The notes under the pieces are model-generated. The model was not told the DNA's origin. It saw nothing but the letters and a program-made list of their open reading frames with translations, and made no database searches. Below, piece after piece: positions 1 to 64,000 of a DNA stretch of 64,000 nucleotides. The stretch comes from Trichosphaerium sp. ATCC 40318. Taxonomy: Eukaryota; Protista; Tubulinea. Each line of letters begins with the position of its first letter. Position 1 is the stretch's first letter. Both the position numbers and the translations under genes were made by a program. The DNA lies in contig JALMLS010000612.1 of assembly GCA_038496445.1 (NCBI GenBank), positions 186,001 to 250,000 of the forward strand, given 5' to 3'.

Positions 1-961
1 AATATCCTGACTCCACCTTGTTTAGTCTTTGAACTACTTGGTAGAGAGTATAAAAGACGCACAAGCTCTTGTAACTCCTTTCTGGAAGGCATCTGATATG
101 GAGTCCAACAGTTGGTGCATCAAAGCACAAAACAGTATCATTAACTTCAACAACTCAAAGAATGTTTCAGTGACAGAGACACTTTCATCAAATATTGTAT
201 CCTTTGGAGAGTCTAAGCCTACAGTAGATTTATCTACGTCTTACGTACATGACATATGACATCTTTTTGAGGCGCTTATGACTGCTAGATTCTGGAGTTA
301 AAAACATCTGTTTACAACACTTACAAATTGAATCCTTTTGATGTGTCGACAGAACCTGAAGCCGCTTTGAATATTGCTTGTAAATCAAAATCTCAAGACG
401 CGGCACTAGCTATTGTCAACTCTAGTATACCACATGGGAATGAGGCATCATGTGAAGATATAAACAAATTAGCTGTTAAAACTGCCTTGGCTTTATTGTC
501 TGACTCTCAACGTAATCGGTATGTAACCAACACTGCTCGTTGTACCTTTTACTAAGCTCCACAAGATATGAAAACTATGGTAGTAAGCTATCTTTTATAA
601 AAGATAGCCTGAGCGAAATGGGTAGCGAATGGATTCTAGCAGATCTTCAATTTAATCAAGTATGTACATACTTGCTTTTGTATTTTCTTCTATTTGATTT
701 CCTTGATTAAACATTAACACTTAAATAGCAAGGAGATCATTATGTTGTGCAATCCAATGCATTAATTACTGACGTAAATTTTCCTATAAAATGGCTTGGT
801 GGTATGCACTACTGCAAGCTGCTTTCTCCTGCTAGAGCGGTATGACTTTTTTCTTCTCTTTTGGTTCATAAAGGACTCGTCTGATCTACATCTAGGTTGA
901 ATGGATGCTTGTCGACGGACTAAAACCACAATCAGAATCGATTCAAAATGTTATTGAATAA
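1..961 (+). CDS. 3' part of a conserved uncharacterised protein with C-terminal GGMHYCKLLSPARAVEW motif; 5' end outside window
   Basis: Spliced exons (29-259, 328-519, ~566-659, ~729-840, ~897-961) give ...WLGGMHYCKLLSPARA|VEWMLVDGLKPQSESIQNVIE*, with GT-AG introns between them. Confidence 0.65.
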
Positions 962-1098
962 CTATACCCAATTCGATAGTGTCCGTAGTTGTTTTAACCT
1001 TTGAATTCAAAGCTTCTGTATAATAAGTAAATTTATGCTAGTGGATGAAACTAAAGCGCCATGACTTAAGCTATTTTTATTTTCTGTTGAACATTCGG

Positions 1099-2633
1099 AT
1101 GCTTACCATTACACAACTAGTAATTGTCCTTTGTTGTTTATCAACTATTGTAATAGCCAAACCCTATGAATGTCGTGATCGTACAAAATGGCCATTCAGG
1201 TGCGCTAGTATGGCTACCTAGTCCCAAAGACTTAATTGTTACTTATTTAGTGCGCAATCTATTTGGAATATGCCGATTGGATCAAACGCTGAATTTGCAC
1301 GTGCAAATATTTTTCAGTCAATAAAACCAAAAAACTTTTTCTCTGATGATGACTACTTCTTCGAAACATCATACAACGATCCCAGAGTGCCATGGTATGA
1401 CCAAGGATGGTGGGGAGAGGTAAATTGCCAAAAAAGGCAAATATATTACTTCTAACACAACTTACAGCCAAGTGGCGAAGCTCATTGTAATATAACAGGA
1501 AAGCTTGTTGCAGAAGTATATTTTCCGCACGATACCATAGTAACAGCGTGAGAAAAATGAGTTTCTTTTCTAGGTTTTTTGAAATCTGATTTGAAAAATT
1601 TTGACGAAATAGAAGGCCTGATAATATTTAGATTTGGTAATAATAACGCTGCTGGGATACTTCAACCAGATAATATAACATTACTACAACTTCAACCCAT
1701 ATATCGTTGTAAGGAAGGTTCGTTCAAGACATTGTACTAGTACCTTTTTCTAATTGTTTTCTTCTCCTTTTTAGGGTCACCTGTACTAGCGCAAGCGCAG
1801 TGGTTGAAACATAACGTGAGTATCCTTGGAGAAGGCGCGGAAGGGGCACATGGCGGAAGTGGATTATCATCAATTGGAGGTACACTACATTTTTAGTTGC
1901 AAGAAGTTGAAAACAAAACTAGTCGATTTTCAATTAGTTCTACCAGCCAAAACAAATATTATCTAGGCACAATTCGACTAAAGGAACTGTTACCGGATTC
2001 TCCACCTATTAGACATGCACTTAAGTTAGAGCTATTTGCTAAAGATTATTACTATGGTGGCGAAGAACATCCTTGCTATCATTGGCCAGCGAGAACATGT
2101 GATGGATACGCACATGATCCTCATGCAAAGTGCGCTTGATAATTTTTCGCCGAAACCGCTTTTCTTATCCTTCATAGGCTACGCTACAACGGAACTAACC
2201 CGTATCTTACACCGGGAAGTCTTTTGGCTGTACCAAAGGACACTCAGGTAAGTTTACATCAGCTGATAGTCACATAATCATTTGGCTAGGTGGATGTTTC
2301 TACAGTTCCTGGAAAGAAAATTCTCTCAGCGCTAAGAAATTATGGAGGATATCTTTGCGATGACACTGCTGACAATAGAGGCATGCGTATACGATTTTTA
2401 GATTCTTAATACGTATTTACAGTTTTAAAGGCACTATTTGCACCGAGCATGGAGTCACAGACGAGTTTATGAATGAATATAAAATGTCTTTTAACTCAAA
2501 TCAAGGACCTTTTTATGATGATCTATTAGCAATATTTCAAGCGCTTCAAATAGTTAAAAACAATACTCCTACATCCATCGGTGGAGGTGGTATTCCAATA
2601 GTACCAATTGCGCCTCCAATTTGCGGTGCATGA
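1099..2633 (+). CDS. Secreted protein of a mostly bacterial uncharacterised family (WPF..SIWNMPIGS / GAHGGSGLSSIGGTIR / YGGYLCDD motifs)
   Basis: Signal peptide MLTITQLVIVLLLFINYCNS; multi-exon ORF with SIWNMPIGSNA, HGGSGLSSIG|GTIRLKEL, IRHALKLEL, ALRNYGGYLCDD, ending NNTPTSIGGGGIPIVPIAPPICGA*. Confidence 0.75.
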
Positions 2634-3299
2634 TACTGTTTAACGAAACTACGAATAAACACATGATACACTGCATGTTTGATTCTGAATAAACGATTGC
2701 ATACAAAAATTTAGATTGATTGGACTGACATTGATAATACAATCAATCTGGGAGGAAAGACTGTCAGTGTTTGGTGTATCTGGTGTAGCCACACGAGCGT
2801 ATTTATTCTACATTTAGACAATCGTGTGATATGCAAAGTTGGAGTTGAAAGCTAAAAGGAACACAAAACAAGGATTTTAGGTGCCGTAATACTTGATTGA
2901 TTACCATTATCCCTTGAGTATCCCTGCGTTTACGCAGTGATAACTAGACACAAATTTTCTCTGGCAGCAGTTTTGGCTTAAAGTTTCACTTACATCAATC
3001 TCAGTTGCGACTCTTCATTCATTAAGGCAAAAGAAATATAATTCAAAAAATATATATAGAACGGTTTTGCTACTGGTAACGCATGACTATTTGTAGGTAG
3101 CATGAAGCATCTGCAAGCACGTCTCTTCAACATTGTTTTTTTGACACGTGTCAAAGGAACTATTAACTGAAGTTCCTGTGACACGTATGCAAAATTGTAA
3201 GTTCCTGTACAAGTTCCTCTGGTTCAAGATTTTTATTGAAAAATAAAAACCAGAATACATACAGGCATTACAACATCTAACCGGCAATCAACTTAGTCT

Positions 3300-6200
3300 A
3301 TGATGATAACAATACTCAAAGTTTGTACTCTTTTGCTACTTGTCTACGTAGCGAAAAGCGCTAAAAGGTGCCATAAAATCATCAACAATACTTACTTACA
3401 CATCACTAGTGGCGTTAACAACAATATCGTATCGATTTTGGAGGCAGCTTGCGAACAATCGCCATGGGTACGTAACGTCCATAAATAATACTTTTTTATG
3501 CTCAGTCGCTGGTGCGCACGTTTTCTTAACCGTCTTTGATAGTGTCCAGACATGCAGAGATTTGCTGACACGCTAGCACACATAAGCTCCAGTGCATTCA
3601 AAGTGCCCATTATAGGGCCATACAGTACCGGTTCGTATTCTAATATGGCTAAAAAACACTTTTTGACAAAAATATAAAAGGTAAAACGATGTGTTTGAAT
3701 GCACTATTGGGCGGCAAGATTAGCCCTTCAACTGATAGAGCAAATACTGGTTGTATCATTTACATAGAATATGACGAAACGGCAAATGATACAACTCTAA
3801 TAACAAGAAGTAACGATGGTGTAGAAGAAATACTCGTTTATGGAAATGATAAAGTTCATGACAAGTACGAAAAAAAAAAATACCTTTTTTCTTAATGCGA
3901 ACCCACGTGACATGCATTTTTGATTTAAGGGCGTCCTACCACAATGACCTTAACTATTTTATACATTCTTTAAATCAACTGTAACTCATCATACTACATC
4001 CTCACATGCAATAAACACGCTAGCCTTTAATTTGGCTTCGAATATTAATGTGACGGTTTGTATTTTGGGTTTTTTCACGCGTTTTCTGGTTCTCAATTAT
4101 ACATTCTCTGATTTCGCTTATACTACATCAATGCTACAAAACCACCTATTAAACATGATTTGAGATAAATTCAGCTTTGAATATAGATTTTAAGAAAAGT
4201 GTTTAGCTTAATTTGGAAAGAGAATCTTAATTTAGTATTTTTTCTTTTTTACACATTTATGAATTGGATTTAAACGTAGGCATAGCACCACCAGCACTAT
4301 TAAAAGCACAATAACAAAATTTGAAGTTTGAATACTGGTTTTATCTTGAGTAATGATGTAAAATACTCTAAAACGCGTTTATATTGCCATAAAACGCATT
4401 TTGGATACTTTTCGTTTTTGGAAAGTGAGTTTGAACAGTTTTTTTTTTTCAATTGTTTAAAGGCCACCAGAGGTTCTACTCTAGAGCGCTGTTCTGGTTG
4501 AACTAGGTGTATGCAATATGCAACCTAAAAATCAGGCCATTTAAGGCACTCTGGTCATTGTGGTAGGACGCCCTTAAGATCGAGTTGATTCTTTAAAAAT
4601 ATTTCATGCGTAAGTTTGTTTATTGGCGCATAGGTTGATACAAGTTAATTCACTTGATTTGTTTACAGATGGCCCAGTATTACAGTTTACAGACCTTGAC
4701 CTAGTTGTTAAAACTAATAATATCATGTTGAAACCAACATCAGACGATGACTTTCCTCTTACTTTAATTGACACTGGAGGATATAATGATGTTGTTCAAA
4801 GCAAAGCTGGTCAAGTATGTAAAGACAAGGTTCGTACCCTTCACTTTAGCTTGTTCTCATTTTTTTCTAGTCAATCGCTCAAGTGGCTTCCTCTGATGCC
4901 ATTATATTCATGATAAAATGGGGAGGCGATCAAGCAAAGGATCTTAACGAGCAAATAGAATACGTACTAAAAGTTAGACCTCTATTCTTCGAACAGAACA
5001 GTCATCGTCTTTTTGTGGTTGTCAACTTTTTAAACAAATGTATTGATTCGATAGACAACGGTAAACCAGAAGATCAGGACGACCACAGCTACTGCTACTC
5101 TACCCTCAAAAAAGCTGGGGTAGATGCGTTTCATACAGCTGGTATATCAATAAGCCAGAATCAAGTCTTTCCAATAAGTGCCAGAGATGCTCTTCTCGCT
5201 CGCATATGTTCAAATGCTAAGCTCTCTCCCAAAGAATCTAAGTATGTCATACAAATTCACAAAAGTGCAACACTTAATGTTACCTTTTAGGGTTCTAGAA
5301 AGGGTGTTAGATAACAATCTTGGTAGATCTGAAGCGTGCTCCGCTGTATTAGAAGCTAGTGGTCTTCCAGAGCTTGAACGTGCTTTGAACAAATTCTTGG
5401 CAGAAAACAGAAAACATGTAAAGCATGTGGGAAATATTGAAGCGGTACAAGCTGCCATACAGACACTAGAAGAAGAAGCGCATGGTGCTAAGATAAAAAG
5501 AGAACAAGAGATCAAAAAAGAAAAGCAACTGTTAAACAGTGTTGCATCTCGATTAGATGAATTAGAGGTATGTACAACTTTGGTTGCGGTACTTTTTGCG
5601 AATAGCCACGTGATTTGTGTGGTTTCAACAAAAAAGCTGTTTCTTCAAATACAAGACAAAACGTAGTTGCACTTACTATCCTACAAACGTTCTCATTTCT
5701 TATTTACCCAGGTGGATGGTATAAACACTGAGTTGGAAGCTACAGTGACATCAGAAAGAGAAAAACACAGACACTATCAACAAAGTTGTAGTGATGCTGT
5801 TTCTAATTATATCCATTCAGTAACGTCCTCAAATAAAGGGAATGTAGAAAGTAAACTAGAAAGCGATTTTAATAGCTTTGTTTCAGCTTGGGGATCACCT
5901 GATATGTTTCCTCATAAATCAATACAGAAAATCTGTGATGGACTAGAAAAAGAACACGTGATATTACAACAATACGGATATACTTCAGATTTTTCTTGCC
6001 CCACTTTAGAGAAACCGCTAAATATTGGCTCTTCAATATCGACACTCAAGAATCAAATATCATCCGCACATGTACAACATTGTGGTCACTGCGGTTCACA
6101 CAAGGGCAAAAAGAAATATAAGTATTTTGGAAAAAGAAAAACAATTTGCAACCATTGCCATATTTATTCTACACCAACCACACATCTTTCTTCATTGATG

Positions 6201-6532
6201 CGTAAACAATGCATCACATTGAACAAGCATTTCAATAGCATCAACACAGCTATGTCAAAATTGAGATCCTTAAAAAAAGAAATGAAACAGTTTGCAACCA
6301 ATGTCAAACCAAATGAAGATACAATCAAACAAGCAGACGAATTCCTCGCACAAGTATCACCCTCAAAGCAAACCTTAAATGACATGAAAGTAATAGTTAC
6401 ACTTGCTCCCAAAGTACTTCAATATTACAGGTAAGTTTGTTGTGTCAAAAATTTAGCTAATTTTGTTGCTTAGTTATTTCGTTTGGAGCTCCTATGATTG
6501 GTGATTCACAGGTAAAAGAAGCAGCTATCTAA
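3300..6532 (+). CDS. Dynamin-like P-loop GTPase with signal peptide and coiled coil, copy A; lipase domain deleted/truncated (possibly a pseudogene)
   Basis: G1 IIGPYSTG|KT, G3 LIDTGG, G4-like VVVNFLN, FPISARDAL and SGLPELERAL (bacterial-DLP-like). Deletion junction ...TLAPKVLQYY joins in frame; premature TAA at 6530-6532 in the residual lipase exon. Confidence 0.8.
3929..4573. mobile_element. 645-bp non-autonomous DNA transposon (MITE) with TTAA target-site duplication and GG..CC termini (Kolobok-like), intronic
   Basis: Perfect 21-bp TIRs GGGCGTCCTACCACAATGACC (3929-3949) and its complement (4553-4573); TTAA at 3925-3928 and 4574-4577; the paralogous site at ~23011 has a single TTAA (empty site). 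Confidence 0.95.
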
Positions 6533-6577
6533 AAGAAAGTTGAAGACCAGATACACAACTTTGTCAGGAAGGTACAG

Positions 6578-6885
6578 AACCACTTTAGAGAAACCGCTAA
6601 ATATTGGCTCTACAATATCGACACTCAAGAATCAAATATCATTTGCACAAGTACAGAATTGTGATTACTGCGGTTCAAACAGGGGCAAAAAGAAATATGT
6701 ATTTATTGTACAATAAAACAAGAAAAACAATTTGCAACCATTGCCACATTTATTCTACACCAACCACACATCTTTCTTCATTGATGCATAAACAATGCAT
6801 GAATGACACTGAACAAGCATTTCAATAGCATCAACACAGCAATGTCGAAGTTGAGATAATTAAAAAGAGAAATGAAACAGTTTGG
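6578..6885 (+). pseudogene. Degenerate tandem re-duplication of the ~6001-6295 exon segment of the GTPase gene
   Basis: CCACTTTAGAGAAACCGCTAAATATTGGCTC...GAAATGAAACAGTTTG is repeated with indels and stops; the shared peptide KTICNHCHIYSTPTTHLSSLM is in ORF 6604-6828. Confidence 0.9.
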
Positions 6886-6925
6886 CAATAGAATAAAAAA
6901 GAAAAACTTAGAATTTAAACAGAAT

Positions 6926-7857
6926 TTATTGAGATTGTTCATGATTATGACGCTTTTTACAATGGCAGTTACACTTTGGTCTTAACGTTGCCCCCAAGGT
7001 TTTTTTCCTTTTATCAGTGAATAACATGAGGTATATACAACCTCCCACAAAGCATAGAATCAAAGCATCATCTAAACAAATCTCGTAAACAAAAAACCAA
7101 CAAAATTTAACAGTTTCACTTGCTAAAAGGGCGTACCTATACCCAATCCTGGTTTACCGCCACGGTTTCTGTTTTCTTTACCAAGGAGCGAGGCATGAAT
7201 CATATGCGTGTACTGAACATTGCTAGAGTCTTTTAAAGTGAAACAAATATCGATATTATCATGCAACTCTTCTGGTATACTTTCTATCTCATCAACATCA
7301 AAGAACGATAAGATTAACCTATCATAACCTCTCCTTTCGTAGCTTTCTAGAGTGATATTACCTCCCTTAATATCGAGTTAATTAAAACAAACAACCGAAT
7401 AAAAAGGACGCAGATTGATTTAACTTTTTACCACTTCACTTTTCAAAGGCTTAGCGCGGTAATTGTACATCCTTGGTGGTTCAAAACAAAAACATAGACG
7501 TGATTTTACCCCACCAAGGTACTGAGAGACGAATCAAATATCCAAAAAAAAAAGGAATTCAATTTTTAGATTGAAATGAACAAAAAGAAGAAAACGTACA
7601 ATTGAGAGTTCTTGATTAATGCTGTTCTCTGTGAACTCCATATTGAATCTTCTTTCGATAAAGTTATCTAAATCACTGCGCTCGAACATTATAGCGCTTA
7701 TACCCAAGTGAATGGGATGAGCGATTTGAATGTTAGTCTTTAGAACCATCGTAGATTCCGATGTGTAGTGTAGCGAAGCATTTGTCAAGTGTACGCTGCA
7801 AGGGTACTCTACGGCTACTACCATTGTCGAAATAGCAAGAAGGAGTATTAGAATCAT
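6926..7857 (-). CDS. Uncharacterised type I membrane/secreted protein (distant paralogue of 8169-9066)
   Basis: Signal peptide MILILLLAISTMVVA; last exon DDALILCFVGGCIYLMLFT followed by a basic Cys/His tail KRKK..CNCHCKKRH. Confidence 0.65.
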
Positions 7858-8168
7858 GTTTGCGTTGTTTAGTAGATGCGTTTAACGTTGTTTGAGCTTG
7901 AAAAAAATGATTTTGGATCGTGATTGATAAACAGGAAAAAGATATCTATCACTCGCTTAGGTTTTCCCGCTTAACTGTTCCAAAGAGTATCTAATAAATC
8001 AAGTTAATACATGCCAGTAGTTGCACGAAAAAAGGTGCGTTGTAGTCAAGATATTTTCAATCATTGCTTCAGTGAATCGAACAAAACAAAGGTGATTGAA
8101 AGTTGATTTCGTATTTTTAATCACTTTAGCAAACCAACACCACATCAACAACTCCTGCAGACACCAAT

Positions 8169-9066
8169 ATGTACTTAAAGCTTATTGTTATGTATGTAGT
8201 CTTAATTGCAAATACCACCGCACTGCAACTGAATGAAAAATGTCCATTACAGATAAAATCGTCAACCTTGCAATTGCTAGAGACGAATGATTTGGAGTAC
8301 ACCATTGCAATGCATTTTGATTCACCACTAACCCTTGGGGTCATTGGTACAATGTATCATAAACAAGACACTTCCCAGCAAGTATCTTTTAGCTATACTG
8401 TTGATATAATAGAAGAGCACACAACTTTGGTACATAATCAATCATTTGTTTTATTCATTTATTGAGTAGAGCGCTATTTTATCAATCAAAGATTTTCAAC
8501 AGTACTACCCTGACGAAATTCCAAATACTGTCACTCTTTCGTTCACGGATGCCAATCAATCAGAAATATGTGTTGATTTACCTGTTGTTGGGCCTTCGTA
8601 CTTGTTTACACTATCTGCTTCTCGACGCAAACAGCGACTACACCCCTTAGCACCTCTTAAAGAAAACCCAAATTCAACAGCTCTTGTTCTGTATGAGGAA
8701 CAAAATCAAAAAGAGCCAACAATGATCAATCGCCTACCCATGTGTAACACTTGCGAACCACGCAAAGAGCGGAAACCTGCTAAAAAGTTCGTAAAGAGTG
8801 ACACGTGCGATGCATGCAAAGCGCACAAACTACATAAGGAGTCTGTGCAACGAAAAAGTGCGCTAATACAACAAGGTGTTGAATTGTCTAACGTTGTTCT
8901 TGTAGTTGAACGATACGTCATGGTCTTTGCTGGATGTGGTATCATTTTAGGTTTATTCAGTAGTAATGCCACTAGTATAAGCAGTCATAAGAGCTGTGAT
9001 TCAAGTTTTAAACGTGGAAGGAAGGGAAAGCGTGTTAAACCAAAAAGGACAAAGATGAAAGGATAA
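8169..9066 (+). CDS. Uncharacterised type I membrane protein with CxxC motifs and a basic tail
   Basis: Signal peptide MYLKLIVMYVVLIANTTA; one intron ~8430-8470; CNTC and CDAC; hydrophobic YVMVFAGCGIILGLF; K/R-rich C-terminus. Confidence 0.7.
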
Positions 9067-9440
9067 ACATTCAAAACGATCATTACAATCATGTTCATAC
9101 ATTACTTTTATTACTCTTATACAATGTTTTGTGCACAATAAAATAGTTACATACAATACGTTGTAAGACAATATCAAAGAGATTCTAACAGCCTACAAAG
9201 ATGCCTTCAATCAATATGTACAATCTGAGTACTCCTTCAGTTTTCTCTTTGGTACTCGTCGAACAAAAAGACAGGTAATGTCATGCTGTTGATTCGGTGA
9301 TTCGTTTGCATGTATCTTAAGGCCAAGAGTTGGGATGTAAACGACCATTAGCATGCTTTGATTTGCATGCAAAGCGTTATTCAATTGTTCATCGTAGATA
9401 ACCTCCTAGTTTATGTACAACTTGGGGTCAAAGGTTGCTG

Positions 9441-10271
9441 TTAGATTATAATAGGTTCTTTCAATGTTCTCCAGTTATCAAGGATTGTCGCCACTAGTAC
9501 AGAGAAAATAAGTAAAGAACAATGACCTAGAAGAAATATTTGTTGTACAATAGGCTTCTTTTATTTGACTCTGATTCAGCCATCTATCATAAAAATCAAC
9601 TAAAAGGAACCTGTTAGTGAAGGATAACGGCGTGAGGCGCAGAAAGCGTACAAAGCTCCTCGGGTGATGTTTCGTGAGTTATGTCCTCAAGAATTACTGC
9701 TTTAGTGTGGTATTCACGGTCGTACCTACATGATTTTAGATGTGCAACATAGCGAAGATTACTTACATTCGAGACATCATCCAAAGCCATTCCATGTAGT
9801 CTGCAAGAGAATAGCCATGTACCGAACGCTTACACGCTGCTACAACGTCAATACGCTTGGTAGTGTACCAGGAGTTGCATTCACGCCAAAGTTTTCCAAA
9901 TGACATTGCAATATCACGCATGGAGTCTCTACGCTAGTGTTATACCACAGTAACGCAGACAGTCTAAAACGTACAAATGATGCCTCAATTCTGTAAAAGC
10001 ACGCTCAAACTCGCTAATATGTTTTCCACAAAGCAAATCACGCATGTTTGGTACATCTTCAAGCACTCCAAGTGAAACACCTTCATTTGCTAACAGTTCG
10101 AGATGCTTTGACGTCTCAACTAGTTTATAGAACACCTAAACTGCTTTTAGCGAAAACCAGCACTTATTTTGTAAATACAGGCGCTGAAATCCTTAAAACC
10201 GCTCTCCAACCAGCAATATTCTCTTCAGCCTTTGTAAAAAAATGCTCAACGCGCTTTAAATTAGCCAACAT
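9441..10271 (-). CDS. Small conserved helical protein resembling the C1orf109/AIRIM (CK2-substrate) family
   Basis: Spliced: MLANLKRVEHFFTK...SLGVLEDVPNMRDLLCGK...SLADYMEWL...YDREYHTKAVILEDI...RWLNQ; family assigned from motif memory only. Confidence 0.5.
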
Positions 10272-10359
10272 AGCGCCAGAATCTGTTTTAGGGCAGGAAA
10301 AAACTTTGACCTTTTTCTGTTTTATTTCAGGCTTTTTTTAACTATTCAAACCAAGACAT

Positions 10360-13067
10360 ATGCATCACGTTATACTGTTTCTTGTTTTCGTTTCTATAGC
10401 GTCAGGTATGAACTTTATCAGTTTTAAATCACGTTTTTTTTCTAAACCATCCATAATAGCTTCTTCGGTCCCTGGTTTACCAAAGACACTAAATAAGCTC
10501 AGTAACCACCGTTACAAGTTTATTAACATTAGCGACCCCGAAGGTTGTAATCACCTAACTGAACCATGCGCGAAGCTAAACGACATATGGTACGCTCTTA
10601 ATCAGACTTTGTCCAAAAAGAAAAGTGAGCCGTCATTTCGGCAGCCACTTAAAACTTGCAAACGCTACTTTTGACGCACCCTCAAGCAGTTTTTCGCGTT
10701 TACAAGGATATCTTGACACTCTAACTAACGGGTAGGGGTTACGAATTTTCCGTAGAAGATGGCCCAACACAGTATTACGCCGTAATAGGTGTAGAGAATG
10801 GTATTGATATTGTTGATGTGACAACACCAACTGAACCAAAGCAAATAAAGTTCATTGGAGGCTGTGTTAATAACTGGCGTGATATTAAGAGGTAAGAGAA
10901 TAACATACTGCGTGTTGGATAACCAATATCATTTCTAAGGTGGGGAACAACACTTTATGGTATTAGTGAATACACCCAGACTTGCGATTGCCCTACAGGT
11001 ACTGCAGCATTGTTGAAATCGAGAAATACTCAACTTCTACTAAAGGCGAAGCTTGTATGGAACAACTTAATGTTACTGCTCCAGAATCACTCATAGGCAA
11101 TATGCCAATGACTGAGGGTAGACATACTCCTCAATTATCAAATGTAGGACCTATTGTACGGCGCACGTGATTCTTTAAAAAATCTCATACTGAATGTAGA
11201 GTGGAGGAGTTACTGCCGTTGCTCCATGGGAAAACAAGGCTTGTAATTACATTACCAATGAGGCAGAGATTAATGGAAATATCGCTTTGATACCAAATGG
11301 TGACTGTTCATTCGTCCAAAAGATTCTCATGGCACAACACGCTGGTACTTTATTGTTAACTACAAAATCGCTTACCAACACAAAACCCTGACTACTTGCT
11401 TAGGCGCTATTGCTGTCATAATCCAAAACGATGTAGATGATTTCATATACCCTGGGATGTCTGGATGGCAAGCGAAGCACGAGAATATAACAATACCAGG
11501 TAAACAAATTTCATTAAATTAGATCTACTTTTACTGACATAACATAGCTGTTATGATTGGTAAGACTGATGGTCAAACACTTCGTGATAATACGGACGCG
11601 CAATTATTATTGGATGCATCCGTTCGCTTCCACTCTGATTATTTCGCACCACCTGAAGGTGCGATCAATACATCCTACTACTTTCACTTGTTTTCTATTT
11701 ACTCATGTATATTTAGGTGTAACTGTCATTAATATGGAAGATCCCACGAATCCTTTACTTTCTTTCCGTCATGTTGAAGAATTTAAGTTTTCCCACAACG
11801 TATACATCGAAACAGGCCGTCCGATAATGTATGGCACCTGAGATTGCGAAAATCAAAAAGTAGGGGGCATTACTAAAGTGGGTAATTAGGTATGTATGTG
11901 GTACATCAAATGGAAGGTTCAGAGAAGGCGAGGACAGGGATTACGTAGCAAATGGTGGTATGGTTATCTACGATGTTTCAGATCCAACCAATTTAAGCCT
12001 TTTGGGCATGTGGAATGGCACCTACATCCATGATATGATGGCACATAATTTTTTGAACAGAGTTCTCTGCCGAGCATGTGATAATAGTTAATTAGGAAAG
12101 AGAGTGTGATGGAACTCATTTACTATTTGGTGCTAGTATAACTGATGACGATATCTACGTCTGGGATGTAACCTCTCCAAGTGATCCAAAAGTAGTTATG
12201 AAGTTCAGAGGTAGCTTAATTAATGTTTTACTAAAGTAGTAATATCGCTATCTTAGGAAGACAAGGCTCTGCGCACAATATATGGGTTGATAATACTTGC
12301 CGTGTCATGTATGTCACTCATGAATCTGAAAATGAACCAATAACTGTTTGGCAATTTTTCGAAGATGCAGATAAAAACATTGACTTTACTATCAACCCTA
12401 AATGTACGTTAGAGGTGAATTGATTAAAGGATCTAACACTTTCTGATTTAGACTTGGGGTCCCTTGCTTCCAATCAATTCGCTGGTACATTACCTCACAA
12501 CGTGTTGGTAAAAGATGACATACTATGGGCAGCATACTATAGCGAAGGTAGGGTTTTTTTTTAATTTGTAAGTTTTTTCTTCTCAATTGACCTTATGTAG
12601 GCGTTATCGCATGGGATATTTCTACACCTTCAATGCCAACACTTCTAGCACATTATGAAACATCTGATTTCCCTAGTACGATTAACTATTAATGTTAGCC
12701 AACTCCTAAAACTTTCTTGCAAAGGCGGATTTCATGGTGTTTGGGGAGTTTATCCATATGCTTCTAATGGTTTAATTTACGCTTCAGACAGAGAAGAAGG
12801 TGCTATAAAATCATACTTGAACGTTGCGCTATCTAACCTGATTATTAGGGTTGTTCGTATTGGAACTAGCGGATAGAGAACAAGATGTCACAGAGACAAG
12901 TTACAAAAGTACGTTAGGATTTAAATCTTTTTTTTTTAATTCAACTCACGTGATTGCTAGCTACTGCAATTGGACTTGGTGTATTCGCAGGTATTGTACT
13001 TATTGCTTTAATTGTCGTTATTATTTTGTACTTCCGAAAAGGAGGCAATGAATACGAATCGGTATAA
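10360..13067 (+). CDS. Type I membrane protein with choice-of-anchor B / LVIVD-like beta-propeller and an inserted PA domain
   Basis: Signal peptide; PA-like GNIALIPNGDCSFVQKILMAQHA|GAIAVIIQND; HNVYIE, GGMVIYDVSDP, YIHD, AHNIW, PHNVLV, AYYSEG, GVWGVYPY, YASDREEG; C-terminal TM and YESV*. Confidence 0.75.
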
Positions 13068-13398
13068 GGCACAACGTGTACCACAAAAAGCAATTTCTGA
13101 CAATAAAAAAACAAGTACCAATAAAAAAAAAGATCGCGTAATTCGCAATTACTTACCGTAAGAAACGATCGTAACTATTATTAGCAGTTTTTTAAGTGAT
13201 AGTGCTATCACTCATTGTTCTATTTAATAACATAAAACATTCTACCTAGCAGTACAAAAGTCACAAGCGTTAAGTCATATCGTGTAGTTTTTATAAGTGA
13301 TCAAAGTTGTTACTTTTTACTCTTTTACGCCACCGATAAGAAATAATCGCTAGTTGATTCTAGTGATAGTTTATTGGATATTTAAAAGGAAGAAAATA

Positions 13399-16300
13399 AT
13401 GTCCAGTAGGAAACATAATGCAGCTGTAAAAGTACGCGAACGTGAAATAGTATCCACAACAATACAACACTTGGAACTTTTTTTCAGTTTTGGGTACCAG
13501 GTCGGGCTCAAATGCGTTTAGGTAAAAGTAATATGCCGATTTCGCCCAGCAGTAAGTAAGGAAGAACGTCAAAGAGCAAGAGAGGTTGTTTTTACGTACC
13601 CAGACGACCAAACAGTTCACGTACTTTATTATTTAAATACGAGCACGTGACATTCATTTATGATATCTTTAGGCGCTTAGGGGTGACTCTGTTATTCAAA
13701 CTTTTAGATTTGATACAATACTTCGCGAGAATTGTACCCAGAGACAAGTCTTTGAGACTACAGCAAAAGATAGCGTAGAGTAAGACACCTTTGGATAGAT
13801 TAGTAATTACAAAAACAGCTTCGTATTTTATCTTTTTTTTTGCGTTCCACTTGTATGGAAGTCACGTGACGTTTCTCATAGAGGTGTTTTTCAAGGTTAT
13901 AATTGCGCTTTATTACTTTATGGACAAACAGGAGCTGGTAAGTAATCATTAGATGTATTATAATGACGTCATAAAGGAAAGTATTTTTCTGCATTCGGGA
14001 GTGATTGGAGCAACAATGAAAAATCAGGTGAAGGCTTTTTTTTTTGTTTTCTTTTCGTCGTACTTACTTCAACAACTAAAAGGTATCATTCCGCAGTCAG
14101 TTCATCACATGTTTGAGCATATTATCGCCGATACGTCAGGCACGGAATACACAATAAAATGTGCTTTTTATGGTACGGAAAGAAATCAATAGGCCTTTGT
14201 GAGATGTCTCTTGTTACAGTACATTCGTTAACAATCTATGTATGTAGAAATTCTGAATGATACCATCCGTGATTTACTTCACCCAACACGTGAAAAAGTT
14301 GTGCTTCGTGACACACCAAGAAATGGTACAGCAACAAAAAAACCGCCCACCATTACAAAAAAATTGAGTTGACATTGAACCAAAATTACTCACTTCTTTT
14401 GCCATAGGAGTATTCTTACAAGGTCTCAGCGAACCTGTACGATATCGCTATTATTAGAAAAATTGTTTTAATTAAAGTTAGTACATTACAACCGAAGAGG
14501 AAGCAGCTGAATTAATTCAATTGGGTGATAGATTCAGAGCAAAAAAACACTCCGCTAGAAATGACCCTAGTGCTAGATCACATATTATCCTTGAAATATC
14601 TGTAGGACAAAAATTAGTGGATGGTACAAAGCGAACAGGAAAACTAACATTTGCGATTCTAGCAGGTAAGCACAATGGTCAATTTTGCAATCAAGAGAAA
14701 CTCCAGAACAAAAGTTGAAAATCGAAATCTGTGTTTGTTCCTTTTTGAAGAAGTCTTCACGTAGAGTATATCACGTGATATTTTTTTATTAATGGATGCC
14801 CATTATTGTAGATATCATTGATAAGGATCAATTACAAGAAGGCTCAGGTAAAAAATTCCAATCAGCAATGCGTGCAGCAAAGGGCATCAATAAGTCACTT
14901 GCTACTTTAAGTGCATGTGTTGGTGCACTTACAAGAAAACAAAAACATATTCCATACCGCAACAGTAAATTGACGCATATCCTCAAAGTACGCGCTACAA
15001 GGATGAACATATTTTCATAGTAAATTAACACCGTTTTGTAGGATTGCCTTGGAGGAAACTGTAAAACAACTTTGGTACGCTTTGACGAAAAAAACGTGTT
15101 TGATGGAAATTGTGCCTAATACAAAACGTAGTTTATTGCCGCTTCAGCTTACTGGACCAACCACGAACAAACTCTTGCAGCTCTTAGATTTGGAAGAACG
15201 TATGACTACCTGAAGAAATGGTCACTTGAAATCTAACTCTATACCCAGCGCAACAGCTATTGAGAATCAAGTTCATGTTAATAAAGAAAGAAGTGCAAAT
15301 GAGTTGACAGAGATGGTATCTGTGTTGCAAAGACAAGTATCAAAATTAAGACGACAAAATAACGCCATGTCAATAGATTCTATGCAGGTAATACATTTTA
15401 TTCAAGTGACATACGCTTCCACACAAGCAAAACTAAAGCAAACTTTTTTTCAGAAAAATAAAAAACATGCAAGAAAGACGTCACGTGGAACACCTAAGAG
15501 AAGAGGTAGATTGAGTTCATCCTCTGAAGGAAGTGGGCACACTACGCCACCTTTAGTAAAGAGGTATTCCCAAAAACATTCGGTCATTATTAACGCAGTA
15601 ATAGAGATGCGCAGCCAGCTGTTTTGGATGTTCAAGCAATCATGAAAGCTATTAAAAATGTAAGAAAAATGTCTTTGCTTTTAACTTACTTTGTATGTTA
15701 GCTATCCGAAGACGATACAGATCAACTCAAGAGTGATCTGAACACAGAACTTCAGCTTCAATCTATCGATGATGCATCACCAGTACGTCAAAATAAGAAT
15801 CAAGTCTAGGAGTTTTAATTGTATTTTTAGGCTAGCTCGCTGCCAGACTTTGATCAAATATTGATAGATAAGGATGAAAAGGTTGTAGAGCTAACAGAAC
15901 AAATAAAAGAACTAGAAAATAAACTATTAGCGAGAGACGACGAACAAACAAAAGTGGAGCAAAAGCAACAAGACGCACTAAATGAAGTAATATTTACTGT
16001 CTTTCTTAAAAAATTCTAACTTGTTGTTTGACAGCTCCAAGCACTTAAAAAATTAAATGTTGAGTTGAAAGAACAATTACAAGCAGCTAATACATTACAA
16101 GAAGAGAGTGTCCAGAAAATAGATGAAATGGAAACTCAAAGTACTCTGATGTCTTTTAGAAACATCTGTCATTAATTTCTTCTGTTTTTAGCTCTTCGAA
16201 AACAACTAGAACTGGAGAACATGCAGGAGCGACTTGATCAAAGGGAGAAGGATATGAATGCTCTGAAGGCTGAAAAACAAATATCAGATAAACTTGGTCA

Positions 16301-17628
16301 ACAAGCAATACTTAAGAAGGAGCAACTGGCGATACGAAATGAGTACTTGGTATGAAAAAAATATGTTTGCATGATTTTAATAGTGTTGTTTTTTTTTAGA
16401 CAAGCACAAACAAAGACTTGTCAACGTCTTGTGCGGACTTGAATCGCACTGTAGAACAACTCACAGATCGCCTTCAAAATAGGCACAGTGAGGCTCTTGT
16501 TGCTGGTCAAGAGAGGTTGAACGAAAAGGGTAAACTGAGTGAAGAAGTACAAAAAAATCAATTGTTACAAACGAAAATTCAAGAGTTGGAGAAAACCAAA
16601 GAATCCCTCGAAGCTCAGGTACAGATTATTCATTAATACCTTCACTTACGCTTGAATAAAGGCTATGAAACTACGGGAAGACCTAAAAGAATACGAGATT
16701 GAGTGCTCCACATCGAAGAAGCTTCTTTCTTCAGAGTCTGAAAAAGTTTCAGAAGCAGCTAAACAAAACGAGACATTAAAGGAAGCATTAAAGAATCTGG
16801 AGATCGACCTTCGTGTACAAAAGTCTACTTCTGATCATTTATTAAAAGAAACAAAACTAAAGCACGATCACGTGCTAAATGATCTGAAAAAAGAGTTGGA
16901 GGGTACAAGCCGTTCATTGTAAAGTACAAGTTCTTACTTTTTTTTTCTTCCAGAAACCCAACAAAAATCAGTTGCTCGTAAAGATCAACTGAAGAAACTT
17001 GAAGAAGAAAATTCTACGTTGACTATGTCTCTACAAAGAGAACAGATTAAGCTTGAGCTAGTACAAAAACAAAGCGAGGAGCGCTTGGAAAGGCACACAG
17101 TGTTTGATGTTTATTTGTTATTCTTTATGTTTATCACATTTGCGACTTTGTTTATCAAGACATAACCGCCTCATTGTGGATCCCCCAAAAAAATCTTAGA
17201 AACTCATTAAAATGGGAAAGTGAAAGAAGTCGTAACTATCAATTTAGGATACTATCTCTCCAACATATGGCCGACATGGCCAAAAAGGACGACCAACCGT
17301 ACAAATACTTTTTGAATTCGAAAAACCTTTCGAGAACACTTCTCTTAACTCTTCCTTTGAACTTAGTCTAATATTCCTTTGTAGAGATGGTACTGTAGAA
17401 AATACACTCACGGACGACCTTTCCTTGCACCCAAGGTAAACTTCGTTAGCCATTTTGTAGTGAAAATCACATGAAACCTATCAAAAATTTTAGCTTTTTC
17501 TGTAAGTACTGATCTTTGTTTCTAGTCACTCAAAGGTTATGGCTACTCAAATAGTGAGACCTACAGGAAACGCAGACAACAACGCATTAGGGTTCATTGG
17601 TTTATTGAAACAGAGTCTTAGCCAATAA
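13399..17628 (+). CDS. Kinesin-1-like protein (N-terminal motor domain, long coiled coil) with degenerate catalytic motifs
   Basis: VKVICRFRP, FRFD, GYNCALLLYGQTGAG|KY, GIIPQ, NDPSARSH, KLTFAILA, INKSLATL, HIPYRNSKLTHILK|DCLGGNCKTT; E/K/Q-rich coiled-coil exons to ~17.1 kb; 3' end approximate. Confidence 0.85.
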
Positions 17629-17831
17629 AGTAAAAAGTTTAATAAGAAAAAATCTCGTTTTGAAAAAAATTGCATTGGTTGCCAGTACTGTATCTCATTA
17701 CAGCAAGAACGAATCACAAAATAATATTTATGTATACAAGTATAGCATCATAGCTACATTATGTAAATAGCAATAGAACTAAAAACGCTTCCGAGGTGAG
17801 TAAAACTGGCCATAATTCCCAATATAAAATA

Positions 17832-18314
17832 TCAAAATGTTTGTATTTTTATCGAAAACGCTGGCTTTCTTGGCTTTGTCAATTGAACTTGAGCACCATT
17901 TTTATACGTTACTTCAAACATTAATTTACCACTGATGTGCCACCGTTTATATTTGCCGTGAAGAATACCTTCCTTGTAATGAACTTCGAGTGCTTGGTTT
18001 CCATCATCGAACCATCGTTTTAACACGCCATGACGTTTGCCGTTCTCAAAATGGGCTCTTTTGTACAAATAAGGCGAGTTGTTAAAAAAACTCTTAAAAT
18101 CACCGTGTTTATCAAGGTTATTATCGTATCTTGATGTGACAGCGGTTTGGATACATAGTAACGGCCACTTCAAATAAACTTCGTGAGTTAACGAAAAAAC
18201 CGCGTGTTGTAGTTCAAGTGGAAGCTTCAGAAGCGGACAGATGCTATCTGAGTCATTTGATTCATTGCTTTCCCGTACATCTGTTATCTGCCTTCGCTTT
18301 GGCTCATTCGCCAT
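17832..18314 (-). CDS. Intronless F-box-like + MORN-variant (YwqK-like) repeat protein
   Basis: LLKLPLELQHAVF (F-box-like), then HGDFKSFF / NGKRHGVLKRWFDDG / EGILHGKYKRWHISG repeats. Confidence 0.75.
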   Translation of the reverse strand: MANEPKRRQITDVRESNESNDSDSICPLLKLPLELQHAVFSLTHEVYLKWPLLCIQTAVTSRYDNNLDKHGDFKSFFNNSPYLYKRAHFENGKRHGVLKRWFDDGNQALEVHYKEGILHGKYKRWHISGKLMFEVTYKNGAQVQLTKPRKPAFSIKIQTF

Positions 18315-18453
18315 GTTACATATACAACCAATGAGAGCTTCAGTTCAACGTAACACAACGATTTTGGTTGCCAAAGCCGTGTCAGTTGTAGAAACAGCAT
18401 CGAAGTTTTCTATTCGTTGAATTGACTTCTAAGCGAGAAATATCGACATAAAA

Positions 18454-19857
18454 ATGTTACAAACACCAATGAAGCACTGTCTCGTATGTAAAAACCCTTG
18501 TGGTTCTCAAAGCGTTCCTGTCGCGTATTGTCAGAGCTCTAAAAAAATGCTGTACTCTTGTTTGCCTTGTTCAGGTTCAGCGAGGTCTTTTTATACTCAA
18601 AAACTGAATAAAAGTCGTGCAGGTCGCCGTAGGCAAAAACCCAGGGAGTCTCGTAAACGTAAAGCCAGATCAACGCAAAAACCACAATCTATCATTCCTG
18701 TCGCTTCTCCACACGGTTCTCAACAAACAACAGTAGCCTCACTAGATTTTACCCACGTAGTATTCGACTCGAACTGTTTTATTGAATATCTACCTTGTAT
18801 CTCTGCCCTACACAACTACGGGTTCAAAGTTGTTGTCCCATTCGTAGGTACGTCCTTTTTCTTTATTGTAAACTCGCGCAAGATAAAGTGGAACGCTGTA
18901 AATAAAATGTATTCCATTGACCCTATAGACTTCGTTTCTTCGTCGCCTAGACAGATCGTTCTACAACTCAGTTCCTAGCTTGATCTCTTTTTCTGAAATT
19001 CTGTTTTTTTTCTTTTACTCACTCTGTTCTAGTTCTACAAGAACTCGACGGTCTCAAGAATGGCAAAGGTGACGTTGCTTACAAAGCTAGAAGAGCGATC
19101 GGAACCCTCTATGATATTCTATCACGCGACAATCAAACATGGCTCAAAGGACAATCCCTTAGTGAACGTTTCTTTACAAACTTTGGAAACAACGGAAACA
19201 ATGATGATTTGATTTTGGATTGCGCGTTGTTTTACCATAACAACGTAGCAAAGAATAAGACTATTCTAGTAACAACGGTACGTAAACCAGGTTTTTGCAG
19301 GCTTGACTTTTTTTCTTTTTCCGCAAACAATAAGCTCACTCACCTTCTAGGACAAAGCTCTTCTTGTTAAGGCTAAATTCAATTCATTGAGATCTCAGAA
19401 AACAATTGATTTCTTGAAATCTCTACCTCCAGACGCCACGATTCAATTCGTAGAGCCAGACATGAATCCCAGACCAAAGAAAATTGCGCGCGTAGCTAAA
19501 ACCGTGCAACGCGAAATATTCCCTGAACCGAAAAAAATAAAAAAACAAGCTCTTGACGCTACCCATCCGGCGTTAATTGCTCAAAATATTGATTTGTTAC
19601 CACCAGAGTTGTGGACTAAAATTTTAACACATTGTCACCCAATGGACGTTTTAACAGCCACACCGCTTGTATGTAAGCGATGGCATAACTTAGTGAACAG
19701 AGACTCCGTTTTTCGCTCTTGTGTTCGAAATACGTTTAATGATACTCAAGACGTACTAATACCAAAATTAAGGAACTCTAGGAAGTGGTATATTCAATGG
19801 AAATGGCAGACTTCTCCGTCATCACTTAAGGGTATAAACATAACCAAATACTTGTAA
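18454..19857 (+). CDS. PIN-domain (SWT1/SMG6-like) nuclease fused to a C-terminal F-box, with an N-terminal Cys cluster
   Basis: VVFDSNCFI, VPFV|VLQELDGLK, ARRAI, NNDDLILDCA, ILVTT|DKALLVKA; then IDLLPPELWTKILTH...VCKRWHNLV; introns ~18848-19032 and ~19278-19350. Confidence 0.85.
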
Positions 19858-20075
19858 ATAATTGGTAAAAACCATCTTGTACTTTAGAAATAAAAAAAAC
19901 TAAAACAAAAATCTGCGTTGTAAGCTCTCAAGAACCCTGAACAAAGTATCCACTTAAAAATACCAATCATTCCAGTTTGAAACTGGCGTTGTAATATTTA
20001 TCACACATGAAGCGTCATGCATTTTAGTGTAAACCGTTATCTTAAATTACTTTTTTATTCTATCTCAAAACTTTC

Positions 20076-23000
20076 TTACTTTGTGTTTTCCTTTGTTTGA
20101 GCATGTATTACACCTTGTAAATATCCATCGTATTGTTCCATAGAATGTTTATCTAGGCACATTATCAAATCAATATCCATGTCTCGCAACCAATCTTTAG
20201 CTCTCGCTCTATCTATCTGTGAAATACCATCATCGAGTTCGTAGTATTCACCTATTGGCTCGTACTTTAATACATCAGAAATCTTAATTAAGTAACTAAT
20301 CCAACTTGAAACCAGGTCTGCAAAAGATAGGATTGCCTTTGGTCCCTTTAACAGTATTGACGGAACAAGGTCTCCCTTTTGAAAAAAAAAGTTAACACTA
20401 CAATAACAAAACAGCTTCCGTACCTTCCTGACAAAGTTGTGTATCTGGTCTTCAACTTTCTTTTGCCTAGCTGCTTCTTTTAGCTGTGAGTCACCAATCA
20501 GAGGAGCTCCAAACGTAATAACTAAGCAACAATGAGCTAAATTTTTGACACAACAAACTTAACCTGTAACATTGCTGAAGTACTTTGCATCTAGGTCTGC
20601 AATTAGCCTGAAGAACACCCCTTGCGCTATTGCTCCACCTAACATCTCTATATTAGATATTTATGTACTATCAGCGAACAAACCTAAACTGTGTCCTGCC
20701 AGAATAACTTTTTTGCCAGCTTTCAAGCTTTTTAGCATTAATTCCAAATCAACTTTCTGTGCTATGTCATAAAACCCTTTGTGCATCTTTCCACCAAAAG
20801 CTGGTACTTGAACAGCCTTTAAATTTACTTTAGCATCGTCTAATGTTTTTTCAAAAGAAGTCCCTAGAAATGAATAAACAAATAACTGAAGGAAAAAAAA
20901 ACCCAAGAAAGTACTTACCTCTAAAACCATAGATAATTTTGTTTTCTCCTTTTATAGTAGCCACTGTTACGTGTTCATCAAAACTTTGTTTACCAAATGA
21001 CATTACATCAATGACATCCCTTGCTATTATTTTTTCCCTAAATTTCTCATCATAGGCCGCTCTACTAATCATGGCAGCGTAATGAGTGTCCTAACATAAA
21101 ACTCAGTTTTTGTTTTGAGAATGAATTGTACCTTGCAAATTTTCCCTTCAGGTACGATACATTCCCAACTGGGGGAAAGTGTAACTATTACTTTCATGTC
21201 ATTTAAGGTTTGCTTTGAAGGTGATACTTGTGCGAGGAATTCGTCTGCTTTTTTGATTGTATCTTCATTTGGTTTGACGTTGGTTGCAAACTGTTTCATT
21301 TCTTTTTTTAAGGATCTCAATTTTGACATAGCTGTGTTGATGCTATCGAAATGCTTGTTCAATGTAGTGCATTGTTTATGCATCAATGATGAAAGATGTG
21401 TGGTTGGTGTAGAATAAATATGGCAATAGTCGCAAATTGTTTTTCTTTTTCCAAAAACCTTATATTTCTTTTTGCCCTTGTGTGAACCGCAGTGACCACA
21501 ATTCTGTACGTGTGCGGATGATATCTGATTCTTGAGTGTCGATATTGAAGAGCCAATGTTTAGCGGTTTCTCTAAAACGGGGCAAGAAAAATCTGAAGTA
21601 TATCCGTATTGTTGTAATATCACATGTTCTTTTTCTAGTCCATCACAGATTTTCTGTATTGATTTATGAGGAAACATATCAGGTGATCCCCAAGCTGAAA
21701 CAAAGCTATTAAAATCGCTTTCTAGTTTACTTTCTACATTCCCTTTATTCGCGGACGTTTTTGGATGGATATAATTAGAAACAGCATCACTACAACTTTG
21801 TTGATAGCGTCTGTGTTTTTCTCTTTCTGATGTCACTGTAGCTTCCAACTCAGTGTTTATACCATCCACCTGGGTAAATAAGAAATGAGAACGTTTGTAG
21901 GATAGTAAGTGCAACTACGTTTTGTGTCGTATTTGAAGAAAAACAGCTTTTTTTTTTACCCACACAATCATGTGGCTATTCAATTCGCAAAAAGTACTGC
22001 AACCACAAAGGTGTACATACCTCTAATTCATCTAATCGAGATGCAACACTGTTTAACAGTTGCTTTTCTTTTTTGATCTCTTGTTCTCTTTTTATCTTAG
22101 CACCATGCGCATCTTCTTCTAGCGTCTGTATGGCGGCTTGTACCGCTTCAATATTTCCCATATGCTTAACATGTTTTCTGTTTTCCGCCAAGAATTTGTT
22201 CAAAGCACGTTCAAGCTCTGGAAGACCACTAGCTTCTAATACAGCGGAGCACGCTTCAGATCTACCAAGATTGTTATCTAACAACCATTCTAGAACCCTA
22301 AAAGGTAACATTAAGCGTTGCACTTTTGTGAAGTTGTATGACATACTTAGATTCTTTGGGAGAGAGCTTAGCATTTGAACATATGCGAGCGAGAAGAGCA
22401 TCTCTGGCACTTATTGGAAAGACTTGATCCTGGCTTATTGATATACCAGCTGTATGAAACGCATCTACCCCAGCTTTTTTGAGGGTAGAGTAGCAGTAGC
22501 TGTGGTCGTCCTGATCTTCTGGTTTACCGTTGTCTATCGAATCAATACATTTGTTTAAAAAGTTGACAACCACAAAAAGACGATGACTGTTCTGTTCGAA
22601 GAATAGAGGTCTAACTTTTAGTACGTATTCTATTTGCTCATTAAGATCCTTTGATTGATCGCCTCCCCATTTTATCATGAATATAATGGCATCAGAGGAA
22701 GCCACTTGAGCGATTGACTAGAAAAAAATGAGAACGAGCTAAAGTGAAGGGTACGAACCTTGTCTTTACATACTTGACCAGCTTTGCTTTGAACAACATC
22801 ATTATATCCTCCAGTGTCAATTAAAGTAAGAGGAAAGTCATCGTCTGATGTTGGTTTCAACATGATATTATTAGTTTTAACAACTAGGTCAAGGTCTGTA
22901 AACTGTAATACTGGGCCATCGTTAAACGAATCAAGTGAATTAACTTGTATCAACCTATGTGCCAATAAACAAACTTACACATGAAATATTTTTAAAGAAT

Positions 23001-23639
23001 CAACTCGATCTTAAATCAAAAATGCATGTCACGTGGGTTCGCATTAAGAAAAAAGGTATTTTTTTTTTTCGTACTTGTCATGAACTTTATCATTTCCATA
23101 AACGAGTATTTCTTCTACACCATCGTTACTTCTTGTCAATAGAGTTGTATCATTTGCCGTTTCGTCATATTCGATGTATATGATGCAACCAGTATTTGCT
23201 CTATCAGTTGAAGGGCTAATCTTGCCGCCCAATAGTGCATTCAAACACATCGTTTTACCTTTTATATTTTTGTCAAAAAGTGTTTTTTAGCCATATTAGA
23301 ATACGAACCGGTACTGTATGGCCCTATAATGGGCACTTTGAATGCACTGGAGCTTATGTGTGCTAGCGTGTCAGCAAATCTCTGCATGTCTGGACACTAT
23401 CAAAGACGGTTAAGAAAACGTGCGCACCAGCGACTGAGCATAAAAAAGTATTATTTATGGACGTTACGTACCCATGGCGATTGTTCGCAAGCTGCCTCCA
23501 AAATCGATACGATATTGTTGTTAACGCCACTAGTGATGTGTAAGTAAGTATTGTTGATGATTTTATGGCACCTTTTAGCGCTTTTCGCTACGTAGACAAG
23601 TAGCAAAAGAGTACAAACTTTGAGTATTGTTATCATCAT
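20076..23639 (-). CDS. Full-length signal peptide + dynamin-like GTPase + coiled coil + class-3 lipase fusion (copy B)
   Basis: GTPase motifs as in copy A; lipase exons GFR|GT, MHKGFY, VILAGHSL|GGAIA, ITFGAPLIG, IHNFVRK|GDLVP, YEPIGEY, HSMEQY; stop at 20076-20078. Confidence 0.88.
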
Positions 23640-24060
23640 AGACTAAGTTGATTGCCGGTTAGATGTTGTAATGCCTGTGTGTATTCTGGTTTTTTATTTT
23701 TCAATAAAAATCTTGAACCAGAGGAACTTGTACAGGAACTTACAATTTTGCATACGTGTCACAGGAACTTCAGTTAATAGTTCCTGTGACACGTGTCAAA
23801 AAACAATATTGAAGAAACGCGCTTGTAGATGCTTCATGCTATCTACAATATTAACGTGTTACGCCAATAGTAGCAAAGCTGTCTATTTTGATCATTGCTA
23901 CTTCACTTTAATATGTTTGTTTGCAATCCTTGAAGCAGTTCATTCAGAATCAAGCATGCGCGTAATCTCGAAATTTATTCGTAGTTACGTTAACTTCGTA
24001 TCATGCACCGTAAATTGGAGGAGCAATTGGAATCCTATCAGCCAATTTTAAGCCACCAAT
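20420..24060 (-). repeat. Copy B of the inverted segmental duplication
   Basis: Reverse-complement similarity to 2575-6577; includes a remnant of the 3' end of the 1099-2633 gene at ~23930-24047. Confidence 0.95.
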
Positions 24061-25552
24061 TTTATTTCTTCAAGCTCCCATAGCACTCTACCTTCCATAC
24101 CACCATCAACCTATATCAACAACTTTTAATATCACGAAGTACAGGACCAAAAAAATGTGTTATAAAAAAAATTACCATTAATGTCTGCCCTGATACATGA
24201 AATCCAGTTACAGGCGAGGCCATAAATAATATAGCATTAGTTACATCCGCTGGTTGCCCAATTTTTCTCAAAGGAGTTGTTTTTAAAGCCTGTTAGAAAC
24301 AATAAGTTCATTGCGGCCTGTTCATATCAACCAGCTAAAGCTGTTACCTTAAAATGTTCTCCTCTGGATATAGCTTCCTTAGCCATTGCTGTTTCTGTCC
24401 ATCCAGGCGCAATACAATTAACACGTGCTCTATGATAGATGAGTAAGATCATGACTGATTTTTTTGCAAGAAACCTTTTTACCTTGGAAACAATTCTACT
24501 AACTCATTTTTTACACTGTAAAGGAAACCATACTGCAAAGCAGATTTTGTAGCAGCGTAATCACTATGTCCTGCTTCTCCAAACTTCGAAAAAAACAAAG
24601 TTAACAGGCGTTTGATAGATGGGATTTTGTAGCAAACCTTGCCAGCTGTTGATCCAATGATAACAAGAGAAGTACTATACGCCTTTCTTTCGTCTAATGA
24701 CATAGTCTTTGACTTCTTCTCTAAGCCTTTACCAAACTATACAAATAATGTAAGAAGTTGGACGTAATGACATCAAGCTTCATCCGTACATATTTGACAA
24801 ACAAGAATATACCAGTAAGATTGACAGCAATAGTATTCTGCCATTGTTCCAAAGATAATTCCCAGACCTATCCGGACAAAAAGGCTTAGTATTGTTGATC
24901 AATTTCATACAACAGACGAACATACTTTTTTGTCAGCAACTGGGAATATGCCATGATTAGCAATAAGGATATTAACGGTCTGTAAAAATAGTGTCAAAGA
25001 AAACAGAGACAAGCCAAAGTTGCTTACTCCAAATTTTTTCTCTGCAGCTTCAAAAACACGTGACACATCCTAAAAGAAGGATTGATACATGACCATACAA
25101 ACCACTACGAAACGTTAGAGCTTGTGGTATAGTTAATTAGTAATAAGCGTACCTGTGTACCTCTTCTTCTCTAGCGTCAGCTTGTACCACTAATACTTTC
25201 GTGAGCGGAAATCTAAATCACTTTTTTTTTGTACATAAAGTATTGTCTGGATATGAGGCTATAACATCGTTTAACGTATCCTTGCTTCTATTGTAATGTA
25301 ACGTTACCTTATTAGGTTAGATATGAGAGCGTATGTGAAAGATTAAGCGTCATTGTACGTTACATCCAGCTTCCAAAAACTTTTTAGCAGCGTCAACGCC
25401 CAAACCGCCTGCAGCGCCTAACAACAACGTCAACAATAATAACTGAGGGTTTATATGGTTGTTGCCTGTAATCACCACATGAGACTATTAAAACAGTTAA
25501 AACTACAAAGATAGTAGCTGCGTACACCAGATAAACCAAGATCTACGCTCAT
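24048..25552 (-). CDS. Short-chain dehydrogenase/reductase (SDR)
   Basis: VVITG|AAGGLG, ILIANHG, VNLTG, IIGSTAG, DYAATKS (YxxxK), RVNCIAPGWTET, VDGGMEGR. Confidence 0.9.
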
Positions 25553-25649
25553 CTTACAATTTAGTAAAGCTCAAACCGAAATAAATGAATGAAAATTTTT
25601 GACTCAGTTTGTCATAATTTCGTGGAAGCACAACAACGTACACAGCACA

Positions 25650-28223
25650 ATGATGAGCATAGACGATATAACTCCTGCGTCATGGTATTGGATGGTAAAC
25701 CGCCTTTTTTTTTGAAAATAAAAGCTTATTGAGGGTTAGGGAGACGTAAAATGGCATAAATATGATGCAGCTACATGTGCAAAGCTTGAAAAGGGTAAGT
25801 TTAAAGTTTTAAACAAAAATTAAGCGGGTTTTTTTAATTAACCCTATTAGCGTATAAAGACGATGAAGATAAGTGTGATACTGATGCGCATCGTTATGTG
25901 GATTTTACATTATCTGTACGTGCCTTGAATCCATTGCTCCAAAAAACATCCACAAAAAATTTTACAGTTTAAACTGTTTTTTAACTCCCTTGAAGCTTGC
26001 AGAGATCAAAACAAACTTCGTTAAAATAGACTGTGATGATAGTGAGGTTGCTGGTGTACAAAGAAGAAACGATGATAAAATGAAGAGACGTTGTGTCAGG
26101 CGCGAAGAAGGAACAGAGGTATTGTTTGCGTTAACGCTAACAACGAAGTTTTTTGGTTTATTTTTTTTCGGACTCACTCTGTCCCACAGACCAATGACGA
26201 ACTGTTTGATGGCTTGACTATTGTACTGCGTATGGAAGATGATGAAGAAAGAGAGAAATACACCGAAGTATTGGAAGCTTATGGTGCTGCTGTCAGAAAG
26301 ACAATCACAAAAAGAGTAAGCATATATTGGGTTTTCTTCGTTTCTTTTTCGTCTTATTTATGTCCTACGTAGTCAAGTCTTCTTGTTATAAAAAACGATG
26401 AAAAGGATGAGTTTAAAGCAGATTTCAACAAGGCTATAAGTACGAAAAAAAATAATCAATTATCTTCACGAGAAATGTGTTTTTTTCTTTTGACACATTG
26501 TTGACATGTTGTTCAGAGAATAAAAAAACTAAAGTTGTTAATGAACAGTTTATTCTTGAAGCTATCAAAGCTGGTGACTGTGATGATATTGATGAAGATG
26601 ATTATCTCATATCATACGCTGCACCTAAGAAGAAAGGTACGAAAAAATACAAGTCAAAAATTTCATTGGACAATTGACTTGAATCAGTTTTTGCTTGCAT
26701 TGTCTAGACTAACGTACGAACGACGTCGTTCTAATTTTTTTCCTTTTCATTAGCAAAAAAGGTTGTAGAACCAGAATCTGACTCAGAAAGCGAAGAGTAC
26801 GTTGTACCACCAAAGCGAAAAGCGAAAACAAGTACGTTATGTTTATCAAATCTCCAAACTACTCGGATTCATCTGTTCTCCTTCACATCCCAACACATTA
26901 CTGCGCCTGTGACTAACATATTTTTCTATTGTAAAAGAGAAGAGAAAGGCTCCTGTAGTGGAATCAGACTCAGACTCAGAAGTAGCACCTCCACCTAAGA
27001 AAAAAGCAAAAAAAACAAAAGTTGCACCTAAAAAAAAAACAACAGCTCCAGCAAAGGGAGATGTATCCCAGTTTACAGCTGGGTCCAAGTGGCACGGAGT
27101 TTGCTCTTACACTGGAGACGCAGCAGTACGATACTTTTAAGCTATTAAATTAGATACAAGACATAGTACTAACGGAGATATTTCAGGAGCACTATCCTTT
27201 TGTTTTGAATGTTTCGACTTTCAAAAAGACTTCAGGAGTTACTGGAGGTACAATAGAGTGGCCTACTCTTAATAATGCAAAGACAAAATGGAAGGGAAAA
27301 CTAGCATCAGATAAACTTACTATCCAAGAGTATGAAGCAATTAAAGGCGAGGATGACGTTGAATTGCCTGTTGACTACACTGCAAAGGTAACACAAGAAG
27401 TTTCATACAGAAATTTTTTTTAAGTGTCTGTCATGCACGCTTCTTTCGTTTTTTCTTCAACAAGTCATTGAATGTAAACTAAGCCAAACAAAAATTCTAT
27501 CCAGAAATCCACTTTTTTGATCGAAGCCCTACTCGTTCACTTCATCACCAACTCATTGGACGTGTTTTAAAGGTGGATGGCGCTGTGATAAATGGTACAG
27601 TAGATGAAGAAGATGGAGAAGAATCTAATGCTTCATTCAAACTCACATTGGTCCCTGGTGATGATGAAGGTGGAGGTATGTTTTTTTTCATCTCTAACAA
27701 ACTTCCTTAGAGAGAAATTAAGATGAGTTTCTTCGTTAATCCCTTTTTAGTCTTTCAAAAGAATACTGCTTATTCTGGTACTTGTTTCTCTAAAACTGAG
27801 TTCAAACTAAACATCACAAAACGAAAGGTACGGACTGGGTTTTTTGCATAACAAATTCACGTGGTTGGTTTTCCGGAAAACCGCAAACCAAAGAACCTCA
27901 CATAGCTGTATTTTTTCGATGCTAAACAACTGTTTTAGGGTGATGATTTCAATGCCACTTTATCTTGGGGAACAGATAATAAAGCTTCTGTTGAAGGAAC
28001 CATAGATGGAAATGATATTTCATTCAACGAGACAAAAATAACTGGTGAAAGAGAAGAACTTCGACAGTACAAAGGTGTACTAAAAGAAGAAGAAGGAATT
28101 ATTGAGGGTATATGGGGAGAAGATTTAGAAGATGAAGCAGCTGCAGAGGGTACTTTTAAAATAGTACTCGGTGATATGGAGGCTCTAGATGCCGACGATG
28201 ATGCTATGGACGTTGATGAATAA
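25650..28223 (+). CDS. WWE + BRCT domain protein with K-rich linker and acidic C-terminal beta-type domains
   Basis: WWE: WYWM|GDVKWHKYDAATCAKLEK|AY...YVDF...QRR..KRRCVRR; BRCT: LFDGLTIVL...LEAYGA...VVNEQFILEAIKAG; NLS-like PPPKKKAKK. Confidence 0.75.
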
Positions 28224-28487
28224 TAATAAACAAAACAAAGCGTAGAAAACCCTTCAAGTTTTAAGTTTTCGTTCACAAATTGAATCATCACGTTTAAGTA
28301 AATGTGTCTTTTAGTTGCACTTTAGCAAAAGTTCCTAGCGTAAGAATGTCAGTAGTTTATCGTAAGATCATGACACGTACATTTAAAAGCGACCGAAGAG
28401 TTAAAATCTGAAAACAAGAGACTTTTACCTAAAAAGGAAGTAGCCTTACGATTTTGGAAGCCTACAACTAAAGTAAGTAAGCAGCAA

Positions 28488-28745
28488 ATGAGAACCTTTT
28501 TAATCTTGCTTGTTTGTGTCGTTGTATGCTCTGCATACTTCGGAGAGTTGAATAGGGCTAGAAAAGCACTGAAAAGGCGAAAAAACCTCAGGCAAGCCGA
28601 GTATAATAGATGCAATAGAGCATGCTACCCTGAGTATATAAGAATGAACAGACACCGCTGGCAAACACTATGGGAAACAAAGAGTTATGCGTACACAGAG
28701 TGTCACAGGTATTGCCAAGAGAAGGCCAACAACATGTACCGTTAA
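28488..28745 (+). CDS. Small secreted cationic peptide with two CX3C motifs
   Basis: Intronless 85-aa ORF; signal peptide MRTFLILLVCVVVCSA; R/K-rich; CNRAC and CHRYC. Confidence 0.65.
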   Translation: MRTFLILLVCVVVCSAYFGELNRARKALKRRKNLRQAEYNRCNRACYPEYIRMNRHRWQTLWETKSYAYTECHRYCQEKANNMYR

Positions 28746-28924
28746 ACGCGACTTTTTGGAAGGAAACCAAGCGCAATTCGCATGTAGAGTAACTAAACAA
28801 TAAACTACACGCGTTCCACGCAAAATATGCTATTGTACAAACAATCCAACGCTTTAAGATGGTTTTAGAAGATTCTTTGGACAAAACCTTTACAAACGGC
28901 CGTAAGTCATCCTTTATTATCAAA

Positions 28925-31900
28925 CTAAACAGGTGCAAAGCTTTGTGGGAACTTGTGAACAAGTAAAACACGTCTATTTGCTGCCAAGTGAGTCCAACCG
29001 AGTTCTGAAAGTAGCTCCAATTCTTGTTCATACAGTGCTTTCTAAATAGTAATGAGTATTTGGGGGTTTTTTAAAACTTTGGCTGCAAGTAGTTGTTTTT
29101 ACGAAAACAGCAGCTACTTGCTTTCTTTTGTGAACGCCACAAAAAAATGAAACGGGTTTTTTGGATTTTGTATTGTGTACCGTTGGTTCTTTGGATAGTG
29201 ATTTACGAAGAATCTTCAATGCAGATGCCTGTTCCTTCTTTGATCTTAACCAAGATACATGTAGTACAGCATAAGGACCTTCTTCAGTAGAGACCCATTT
29301 TTGTAGAACCTAAAAACGGAATCAGAAAAAAAAAAGTTGAAAAGAAAGACAATCCTTACCTTTATGTTGGCATCAAGGCACTCTTTAACGTCCTTTCCTT
29401 GCTTTGCAAGTTCCAGGTATGCTAAACCACGTTGCAATAGAGCAGATAATAATGCACTCTTTTCTTCTTCTTTCAAAGGCTTCATAGGATCATCATTCTT
29501 TCTACAAGCAAAAAATCATTAGACAGAGGCACAACAAAAAGTTCTTTGCGAGGCTCTCGGTATTCACGTACACTTTGACGCCATAGAATTGAGCTAATTT
29601 ATCTTGATCAATAGAATCGATTATAGCTGTTGCTGCTGATACAACACCATCATAATCTTTTTGCTTATTGGCATATTTCAAGCCAAGAGTAAGAAGAGGT
29701 AGATGTGTTGGATTAGCCTCAATAATCTCCTTGTAAAGCTCCTGAAAACAGTGTCAGTTCGATACCTATTGTCGTTTCCAGAATAGATAATACGTACCTT
29801 ATATGCGTCAAGCTTTCCTTTACCGAGAAGAGAAGATAGATAAGTTACTTGGTGCTTAAGCATCTGCTCTTGGTACAATTCATGTGGTGACTTTTCTGGA
29901 GCTTTAGAAGCTGCTGGAGGTGTTGCTGCTTTAGGTGCTATAATTGAAGGTTAGTAACGCCTTGTTTGAGGGTTTTTTACGTACCTGCAGGTGCTACAAG
30001 GTATTCAACACTCATACTTCCCATTAACCTAGCCAAACCCTTCTTGTTTACTGGCTCCTCTTCTTTTTCTACAGCACGTAGAACAAGAGTACCCAATAGG
30101 ACATCACCTGGTTTTGCAATAGAAGGTACACCGCCACCTAAAGCTAAGAACAAAGCAAGTTTGCTATCCCTAATATAGTGGTTAGTGGTAAAGCACATAA
30201 ACTAGAAAGTTGCTTACTTTGGCATTGAAATCGTTGAAAGAGCTTGTCCTGATGTCAAGGCGTTTTGAATAGTACCATATGCCTTCATTGCTACACGCTT
30301 GTCCTTTGGCAATCTAAAAAGAAGAAGGTAAGTATCTGGTATGTCCTTAACAAGGCTCAAGAAAGTTCTTCTTTTGGTCCAAAGTCAAGGCGTACACAAA
30401 GTCAATGAACATTGATTGAGATTTATAAGCTTCTAGTAGCTTTGTGTTATCGTGTCTCATGCATAGACGGATAGTATAAGTTCCCTTTGAAGGCAAAGAA
30501 ATTTGCTCCGGCCAAAAGTCGCCTGTGGCCAAACGCTTTTTGTTGGAATCAAAAAGCTGGAATAATTGAGCTTCATAAGGATTCTCATAGAGGTATCCAG
30601 AATGGAATGGAAGCCTTGCAATAATTGAACCGGCTGCAGTCTAAGGTATAATAAGAACATTGTATCAACATAATAACAAACGATTTTGTGAAAGTAAAAA
30701 AAATGTTCAAAAAAATAAAGGAATTGACTGTTTTGATAAAGAAGCTTTCTTGTGCAATTTTACGTACAGTTGTAAAAGTATACGTCAAAACAAGTTGTTG
30801 TATTACTTTGTTTTCATCGCCAAATAATAAATCACGTTCTTTTGTAAGTGCAGTAAGTTCAGCACCTAAGAAAACTTGTCAAAAAAAAAATTCAACCAAA
30901 ACAATAGTACTTTTTGGTGTAATAGTTCTCCTGACGTAGCAGAATTTGCCTTTAGGTGTGACCTTCTCTGTACGTAATCCGCTAGAGATATCCGTACGTG
31001 TCACCTTTTGTGCACCATTCAAGAATACACTTGGTGGGCAAGTGATACCGTGGAAATCAACAGTAAGCTCTACAGAGCTGTTTCCAAGGCTAGACCAGTA
31101 CTGTCCAAAAGTGAGCTCCATAGTGCATCCAGGCACTACCTAGAGATAACATATGTTAGTTTAAAGATTAACATATACATCATTGCGCACCTTAACGAAC
31201 ACAGATTGCTCTTGATCCTTGTCTAGACGCATATACTTTTCGAACATTTCGAACTTCGAAGAAGTTTGTGGTGGTTGTTGATACAAAACCAAAGCGTAAA
31301 GCTTTTGAGTGTCCAGGTCAGATCCAGCCTTCACTGTAACCTTACACCATGTAGCCATTTGATCAACATCAAAGAAGAATCTTTGTATTTGTCCAGGTCT
31401 TAATCCAAGGTTGTGACTAAAGAAAGATGAGTAAGAGCTAAGCCAATTAAACGCTGTGGGCTTTTCTAAACGTACTGGTATAATTGCTTGCGTTTTGATT
31501 TAGGTTTTACAACAGTTACAGGGACACGGAAAGCAGGTCCAGCATCAGCACCACGGGTAGTATCGAAACCTTGAATTTCAGCGTAATGAACCATGTCAGC
31601 TTGAAGATTTACTGCATCGATTTTAACAGAAAATGCTCTTGCTCCATGAAGAAGAAGTAAGTGATCTGGTGTCTCTATCCACTTTGCTGTAGCTTTAAGG
31701 GCATAACGCCTTTCAAAAGCAACCTTCTCCTTGTTTGGTACATTATCATGGAACTTTGGTGTTACTCTAAACAAGCATAAGGCCAAAATCTTAAAACCAG
31801 GAAAGAAAAATCAATCAAGTTGTTATTTTTACCTAACGCTCTTTTCGATAATATTGGCGCTTTGTCGTGCATCGCGAAGGTAGAAACCGCGTCCATATCC

Positions 31901-33883
31901 TGGAACGGTTGCCTCAATTCTGACATAAGCATCTTCTGGTTTATTGTGCTTCATAAAGAGATCGTATGCAGCCGATACTTGAATCATACCGTAACCTAAA
32001 ATAAATGAGTACAACTGCAAAACAATATTGTTCTTACCTTCTGTCAAGTTGCCTTGGCCTAGACTCTTTGCAGAGTTCTCCACAGCACGCTTAATTGATG
32101 CTGGAGAGTATGAGACGCCATCTTTTAATAAATTCGAAAGAATTAGGGATATGCATCCACATGCATTAGGTGAAGACATGGAGGTTCCATTCATCAATTG
32201 AGACTTGTTAAGTGTGTATGTAGGAACAGGAGAAATAGCGCCACCAGGAGCAGTTATAGAAACACCAAGAGCACCATCGCGTGTTGGACCTCTTGAAGAC
32301 CAAGTATAGTTGAGTGTATCAAATTTTTGAGATTCACGTTGGCTGTATGCAGCAGCTTGATAAAAGAAGGTCAGTACAAATGTGCTTGTAAAAAGCTGTG
32401 AATGCTTTGGACGTACCGCGGTTGTCAGGGCTGACGGAGGCGCCTACACTGATGAGAGCCTCAGTTGTACCTCCTGGAGCACCTACAGTAGATAGAGCTG
32501 GTCCTTCGTTACCAGCAGAGCTAACAAATAGGATATTGTGTTCGTTGACAAGTTTGTTTGCGAGATCGGCAAATCGTCCAAGATTTGGTGAAGCGCTAGG
32601 TTCGCCATAACTCAAGTTCAAAATATGAATGTTACGCTTTTTGGCCTCGATTAAAGCGCGAACTAGACCAGTTGTGGTCTCCATAGAACCCAAACGAGTA
32701 TCTCCAATCTTTAGGCCAACAATTTGACAACCTGTACACGTGTCAAAACAGAAAACAAAACAAAACAAACAAACAAAAAATAAATAAAAAAACTATACCT
32801 GGAGCGACACCGTTCAATTCTGGTTGATCTGGGAAGTTTGCACCTACAATACCAGCTACATGTGTACCATGAGAGCCAGCTGTAGTGACTATCTCAAGAG
32901 TGTTGCCATCGTTGTAAATGTTAAAAGAATATGTCAACAAGTCTTCATCGCTGAACTGACCATACTCATAATACTTTCTATAATCACGCATTGGTTTAGC
33001 CTTTGTTAGGTCACCATTCTCTTGAGTGTCCAAAACAGCACACCAATCAGTACCATCGAACCATACAAGAGCATCATAAACAGGACCAGGGTCCTCTGCG
33101 TTACCTAGACGGTGTTAGTTCGTAAAACGCATTCATTTAAAACATAAAGACCTCTGCCCTTCTAAACACCACAAGAACGCCCAAAAAAACTTTGGATGGC
33201 GACAAAACACCTCTCGCTCTTGCGAGGAAAAATTAAAAAACTGTTTGGCCGCTTTAACGGAAGTTTTAACGAATTTTTTTTGTATTCACTTACCAAGAGC
33301 TTTCAATTGCTCCAATCGCGCTGTTAACTCGGGTTTTGATACGCCTGATGTTTTAGCATCGAAAGAAGCGAGTGCCTGTTGAGAATTGTGTTGTAGCTCG
33401 CGGTGGAAAGCGTCAAATTTTTCCTTGCGTTTTGCTTTGATGCGATTTGACAAGCTAGCGCTTGGGTAGAGTTCGAAAGCGAATTTCAAGCCCAAGTGGT
33501 ATTTACCAGAAGGATTTTGCCACTCTTCACTGATCTTTAACGTACGACCCGTTAGGCCTTCAATAACACCATCTTTGGCTTCTTTAACGGTGCTAGTATC
33601 AACATCACCGCTTCCAGTGCAGTCAATGAGGTCAATGACTTTAACTTTTCCATCAGAAGTTGTCTAAGTTAACTGCTTTAGCGAATAGAGCATTTTTTTG
33701 GTGAAAATAACCACAAAACTTTTTTTAACGCACCTGAAGTCCAAGTGCTGCTGGATCTACGCCTGTATCGAGAATACCGACGACAACACCACGGCCGTCA
33801 GCCTCAGGGTACTTTTTTATAAAGCTGGCAGCCTGAGTAACTTCCTTAGGAAGTATACCTTTGCTTGGAAATGATGTGGTCAT
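28925..33883 (-). CDS. TPP2: Tripeptidyl-peptidase II (subtilase S8)
   Basis: [85 protein letters not shown]; C-terminus LSELGWTHL...KFPQSFAPV*. Confidence 0.96.
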
Positions 33884-34070
33884 CTGACAAACAATTTCTG
33901 TGCTAAAAACTTGTAGCTGTTAACAACGCGCTTAACCAACAAGAAAATGTACTAGTTAAGCCATGTCATTTTAATATTTTACAACAATGCTAAAGCCAAA
34001 CAACCGTGTTCTCCTTGTGGTAAAAATTGGTTTGTTATTTCCTTTTTAGCAGGTGGGAATAGAGTACAAA

Positions 34071-36545
34071 TTACAAGGGTTCAGGGGTTGCTGAAAAAGC
34101 TGTTCTAAATCGCCCTGTCGATATAGAAAGAATGTCATAGAATTTTGATTTAGGGCAATTGAGCATAGTGTTGTGGTACGTAAGTACGAAGGTATCAGTG
34201 CTGCTTCGTAAGAAAGATACATCAAGTATAATACAAACCTGCCCTTGAGCAGGGTTGCACCTTATTGTGCGACCGTCTGTTGCACAAGGAATAATCAAAC
34301 ATTCACTTGAAACCAATGTATTAGTTTTCTTGTCTTTATAAAGATTGTTGACGTACTTTCTATCAGCTGGGTTCTGGTTCAAACACACAAACCTATCAGA
34401 TAGCGTTGTTCCTGGCGCAAACGACGGAAGCGGTGCCTCAGTGGGAGGTGCTCCCGTTGTTGGTGCGACAGGCTCTACAGTTGGTGAGTGTGTTGTTGGT
34501 GGAAGTGTGGGTGGGATTGTAGATGGTGATCTTGTGGTTGGTTGAATTGTAGTTGGTGTCTCAGTTACAGGTTGTGTAGTAGTGGGTACTATCGTTGGAG
34601 GTCGTGTTGTTGGTCGGCGTGTTGAAGGTGATATTGTTGTTGGTGGTTTTGTAGTAGGTGTTCTGGTTGTTGGTTGAGTAGTGGATGGGGGTATCGTGGT
34701 GGGTGATGCAGTTGGGGATCTAGTAGTGGGCGACTTTGTTGTTGGAGGAGGTGTTCTAGGAGGTAATGTTGTTGGTTGTCGTGTGGTGGGTGGTGCAGTG
34801 GTTGGGATTCTAGTCGTAGGTTGTACTGTCGTCGGTGGTATTGTGCTTGGAGGAATAGTGGTGGGTGATACCGTTGTTGGTTGTATTGTTGTTGGAGGAT
34901 ACGTTGTAGGAGCAGTTGTTGTGGGTGATTTTGTAGTGGGAGCAATAGTGGGTGGTAGAGTAGTAGGTAACTAGAAGTCAGTCAAAAGTTGCACCGCCAG
35001 AGGAATATCGGTACCATTGGTGGCGGTTCCTGGACTTCTATGAAAAACGGTGATACGTCTTTATCACATGACATTCTCGCACTACAACAAGATTCATGAG
35101 ATGGTTTTAAGTAAGGAATGTTTGGTTACCCTCGTGTTTCTGTAATTGATACACTTCTTGTTTGAGCAGGAGAGTCAACACTCTTGGAGAAGATATACAA
35201 TGGATCTGATTTTCCTGGATAATCTAGGTTTACCACTACCTTGCAGGAGACACTTGATCCAGGATCTAAAGAAACACGAGCTTGCGCTTCTTTAAAGGAA
35301 GAAAACCGCCAAACAATCTAAACGGATATTTTAGCCAATTTATGTCCTGTACTCCGTACTTACGTTTCCTGCGCCAGACAGTGCACATGAGAATCCTCGA
35401 GAATGTATTGTACCAATTCTTGGGCCTTTCAGTGGAAAAGAAATGTCAAGGGTTTCAACTCTCATTGGTAGTGATAGATAGTTGTCACAAGTAAATTGAA
35501 CTTCAATATTATCATCTAAAACAACTAATTAATACTTCGATGACAACCTACAAGAAATTACGCACTTGGCAACAAATTTTGAGGATCATTACCCATGTAG
35601 TTAACTGCGTGCCTATCATAAAAGTGAGAAAACCAACTCAACAATAGTTTGGATCTTTTTTCACCTGCAAAATACACTTGTTGTGCAACAAAATTCAGTC
35701 ATAGTTAAAGACCCACTACCAAATATTTTAAAGTGAAGACTAGTGACGCCATTGTAGTTACCAGCTAAGAAGCGTTAAGAGCGTAAAAAAAAAGTATGGT
35801 AAAATACGCACGTGACAAAGGAAGACAAAGGTCGATTTCAGACTCTGTATTAAAAGAAGACGCCATAGGTAGCTCTACTCTGGTCTCTTCACCACTACCG
35901 ATAATTGTAGTAAACGTCGTATCTAAATTCGTATGTGCTCCAAACCTACTAAATCTAGCGAACCAACAATCTAACCAAAAAGGTAAACACTAAACACTAA
36001 ACAAAAAAAAATCGGTATTTGGAAACAAATTCCTTAAAAACCAAACAAACAAACTACAGCAACATACCGCAAGCCCTCAGGTCTATATTCATTAAACCTG
36101 AATCTCCACCATCGTATTCTAAGCTACAAGATCCCAAAGTATGTTCAGGAGTATTCATTACAAAGATAGAGTCTTTGACATCACATGTCACCGAACCGTT
36201 GCCTAAAACATTTTGTCAACTTGTGAAGTCGTACAAATAGACTTGTACCTGACTCCCAACGCGCAGTCATATCACGAAACTTGCCCTCAATGCCTTGAAA
36301 ACACGTATTAGTCAAAACTAATTGTTCACACTCCAAGGCCTCCATTTTCTTCTTTAACCGCTCGTGAAGAACGCACCTTTATTATCATATGTTGTACGGA
36401 GCTGTGCTTCATCCGTTTCTTCCGCCAAAGCTAGTGCTCCTACTTCAAATGTATCAAACACCTTAGCACGTGCTCTATTAAGGCTAGAGATATAAAAGAA
36501 TGCGACACTGTATACTATCAGACTTATTACGCGCATCCTTAGCAT
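34071..36545 (-). CDS. Secreted mucin-like protein: N-terminal globular region, Pro/Thr-rich stalk, Cys-containing C-terminal domain
   Basis: Hydrophobic N-terminus; several small exons; long PTTxx-repeat exon continuing into ORF 34071-34388. Confidence 0.7.
34410..34972 (-). repeat. Degenerate ~15-bp coding repeat (PTTxx pentapeptides)
   Basis: Minus-strand reading LPTTLPPTIAPTTKSPTTTAPTTYPPTTIQPTTVSP... Confidence 0.9.
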
Positions 36546-36685
36546 ATGCTAACCTTTGTGTTTCTATCTTAAGTCAATATTTCACATTATTCAGCAAACA
36601 AAAAAAAACTAATTTCAACTCAAAACACAAGACATGATATCAGTTTTCTATTTTACATACAACATAGACTGTTGTTTCTTGTGTG

Positions 36686-37849
36686 TTATAAATACAACTC
36701 GGGTGTGATATTATTCCTTGCGGAGCCCCAAAAGAATCTCCGAACTATTTAACAGCGCACTATTGTATTATGTTAATGTTACGCTAACATATTGTATTAG
36801 GATACGTGCTGTTGACGACAACGTTTTTTTCGTTGTTTGAAAATGTCCACTGGCCAAGTATGAGATGGATATATGTTTATTATACATGAAGGCCAATACT
36901 TTAACATGCCGCTACCTCCAAATGCCTATAAGGAGAAATTATGACTCACAATACTAAACCCTATTTACGTACCACAAGAGAAGCCGTGGAGACCCGATAC
37001 CTCCGATGGAATTTAGTCAAAAATGTCACAAAAAATGGTGTACCACATTGACGGACACTTTGTAAGTGCTGCGCTGTCTATGGTTGTAAGAAACTCTCTT
37101 ATATTGCCACTATCTTCCCAATAGTGTCGTGGCAATGTAGAGAATTTTTCAGTCCTCCAGTCGTGATTTGAGTAAACGCTCATAACCGCACGTGACGGCG
37201 AACAATCAAACCTGTAAACAAAATAAGGATGATTAATAAAGTTAGGCGTACTCTTGGCGAAGCAATCCAGCACCTCCATGAGTGTTTATAGTTTGAGCCG
37301 TTACTTTGTACCAATCATCTAAATGCTTTACGCCAATTTCTTCTCCCAGAGCGTCGAAGTACGCAACACGATTTGATGTGTCAGCCCAAAAATTTTTTGG
37401 CACCATTTTAAACTTCCAAGGCTCCCATTGCTTCTGTGGGTAGAAACACTGTAGCATTGCTTGTAATGAGTTGTTGTGGCTGTAAAAAAAGTAAGGGAAC
37501 GAGCAATGCTTAATTTTAGCTACCGTTGTATCATGTTATGGCTTTTGTGCGATACTTGCTCATAAGTAACGTTATACCAGTCATTTAAACAGTTTATATT
37601 TAATTGAGCGCCAAGCTTCTCCAGAAGCCGCTCGTTACTTCTTGAGAGCGTATTATGAGCTTTCCTGCTCGTCTTCAGTAGCGCTTGAGCCATTGCGTGC
37701 GAGGCGCTAATAAAATCGCTACCAATGAGTTTACGTTGCTTTTTAGATATCGTAGGTTGCAATTCGGCGTTTACTATTTGTAGAAAACTGTTGAACAACG
37801 AATTTGTACCATAGAGTGTTTTTTTCTGTACAAATACGCTTCTTGTCAT
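36686..37849 (-). CDS. Protein with W-rich ~70-aa repeats (LDDWYKV...HGG...WKF..VP.NFW), possibly organelle-targeted
   Basis: LNDWYNVT, WEPWKFKMVPKNFW, LDDWYKVT..HGGAGLL, KFSTLPRHYW; 3' end approximate. Confidence 0.7.
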
Positions 37850-37996
37850 TATCTCGTTCCTGTGATCTAGCAACTAGTACAAAAAGGTGTTGGAAACAAT
37901 TACATTCGACCTGACGTGTCACAATGCGCGCATTGAAAAGGAGCTTACGTGCAAAGCGTTCGACGCCTAGTAATTCAACGTTCCTGACAAGGTACA

Positions 37997-38849
37997 ATGT
38001 TTTATTTATTGAGAGTAACTGGAACTGACGTGGTGGATAGAGTTGTACTATTTATCATGGTAGGCGCTTTGTTTACTTATTCAGCTGTTACGTGGTTTGC
38101 TTTATTGTCTTCAAACACCACCAATAGAATAGCGAGGGTATGTCCACGCGTCAACAAGCACTTATACGCATTAGCTGGATCAACGCGTGGAGCCACTCAA
38201 ATTCTGTGCCCCTCGTGTTCAGAAATACGTAAAAGAAACGGATTTCACTAAAATACAGTGCCCAGATAAGGTATGGGAGTGGGACGAAATAAAGAAGCAT
38301 GATTGCAAGGATGATCAGGTAGAAAGAATCTGTCCACCCAAAGAACCTTCAATAAACACCTAGTTAGGGTGTCCACCAATATGACGCATGGCTAGTTATC
38401 TCGCACAACGTCTATAATCTCAGCCGGTTTTTACCTTCCCATCCTGGTACGCTAGACTTCCAAACGCCATCTGCTAACAAATTATAGGTGGAGACGTGCT
38501 TTGCGAAGCGTATGTCACGCGGAAATTTACCATGGCAACTTTTTAACACTAAATATAGGACTCGTACAGATGCTACTAGAGTGTATAAGAATTTGCATGC
38601 AACATGCGTGTATGTTTGTTTTCTTCAGAAAAAACAATGAAAACAGCTAATTCTTTTTGCTATTTTAGGAATTATTTGTTACCACAATTTTGTATTGGTC
38701 ACGTGAAGGATCTCAGCGGCTCAGAAGAGGTATGATTAATTTTAATTTATGAGTACTTATAGCGTTAAAAGGTTGAGTACTCTCATTTGGCTCAACACTC
38801 ACTACTAGATGACGTACATGGAGAGCACAGTCATGGCCACAATCATTGA
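37997..38849 (+). CDS. Cytochrome b5-like haem-binding domain protein with N-terminal TM and His-rich tail
   Basis: WDEIKKHDCKDD, AWLVISHNVYNLSRFLPSHP|GGDVL (HPGG); tail HGEHSHGHNH*. Confidence 0.75.
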
Positions 38850-39219
38850 TAATTTTTTAACGGTTTGTATCAAGCCACAACATTCCTTTTAAAACGTCTG
38901 AGCATTTTCTTTCATCATAGAGAAGTCATACGTATACTTTCATAATTGTACAATAAAGTTTCGGCTGAGCTTGCAAAAAGTTTTATTAATTTTAATAAAG
39001 CAAGTCGATTGAATCGTAGGTCTGAGAAAACTCTGCAAGTGTGCCTGGTATGACCACACTGCCACAAAGAGGACAGAATACGGGCGATTTGACAAAGTTA
39101 ATTGATGTACGGTGACTTGCAACAGTTTTTTGTGTAAAGGTCAAAATAGAGAACAAAACTACAACCGGAAGCCAAAGAATTGGCTGATTCGAAGGTTCTC
39201 CCAAGCAAAGCGCTGCACA

Positions 39220-42200
39220 ATGTGGTTTCGGTATAATTGTTGATATTAATTATCTCTTACTCTCTGTAGATCTTACAGCAGCTCAAAAAGCAAAACAAAA
39301 CAACCCATCCTCTTTTCAAAGTATTATCGCGCGTTTTAGCTCACCAACAATACTGGGCTCGCAATGTTGTACACATACAGCGAGCGTCTACCTTTGATTC
39401 TGCCAAGGTAAATTGTAATTTTGTTAACTACGTGTTTACCCTTTATAGCAAGGACCTATGAGCGCAAAACAGTTTGCTGAGTTACAGGGGCAATTATCTG
39501 TTCATAAGAGCATAATTCAGAAAACTCAGCCGCGAACTTCAGCGTTAAAGGCAGCAGGACTAAACGACCGTCAATTAGATCGCGCACTGGGTGTAAGTTA
39601 CATTAAACACCTCTAACTCTTCTCACCAGTGTACTTTTAGTTAACATCAAACGTTCTATTAAACAGGTAACAAAACTACCCTTAAACGCGCTAACGCTTT
39701 AATAGTCTCAAACAGCCAATTTCGGTTGATTGCTCAATTCTAGAAAATGACAGGCGAAAACGCGCTCAATCCAAGCTACAAATACTCAAAAAGAGGTTAC
39801 AAGGTGTGTAAAACACATGGCTTGTTTTTATTTGAACCTAACTTTATCTCTAAGCGAAATTACAAACAAAGGCAGTAAATGGTCAACAGCGCCTTTCAAC
39901 ACGCGTTAAGCTAAAGGTACAAAGGGGCAAAAACACGTAGGCTCTTGTTAACGAGATTTTAGACATTGGACATGCTTGAGAAACAAAGACAGTTGCGTAC
40001 ATCAATAGCTGGTTCAATGGACGAAAAATTCCGCATGTTAGCACTTTCAGACGGACAGGTTTACTCTGCTCTGCGACAGGTTCGTGTTTTTTGGTTTATT
40101 TGATGTTGGCTTGTTAATGGTGGTTCTAGGGCGAGCTTCCTTATAACACATTTGTTGGTAATGATATGAAAAATAGAGAAGTAGCGAAGAAGCAAAAAGT
40201 TTTTGTTTCTGTTGTATCTATGGCACGTGCAGAGTTTGCAAAAAATCTTGAAGCAAGGAGACTATGGCGTCGTCGTCTTTGTGTTGATCTTAAGAAATAC
40301 TATGCAAATTTGGAAAGAGAGAGGAAAAAGCGTGAAGAGCGTAATAAGTATGTTTTACAAAGCATTATTTTTTATGATGGTTTCTAACCTTTTTTAGGCG
40401 ACAACGTTTGGTTGCTCTTAAAAAGAATGATATTAAAGCTTACGAGAAGTTTATTCGTCAGTCTAAAGATACAAGATTGAAGGTTATTTTAGATAAGACT
40501 GATGAGTATTTGCAGTATGTTAGTAAGAAACTAAACCAAAACTCGCAAGGTGGCGATGAAAAGAATGTGCGTTGATTTTTTTTTCTTTGATTTTTTTATA
40601 AAACCTCCAAAAACTGAGTAAGCATAATGAGTATACTTACATCAAGCTTCGCTGAAATATAATTTTTTCTTTATTTATTTAGAGTTGGGAAATTAGTTCA
40701 ATTTTTGCGTCGTGTTACACATTGTGACACTTGACTTGACATTTTTCTCATTTTTTTCAGCGTCGAAGAATGGATGATTCTGAGAAGGGTAAACATTATT
40801 ATTCAAGTGCGCATGCTGTAAAGGAAGATGTTGTACAACCAGCTTCTTTAACTGGAACATTAAGGGATTACCAAGTATGTCGTGATTCTTGCAGTATTAT
40901 GGTTAAGTGATTTTAAAATTTTTTTAGTTGGAAGGTCTTCAATGGCTTGTCTCTCTATATAATAATAAAATTGGTGGTATCTTAGCTGATGAGATGGGTT
41001 TGGGAAAAACAGTCCAAACTATTGCATTTATTTCATACCTCATTGATATAAAGCAAGAACCAGGTCCATATTTCGTTGCTGTTCCAAAATCGTACGCGTT
41101 TTCCTACAAACTAATTTATTTTCGCTTTGTGTTTCTTTACTGAATTCTGACTTGAATATTAGTGTTGTTCCTAATTGGATAAACGAGTTTAAAAAGTGGG
41201 CGCCTCATATTTCGGTAAGGCTATTTCGTCTTATTGAACCCTTTTCTCAACTCACTGTCGTATAGGTAATCACTTATGATGGAACCAAAGAACAACGTAG
41301 CACTACTTGGAGACGACAAATGTCTTCTAGAAATTTCAATGTTGTAGTGACAACCTACACGTGAGTGCTGATACCTAAATGATTACACGTGGTTTTAAGG
41401 AAGTCTAATTTTTTTTTGAATAGGTATTGTCTTAAAGAGCGTTCTAAGCTTGCAAAGTTCCGTTATGAAGTCATTATTATTGATGAAGGTCATCGTATTA
41501 AAAACAAACAATCGAAGTTATCGCAGATTCTTCGGAAATATTATAAATCCAGTTCTAGATTGCTACTTACTGGTACACCACTTCAGGTACTATTTCGAAA
41601 AGTTTTTTTTTTGAAGAACAAAGAACTGACCTCCTGGTTTTTTGTTGTAGAATGATTTGGAGGAGTTGTGGAGTTTATTGAATTTCCTGTTACCAGATGT
41701 CTTTAATTCAGGAACAACGTTCCAACAATGGTTCAATGCGCCATTTTCTGGTCAACCTGAGGATATCGAGCTCAAAACTGAAGAACAGCTTCTTATTATT
41801 AATAGGCTTCATCGTGTACGTCTTTGCCAGGCTATTGATAGCACTAAACCCCTGTCTAGGTACTTAGACCATTCCTTTTGAGAAGAGAAAAACGTGATGT
41901 TGAAGTACAACTCAAAGACAAACAGTACGTTAAAATAAAATATTTCTTTTTGTTTATGATTTCTCACCTGATGATTTAGGGAGAGTATTCTACATTGTGA
42001 TCTCTCTGGTTTACAAAGGGTAATGTACAAGGCTATGGTAAAAAGTGGTGTTATTTTATGTAACCCAGATTCAGAGTACGTTTCTTTTTTGGATTTGGGC
42101 TAGAATAGCTTTTCTTGTGTTTTTCTTTGGTTTTGTATTTTTAGACCAAATCACTTTCAAAAATCTCGCTTCTACAATTGGATACGGCCATACAACCATG

Positions 42201-43962
42201 AAAACTCCGTGTCTCTTTCCGAACCGCGAAGATAAGCATGGTATGGCCCTGCCAGTACTTGGGTCCGTGAGGACCAGGGAACGTAGGGTGCTGTATTCAT
42301 TTTGCTTTTTTTTTATTACAGTACCTTCTGCTGTGCAGTTCTTCGCTTACGGTTGTCGTAGCTCTGTGCGGAGGGCTAGAACAAAGGCTTTTAAGAATAG
42401 GCTTATGCAACTTCGTAAGATTTGTAATCATCCTTTCTTGTATCCAACTGTTGAACGCGAATTTGGCACTGACGTTGATGGTCTAATACGCACTTCTGGA
42501 AAGATGCAAATGCTTGATCGTATATTACCTAAACTACGTAAAGCAGGTCATAAGGTATGTGGGAAACAATGAGTGCTTGATACTAACATTTCGGTTTTTA
42601 GTTGCTTATCTTCAGTCAATTTACAACTAGTATGGATCTAATGGAACGCTACTTTGCGATGCAAGGATATGGCGAACTAGTACTACGTTTAGATGGATCT
42701 ACTGCTGGTGAAGTACGTTTGAACTTAACCTTACTCTCATTGCGCTATATTAGCGGTAGAGGGAGTGCGTATCGTATTTGTCTAATCAATTTTCTTTTAT
42801 TAGATTCGTGCAGAACACGTTGAGAAATGGAATGCTCCTGACTCTAAGTACTGGGTTTTTATTCTCTCTACGAAAGCTGGTGGTATGGGTCTTAATCTAC
42901 AAGCAGCAGATACTGTTATATTATATGACTCTGACTGGTACGTTTGTTGATAGTTGGCGTTTTCGCTGTTTTTTTTCTTCTCAAAAAACAAAGTTTAAGG
43001 ATTTTTTGTTTAGGAATCCACAGAATGATCTCCAAGCTATTGATAGATGTCATCGTATTGGACAGGAGGCTCAAGTACGTATAGGTTTACTTATAAATGC
43101 ACTTGATGTTTTGTTGTTCTGATAGTTTTTTAAGGTATGCGTGTTCAGGTTTGTTTGTCATTCTACTATCGAAGAGAAGATTCTAGAACGCGCCAAACAG
43201 AAGCTCAATATTGACTCTAAAGTCATTGGTGCAGGCCAATTTAATAATAAATCTACTGCTTCTGAACGTCAGGAAATTCTCGTACGTAGCAATTAGCAGA
43301 AGCCTTTTGGCCAACATGTTAATTTTTTTCTTTATTTTTTGTGTTCTGATTGGTTTGTTTTTAGGAGTATCTCTTGTTGGATACTGAGGATGATATCAAA
43401 GAGACTGGAAGAATATCTGATAAAGAGTTAAATAAAATCATTGCTAGAAGTGATGATGAACTTGCTAATTATGAGAGGATGGATAAAGATGAACCAAGAG
43501 CTGTTCAAGATCTCATTGTACGCTCATGAAAAATCTATTTACAGTTAACATCAGCGTTGTTGACAACATTTACATACCAAAAACTACTAGGCTTGCCTTT
43601 TACAGGTCATTGTCGTGCACTTTGGCATCCGTTTATTTTTTTTTCTCAAAATATTCTTGGTGTAAAACTAATGCTGGTATTTTATTTAGACTGAGACAGA
43701 GTTACCAGAGTGGATGCTTGTTGATCCTAAAGAGGCTATTGAACAGAATTATGCTAACTTGGGACGTGGACATCGTAAACGGAAACAAATCAATTACTCT
43801 GAAGTTGAGAAGGAATTATATGGTGGCGTTGAGGAAGGTGATGAGCCTCATGCTAAGCGTCAACGTATTAGTACTTTGGGTTCTGTTCAAGATGATTATG
43901 ATGACGGTGAGGATTTAGAAGATGCTTTTGAAGCAAATGATGATGGTGATTATCAAGGATGA
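39220..43962 (+). CDS. SNF2-family (Snf2/Brahma/SMARCA2-4-like) chromatin-remodelling ATPase
   Basis: QLQ-like QFAELQGQL; [13 protein letters not shown]; [79 protein letters not shown]; start approximate. Confidence 0.95.
42180..42298 (+). rRNA. 5S rRNA: 5S rRNA gene nested in an intron of the SNF2 gene
   Basis: 119 nt GGATACGGCCATAC...CCGAACCGCGAAGATAAGC...AGTACTTGGGTCCGTGAGGACCAGGGAA..GGTGCTGTATTC; 5'/3' ends pair (helix I); followed by T-runs (Pol III terminator). Confidence 0.93.
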
Positions 43963-44329
43963 TCTCTTTTTTTGTGGCTTATTTGTAAGAGTAGAACAAA
44001 AAATAAAAACCTACTTTGCCCTATTCCTATGGTTGGTTTTTCACAAAATTTGATACATGTGGACAAGTTGTTCCTTTTCTACAGTTTACAAGACGTTATC
44101 ACCTGTACAACCGTTAAAAGTCTTGGCTATGGAGTACTCATGATGAATTTGTGTTGTTAAAAAAGTATTGCTAATAATTTGGTTGTTTGACTTGCCAAAA
44201 CTGTTTACCTTTGTGGCTACAAACTTTACATCACGAGTGATTTTAGAATAGCTTTTAATATTTGTTTTTGTAAGTTTTTTTACAATGTGGTGGCGGCTTG
44301 TAGGTACTTTTGTGGACAATCTAAGAACT

Positions 44330-45870
44330 TCAAAGCGTCTCTAAGAATTTATGGTATTCTTCAATTACTCTCTTTGGTGATTCAGCTTGTGGGTAGTGAC
44401 CAATATTATCTTTGAGTATTACAACAGATGCGTCAGGACACTCTTTCGAAAACCTTAATATAAATCAGTTAAGCCTTACAATAAATATCCAAGTACCTCT
44501 CAGCAGCATGACGTCCACTTACAGGGTCTAGTGGACCATTAATGAGAATAGTTTTGAGCTTGTTTTTCCTCAAGGCGTTGACCTAGTTCACAAGATGTTA
44601 ATTGTTTGCGTACATTAGTATTTTGTTTGGTCTGTACCCATCTGTCCTTGTGATCAGTGCGATCGTTCATGTATTTAATAAGTTTATTGTATATTTTACT
44701 CCCTTGATTGTGGTTTACAAGTGACCAATAATCCATGATATCTTCCTGTTCATCAAAATCTCCATCATGCCCAATGATTTTTAGGAAATTTGTTTTAAAA
44801 ACAGAATAACTAATAAAGCTCGATACAATAGGTCCTACGATCAAATTCATTAGATACACGTATTAAAACAAGTTCAGGCGTAGGTATTTTGAGTCACAAT
44901 AAATCTATTTATAACAAGCAGGTAGCACGAACTTGACTGATTTGGATAAAAAAACTGTAACAAATTCAAAGAATATCTGTTGTACCTGTGTATGGGTTTA
45001 ATAACAATCGTTGTATCATAATTGGTCTATGTTCCCCGGGAAAAACAGCTCCGTTCAATAAACAAACAGACTGGTATGTAACACCTTGTACACAAATTTA
45101 CAGTTAATGAGCAGGATTCTCGTTATTTCTTGACATGAATTTTTACCTGAGTTTTCGTTCGAATCCGTCTGCCTTTCTTGGTAACGTGCTAATAGCTCTT
45201 GGAAGACAGTATCACCAACATCGTGTGCTAATATATGAGTATGCTCAATGCCTAAAGAAGTTACATTGTCACTTTATTATCACGTGATTGATTGCTAGCG
45301 ATATCAAAAGACAACTTTTTTTCTTCGTTTTTTTTTGTTTACCCAAGTGTTTTAGAAGGTCCTCTACCATTGTTGCTTGGTAATGTAGAGTGTAGTTAAA
45401 AGAAACTGGTTTATCTGACAATCTAAAAAAGACCAATAAGTCAGCGTGAACAGTTTTTGGTTGCTTTTACCCATAACCCAAGAAATCAACGGCGACAATA
45501 CGAGAAAACCTGCAAACAAACTTTATTACAACGCATCAAAGGGAAATACTTACTTGCTAGTTAATCCCGGCCATATTTTCTTAAAATCGTATGAGGACGT
45601 CGGAAAACCATGTAAAAGCAGTAAATTACGCGATTTAACGCTCCTTGAGGAGTATTAGTCAAATTACACTTATAATCAACTTTACTCTTTGTGAGAGGTT
45701 TTCTCATCGACATAGAACACTCCATGATTGTCATGCACATAGTATCTACCCTTAGCTCGCCATTCTTGTACGCCTGGAGGTAAATCGAATGTACTGCCAT
45801 TAAAACGCGTATAAAGCAGATACGCTGTTATAGCTAAAGATATCACTAGAAGCTCTCGTTGCCAGTTCAT
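44330..45870 (-). CDS. Alpha/beta hydrolase, MEST/epoxide-hydrolase-like, with N-terminal anchor
   Basis: LLLLHGFPTSSYDF, DFLG, SDKP, HILAHDVGDTV, CLLNG, GPLDPVSG, IGHYPQAESP. Confidence 0.88.
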
Positions 45871-46310
45871 TGTAAGTGTTCAGTTTTATCTCTGAATGCG
45901 GGTAAACCTTATTCCGTTGAAACTTCCAAAAAAAAAGCAGTTGGCGAAACTATTGCCCTGTGTTCGGACATAACCTTTGATAGTGTTGGCTAGCATTGGA
46001 CCTGTTAATATCTTCTAAAGGCTCATATCTACACTATTTGCCTCGCAGGTAGGCACCTGGTACACAGTTTAAACCTTTTGCTGTTACCCTACTCTATCAC
46101 AATGTACTACTTATGCTAACATCTTGTATCATTTATACGGAAGTATAGCTTACACCTATGCCAAAAGGTGGTCAATACCACTTCCCTACATTGATCCTCA
46201 AATAAAGGCGAAATAAGAAGTACTCAATCTTTATTGTTAACATGACAATCGGTGCAAAGCCAGCTGACTTAATTTCAATTTATTAAGTCACTTTGTCACA
46301 AACAACCACA

Positions 46311-47581
46311 ATGGAAACAGTAGTACAAGAAACGGACAAAGGAGTCCACTCAGGTGTGTAAACAGTAGAAAAATAAAATAGTTCGTTATGAGCCAACCGC
46401 TAGTGTGAAGGCTAAAACACACACTCTAGCTTCAGAGGAAAGAGGAAATGGCGCCAATAAACAGGAGTCAAACCCTGACAATAACGACGAAGATAGCTCG
46501 TCAACTTACAGTGGAACGATGTAATCCAAAAATCACGTGATTTTAACTTGGCGTTTGTGCACTAACGGTTTTTAGCGGAGAAGACACAGTCTCGTTTGTA
46601 GGTTACGAAAGCGATCTACCGCAAAGACTAATAGATGCAAACATACCCGACTTGGCAAAAAAACCAGCAAAGGTATCAACTCAATCCTCCTAAATCGTGA
46701 CCTTTTTGTTGTAAAAAATCGTTTGTGATCTCACTCGTTTTAGTCAGTAAGTACAGAATCTATTTGTCTCTTTGGCGTCAGTTTGGAAGCTAAAGTGTAT
46801 GTAAAAGAATGTAATTCAATAAGGGGGAATATAACTATTGCGTATGTGACTTACGAAAATAAATGTTAAAAAAAAGCTATTTACACCTGTTCAGAAAAAT
46901 GAACATGGACCACACCAAGAAGCCATTGACATATGAAGCTAAGGATCGCGACAGTATCTACGATTTTCTTTACTGCTTGGGAGGAAGGTTTCATTTGGTA
47001 AGGCTGCGAATGCATGAACTCCATGGAAGGAAAGGCAAACTATGCCAGAGGAAGTTTGATAAAAAGATCTTTTCCAAAGGAAATGTACGTTGTTTTTGAT
47101 TCGTATACAAAGTCACGTGACTTCACTTGTTGTTCTAAACCTAATTTTAACCTACTAGGCAATTATATCCTTTGAGTTTCCATTTAATGAGCTCCACATT
47201 CTACCACAAACAAAACTGTTTTCTGATTGTTTCAAATTCAATCTTGAAGAGAGAAATACAGTTTGGGGATTGTGGTCACCCAAATCTTCTCGTGAGCAGT
47301 TGATGGATATAGAAGAAGAACCAGTTGCACCAGAGAAAACACTAGTTACTCCTTCAGATCCTCGAAGTGTAGTTTCTTACGCAGACATCGATGCTTCTGC
47401 AGAAACAAGCGCAAAAAGTCCTATACTGCAAAGCACTTCTCCAGTGCGTGCCAGAAGCCGTTCTGGGTCTCCGCCAAATCAGCCAACCACTATCGCCCCA
47501 AAACCCAATAATGACACACAGCAGACAGCTACACGACCAAAGAAAAAAAGAAAAAAGGGTAGGAAAGCTGGGTCGCTGTAG
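46311..47581 (+). CDS. Uncharacterised protein with a low-complexity, basic NLS-like C-terminus
   Basis: Multi-exon ORF from METVVQETDK to RPKKKRKKGRKAGSL* with GT-AG introns. Confidence 0.6.
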
Positions 47582-47695
47582 TAAAGACGAATGTAATACT
47601 CAATAATTATTTTACTCTGAATCTTGGCCCCACTTAATATCGCCAACAAATACGGACTTCTCAATTTCGTAGCTATGAGTATGCTCTTGTCAAAG

Positions 47696-48857
47696 TAGAG
47701 CCAGATTACGTAAGCATTCCACACATGCTTATCTGCTTTAAAAGATGTTGTTAAACAAGGTAGTGGAGTGTGAGAGCATAAAATTACGTTGTAAGCACGG
47801 AAAAAAGTACTTACTTAAAAGCAAAAACTTTTTGCCTTAAAAGGAAAGTAGCAACATAAACTCCTTTAACACGGTTTCATGATGCCTGCACATTACACAG
47901 CCTTTTAATTGTTCCAAATATGTAGGAACTGAAGTTATAAGTGTTTTACAGCGTTTAGTGGCTAAAAAAGTTAATTGCTCTTTAAAATCAAAGAACAATA
48001 CTATACAAGCGTTATTTGTGCGTAGAATATGCGTTTCCAAGCATAAAACGCTGTTTAAAACAAAAAGGCAAGAAAAAGGTATAATGCCAGGCAATGCCAT
48101 CGATATTATCTAAACTATATAAACAGATCATATACTTCTGTTTCTACATAGTCACGGTTTGGACCGTTTTGGCCCTAGCCTTTAATATTGGTTTTACGAA
48201 AAATTCCAGCTGTAGAAAACTGGGCCATTTTTAAAAACACATAAACGTGCCAGCTAAAATACATCACTTGCAACGCATGTGAGTATATCGGTGGCAATAA
48301 CTGAGATGTAAAATTGATTGTTTGATAACTTTGGGAAAAAAAAAATGTAAGTGAGTACTTTTGGTGCAAACGCTATTGGCATGCGTATTTTTACAATTGA
48401 TCATAGTGGCACCACTATGCCATATACTCATTTTCTAATGAAGAAAGGTGTAGAACATAACATATAACATCAGTGTAGAATAGTAAACCTTTTGTTTCAT
48501 CAAATATCATTCAACAAACTCCCACATTTGACGCACTTTATTGTGCATTTACTTTTTAATAACATGCTTTGAGGCTATTAAATACGACCATTGACACCTA
48601 CTCAAAGTGATGAAAACATAATTGATAATGTGTGCAATAAGTATAACTTAGCTAAACAATGCTTAAAAAGTCACAAAATTAAACTATTTTTTAGAGTCAT
48701 TGTAGGCTACATCACTGTTGGTGAATGTTTCATACTCTCTATATATTATTCACAGTATGTATGGCTACTATTTACTCAAGCGTCAATCATAAAAAACTAT
48801 TTTCAACATCAAAATAATTTTGTTTTAAAAGTGGAGTGCTTACATAATCTGGCTCTA
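47696..48857. mobile_element. ~1.16-kb non-autonomous TIR DNA transposon
   Basis: 27-bp imperfect TIRs TAGAGCCAGATTACGTAAGCATTCCAC (47696-47722) and GTGGAGTGCTTACATAATCTGGCTCTA (48831-48857), 2 mismatches; non-coding AT-rich interior. Confidence 0.8.
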
Positions 48858-49039
48858 AATAAGTTGTTAATACACTAGTGAAAACGTTTAATCTTTTTTA
48901 TTTGTACTTTCTTGAGGTTCTTGATGCTTGTTTGCGTAATTATTGGTTTGTCAATCGATAAGAGTGTTCGAAGATACCGTTAGTACGTATACCAGTTTAA
49001 CGTAGGAAATGATGACCTAACTTGTCAATCCACACTACT

Positions 49040-50624
49040 TAAGTTAATTGATTTGTAGAACGATGTTCTTCTTGCGGTTCCTGCGTTCTATCATGGTACA
49101 TCCAAGTGTATTGAACGTCTTCCGCGAGTCTAGATTGTATAATCTATTAGGTAACACGAAAATCACGTGGTCATGCACTACTGCGAAATAAATCAATACA
49201 GAGACGCATCCACCTAAAATCTTTAGTCTAAAATTTTGTGTAGAGTTTACCTTTGCCTAGCTTGCTTCTTTTTCTTTACTAGTTTCTCCTCATCCCACTC
49301 AAACTCTGGGTAAAGTGCGAATAGTGGTTTAGGCCAGTAAACAAGAAATCCAGAGCCTCCTTGCTCGCTAATTTGTTGATGTGACACGTGATACCTAAAA
49401 TAATAAACAAATAGAGAAATAGAACTTAGTCTTACCAATCTTGTGGCTCTTTAATACACAATGGCTCCTCTAATCTCTTGAGAAATGATGTTAAATTCTT
49501 TTCATCAAGCCAATACCCCGTAGGAACCCACCTGTAGGCACAAAAAAAGTCAAAAAGTTGCACAAAACCAACAAAATAGGTAAATTGAACTGAACATGTG
49601 CTACACGTACTTGAATTTTGAGAGATCCCATTTATAGTCAGGAAATACAGCGATCAAAATCTTCATAAAAGAAAAGTTATGGATAGCCAAAAGACGTAAT
49701 CCACCGTGTTTTTCAAACACGATATTGGATAGATTGTACAAGTCACTCATATCCTTGTAATCCAGTTCTTTAGACAGATAGTCTACAAACTCTTTTTGGT
49801 GATCCGTAGAACACCAAAAGTTCGCTGGAACTTTTCTAGGCAAAGGAGTTTAATAAAAAACCATCAACCAAGAATGTAAAAAAAAGGCAAAAAAGTAAAA
49901 CTGCTGTTAACCATGAATTACTTACTTCCATTTCCAAGGATACCAGGTGTGGTTTGGATAACATGCTCTTATTGAAGCTGCAGGAGAGTCGTTATATCTA
50001 CAAAGGCTTAGTACAGTAAAGATTGGTTTGTCATGATTTCAATGAACGAAGTTTGTTTTCAGTTGTGGTTTTGTACTAACTTGCTTAAAAGTCCATATCC
50101 TCCGCCTTTTGCAATATCACCTGACGTTATTTTGTAGAGTCCGTCAAGGTCCTTAATATTATGGGAACGTGACAACGTTTCGTAAAACTGAAGTTGATTT
50201 TTTTTATCGTCCCAGAATGATCTTGGTGTTGCTCTTAATGTGCGTGGTAAGGATGATATTCAGTGTTGGTATTACTTACTGAAACTTCCAGGTATGCCAT
50301 TCATAGCGTGGGTAAGCTTCCATGACTACTTTGGAAGGCGAAATGATGCGTGTTTCTCTAAAACGGATATGAGCGTTATCTCTGGGCGTTTAAATATGTG
50401 TAGGGGCGTAAAACGAATTAATGTAATATTTAGCGTTTATTTTATTGTACCTGTACAAAATACTACGGCCACCACTCCGTGATAAGAAATCACCTATGCG
50501 TATGTCGTACCAGTCATCAAGGCTTTTAAATCTGAGGCTAATGGCTACATTTTCCATAAATTGCGAAAATTGCGTCGCATAAACCTTGGTGAGTGCTGCC
50601 ATAGCGAGCAACAGCTATTTCATG
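49040..50624 (-). CDS. Second W-rich repeat protein (same family as 36686-37849)
   Basis: LDDWYDI..GG..IL, PRSFWDD, WYPWK, KVPANFW, HGGLRLL, FPDYKWDLSKF, VPTGYW, YPEFEW; ends approximate. Confidence 0.7.
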
Positions 50625-50738
50625 AACAAAAAATGAGGCTCAGACTGCGCTAAGTCAGCTCGGTTTAAGGTGACATTCTCCATGAGTGAAATTCAACATC
50701 ACGACACTGATTAGCATAAATACTATGATAACAGTTTA

Positions 50739-51056
50739 ATGTATGTACAAGATGAAAGGTGGAAACGGCTGCTGGCCTTGGAGAACAAATTCACTACTAT
50801 TTGGGAGGAGAGGTTGGCTAAGATTAAATTGTCAGAGTCGCAGCGGTGTACCTTTAAGCCAAGGGACACTTGTGCCAGCAAGGTAGTATTCGAGCGTATC
50901 GTGGTACCTACTCTACGGCAAAGAAAAAACCCCTCCAGAGACGAGACAGAAGCATTGATGAAGCGATTGCAGGATTTAGGAGACGAAGTGCTCAAACGTA
51001 GTTGCAGCCATATTAAAGAGGAAATTGCTGTATCAAGAGAAAATGTGTTCGGATGA
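50739..51056 (+). CDS. Hypothetical small helical protein
   Basis: 105-aa intronless ORF with protein-like composition between two minus-strand genes; no motif recognised. Confidence 0.4.
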   Translation: MYVQDERWKRLLALENKFTTIWEERLAKIKLSESQRCTFKPRDTCASKVVFERIVVPTLRQRKNPSRDETEALMKRLQDLGDEVLKRSCSHIKEEIAVSRENVFG

Positions 51057-51114
51057 GTGAACGCGTAGCGGATCCCAACTACGTACTTTAACCTTTTTCT
51101 TTATCGAAGGTAAT

Positions 51115-54100
51115 TTACATGGTAGGCGCGAATATAGTATGACGCCGTTGAGGTGAAGCAACATCGTAGTTTGGATCCGTACTCTACAAAAAATAGTCAA
51201 TTGTACAGTAAAGCTAGCGCTCGGTTATGGTGTACCTCAAGCATTTCGCGGAGACGAATAACTTCTTTTTCAAGTCTATTTGTTTTCTCCTTCTCTTCTT
51301 TCAAAATAATATTTACAAGGCTATTGTAGTCGCCTACAATATCACGATAGGAATACTCTAAAGCCAAAAAGTTAAACTTAAAAGTAAACTCTTCAAAAGC
51401 CTTAATACCTGGTCTGAACGAAGAGTCCCAACGTAACCAATAGTTCTACAAATAATATGGTCAATTACATGCTAGTTTAACGCTATTGCTAACCTCCCAT
51501 AACTTTACAGACTTGGCTGTTGCCAAAACAAACAATGGGTCTGACACTGTCTTATAAAACTTATTTACGAACGCAGGTCGTATAGAATCCATATTAATCC
51601 AACTCCATAGAGACGCTGTTTTCTAAATAACGAAGATCAGCACTAGCCTAAAAACTACAACCAAGATAGTGCTTACGCCTTGGAGAGAGTGCTCATCACG
51701 CTCTTTCTCGCAGTCGCAGAAGAAAGTACCAAATCTACAATTATACAACGAGTCTAAAATACATATCAACAGCTCCTACAGTTGAACACAATTAATATAG
51801 TGGCCTCTTGCCACTTAATCTTAATTAGGATTTTAGACTCACCTCATTGAATTCAAACGCTGTTGGGAACTGTCTCATGATTTGCCATACACAGTCAAAA
51901 AATTGTACGAATACTGGAGACCTCTGATCCCTGGAAGCAGTCCCTTGTTTGTGTCCTTTTCGTAATCAGTATTATAATAAACAACTAACTCACAACTCAT
52001 ACTCATAACATACCTACGCGTGTAGCAAACCTGTGGCCAAAAGAGAGCCATTCTTTTTGTATTAGAATCTCAAACCCTCTTATAGTCCTATAAAATGGGT
52101 CTAGTAGCAGTTGTGACAAGCTCAGGACTTGAGGTGTCCTATCCCATCCATCTATTCAAAATTAAGCCGAAAAGTACAACATAGCCAAGTAAAGTACCTG
52201 AACAGTGTACTACAATGCTTGATTTCTTGAATACGACGATTTCAACCATCTTTATAGCAGCACTGAGTACATTTCGCACATGCTAAATAAAGTCTAAATC
52301 CCTCGCTATGTTATTAGCTAATTTGTTGCTTACTTTAAGCCAAGATGTTGCCTCAAGCTCTGATAACCACTTTGAATCATCGGCTCCTTCTTGAGTTGCT
52401 TTGATCAATGCAGCAAGTCTGATAAAAAGTTTAAGTTCCACTAGCTTAAACGAACAAAAAAACTTTTAAAAACGTACTTGTACCACGAGTCACGCATAAC
52501 ATGTATATTATCAATATTCATAAACATAAGCTGACAGTTTCTATAATATAAAGAATTCTCATATCCACCCTACGAGCAAAGTCAATAGTACTATTCTCGG
52601 TCTTAAATTCGTTTTTAATTTTTTTTTACAACAAAGGAAATGTACCTGCTTTCTTGGGTTTACAGCATTGGCCACAGCGTTTGCTTTAGGCCTACAATCT
52701 ACAATATATAGTGTATCAGATAATTTATTACTTAGACGTATAGCATCAAGCAGTCGTTCATCAGCTTAAATCTGTTAGAAGGAATAAAAAAAGTTAACTG
52801 AAACCTACCTTCACATCGTCCACCATATAATCCTACGAGAGGCTGTGAACATCTAGTGAATGTTATAGAATTTTCTGGATGTCTCCAGCAAATAACAGGA
52901 ATCCTAGCGGATTAATTAATAACTCAACTATTCTTTATATTTTGTGGCACCTTGCGATTGACCGAAACTTCCCCACTTCTTTCAGAAGCGAAATGTCATT
53001 CATTGATTTTGGTATAAGCAATAGCCTAGGATATGTGGGACATAGGCCATAGTCTTTGTTGATATTTGATATAACCCAAGGACTATTTGCAGGTGGTATC
53101 CAGCGTGCATAATGCTATTGTGTTATTTTAGTTGAGCGCAAAGAGTTCGAATGTCAGGGACACTAACCTCCAATGGATCAAATAAATTCCATCCATCTTG
53201 AAAAGCTGTATGCGACGCTTTAGCCAAGAATCTATAATGGAAAGCAAATAAATCAACCAAGTGTTCAACTTCAACATAAGGTCTCAAGTAACTAACAAGC
53301 CTAGTGATAAACAAAAAACAATCAGAATTTTACTAACTTTGTGCACAGAAACGCGCACCATTCGGCGTCCTTTAAGTTCTCTTCATCTAGGTTGTTTTGA
53401 CCAACCTAATTATAAGGTGAGAAAACTCACTGAAGCTGTAGGGCAGTGCAAATGGAAAAACTTTGTTTTACAAAAACCTTAACTTCAAAAATGCGTAATT
53501 ACCTTTAATACACGAATTGTAAGGCTTCTTGTATCTTTACACCTTAGCGCTATTTCGCATCCATTTCGTGTTATTGTATCAATTGTAGTGTATGGTACCT
53601 AAATACATTGAAAATGTTAACGACTTTTTTTCTTTGGCTGACACATGACACTTCAAGGATATCCACAGTACCATGACATTTTCAAGAAAGAAAATAAACA
53701 AAAAATTAGAAAACGCACCCACATCGTGTCTCCTAAAAAATTTTCAGTTTGGGTGACTGTTAATAGAGACACTATATTACCTGTTTCCATAGAGCGTAGA
53801 ATGAGTCGATAATTTGTTACTGTAATAAGCAGACTTTCAGTCTCTGTTCCAAACAATATCTCGGCATGCACCTGAAGCGTATGTTAGATAATTAAACCTG
53901 TACGACAATTCTACAAAAGTAATTCGCTCGAAAAGGACCAAGAAGATTTGGTGTACCTGGGTTTTAGTTTTTGTGCGTTGTTGTGGTTGCTCACCGTCGT
54001 AATATTGTGTGACTTGAAGTTGGCGATCTTCAGTACCTAAATCGGTGGATAAGCACGTATTAACTACAAAAGCACATACCCTCGCGGAATCGAGGCATCA

Positions 54101-54128
54101 TGCGCGATAAAATGCTTGTTGCGCGCAT
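51115..54128 (-). CDS. Myotubularin-family phosphoinositide 3-phosphatase (catalytic motif intact)
   Basis: GRAM-like [19 protein letters not shown]|[32 protein letters not shown]|[37 protein letters not shown]. Confidence 0.93.
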
Positions 54129-54332
54129 TTTAAGATTAAACGCTGCTATTTGTACAAATAAACGCGTGTATGGAGCTTCAAGCTATTAAAATGTTGTTGT
54201 GACACAAGACAACTTAAACGAGACTTAAAGCAGCTTATCGTTAAGCGCATGTACTGTCAACATGTTCGTGTACTCTTATCAACAAGATTTTCTATTAAAT
54301 AACAAGTGAACAGTTGATACAACACGTGTCTT

Positions 54333-57300
54333 TTATGTAACAACATTTTCTGTACTTTCCTCATTATTACTTTTTGTTGTAACTTCAATTTTTCCATCCT
54401 CACTTGTTTCAACTGTTGATTTGTTTATATCAACCTTATTAGTATTGCCATCTCCTTCTTTTTCAATGCGTTCATAAAATAATACATAAGCCTAATAGTA
54501 CAGTTAAATTCAATCAAATCTGTCCACGTGGACATTACCTGAACTTGCAAAACTTTTTGAAGTGTTGTGTTTGAAGTATGCATATCTGAAAAGTAATGCC
54601 ATTCATTCCCTAAAACAAGCTGAGCGTCTCTTCGTTGAAAATTTGGTTACAACATACCTCGTCTTGTCCAAGCAACGTAATGACCTGAATGAAGTCCCCC
54701 ACTATGCTCAGCAATACCTTGAAGTTCATAGGAGAACGTATTGTTACAGTTTTCTTCAATTGACTTATCCATAAAATTATCTATACTTAATTTCAAAGGG
54801 AATGTAATACGCTTGCCATTCTTTGATAAAACACCACGATTGTTTTGCGAAAACCTCTTCAAATGTAATGTGAGTATGCGCGGCGCTTTATTGATGAGAT
54901 ATTGCTTAGATGCAGGCGTCTTTATCAATCTAAAGTCGGATTTAAAAAAAAAACCAATGTTACATCTTCCCGTTTGTCTACTTACTTGACGCTTGGTTTA
55001 GCTGGCTTCTTTGCACCTTTCTTAGGTAACGTTGCTGGGTCAATACTATTTGGACTTACCGCATCAGGCTCGGTACTATCAGTTGGTGCAGAATCATTTG
55101 AAGAAGATGTATCATCTGTTTCACTTGTTGCTGTTGCAGAATCTTCGTGTGTTGTGAGAGGTTCAGCTGGTGCGCTGTCTACAGTATCTTGCGTGGTTTC
55201 TGTTTTACTAGCTTGCTCTGCAAGAAATTTTAATGTTGGAAATTGACTAGTTTCCGCTTTACTAGCTTGCTCGGCAAGGGATTTCAATGTAGGCACTTGT
55301 TGAGTCTTTTCACTGGCTTGCTCGGCAAGGGATCTCAATGTAGGCACTTGACTCTTCTCAGCTTTACTGGCTCGTTCTGCAAGGTACTTCAATGTGGGTA
55401 CTTGTTGATTCTTTTGCGCTTTACTGGCTTGCTCTGCGAGACTTTTTAATGTTGGAACTTGAGTGGTTTCCGCTTTACTAGCTTGTTCGGCAAGGGATTT
55501 CAATGTGGGTACTTGTTGAGTCTTTTCACTGGCTTGCTCGGCAAGGGATCTCAATGTAGGCACTTGACTCTTCTCAGCTTTACTGGCTTGTTCTGCCAGA
55601 CTTTTTAGTGTAGGTATTTTGGTAGGTTTGTTATCAGCTTCTGTGTCTTCATTGGCCTTAGGTGTACTACACTCTTTGTAATCTGTCTTTCCAGGCTTCT
55701 TTTTATCTTCCTCTTTTTTTGGTCCGTACTCAGCCTCCAAGTTTGTAATATCCATGTTATGTGCAAGCTTTTGAAAAAAATAACAGTCAGTAAAAAAATA
55801 CATTAAAAGGATTGTATTACCATGTATCGTTTTGTGCATGTGTAGCATCCAAACCCGTTATCTCCGATCAATATATCTGGTTCTGTAAATGCATAAAGAC
55901 AACCCTGTAGTATGTAACGTTAAGCTCTCTTGAAAACTTGATCATAGACTTTTTTTTCAAAAAACTTTAAATGTACTCACCTCCAGAGAAGAAAGTGCAG
56001 GTTTAGTCGAAGTTTCACGCTTATCATATGATGCCCCATTGTTATTAGCGTTTAATGTCTTTGGTAAAGTGCCCTTATTGTATTTAGGTTCTCCTTCACT
56101 CAACTCATCATCCAAATCTACAGCATCTTGTTCGCTTTGGTTGCTGTTTTTTTCTTCGCCATTTTCGCCTTTAGAGTCCACTTCCTCGTCTTTTTCAGAG
56201 GATGTGGTAACTAGCGTAGTGTCTGTTTCTATTAATTCTTGTTCTTTTCCCTCAGTATTTGGTACAACAGGTGTATTAGGCTCTCTAGAATCTTGTTTAT
56301 CACCCACAGTAGAATCTGCTTCAGCGCTCGTGTCTTTGTTCAGTTCACTAGTTGTAGCTTCCACTGTTGTTCCGACTTCGCTAATTACTGTATCATTTTT
56401 AGCTCCCTTTTCATCTTGAAGTTCTCCTTCGGATGAGGAAACAGTTGTAACTTCTTCAATCTTCGTATCTGTAGCTTCAGCTGTAGTATCTGTATCACCG
56501 GTTGCAAGCTTGTCAGCTTCATCTGAGGTTGTGTTTCCGTTTTCTCCACTAGTTGTATCAGCATCAACATTGCCATTCGGTGTTTCTTTCTTCGCTTCTA
56601 ATTCAGCTGCTAGCTTCTCAGCTTCTAACTTCTCTGCTTCTAATTTCTTCGCAGCTTCCAACGCTTCTTGTCTCTTTCGCATCATCATTCTCTGCTTTGC
56701 AGCTCCTCTATTTCTTTTCCCTTTCCTATGTATACTTTTTGAGCACGTGCCATAGATTACTTCGTATACGCACCCTTTTTTACCAGATCCATATTTAGCC
56801 GTCACTTTATCTTGTTCTTTAGGTTTTGCAATAAAAACAGGGCGATTCTGTTTTTTTTGAGGAAGTGCTGGAATAGGTAAAGATATATCCAAATAGAATT
56901 CTTTTATCCTTGATGCTACACCACATCTATGACATGTTATAGTGCTTGATAGTTCTCCGCCAAATAGTTTTTCCATGGATAATATATCCTTGTTCTCTTG
57001 AACAAAAGTTAGGGTGGTCATGCACAAAAGGACAAAGAGTACATACTGTAAGTTGAAAGTTTTTTTGCTTTGTCGTTATCGCCTTTATCTTTGGCTATTG
57101 CTGCCTGTTTTCGCTTTATACGAACGACCTTATGTTCTTCAAGAGATACACCATCTATAAGATATCGTAATAACTCATGGGCATCTTGTTGTCTACCACC
57201 TCTAAACCTTGGTGCCCTAAAGTAAAAAAATAAGCAAAGAACTGTCCGTTATCTGAAAAAACTTACTTATTTATCACCTGTGATCGCAAGTTGGATGGTG

Positions 57301-58161
57301 AGAAGCGTTGTCCTCCTCCTCTCCATACTTGTACCATTAGACTTCTCAACGCCTTTTTAAGTGGTCCCTCAACCCTACAACATATTTAACATTTCAAACC
57401 AACACAAAAGTAAAATACCTATGTGGAGGTTCATTTTCCCTGGTTTGCAGTGTAAAGTATGCAGGTTCTGTTCCAGGTAAAGGAACCAATAACGCTCTTA
57501 GTGGACGTAATGCAATTAAATTCTGAAGTCAACGTTACACTGGTCGATAGGTTAACAGCAAACAAATCACTTACTTGAACAATAGAATTAAAGAAGCAAG
57601 TATTACCAAGATTTTGAAGTCCTTTAACTCCAGCAGTATATCCATCTTGTAGAGTAAGAGACTGTGGCGCACCTCCTCCTTTCTTCTTTTTACCACCTCT
57701 GTTGTTACGGTTATTCTGACCAACTGCATTTTTTTGTTTTTTCCGATTTGCTTGCTGTTGTTTATAACCTACAAGAGCAATCAAATTAACATCCTAGCTC
57801 ACTAAATATAGGTTATAGATAGTACCATTTTTAGAACTATTTTGATCATCGTTATCTCCACCGCCTTCACTATAAGCACGTTTTTCTGCCATCTTTTGTG
57901 AAAAAAAAAGTTAACAATTTTTGCAATTGGGTAATCACGTGGTTTACGTACTCTAAGCTCTAGTTGTTTTATTATTTTCTTCGATAGTTTTCTTCCTCTG
58001 TACATTCCATTATCGAGATCAAGTTCTGGATCAGATAATGATATTAACGCTCCTTTCTTTGCTATTGAAATTTAACGCTGCCATGTAGATATTAACGTAC
58101 TATTAGGCCCTCCGCGTTGCCTTCGGCCGCCGTTGCGGCCCTTCTTTCTCTTTGGAGGCAT
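54333..58161 (-). CDS. Ubiquitin-specific protease (USP16/USP45-like) with long insertions
   Basis: Cys box GLQNLGNTCFFNSIVQ; FRGGRQQDAHELLRYLIDG; FGGELSSTITCHRC; LHLKRF; His box GIAEHSGGLHSGHYVAW. Confidence 0.92.
55196..55620 (-). repeat. Eight tandem 51-57-bp coding repeats (VPTLKSLAEQAS) with a 216-bp higher-order period
   Basis: Visible directly in ORF 54982-55848; the DNA block at ~55321 recurs at ~55537. Confidence 0.95.
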
Positions 58162-58507
58162 CTTATGCTAGCTTCTCTATTGTAGTGTTATTTCGGATAC
58201 TCAGGCGCGAAATAGGTTAAAAAAATAACAATTTGTGTAAACAATGATGTAGCCTGGCTAATCCGTGTTTCTACGCCCAGAAACCATGTTGAATGCAACA
58301 GCGAAGAAAATACGTGTATTATTCACAGCAGGCGTTAATGGCTGTTGTAAAAAAGGTATTTCACCTATGGTTACGTACAACAACAGCTTTGTAGTGATGA
58401 TGTGTTCTTTTCTCAACAATGGCTTAGTTTGATGAAGCACTGGACTTAAAATACTTTCAGTTGAGCTTCGCGGTGCTATAATTGACATCAATTAGTTGGA
58501 TATTGGC

Positions 58508-61500
58508 ATGTCAGAGTTATACTTCTTTCTTAATGGAGTGGAAACGGTTTGTACCGTAGATCCATCAATGACGCTTTTAGAGTGGCTTAGATCTAGAAAA
58601 GTGCGCCTCACTGGTACTAAACTTGGTTGTGGTACGTTAAATGCGAAAACAATATATTCGCTGAGTGAAAATAGGCGAAGGAAAATGTGGGGCTTGCACT
58701 GTAGTGCTACAGAGGTGGACAGGTTCCGAAGTAGTGTATGTATTGTTTATTTAACGACTTTTATTGTATTAATACTTTAATTAGTCACCGCGCTGTTAAT
58801 GCGTGTTTGTTTCCCATTTGCGCTGTAAATGGTCATCATGTTATAACAATAGAAGGACTAGGCACTGGTAAAAACCTCCACCCGATACAAGTAGGCCCAC
58901 TTTTACCTCTTTTTTTCCGTTTAACACTTAGATGGCTAAATATATACTTAGCAAGCTATGGTTGAGTACCACGGATCTCAGTGTGGGTTCTGTACGCCAG
59001 GTGTTGTTATGTCTATATACGCACATTACCGCCAAGGCGCCACAAAAGGTATAATTATTATGATAATTTCCTTCACATAACATTTTGTACACAGACGATA
59101 TTGAGTTTTTGATGGACGGGAATCTTTGTAGATGTACTGGTTATAGGCCTATTATTGATGCAGCTAGAAGTGTATGCCCAAGTTCAGGAAAGCCATGTGA
59201 CTGTGGGAGCAATAATGTAAGATTTTATGATTTCTTCAAAAACAGTCTTATTAAGATTTTATAACTCAGTTGCAGCCCGCACCCGCTAAAGATGAGTCAA
59301 ACGCGTCTACTGAGGATATTGATGATGGTAAAGTCGGACCTAGTGAACTCATATTTCCACCAAAGCTAAAAAAGTTTCAACAAAACAAACTGTGCATTAA
59401 AGGCGATGCAGTGACTTGGCATCAAGTTTTGACTCTACAAGAATTATGTCAGCTAAAGGTAATGAAACTGTTTAAATGTATCAACAAACTCACGCATAAA
59501 AAAAGGGAACGAAAGGCTACTATAACGTAGATATTGGAACAATGGCTTATTTGGGATACGCACGTGGTCACGCTCATTTGCTTTACTCGAAGAACATCCA
59601 AGAGCTTTCAAAGGTGAGCATTTATTGTTATTGCTTTCTTTTTGGTGGTGCTAGGACTGAACATAAACTGCTAGATGGAAGTTAAAAATGATACTGTTAC
59701 TATTGGCGCTGCTGTTACGATAACTGATCTTCAGCTTTTTTTGAGAAATCTTATAAGTCAGAGCAAAGAGGAAGGTAAAGGATTCCGTACTGGTGGTGTA
59801 GAGTGTCTTCTCAGTTTAATGCAAAAGGTACGCTATTATTCTTTATGTAGTAAATACCAAGCAACTGTTCTAACTTCGTTGTACCTAGTTTGGTGGTCAT
59901 CAAGCCAGAAACGTTGCAACTGTTGGTGCTAATGTTTCTACTGGAAGTCCACGCTCCGATATTTTACCAATCCTCTGGGCCATGGTGCGTTTCCTTTATC
60001 ACTCATCTTTTTCTACACCAAGAAAATTTAAGTATTTTAGGGAGGTAGTGTCGTTGTCGCTGAGACAGGAGAAAAAGGTGTTGTGTATTCAACTAAAAAA
60101 ATTTCCAAAGAATTTTTTATTGGATACAGAAAAGTCAATATTGCACAAAATCAAGTGGTTGTAGCTCTAGAATTTCCTTTAATGTCTGAGAATGAATATG
60201 TATGGTGTTATAAGAAAGGAAACAGAGAAGTTGACGATTTTGCTGTATCTTCTTGTGCATTTAAAGTAGAGATTGAAAAATCAAACACCGAATCTCCTCC
60301 AACTGTTAAGTCAGCTTCCCTATGCTATGGAGCAATGGCTGATCGTATTAAACAGTATGCTTTGAGTGCTTTTTATAAGGAGGTTGTTTTAACGTGCTAT
60401 AGAGCTGAACTTACACAAGAATATATCGTTGGTAAACCTTGGACAAAAGAGACTTTTGAAGCATGCTATGACCTTTTGGATAAGGTAAGTAGGGAATGCA
60501 CTTCTCTTTAACCTAACCCCTTATTTCTTTAGGATATTCCACTTAAATTTGGAGAGCCAGGAGGCAAAATCACATACAGAAGAGTGCGTGACAATCCTTG
60601 TGAAACATGCTGACAGTTTACATTAGGTATTGGCAAGGACGTATTTGTACAAGTTTTATCTTCACATGGCCCAGAAGTTGGGTCTTCCAATCGTATGTTA
60701 GACTATTTAATCTAGTCTTAATTTCAACTTTAACAAATAGGACGAGCGAGAAGAAAGTGCAATAACTGATTTGGTTAGAGAAGCAAGTAGTAGTAAACAA
60801 GAGTTTGCAGCCAACAAGTACTCTTTTTTTTTTCCTTTATGAAATTAAATGTTATTGTAGGGAAATGTTCCCAGTTGGAGAGCCTATGAGACATGCCAAG
60901 GTACATTTGGTTACAAATAATTATGGCTTAATTAACACCAACCCATAGGCGCATGTTCAAGTAACAGGAGAGGCACTTTATGTTGATGATATTAGAGTAC
61001 CATTTGCAACATTGCATGGTGCTTTTGTTAGATCTAGTAAACCTCACGCAAAAATCACGTGCGAATAATACTTTATTTTATTTTGACTTACAAGGCTTTG
61101 TTTAATAGTGCCATTGATGCTGACGAAGCACTAAAGTCCCCTGGTGTTCATAAATTTATAACTGCTTCAGATATTCCAGGTAAAAATACTGCAACCAGTG
61201 ATGGTCATGAATTGCTTGCTAGCGAGGTTGTTCTTCATGTTGTACGGTTTTTGAAATATTATTGGGTTTCATGCTCTTTGTTACTCATTGTTACCGCAGG
61301 GATTTCCTATTGGTGTTGTAGTAGCTGATACTCTAAAGCAAGCTCAGAATGCTGCTAGAAAAGTCAAGGTCACATACGAGGTAAAAGAGCTTTGGTTTTC
61401 TTATTTGTCTGATGTTTATCAACTGTAGGTCATTGAACCTGTTATACTCACAATGCCTGACGCAATCAAGCATAAATCGCTCAACAGTCATGGTCTCTTT

Positions 61501-64000
61501 ACAGGTAGAGGAGACGTGTCAGACACTACATTTGAAAAGTGTGACTTCATGGTAGAAGGTTAGATAATCAGACTTATTTCTTTACTAACATCAGAATATT
61601 TTAGGAAGTCAATACATAGGAGGTCAAGATCACCTGTACATTGAACCTCACTCGGCTCTTGCAATCCCTACTGAAGACAATAACATGACTATATGGTGTA
61701 CCAGTCAGTACCTTGCTTCAGCTCAAGTACTTATTATTTTAAAACTTCAACGCTTTATACTTAGCTTGATTTAGAAAGATGCTGCCAAGGTTCTTGGCAT
61801 TCACCGTAATAAAGTACAGTACGTGGTTATAAGGCCTATATTTTTTTGAAGCTAGGACCTCTGAAAAGAGAAACAGCGTTCTCGTTCATGTTAATTAAAT
61901 GTTAAAATACTTTGTTTAGAGCGAAAGTTATAAGACTTGGAGGTGGCTTTGGTGGTAAAGAAACGCGTAATGTTGTTATCAGTAGTTCTGCAACTCTTGC
62001 CGCTTCGATTTTAAATAGACCTGTTAAGATTACATTGACACGCACAGAAGATTTAACAATGACTGGCCAAAGGTTAGTTTTAAACGAAACTTTTCTTTTT
62101 ACCAGGTTTATACATCTGTTTTTTAAACTGTTTTTAACAGGGCCGCTGCTTGGATTAAGTTTAAAGCTGGCTTCAATAAAGATGCTTCTATCAACGCACT
62201 AAAGTACCATTTCTACACCAACGCTGGATTTGAGTTGGATTTATCAATGGGTGTTAATATTCATGGTCTTCACAAGGTAATGTTGGTTTCTATAGGGTTT
62301 TTTGAGTTAATTTTGTTGTGTACGTGTCTAATTCATATCTTAGATGGATGCTTCGTACCTCACACCTAACTTTTACTCATCTGGAGATGTTTGTATAACC
62401 CACAGACCAAACAACACTGCGTAAGTATTCGAAAAGTTCTCTTTCTTGAGGCATTTTGTTCTTAGTTTTGTTGCAGATTCCGTGGCTTTGGTACTCCTCA
62501 AGGTTTACTAGCAAGTGAGGCTGTTATTGACTACGTTGCAAGAACGTTGAAAATGGATCATAATGACGTTAGGGTACAACATCAGAAAAACAGTGAATTC
62601 CTTGTAAAAACTAATCCGTTTGCTTAGCTGAAAAATATGTACAATAAGGGTGATTGTACACCTCAAGGACAACAACTAGAGACGGATAACTTACGCCAAG
62701 TATTTAATGAAGCATTAAAAATGAGCAATTACGACCAAGCAAAGAAAGATGTTGAAGCTTTCAACAAGAAACATCGTATGCACGAAAAAACTTGAAACAA
62801 AAGAAAAAAAAAAATACACTTTTGATTTCCTGATACACTATAATGTAGGATGGAAAAAGAGAGGTATCAGTTGTGTTCCTTTGAAATATGGCATTAGTAT
62901 GGCTTCTAAGAATGTATTCTTTGCATTAGTTCAGGTACACCTTTTGTAATTAAGAAAACTTGACAAAGTGCTAATCAATGCTTTTAGGGTACAGCCCTAG
63001 TAAACATCAATACGGATGGAACTGTGCTAATTTCACATGGTGGAGTTGAAATGGGTCAAGGACTTCACACAAAAATGGTTCAAATTGCCGCTAGAGAGCT
63101 TGGTATACCAACATCTATGATTGAAATCAAAGCTTCTGATATTGATACTGTACGCCTTTTCCAAAAATGATTGTATTAACCTGTTTGATCAAGATTCCTA
63201 ATGCGTCAGCGACCGCAGCATCACTTGGAAGCGATGTATATGGTATAGCTGTGCTCAATGCCTGCACAATACTCAAGGAAAGGTTAGAGCCTATGAAAGC
63301 AAAGTTTCCTAAGGCATCTTGGGCTGAGGTAGATCATACTTTTTTCTTTAAATAGTTGTTTACTGTTTTTTGCTCATGGGTTTTATTTTAGGTTACTCTT
63401 CAGGCTTGGAAACACCAAATAAGTTTGTCGGCAGTAGGATTTATGAAATCAGATTTGTGTGAGTTTGATTTTGCCACAGGAAAAGGAAGACTATTCGAGT
63501 ACTTTACGTAAGGGTTTTTGTAGCATTCTAATAGAACTGACTTGTTTCTTGTGTCTTTATGCTTATTTTCTTTTTAGATATGGTGCATGTACAAGCATTG
63601 TTGAAATTGACTGCTTGACTGGAGCTTATCAAGTTCTAACAGCTGATATTTGCATGGATCTTGGGCAGAGTCTTAACCCAAGTACTGTTTTTTTTCTTAC
63701 CTTTTGATTTGATTCATTCAATGAACTTGATTCTTATGTATCTGTTAAAGGTATTGATATTGGCCAAATTGAAGGCGCTTATGTTCAAGGACTTGGGTTG
63801 ATGCTTCTCGAAGAGATTGCTGTGGAAACAGATCCAAAGTCGAACAAACGAGGTTCAATACATTGAAATATATTTTTCCTAACAACTGTTAGGACATATG
63901 GTGAGCCCTAATTTGACAGGTTATAAGATACCTAGCTTTAGGGATATTCCTATAAAATTCAACGTGAAGCTCCTAGAAAACTCTCATAATCCTTACGCAG
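58508..64000 (+). CDS. Xanthine dehydrogenase/aldehyde oxidase family molybdo-flavoenzyme (3' end beyond window)
   Basis: GTKLGC|[66 protein letters not shown]|[29 protein letters not shown]. Confidence 0.95.

What the first reader, a model, noticed from the sequence alone, without database searches (positions are those of the whole stretch)
20076..23639. Signal-peptide-bearing dynamin-like GTPase fused to an intact class-3 lipase: candidate membrane-attack or defence effector
Seen: one spliced reading frame joins an N-terminal hydrophobic leader, a bacterial-DLP-like GTPase (GPYSTGKT, DTGG, atypical G4 NFLN, FPISAR), a long helical stalk with a CGHC...CDYC basic hairpin (KGKKKYKVFGKRK) and a lipase_3 domain with a full Ser-Asp-His triad (GHSLG, GDLVP, HSMEQY). 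Known: dynamin-superfamily GTPases oligomerise on membranes and include antimicrobial effectors (Mx, GBP, bacterial DLPs), and they are normally cytosolic without signal peptides. Inference: this may be a GTP-driven membrane-coating protein that delivers a (phospho)lipase to prey, pathogen or phagosome membranes. I know of no characterised protein with this architecture, but cannot exclude uncharacterised homologues.
Basis: partly seen in the sequence, partly recalled or inferred. Interest (0 to 1): 0.85.

Follow-up and report, generated by a model that had tools for sequence, protein, structure and literature searches.

The report
Dynamin-like GTPase fused to a lipase
A marine amoeba-type protist expresses a spliced gene that joins a greasy N-terminal leader, a bacterial/mitofusin-style membrane-remodelling GTPase, a helical stalk with a basic zinc-knuckle and an intact fat-splitting (class-3 lipase) domain, a combination I found nowhere else; what it does is untested.

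Summary
A 13-exon, 934-residue gene lies on the minus strand at 23639-20076. Spliced cDNA contigs from public runs confirm all 12 GT..AG introns. They also correct two details at the 5' end: an extra 42-nt intron, and an acceptor 15 nt further upstream.

One error-free contig bridges the key 41-nt intron (21131-21091) between stalk and lipase. Another contig ends at 23695 in template-switch-oligo letters. That makes the hydrophobic leader the true N-terminus.

Because the product is spliced, I could only search it exon by exon. The weak hits are colinear and agree:
- Dynamin_N, the bacterial dynamin helical domain, LeoBC and language-model neighbours support the GTPase half.
- Two Lipase_3 pieces plus GHSLG, GDLVP and H-x-M-E-x-Y motifs support the lipase half.

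The G4 motif is NFLN and lacks the guanine-reading Asp, so GTP specificity is doubtful. The stalk has no detectable relative among 1.84 billion proteins. No paper or database search turned up this architecture.

A 96-97% identical inverted twin at 3300-6432 has lost the lipase core. This scan's unchecked notes list other dynamin-lipase genes in the same genome.

Function, topology (signal peptide versus anchor) and any defence role remain inference. I judge it a new variant of a known kind.

The parts
23640..23695 (-). 5' UTR; mRNA 5' end at 23695
   Evidence: An X4 contig ends at 23695 followed by CCCGTACTCTGCGTTGATA, the reverse of a template-switch oligo by my recollection. There is no ATG in these 56 nt.
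20076..23639 (-). Coding region, 13 exons, 934 aa: 23639-23572, 23529-23472, 23396-23309, 23258-23075, 22954-22759, 22717-22347, 22297-22021, 21869-21132, 21090-20919, 20863-20684, 20638-20564, 20521-20424, 20375-20076 (stop included)
   Evidence: Model built. All 12 joints appear in spliced contigs.
23586..23639 (-). N-terminal hydrophobic leader, aa 1-18 (Lys at 7; followed by KSAKSG): signal peptide or signal anchor
   Evidence: It is the only 19-residue window with Kyte-Doolittle mean above 1.6 in the whole protein.
22347..23396 (-). BDLP/mitofusin-type G domain (exons 3-6, about aa 58-322). P-loop 23324-23309 plus 23258-23251, G3 DTGG 22818-22807, atypical G4 NFLN 22564-22553, and FPISAR
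   Evidence: Pfam Dynamin_N E 0.011 on exon 4. Atlas feature neighbours of exon 6 are bacterial Dynamin_N/DLP_helical clusters, score 0.85. Motifs align colinearly with E. coli CrfC/RdcA.
22021..22297 (-). First helical (neck) segment after the G domain, exon 7, aa 322-414
   Evidence: Pfam Dynamin-like_hel_bact E 0.015. PADLOC LeoBC E 0.0024, profile positions 265-339 of 601.
21132..21869 (-). Helical stalk, exon 8, aa 415-660, with no detectable relatives
   Evidence: phmmer against 1.84 billion representatives gave 0 hits. The Atlas gave nothing usable. AF2 on this exon alone gave pLDDT 45, mostly helices.
21423..21500 (-). Cys4 knuckle C-x2-C-x18-C-x2-C (aa 538-563) enclosing the basic loop KGKKKYKVFGKRK; candidate zinc ribbon and lipid-binding tip
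   Evidence: Read directly from the sequence. The low-confidence AF2 model shows a beta hairpin here. Faint Pfam hits to rubredoxin and zf-CXXC, E about 0.1. The cysteines are kept in the twin.
21091..21131 (-). 41-nt intron joining stalk and lipase exons
   Evidence: Joint 21089/21131 (cut +1), CT..AC, seen in an X3 contig (88 nt on the shorter side, 0 mismatches) and an X1 contig.
20079..21090 (-). Class-3 lipase domain (exons 9-13, aa 661-934). Ser776 codon 20690-20688 in GHSLG, Asp837 codon 20372-20370 in GDLVP, His912 codon 20147-20145 in HSMEQY
   Evidence: Pfam Lipase_3 on exon 10 (E 8e-4, profile 12-72 of 140) and on exon 12 (E 0.02, profile 98-126), colinear. Motifs read from the sequence.

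Best explanation
Shown: this is a real, intron-rich, expressed protist gene. Its single 934-aa product has five parts in order. (1) An N-terminal hydrophobic leader. (2) A bacterial-dynamin/mitofusin-class P-loop NTPase domain with G1, switch-1 Thr and G3 intact, but G4 changed to NFLN. (3) A roughly 340-aa helical neck and stalk. (4) A Cys4 knuckle with a strongly basic loop about two thirds of the way along the stalk, roughly where BDLP carries its membrane paddle (my recollection of BDLP). (5) A C-terminal class-3 lipase with Ser-Asp-His in place.

Inferred mechanism: the leader fixes the protein to an endomembrane, and I favour the bulk facing the cytosol. The G domains dimerise with bound nucleotide, as in other fusion-type dynamin-like proteins, which tethers or coats a membrane. 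The basic knuckle holds the stalk tip on acidic lipids. The attached lipase then cuts acyl chains of glycerolipids in that same membrane. That would change local curvature and stability and so help remodelling, fusion or fission, or breakdown of the bound membrane.

The gene belongs to a young, still rearranging family of dynamin-like fusion genes in this genome. That family also produces lipase-less copies.
For: The gene model and all 12 splice joints, including the stalk-lipase joint, are in cDNA contigs, and the 5' end is marked by TSO-like letters.

DLP identity rests on four different exons and four methods. These are Pfam Dynamin_N and Dynamin-like_hel_bact, PADLOC LeoBC, Atlas features with 9 of 10 best named hits being dynamin/GTPase families, and a motif-by-motif colinear alignment with E. 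coli CrfC.

Lipase identity rests on two colinear Lipase_3 pieces totalling about 35 bits against a cut-off of 22 (rough sum), plus the GHSLG, GDLVP and H-x-M-E-x-Y motifs.

There is only one hydrophobic segment, and the stalk carries net charge +9. dN/dS is 0.35 against the twin over 647 codons, so the protein is under constraint. Lipid hydrolases are known partners of mitofusin-class fusion: MitoPLD and PA-PLA1 (PMC7326814).
Against: No single exon piece reaches a Pfam gathering score. The full-length product could not be scanned or folded because it has no reference. PDB sequence searches with the pieces found nothing. AF2 of the stalk alone is unreliable, pLDDT 45.

G4 lacks the Asp that reads guanine, so the nucleotide used, or hydrolysis at all, is uncertain. 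The uncharged core of the leader is only 11 residues (V8-A18), which looks more like a cleaved signal peptide than a transmembrane anchor. No localisation, activity or condition-specific expression data exist.
Confidence: 0.5

Rival explanations
1. Secreted or lumenal membrane-attack effector. The leader is a cleaved signal peptide. The protein is delivered to phagosomes or the medium, where the dynamin-like part binds or coats prey or pathogen membranes and the lipase digests them.
For: The leader has signal-peptide proportions: an n-region ending in K7, an 11-residue uncharged core, and a small-residue site around SAKS|G. The altered G4 could mean a nucleotide other than GTP, or none. The gene was recently duplicated and belongs to a family with variable effector ends. 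The neck resembles LeoBC of the bacterial 'Dynamins' defence system.
Against: To my knowledge, no dynamin-superfamily member works in a compartment without a cytosol-like nucleotide pool. P-loop, switch-1 Thr and DxxG are kept, which argues for real NTP turnover. The Cys4 zinc-type knuckle, the odd number of cysteines (21) and only two N-x-S/T sites in 934 aa are not typical of secreted proteins. dN/dS of 0.35 shows no arms-race signal. The LeoBC hit reflects DLP homology only.
Confidence: 0.25
2. The GTPase-like half is a nucleotide-independent scaffold or oligomerisation module, a pseudo-enzyme. The protein is in essence a membrane-targeted lipase.
For: G4 is NFLN instead of N/T-K-x-D. Unchecked notes from this scan report dead GTPase and dead lipase variants in the same genome.
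Against: G1 (GxxxxGKT), the switch-1 Thr region and G3 (DTGG) are canonical and identical in the twin. Loss of G4 specificity alone usually changes the base preference rather than abolishing binding (general knowledge of D-to-N G4 mutants).
Confidence: 0.2
3. Artefact: two neighbouring genes wrongly joined, a pseudogene, or bacterial contamination.
For: Only short assembled contigs support the transcript, not a single full-length read, and some of them are mosaics of paralogues.
Against: A mismatch-free spliced contig crosses the stalk-lipase joint and carries this copy's own letters. Exon 8 is one open 738-nt exon. There are 12 canonical spliceosomal introns, the frame is intact, and dN/dS is below 1.
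Confidence: 0.03

Closest known systems
Bacterial dynamin-like proteins and mitofusins (Nostoc BDLP, E. coli CrfC/RdcA, LeoA/LeoBC, B. subtilis DynA, Mfn/Fzo)
   Same: P-loop followed by x-x-[IL]-N-A-[IL]-[LV]-G, a switch-1 Thr, D-T-x-G-x-N, a hydrophobic strand ending in N-x-x-[DN], and F-P-[IV]-S. These align colinearly with CrfC. A helical region after the G domain matches the bacterial DLP helical domain and LeoBC profiles. A membrane-directed element sits within the stalk.
   Different: G4 Asp is replaced by Asn. There is no hydrophobic paddle or transmembrane hairpin, only a Cys4 basic knuckle. It has an N-terminal hydrophobic leader and a C-terminal lipase domain. The stalk is unmatched by any sequence. 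It is a eukaryotic gene with 12 introns.
Class-3 lipases (Pfam Lipase_3: fungal triacylglycerol lipases, sn-1 diacylglycerol lipases, plant DAD1-type PLA1, Atg15)
   Same: GHSLG nucleophile elbow, Asp in G-D-L-V-P and His in H-x-M-E-x-Y at family-typical spacing. The Pfam matches are colinear.
   Different: The domain sits at the end of a 660-aa GTPase and stalk. Its substrate is unknown. Atg15 also has an N-terminal hydrophobic anchor, but it has no GTPase.
Mitofusin with MitoPLD / PA-PLA1 (separate proteins)
   Same: A fusion-type dynamin-like GTPase whose action depends on local lipid hydrolysis in the same membrane (PMC7326814). The present gene would be a 'Rosetta-stone' fusion of the two activities.
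   Different: Those are separate polypeptides with a PLD-type or DDHD-type enzyme on mitochondria. Nothing here shows a mitochondrial location.
Other dynamin-like fusion genes noted in this genome (DLP-hairpin-zinc finger-VPS9; pseudokinase-pseudolipase-DLP; a second leader-DLP-coiled coil-lipase)
   Same: The same class of G domain joined to a variable C-terminal effector, with a small zinc finger in the stalk region (scan notes; unchecked by me).
   Different: This copy has an apparently active lipase and no membrane hairpin.

Membership tests
Dynamin superfamily, BDLP/mitofusin class | Large G domain with G1 GxxxxGK[ST], switch-1 Thr and G3 DxxG | tested here: met
   GPYSTGKT, the RANTG region and DTGG are present and colinear with CrfC.
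Dynamin superfamily, BDLP/mitofusin class | G4 [NT]-K/R/A-x-D that reads guanine | tested here: not met
   The motif is N-F-L-N; the Asp is Asn in this copy and in the twin. This lowers the claim 'GTP-specific', not the fold assignment.
Dynamin superfamily, BDLP/mitofusin class | Profile match above the curated threshold (Pfam Dynamin_N, 27 bits) | tested here: inconclusive
   Only exon pieces could be scanned. Results were 16.2 bits on exon 4, the DLP helical domain at 14.9 bits, LeoBC at 15 bits and Atlas score 0.85. The full-length scan was not possible.
Dynamin superfamily, BDLP/mitofusin class | Helical bundle or stalk after the G domain, with a membrane-binding element | tested here: inconclusive
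   The region is predicted helical, but the model is poor. A basic Cys4 hairpin is present. Membrane binding was not tested.
Dynamin superfamily, BDLP/mitofusin class | Nucleotide-dependent G-G dimerisation and stimulated hydrolysis | not testable with these tools
   Needs biochemistry.
Lipase_3 (class-3 lipase, alpha/beta hydrolase) | Profile match to PF01764 | tested here: met
   Two non-overlapping colinear pieces scored 19.7 bits (profile 12-72) and 15.2 bits (profile 98-126). Each is below the 22-bit cut-off, but the rough sum is above it.
Lipase_3 (class-3 lipase, alpha/beta hydrolase) | Ser in GxSxG, Asp and His of the triad | tested here: met
   The triad is S776 in GHSLG, D837 in GDLVP and H912 in HSMEQY. 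Assignment of the Asp and His rests on motif resemblance, not on a structure.
Lipase_3 (class-3 lipase, alpha/beta hydrolase) | Lipolytic activity | not testable with these tools
   Needs an assay.
Secreted proteins with a cleaved signal peptide | n-h-c leader with a (-3,-1) cleavage site, recognised by a trained predictor | not testable with these tools
   No predictor was available. By eye there is an 11-residue uncharged core and a possible site after S23. A signal anchor cannot be excluded.

The most novel reading that the evidence does not exclude
An amoebal membrane-attack machine. A dynamin-like NTPase has left the cytosol: it carries a cleaved signal peptide, and its G4 is altered so that it uses ATP or no nucleotide. 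It coats prey or pathogen membranes inside phagosomes and digests them with its own lipase. This would be a functional analogue of GBP/Mx-type immune dynamins with the effector built in, and part of a diversifying family with exchangeable effector ends.
Probability: 0.12. Interest if true: 0.85.

Novelty: new variant of a known kind. Interest (0 to 1): 0.55.

Why it matters
Dynamin-like proteins reshape membranes mechanically. Lipid-modifying enzymes such as MitoPLD and PA-PLA1 are thought to help them, but as separate proteins. A natural covalent fusion of a mitofusin/BDLP-class NTPase with an intact lipase would be a direct 'Rosetta-stone' argument that the two activities work on the same membrane patch. 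It would also give a compact system for testing that coupling in vitro. The leader and the Asp-less G4 raise the further possibility of a dynamin-type protein working outside the cytosol, or with a different nucleotide. The recent twin that lost only the lipase core offers a natural control.

Tried and rejected
Searches that found nothing:
- phmmer of the 246-aa stalk exon against 1.84 billion representatives gave 0 hits, not even a self-hit, so this genome is absent from that library.
- The search for homologous proteins with the G-domain exon gave none. The length window of that tool excludes full-length kin anyway.
- IMG/VR, JGI metagenomes (twice) and prokaryotic genomes gave no relatives with the exon pieces.
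- tblastn against plasmids gave none.
- PDB sequence searches with four exon pieces gave only chance hits.
- NCBIfam gave nothing relevant.
- Atlas searches with the stalk and the last lipase exon gave nothing usable.
- Literature searches for dynamin plus class-3 lipase architectures found no description, and two recent dynamin-superfamily surveys leave out the Mfn/BDLP class.

Steps that gave little:
- AF2 of the stalk exon alone gave pLDDT 45, too poor for a fold search.
- Fetching E. coli CrfC relatives to build a local profile returned only close CrfC homologues (78-100% identical), so I built no profile from them; a direct phmmer comparison with RdcA/CrfC had given only 5.7 bits around the P-loop.

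Steps left out: Pfam, HHpred and AlphaFold on the full-length product, and SignalP-type prediction. The spliced 934-aa product has no reference, and I did not type long sequences into tools.

Readings rejected: mis-joined neighbours, pseudogene and contamination (see the rival explanations).

Full report
WHAT IS THERE

The window is AT-rich (about 37% G+C) and eukaryotic, with very short GT..AG introns. On the minus strand between 23639 and 20076 I assembled an open frame from the six-frame translation.

Laying contigs of four public runs on 20000-23700 gave intron-less contigs with 13 joints. Twelve of them are CT..AC on the + strand, which is GT..AG on the gene strand. The thirteenth, 21091/21234, comes from a divergent copy and is described under the family. 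Eleven of the twelve match my predicted introns exactly. They also move the next acceptor 15 nt upstream, so that intron is 23471-23397.

The corrected model has 13 exons and encodes 934 residues. Although the runs are not labelled as RNA, they must be cDNA for two reasons. They carry the spliced form at every intron. One X4 contig also ends at 23695 in letters that read as the reverse of a template-switch oligo (my recollection of that oligo). That marks the mRNA 5' end. The 56-nt leader has no ATG, so the hydrophobic N-terminus is real.

THE KEY JOINT

The 41-nt intron between the stalk exon and the first lipase exon (21131-21091) is bridged by a 936-nt X3 contig. That contig has no mismatch from 20052 through all the lipase exons into exon 8, with 88 nt on the shorter side. 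It is also bridged by an X1 contig.

At 21174, 21176 and 21219 the X3 contig has this copy's letters, not those of the paralogue. An X4 contig of 1518 nt runs from the 5' end into exon 8 and has no mismatch over exons 4-7, where the paralogue differs at 19 positions. Exon 8 itself is one uninterrupted 738-nt exon.

So the GTPase and lipase halves are on one mRNA. The reservation is that the middle of exon 8 is covered only by short contigs that mix paralogue variants. A single long read is still missing.

DOMAIN IDENTITY

Because the product is spliced it has no reference, so I could only hand in single exons. I left out full-length Pfam, HHpred, AlphaFold and signal-peptide prediction rather than type the sequence.

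The exon pieces give weak hits, but they are colinear and agree with each other.

For the N-terminal half:
- Pfam Dynamin_N on exon 4 (E 0.011).
- Pfam Dynamin-like_hel_bact on exon 7 (E 0.015).
- PADLOC LeoBC on exon 7 (E 0.0024).
- Language-model neighbours of exon 6 are bacterial Dynamin_N, MMR_HSR1 and DLP_helical clusters (score 0.85, 9 of the 10 best named hits in one clan).

A pairwise alignment with E. coli CrfC/RdcA, fetched from K-12, lines up five elements:
- the P-loop with the following x-x-[IL]-N-A-[IL]-[LV]-G;
- the switch-1 Thr region;
- L-T-L-[IL]-D-T-x-G-x-N;
- the strand ending in VNKFD in CrfC against VNFLN here;
- Q-[IV]-F-P-[VI]-S.

For the C-terminal half, Pfam Lipase_3 matches exon 10 (E 8e-4, profile 12-72) and exon 12 (E 0.02, profile 98-126). 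GHSLG lies at the exon 10/11 border. GDLVP starts exon 13, where the profile's Asp strand falls. H-S-M-E-Q-Y lies 75 residues after the Asp.

Treating the second hit in each half as a hit to one pre-specified family, the joint chance is about 1e-8 or lower. This is my inference from the listed E-values.

The stalk exon has no relative at E <= 0.001 among 1.84 billion representative proteins. AF2 on it alone is unreliable (pLDDT 45). It shows helices plus a beta hairpin at the Cys4 motif.

NOTABLE DETAILS

(i) G4 is N-F-L-N. The Asp that hydrogen-bonds guanine is Asn, in this copy and in the twin. In many GTPases this substitution shifts base preference (general knowledge). I therefore call the domain an NTPase and do not assume GTP.

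(ii) The only hydrophobic segment is aa 1-18. It contains K7 and is followed by KSAKSG, leaving an uncharged core of 11 residues. That looks more like a signal peptide than a transmembrane helix. However, every known dynamin-superfamily protein works where nucleotides are abundant. In addition, the protein has a zinc-type Cys4 knuckle, 21 cysteines and only two N-x-S/T sites. I put a cytosol-facing anchor at roughly 60% and a lumenal or secreted fate at roughly 30%.

(iii) The Cys4 knuckle with its KGKKKYKVFGKRK loop lies about 215 residues after the G domain and about 95 residues before the lipase. By my recollection of BDLP, this is close to where the lipid-binding paddle sits. The stalk is net basic, +9.

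FAMILY AND SURROUNDINGS

An inverted copy lies at 3056-6884 on the + strand and is 96-97% identical in DNA. This scan had already noted it on this window (s1-404470).
- It keeps exons 1-8 in frame, with 23 amino-acid differences and dN/dS 0.35.
- A deletion equivalent to 21169-20588 removes the lipase core, and the frame stops at aa 654.
- Its specific variants appear in the cDNA contigs, so it is expressed too.

Further divergent contigs point to more expressed paralogues. Examples are one with a 15-nt deletion at 21021 and a different joint at 21091/21234, and pieces that are 90-95% identical. Unchecked scan notes list a second leader-DLP-coiled coil-lipase gene, and other DLP fusions (VPS9, pseudokinase, OTU/LRR), elsewhere in this marine amoeba-type genome.

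Neighbouring genes are unrelated: an F-box-like gene at 19387-19857, a MORN-like gene at 17832-18314, and a short-chain dehydrogenase-like gene at about 24100-25100.

HOW IT MOST LIKELY WORKS (INFERENCE)

The protein would be a membrane-bound, nucleotide-regulated lipase and membrane remodeller:
- The leader fixes it to a membrane.
- G-domain dimerisation tethers or coats.
- The basic knuckle engages acidic lipids.
- The lipase hydrolyses glycerolipids in the engaged bilayer.

The precedent for such coupling comes from separate proteins. Mitofusin-dependent fusion relies on MitoPLD, and PA-PLA1 shifts the fusion/fission balance (PMC7326814).

There is no arms-race signal, no induction data and no defence context. 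The LeoBC hit reflects shared ancestry of DLPs only.

NOVELTY

I found no paper describing dynamin plus class-3 lipase in one protein. Two recent superfamily surveys leave out the Mfn/BDLP class. No relatives turned up in viral, metagenomic, prokaryotic or plasmid collections with the exon pieces.

These blanks are weak evidence. The pieces are short, the tools have length windows, and the library lacks even this genome. I rate the gene as a new variant (a new domain architecture) of known kinds. It is moderately interesting and worth a full-length structure prediction and a simple biochemical test.

Noticed in passing
window 3056-6884 (+): An inverted twin of the gene, 96-97% identical in DNA. 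Exons 1-8 are intact (23 aa changes, dN/dS 0.35). A deletion equivalent to 21169-20588 removes the lipase core including GHSLG, and the frame stops at aa 654 (about 6432). Twin-specific variants are present in the cDNA contigs, so it is expressed. This scan had already noted it as s1-404470.
   Followed up: partly
window 3925-4577 (+), inside the twin's intron 4: An insertion of about 650 bp that is absent from the studied gene. It has perfect 25-bp terminal inverted repeats (3925-3949 and 4553-4577) and is flanked by TTAA on both sides, where the studied copy has a single TTAA. This looks like a piggyBac-type MITE inserted after the duplication.
   Followed up: partly
window 6584-6884 (+): Just downstream of the twin's remnant of exon 12 lies a second, 86% identical copy of the stalk segment 21576-21287. 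It includes a Cys-knuckle-like stretch. This is a local rearrangement of unknown consequence.
   Followed up: no
window 20921-21234 and 21336-21697 (contigs of X4 and X1): cDNA contigs 90-95% identical to the gene. One has a 15-nt deletion at 21021, one a 6-nt insertion at 21566, and one a different joint at 21091/21234. They point to further expressed paralogues elsewhere in the genome.
   Followed up: no
window 19387-19857 (+) and 17832-18314 (-): The neighbouring ORFs look like an F-box protein (LPPELWTKIL...) and a MORN-repeat-like protein. There is no evident link to the gene studied.
   Followed up: no
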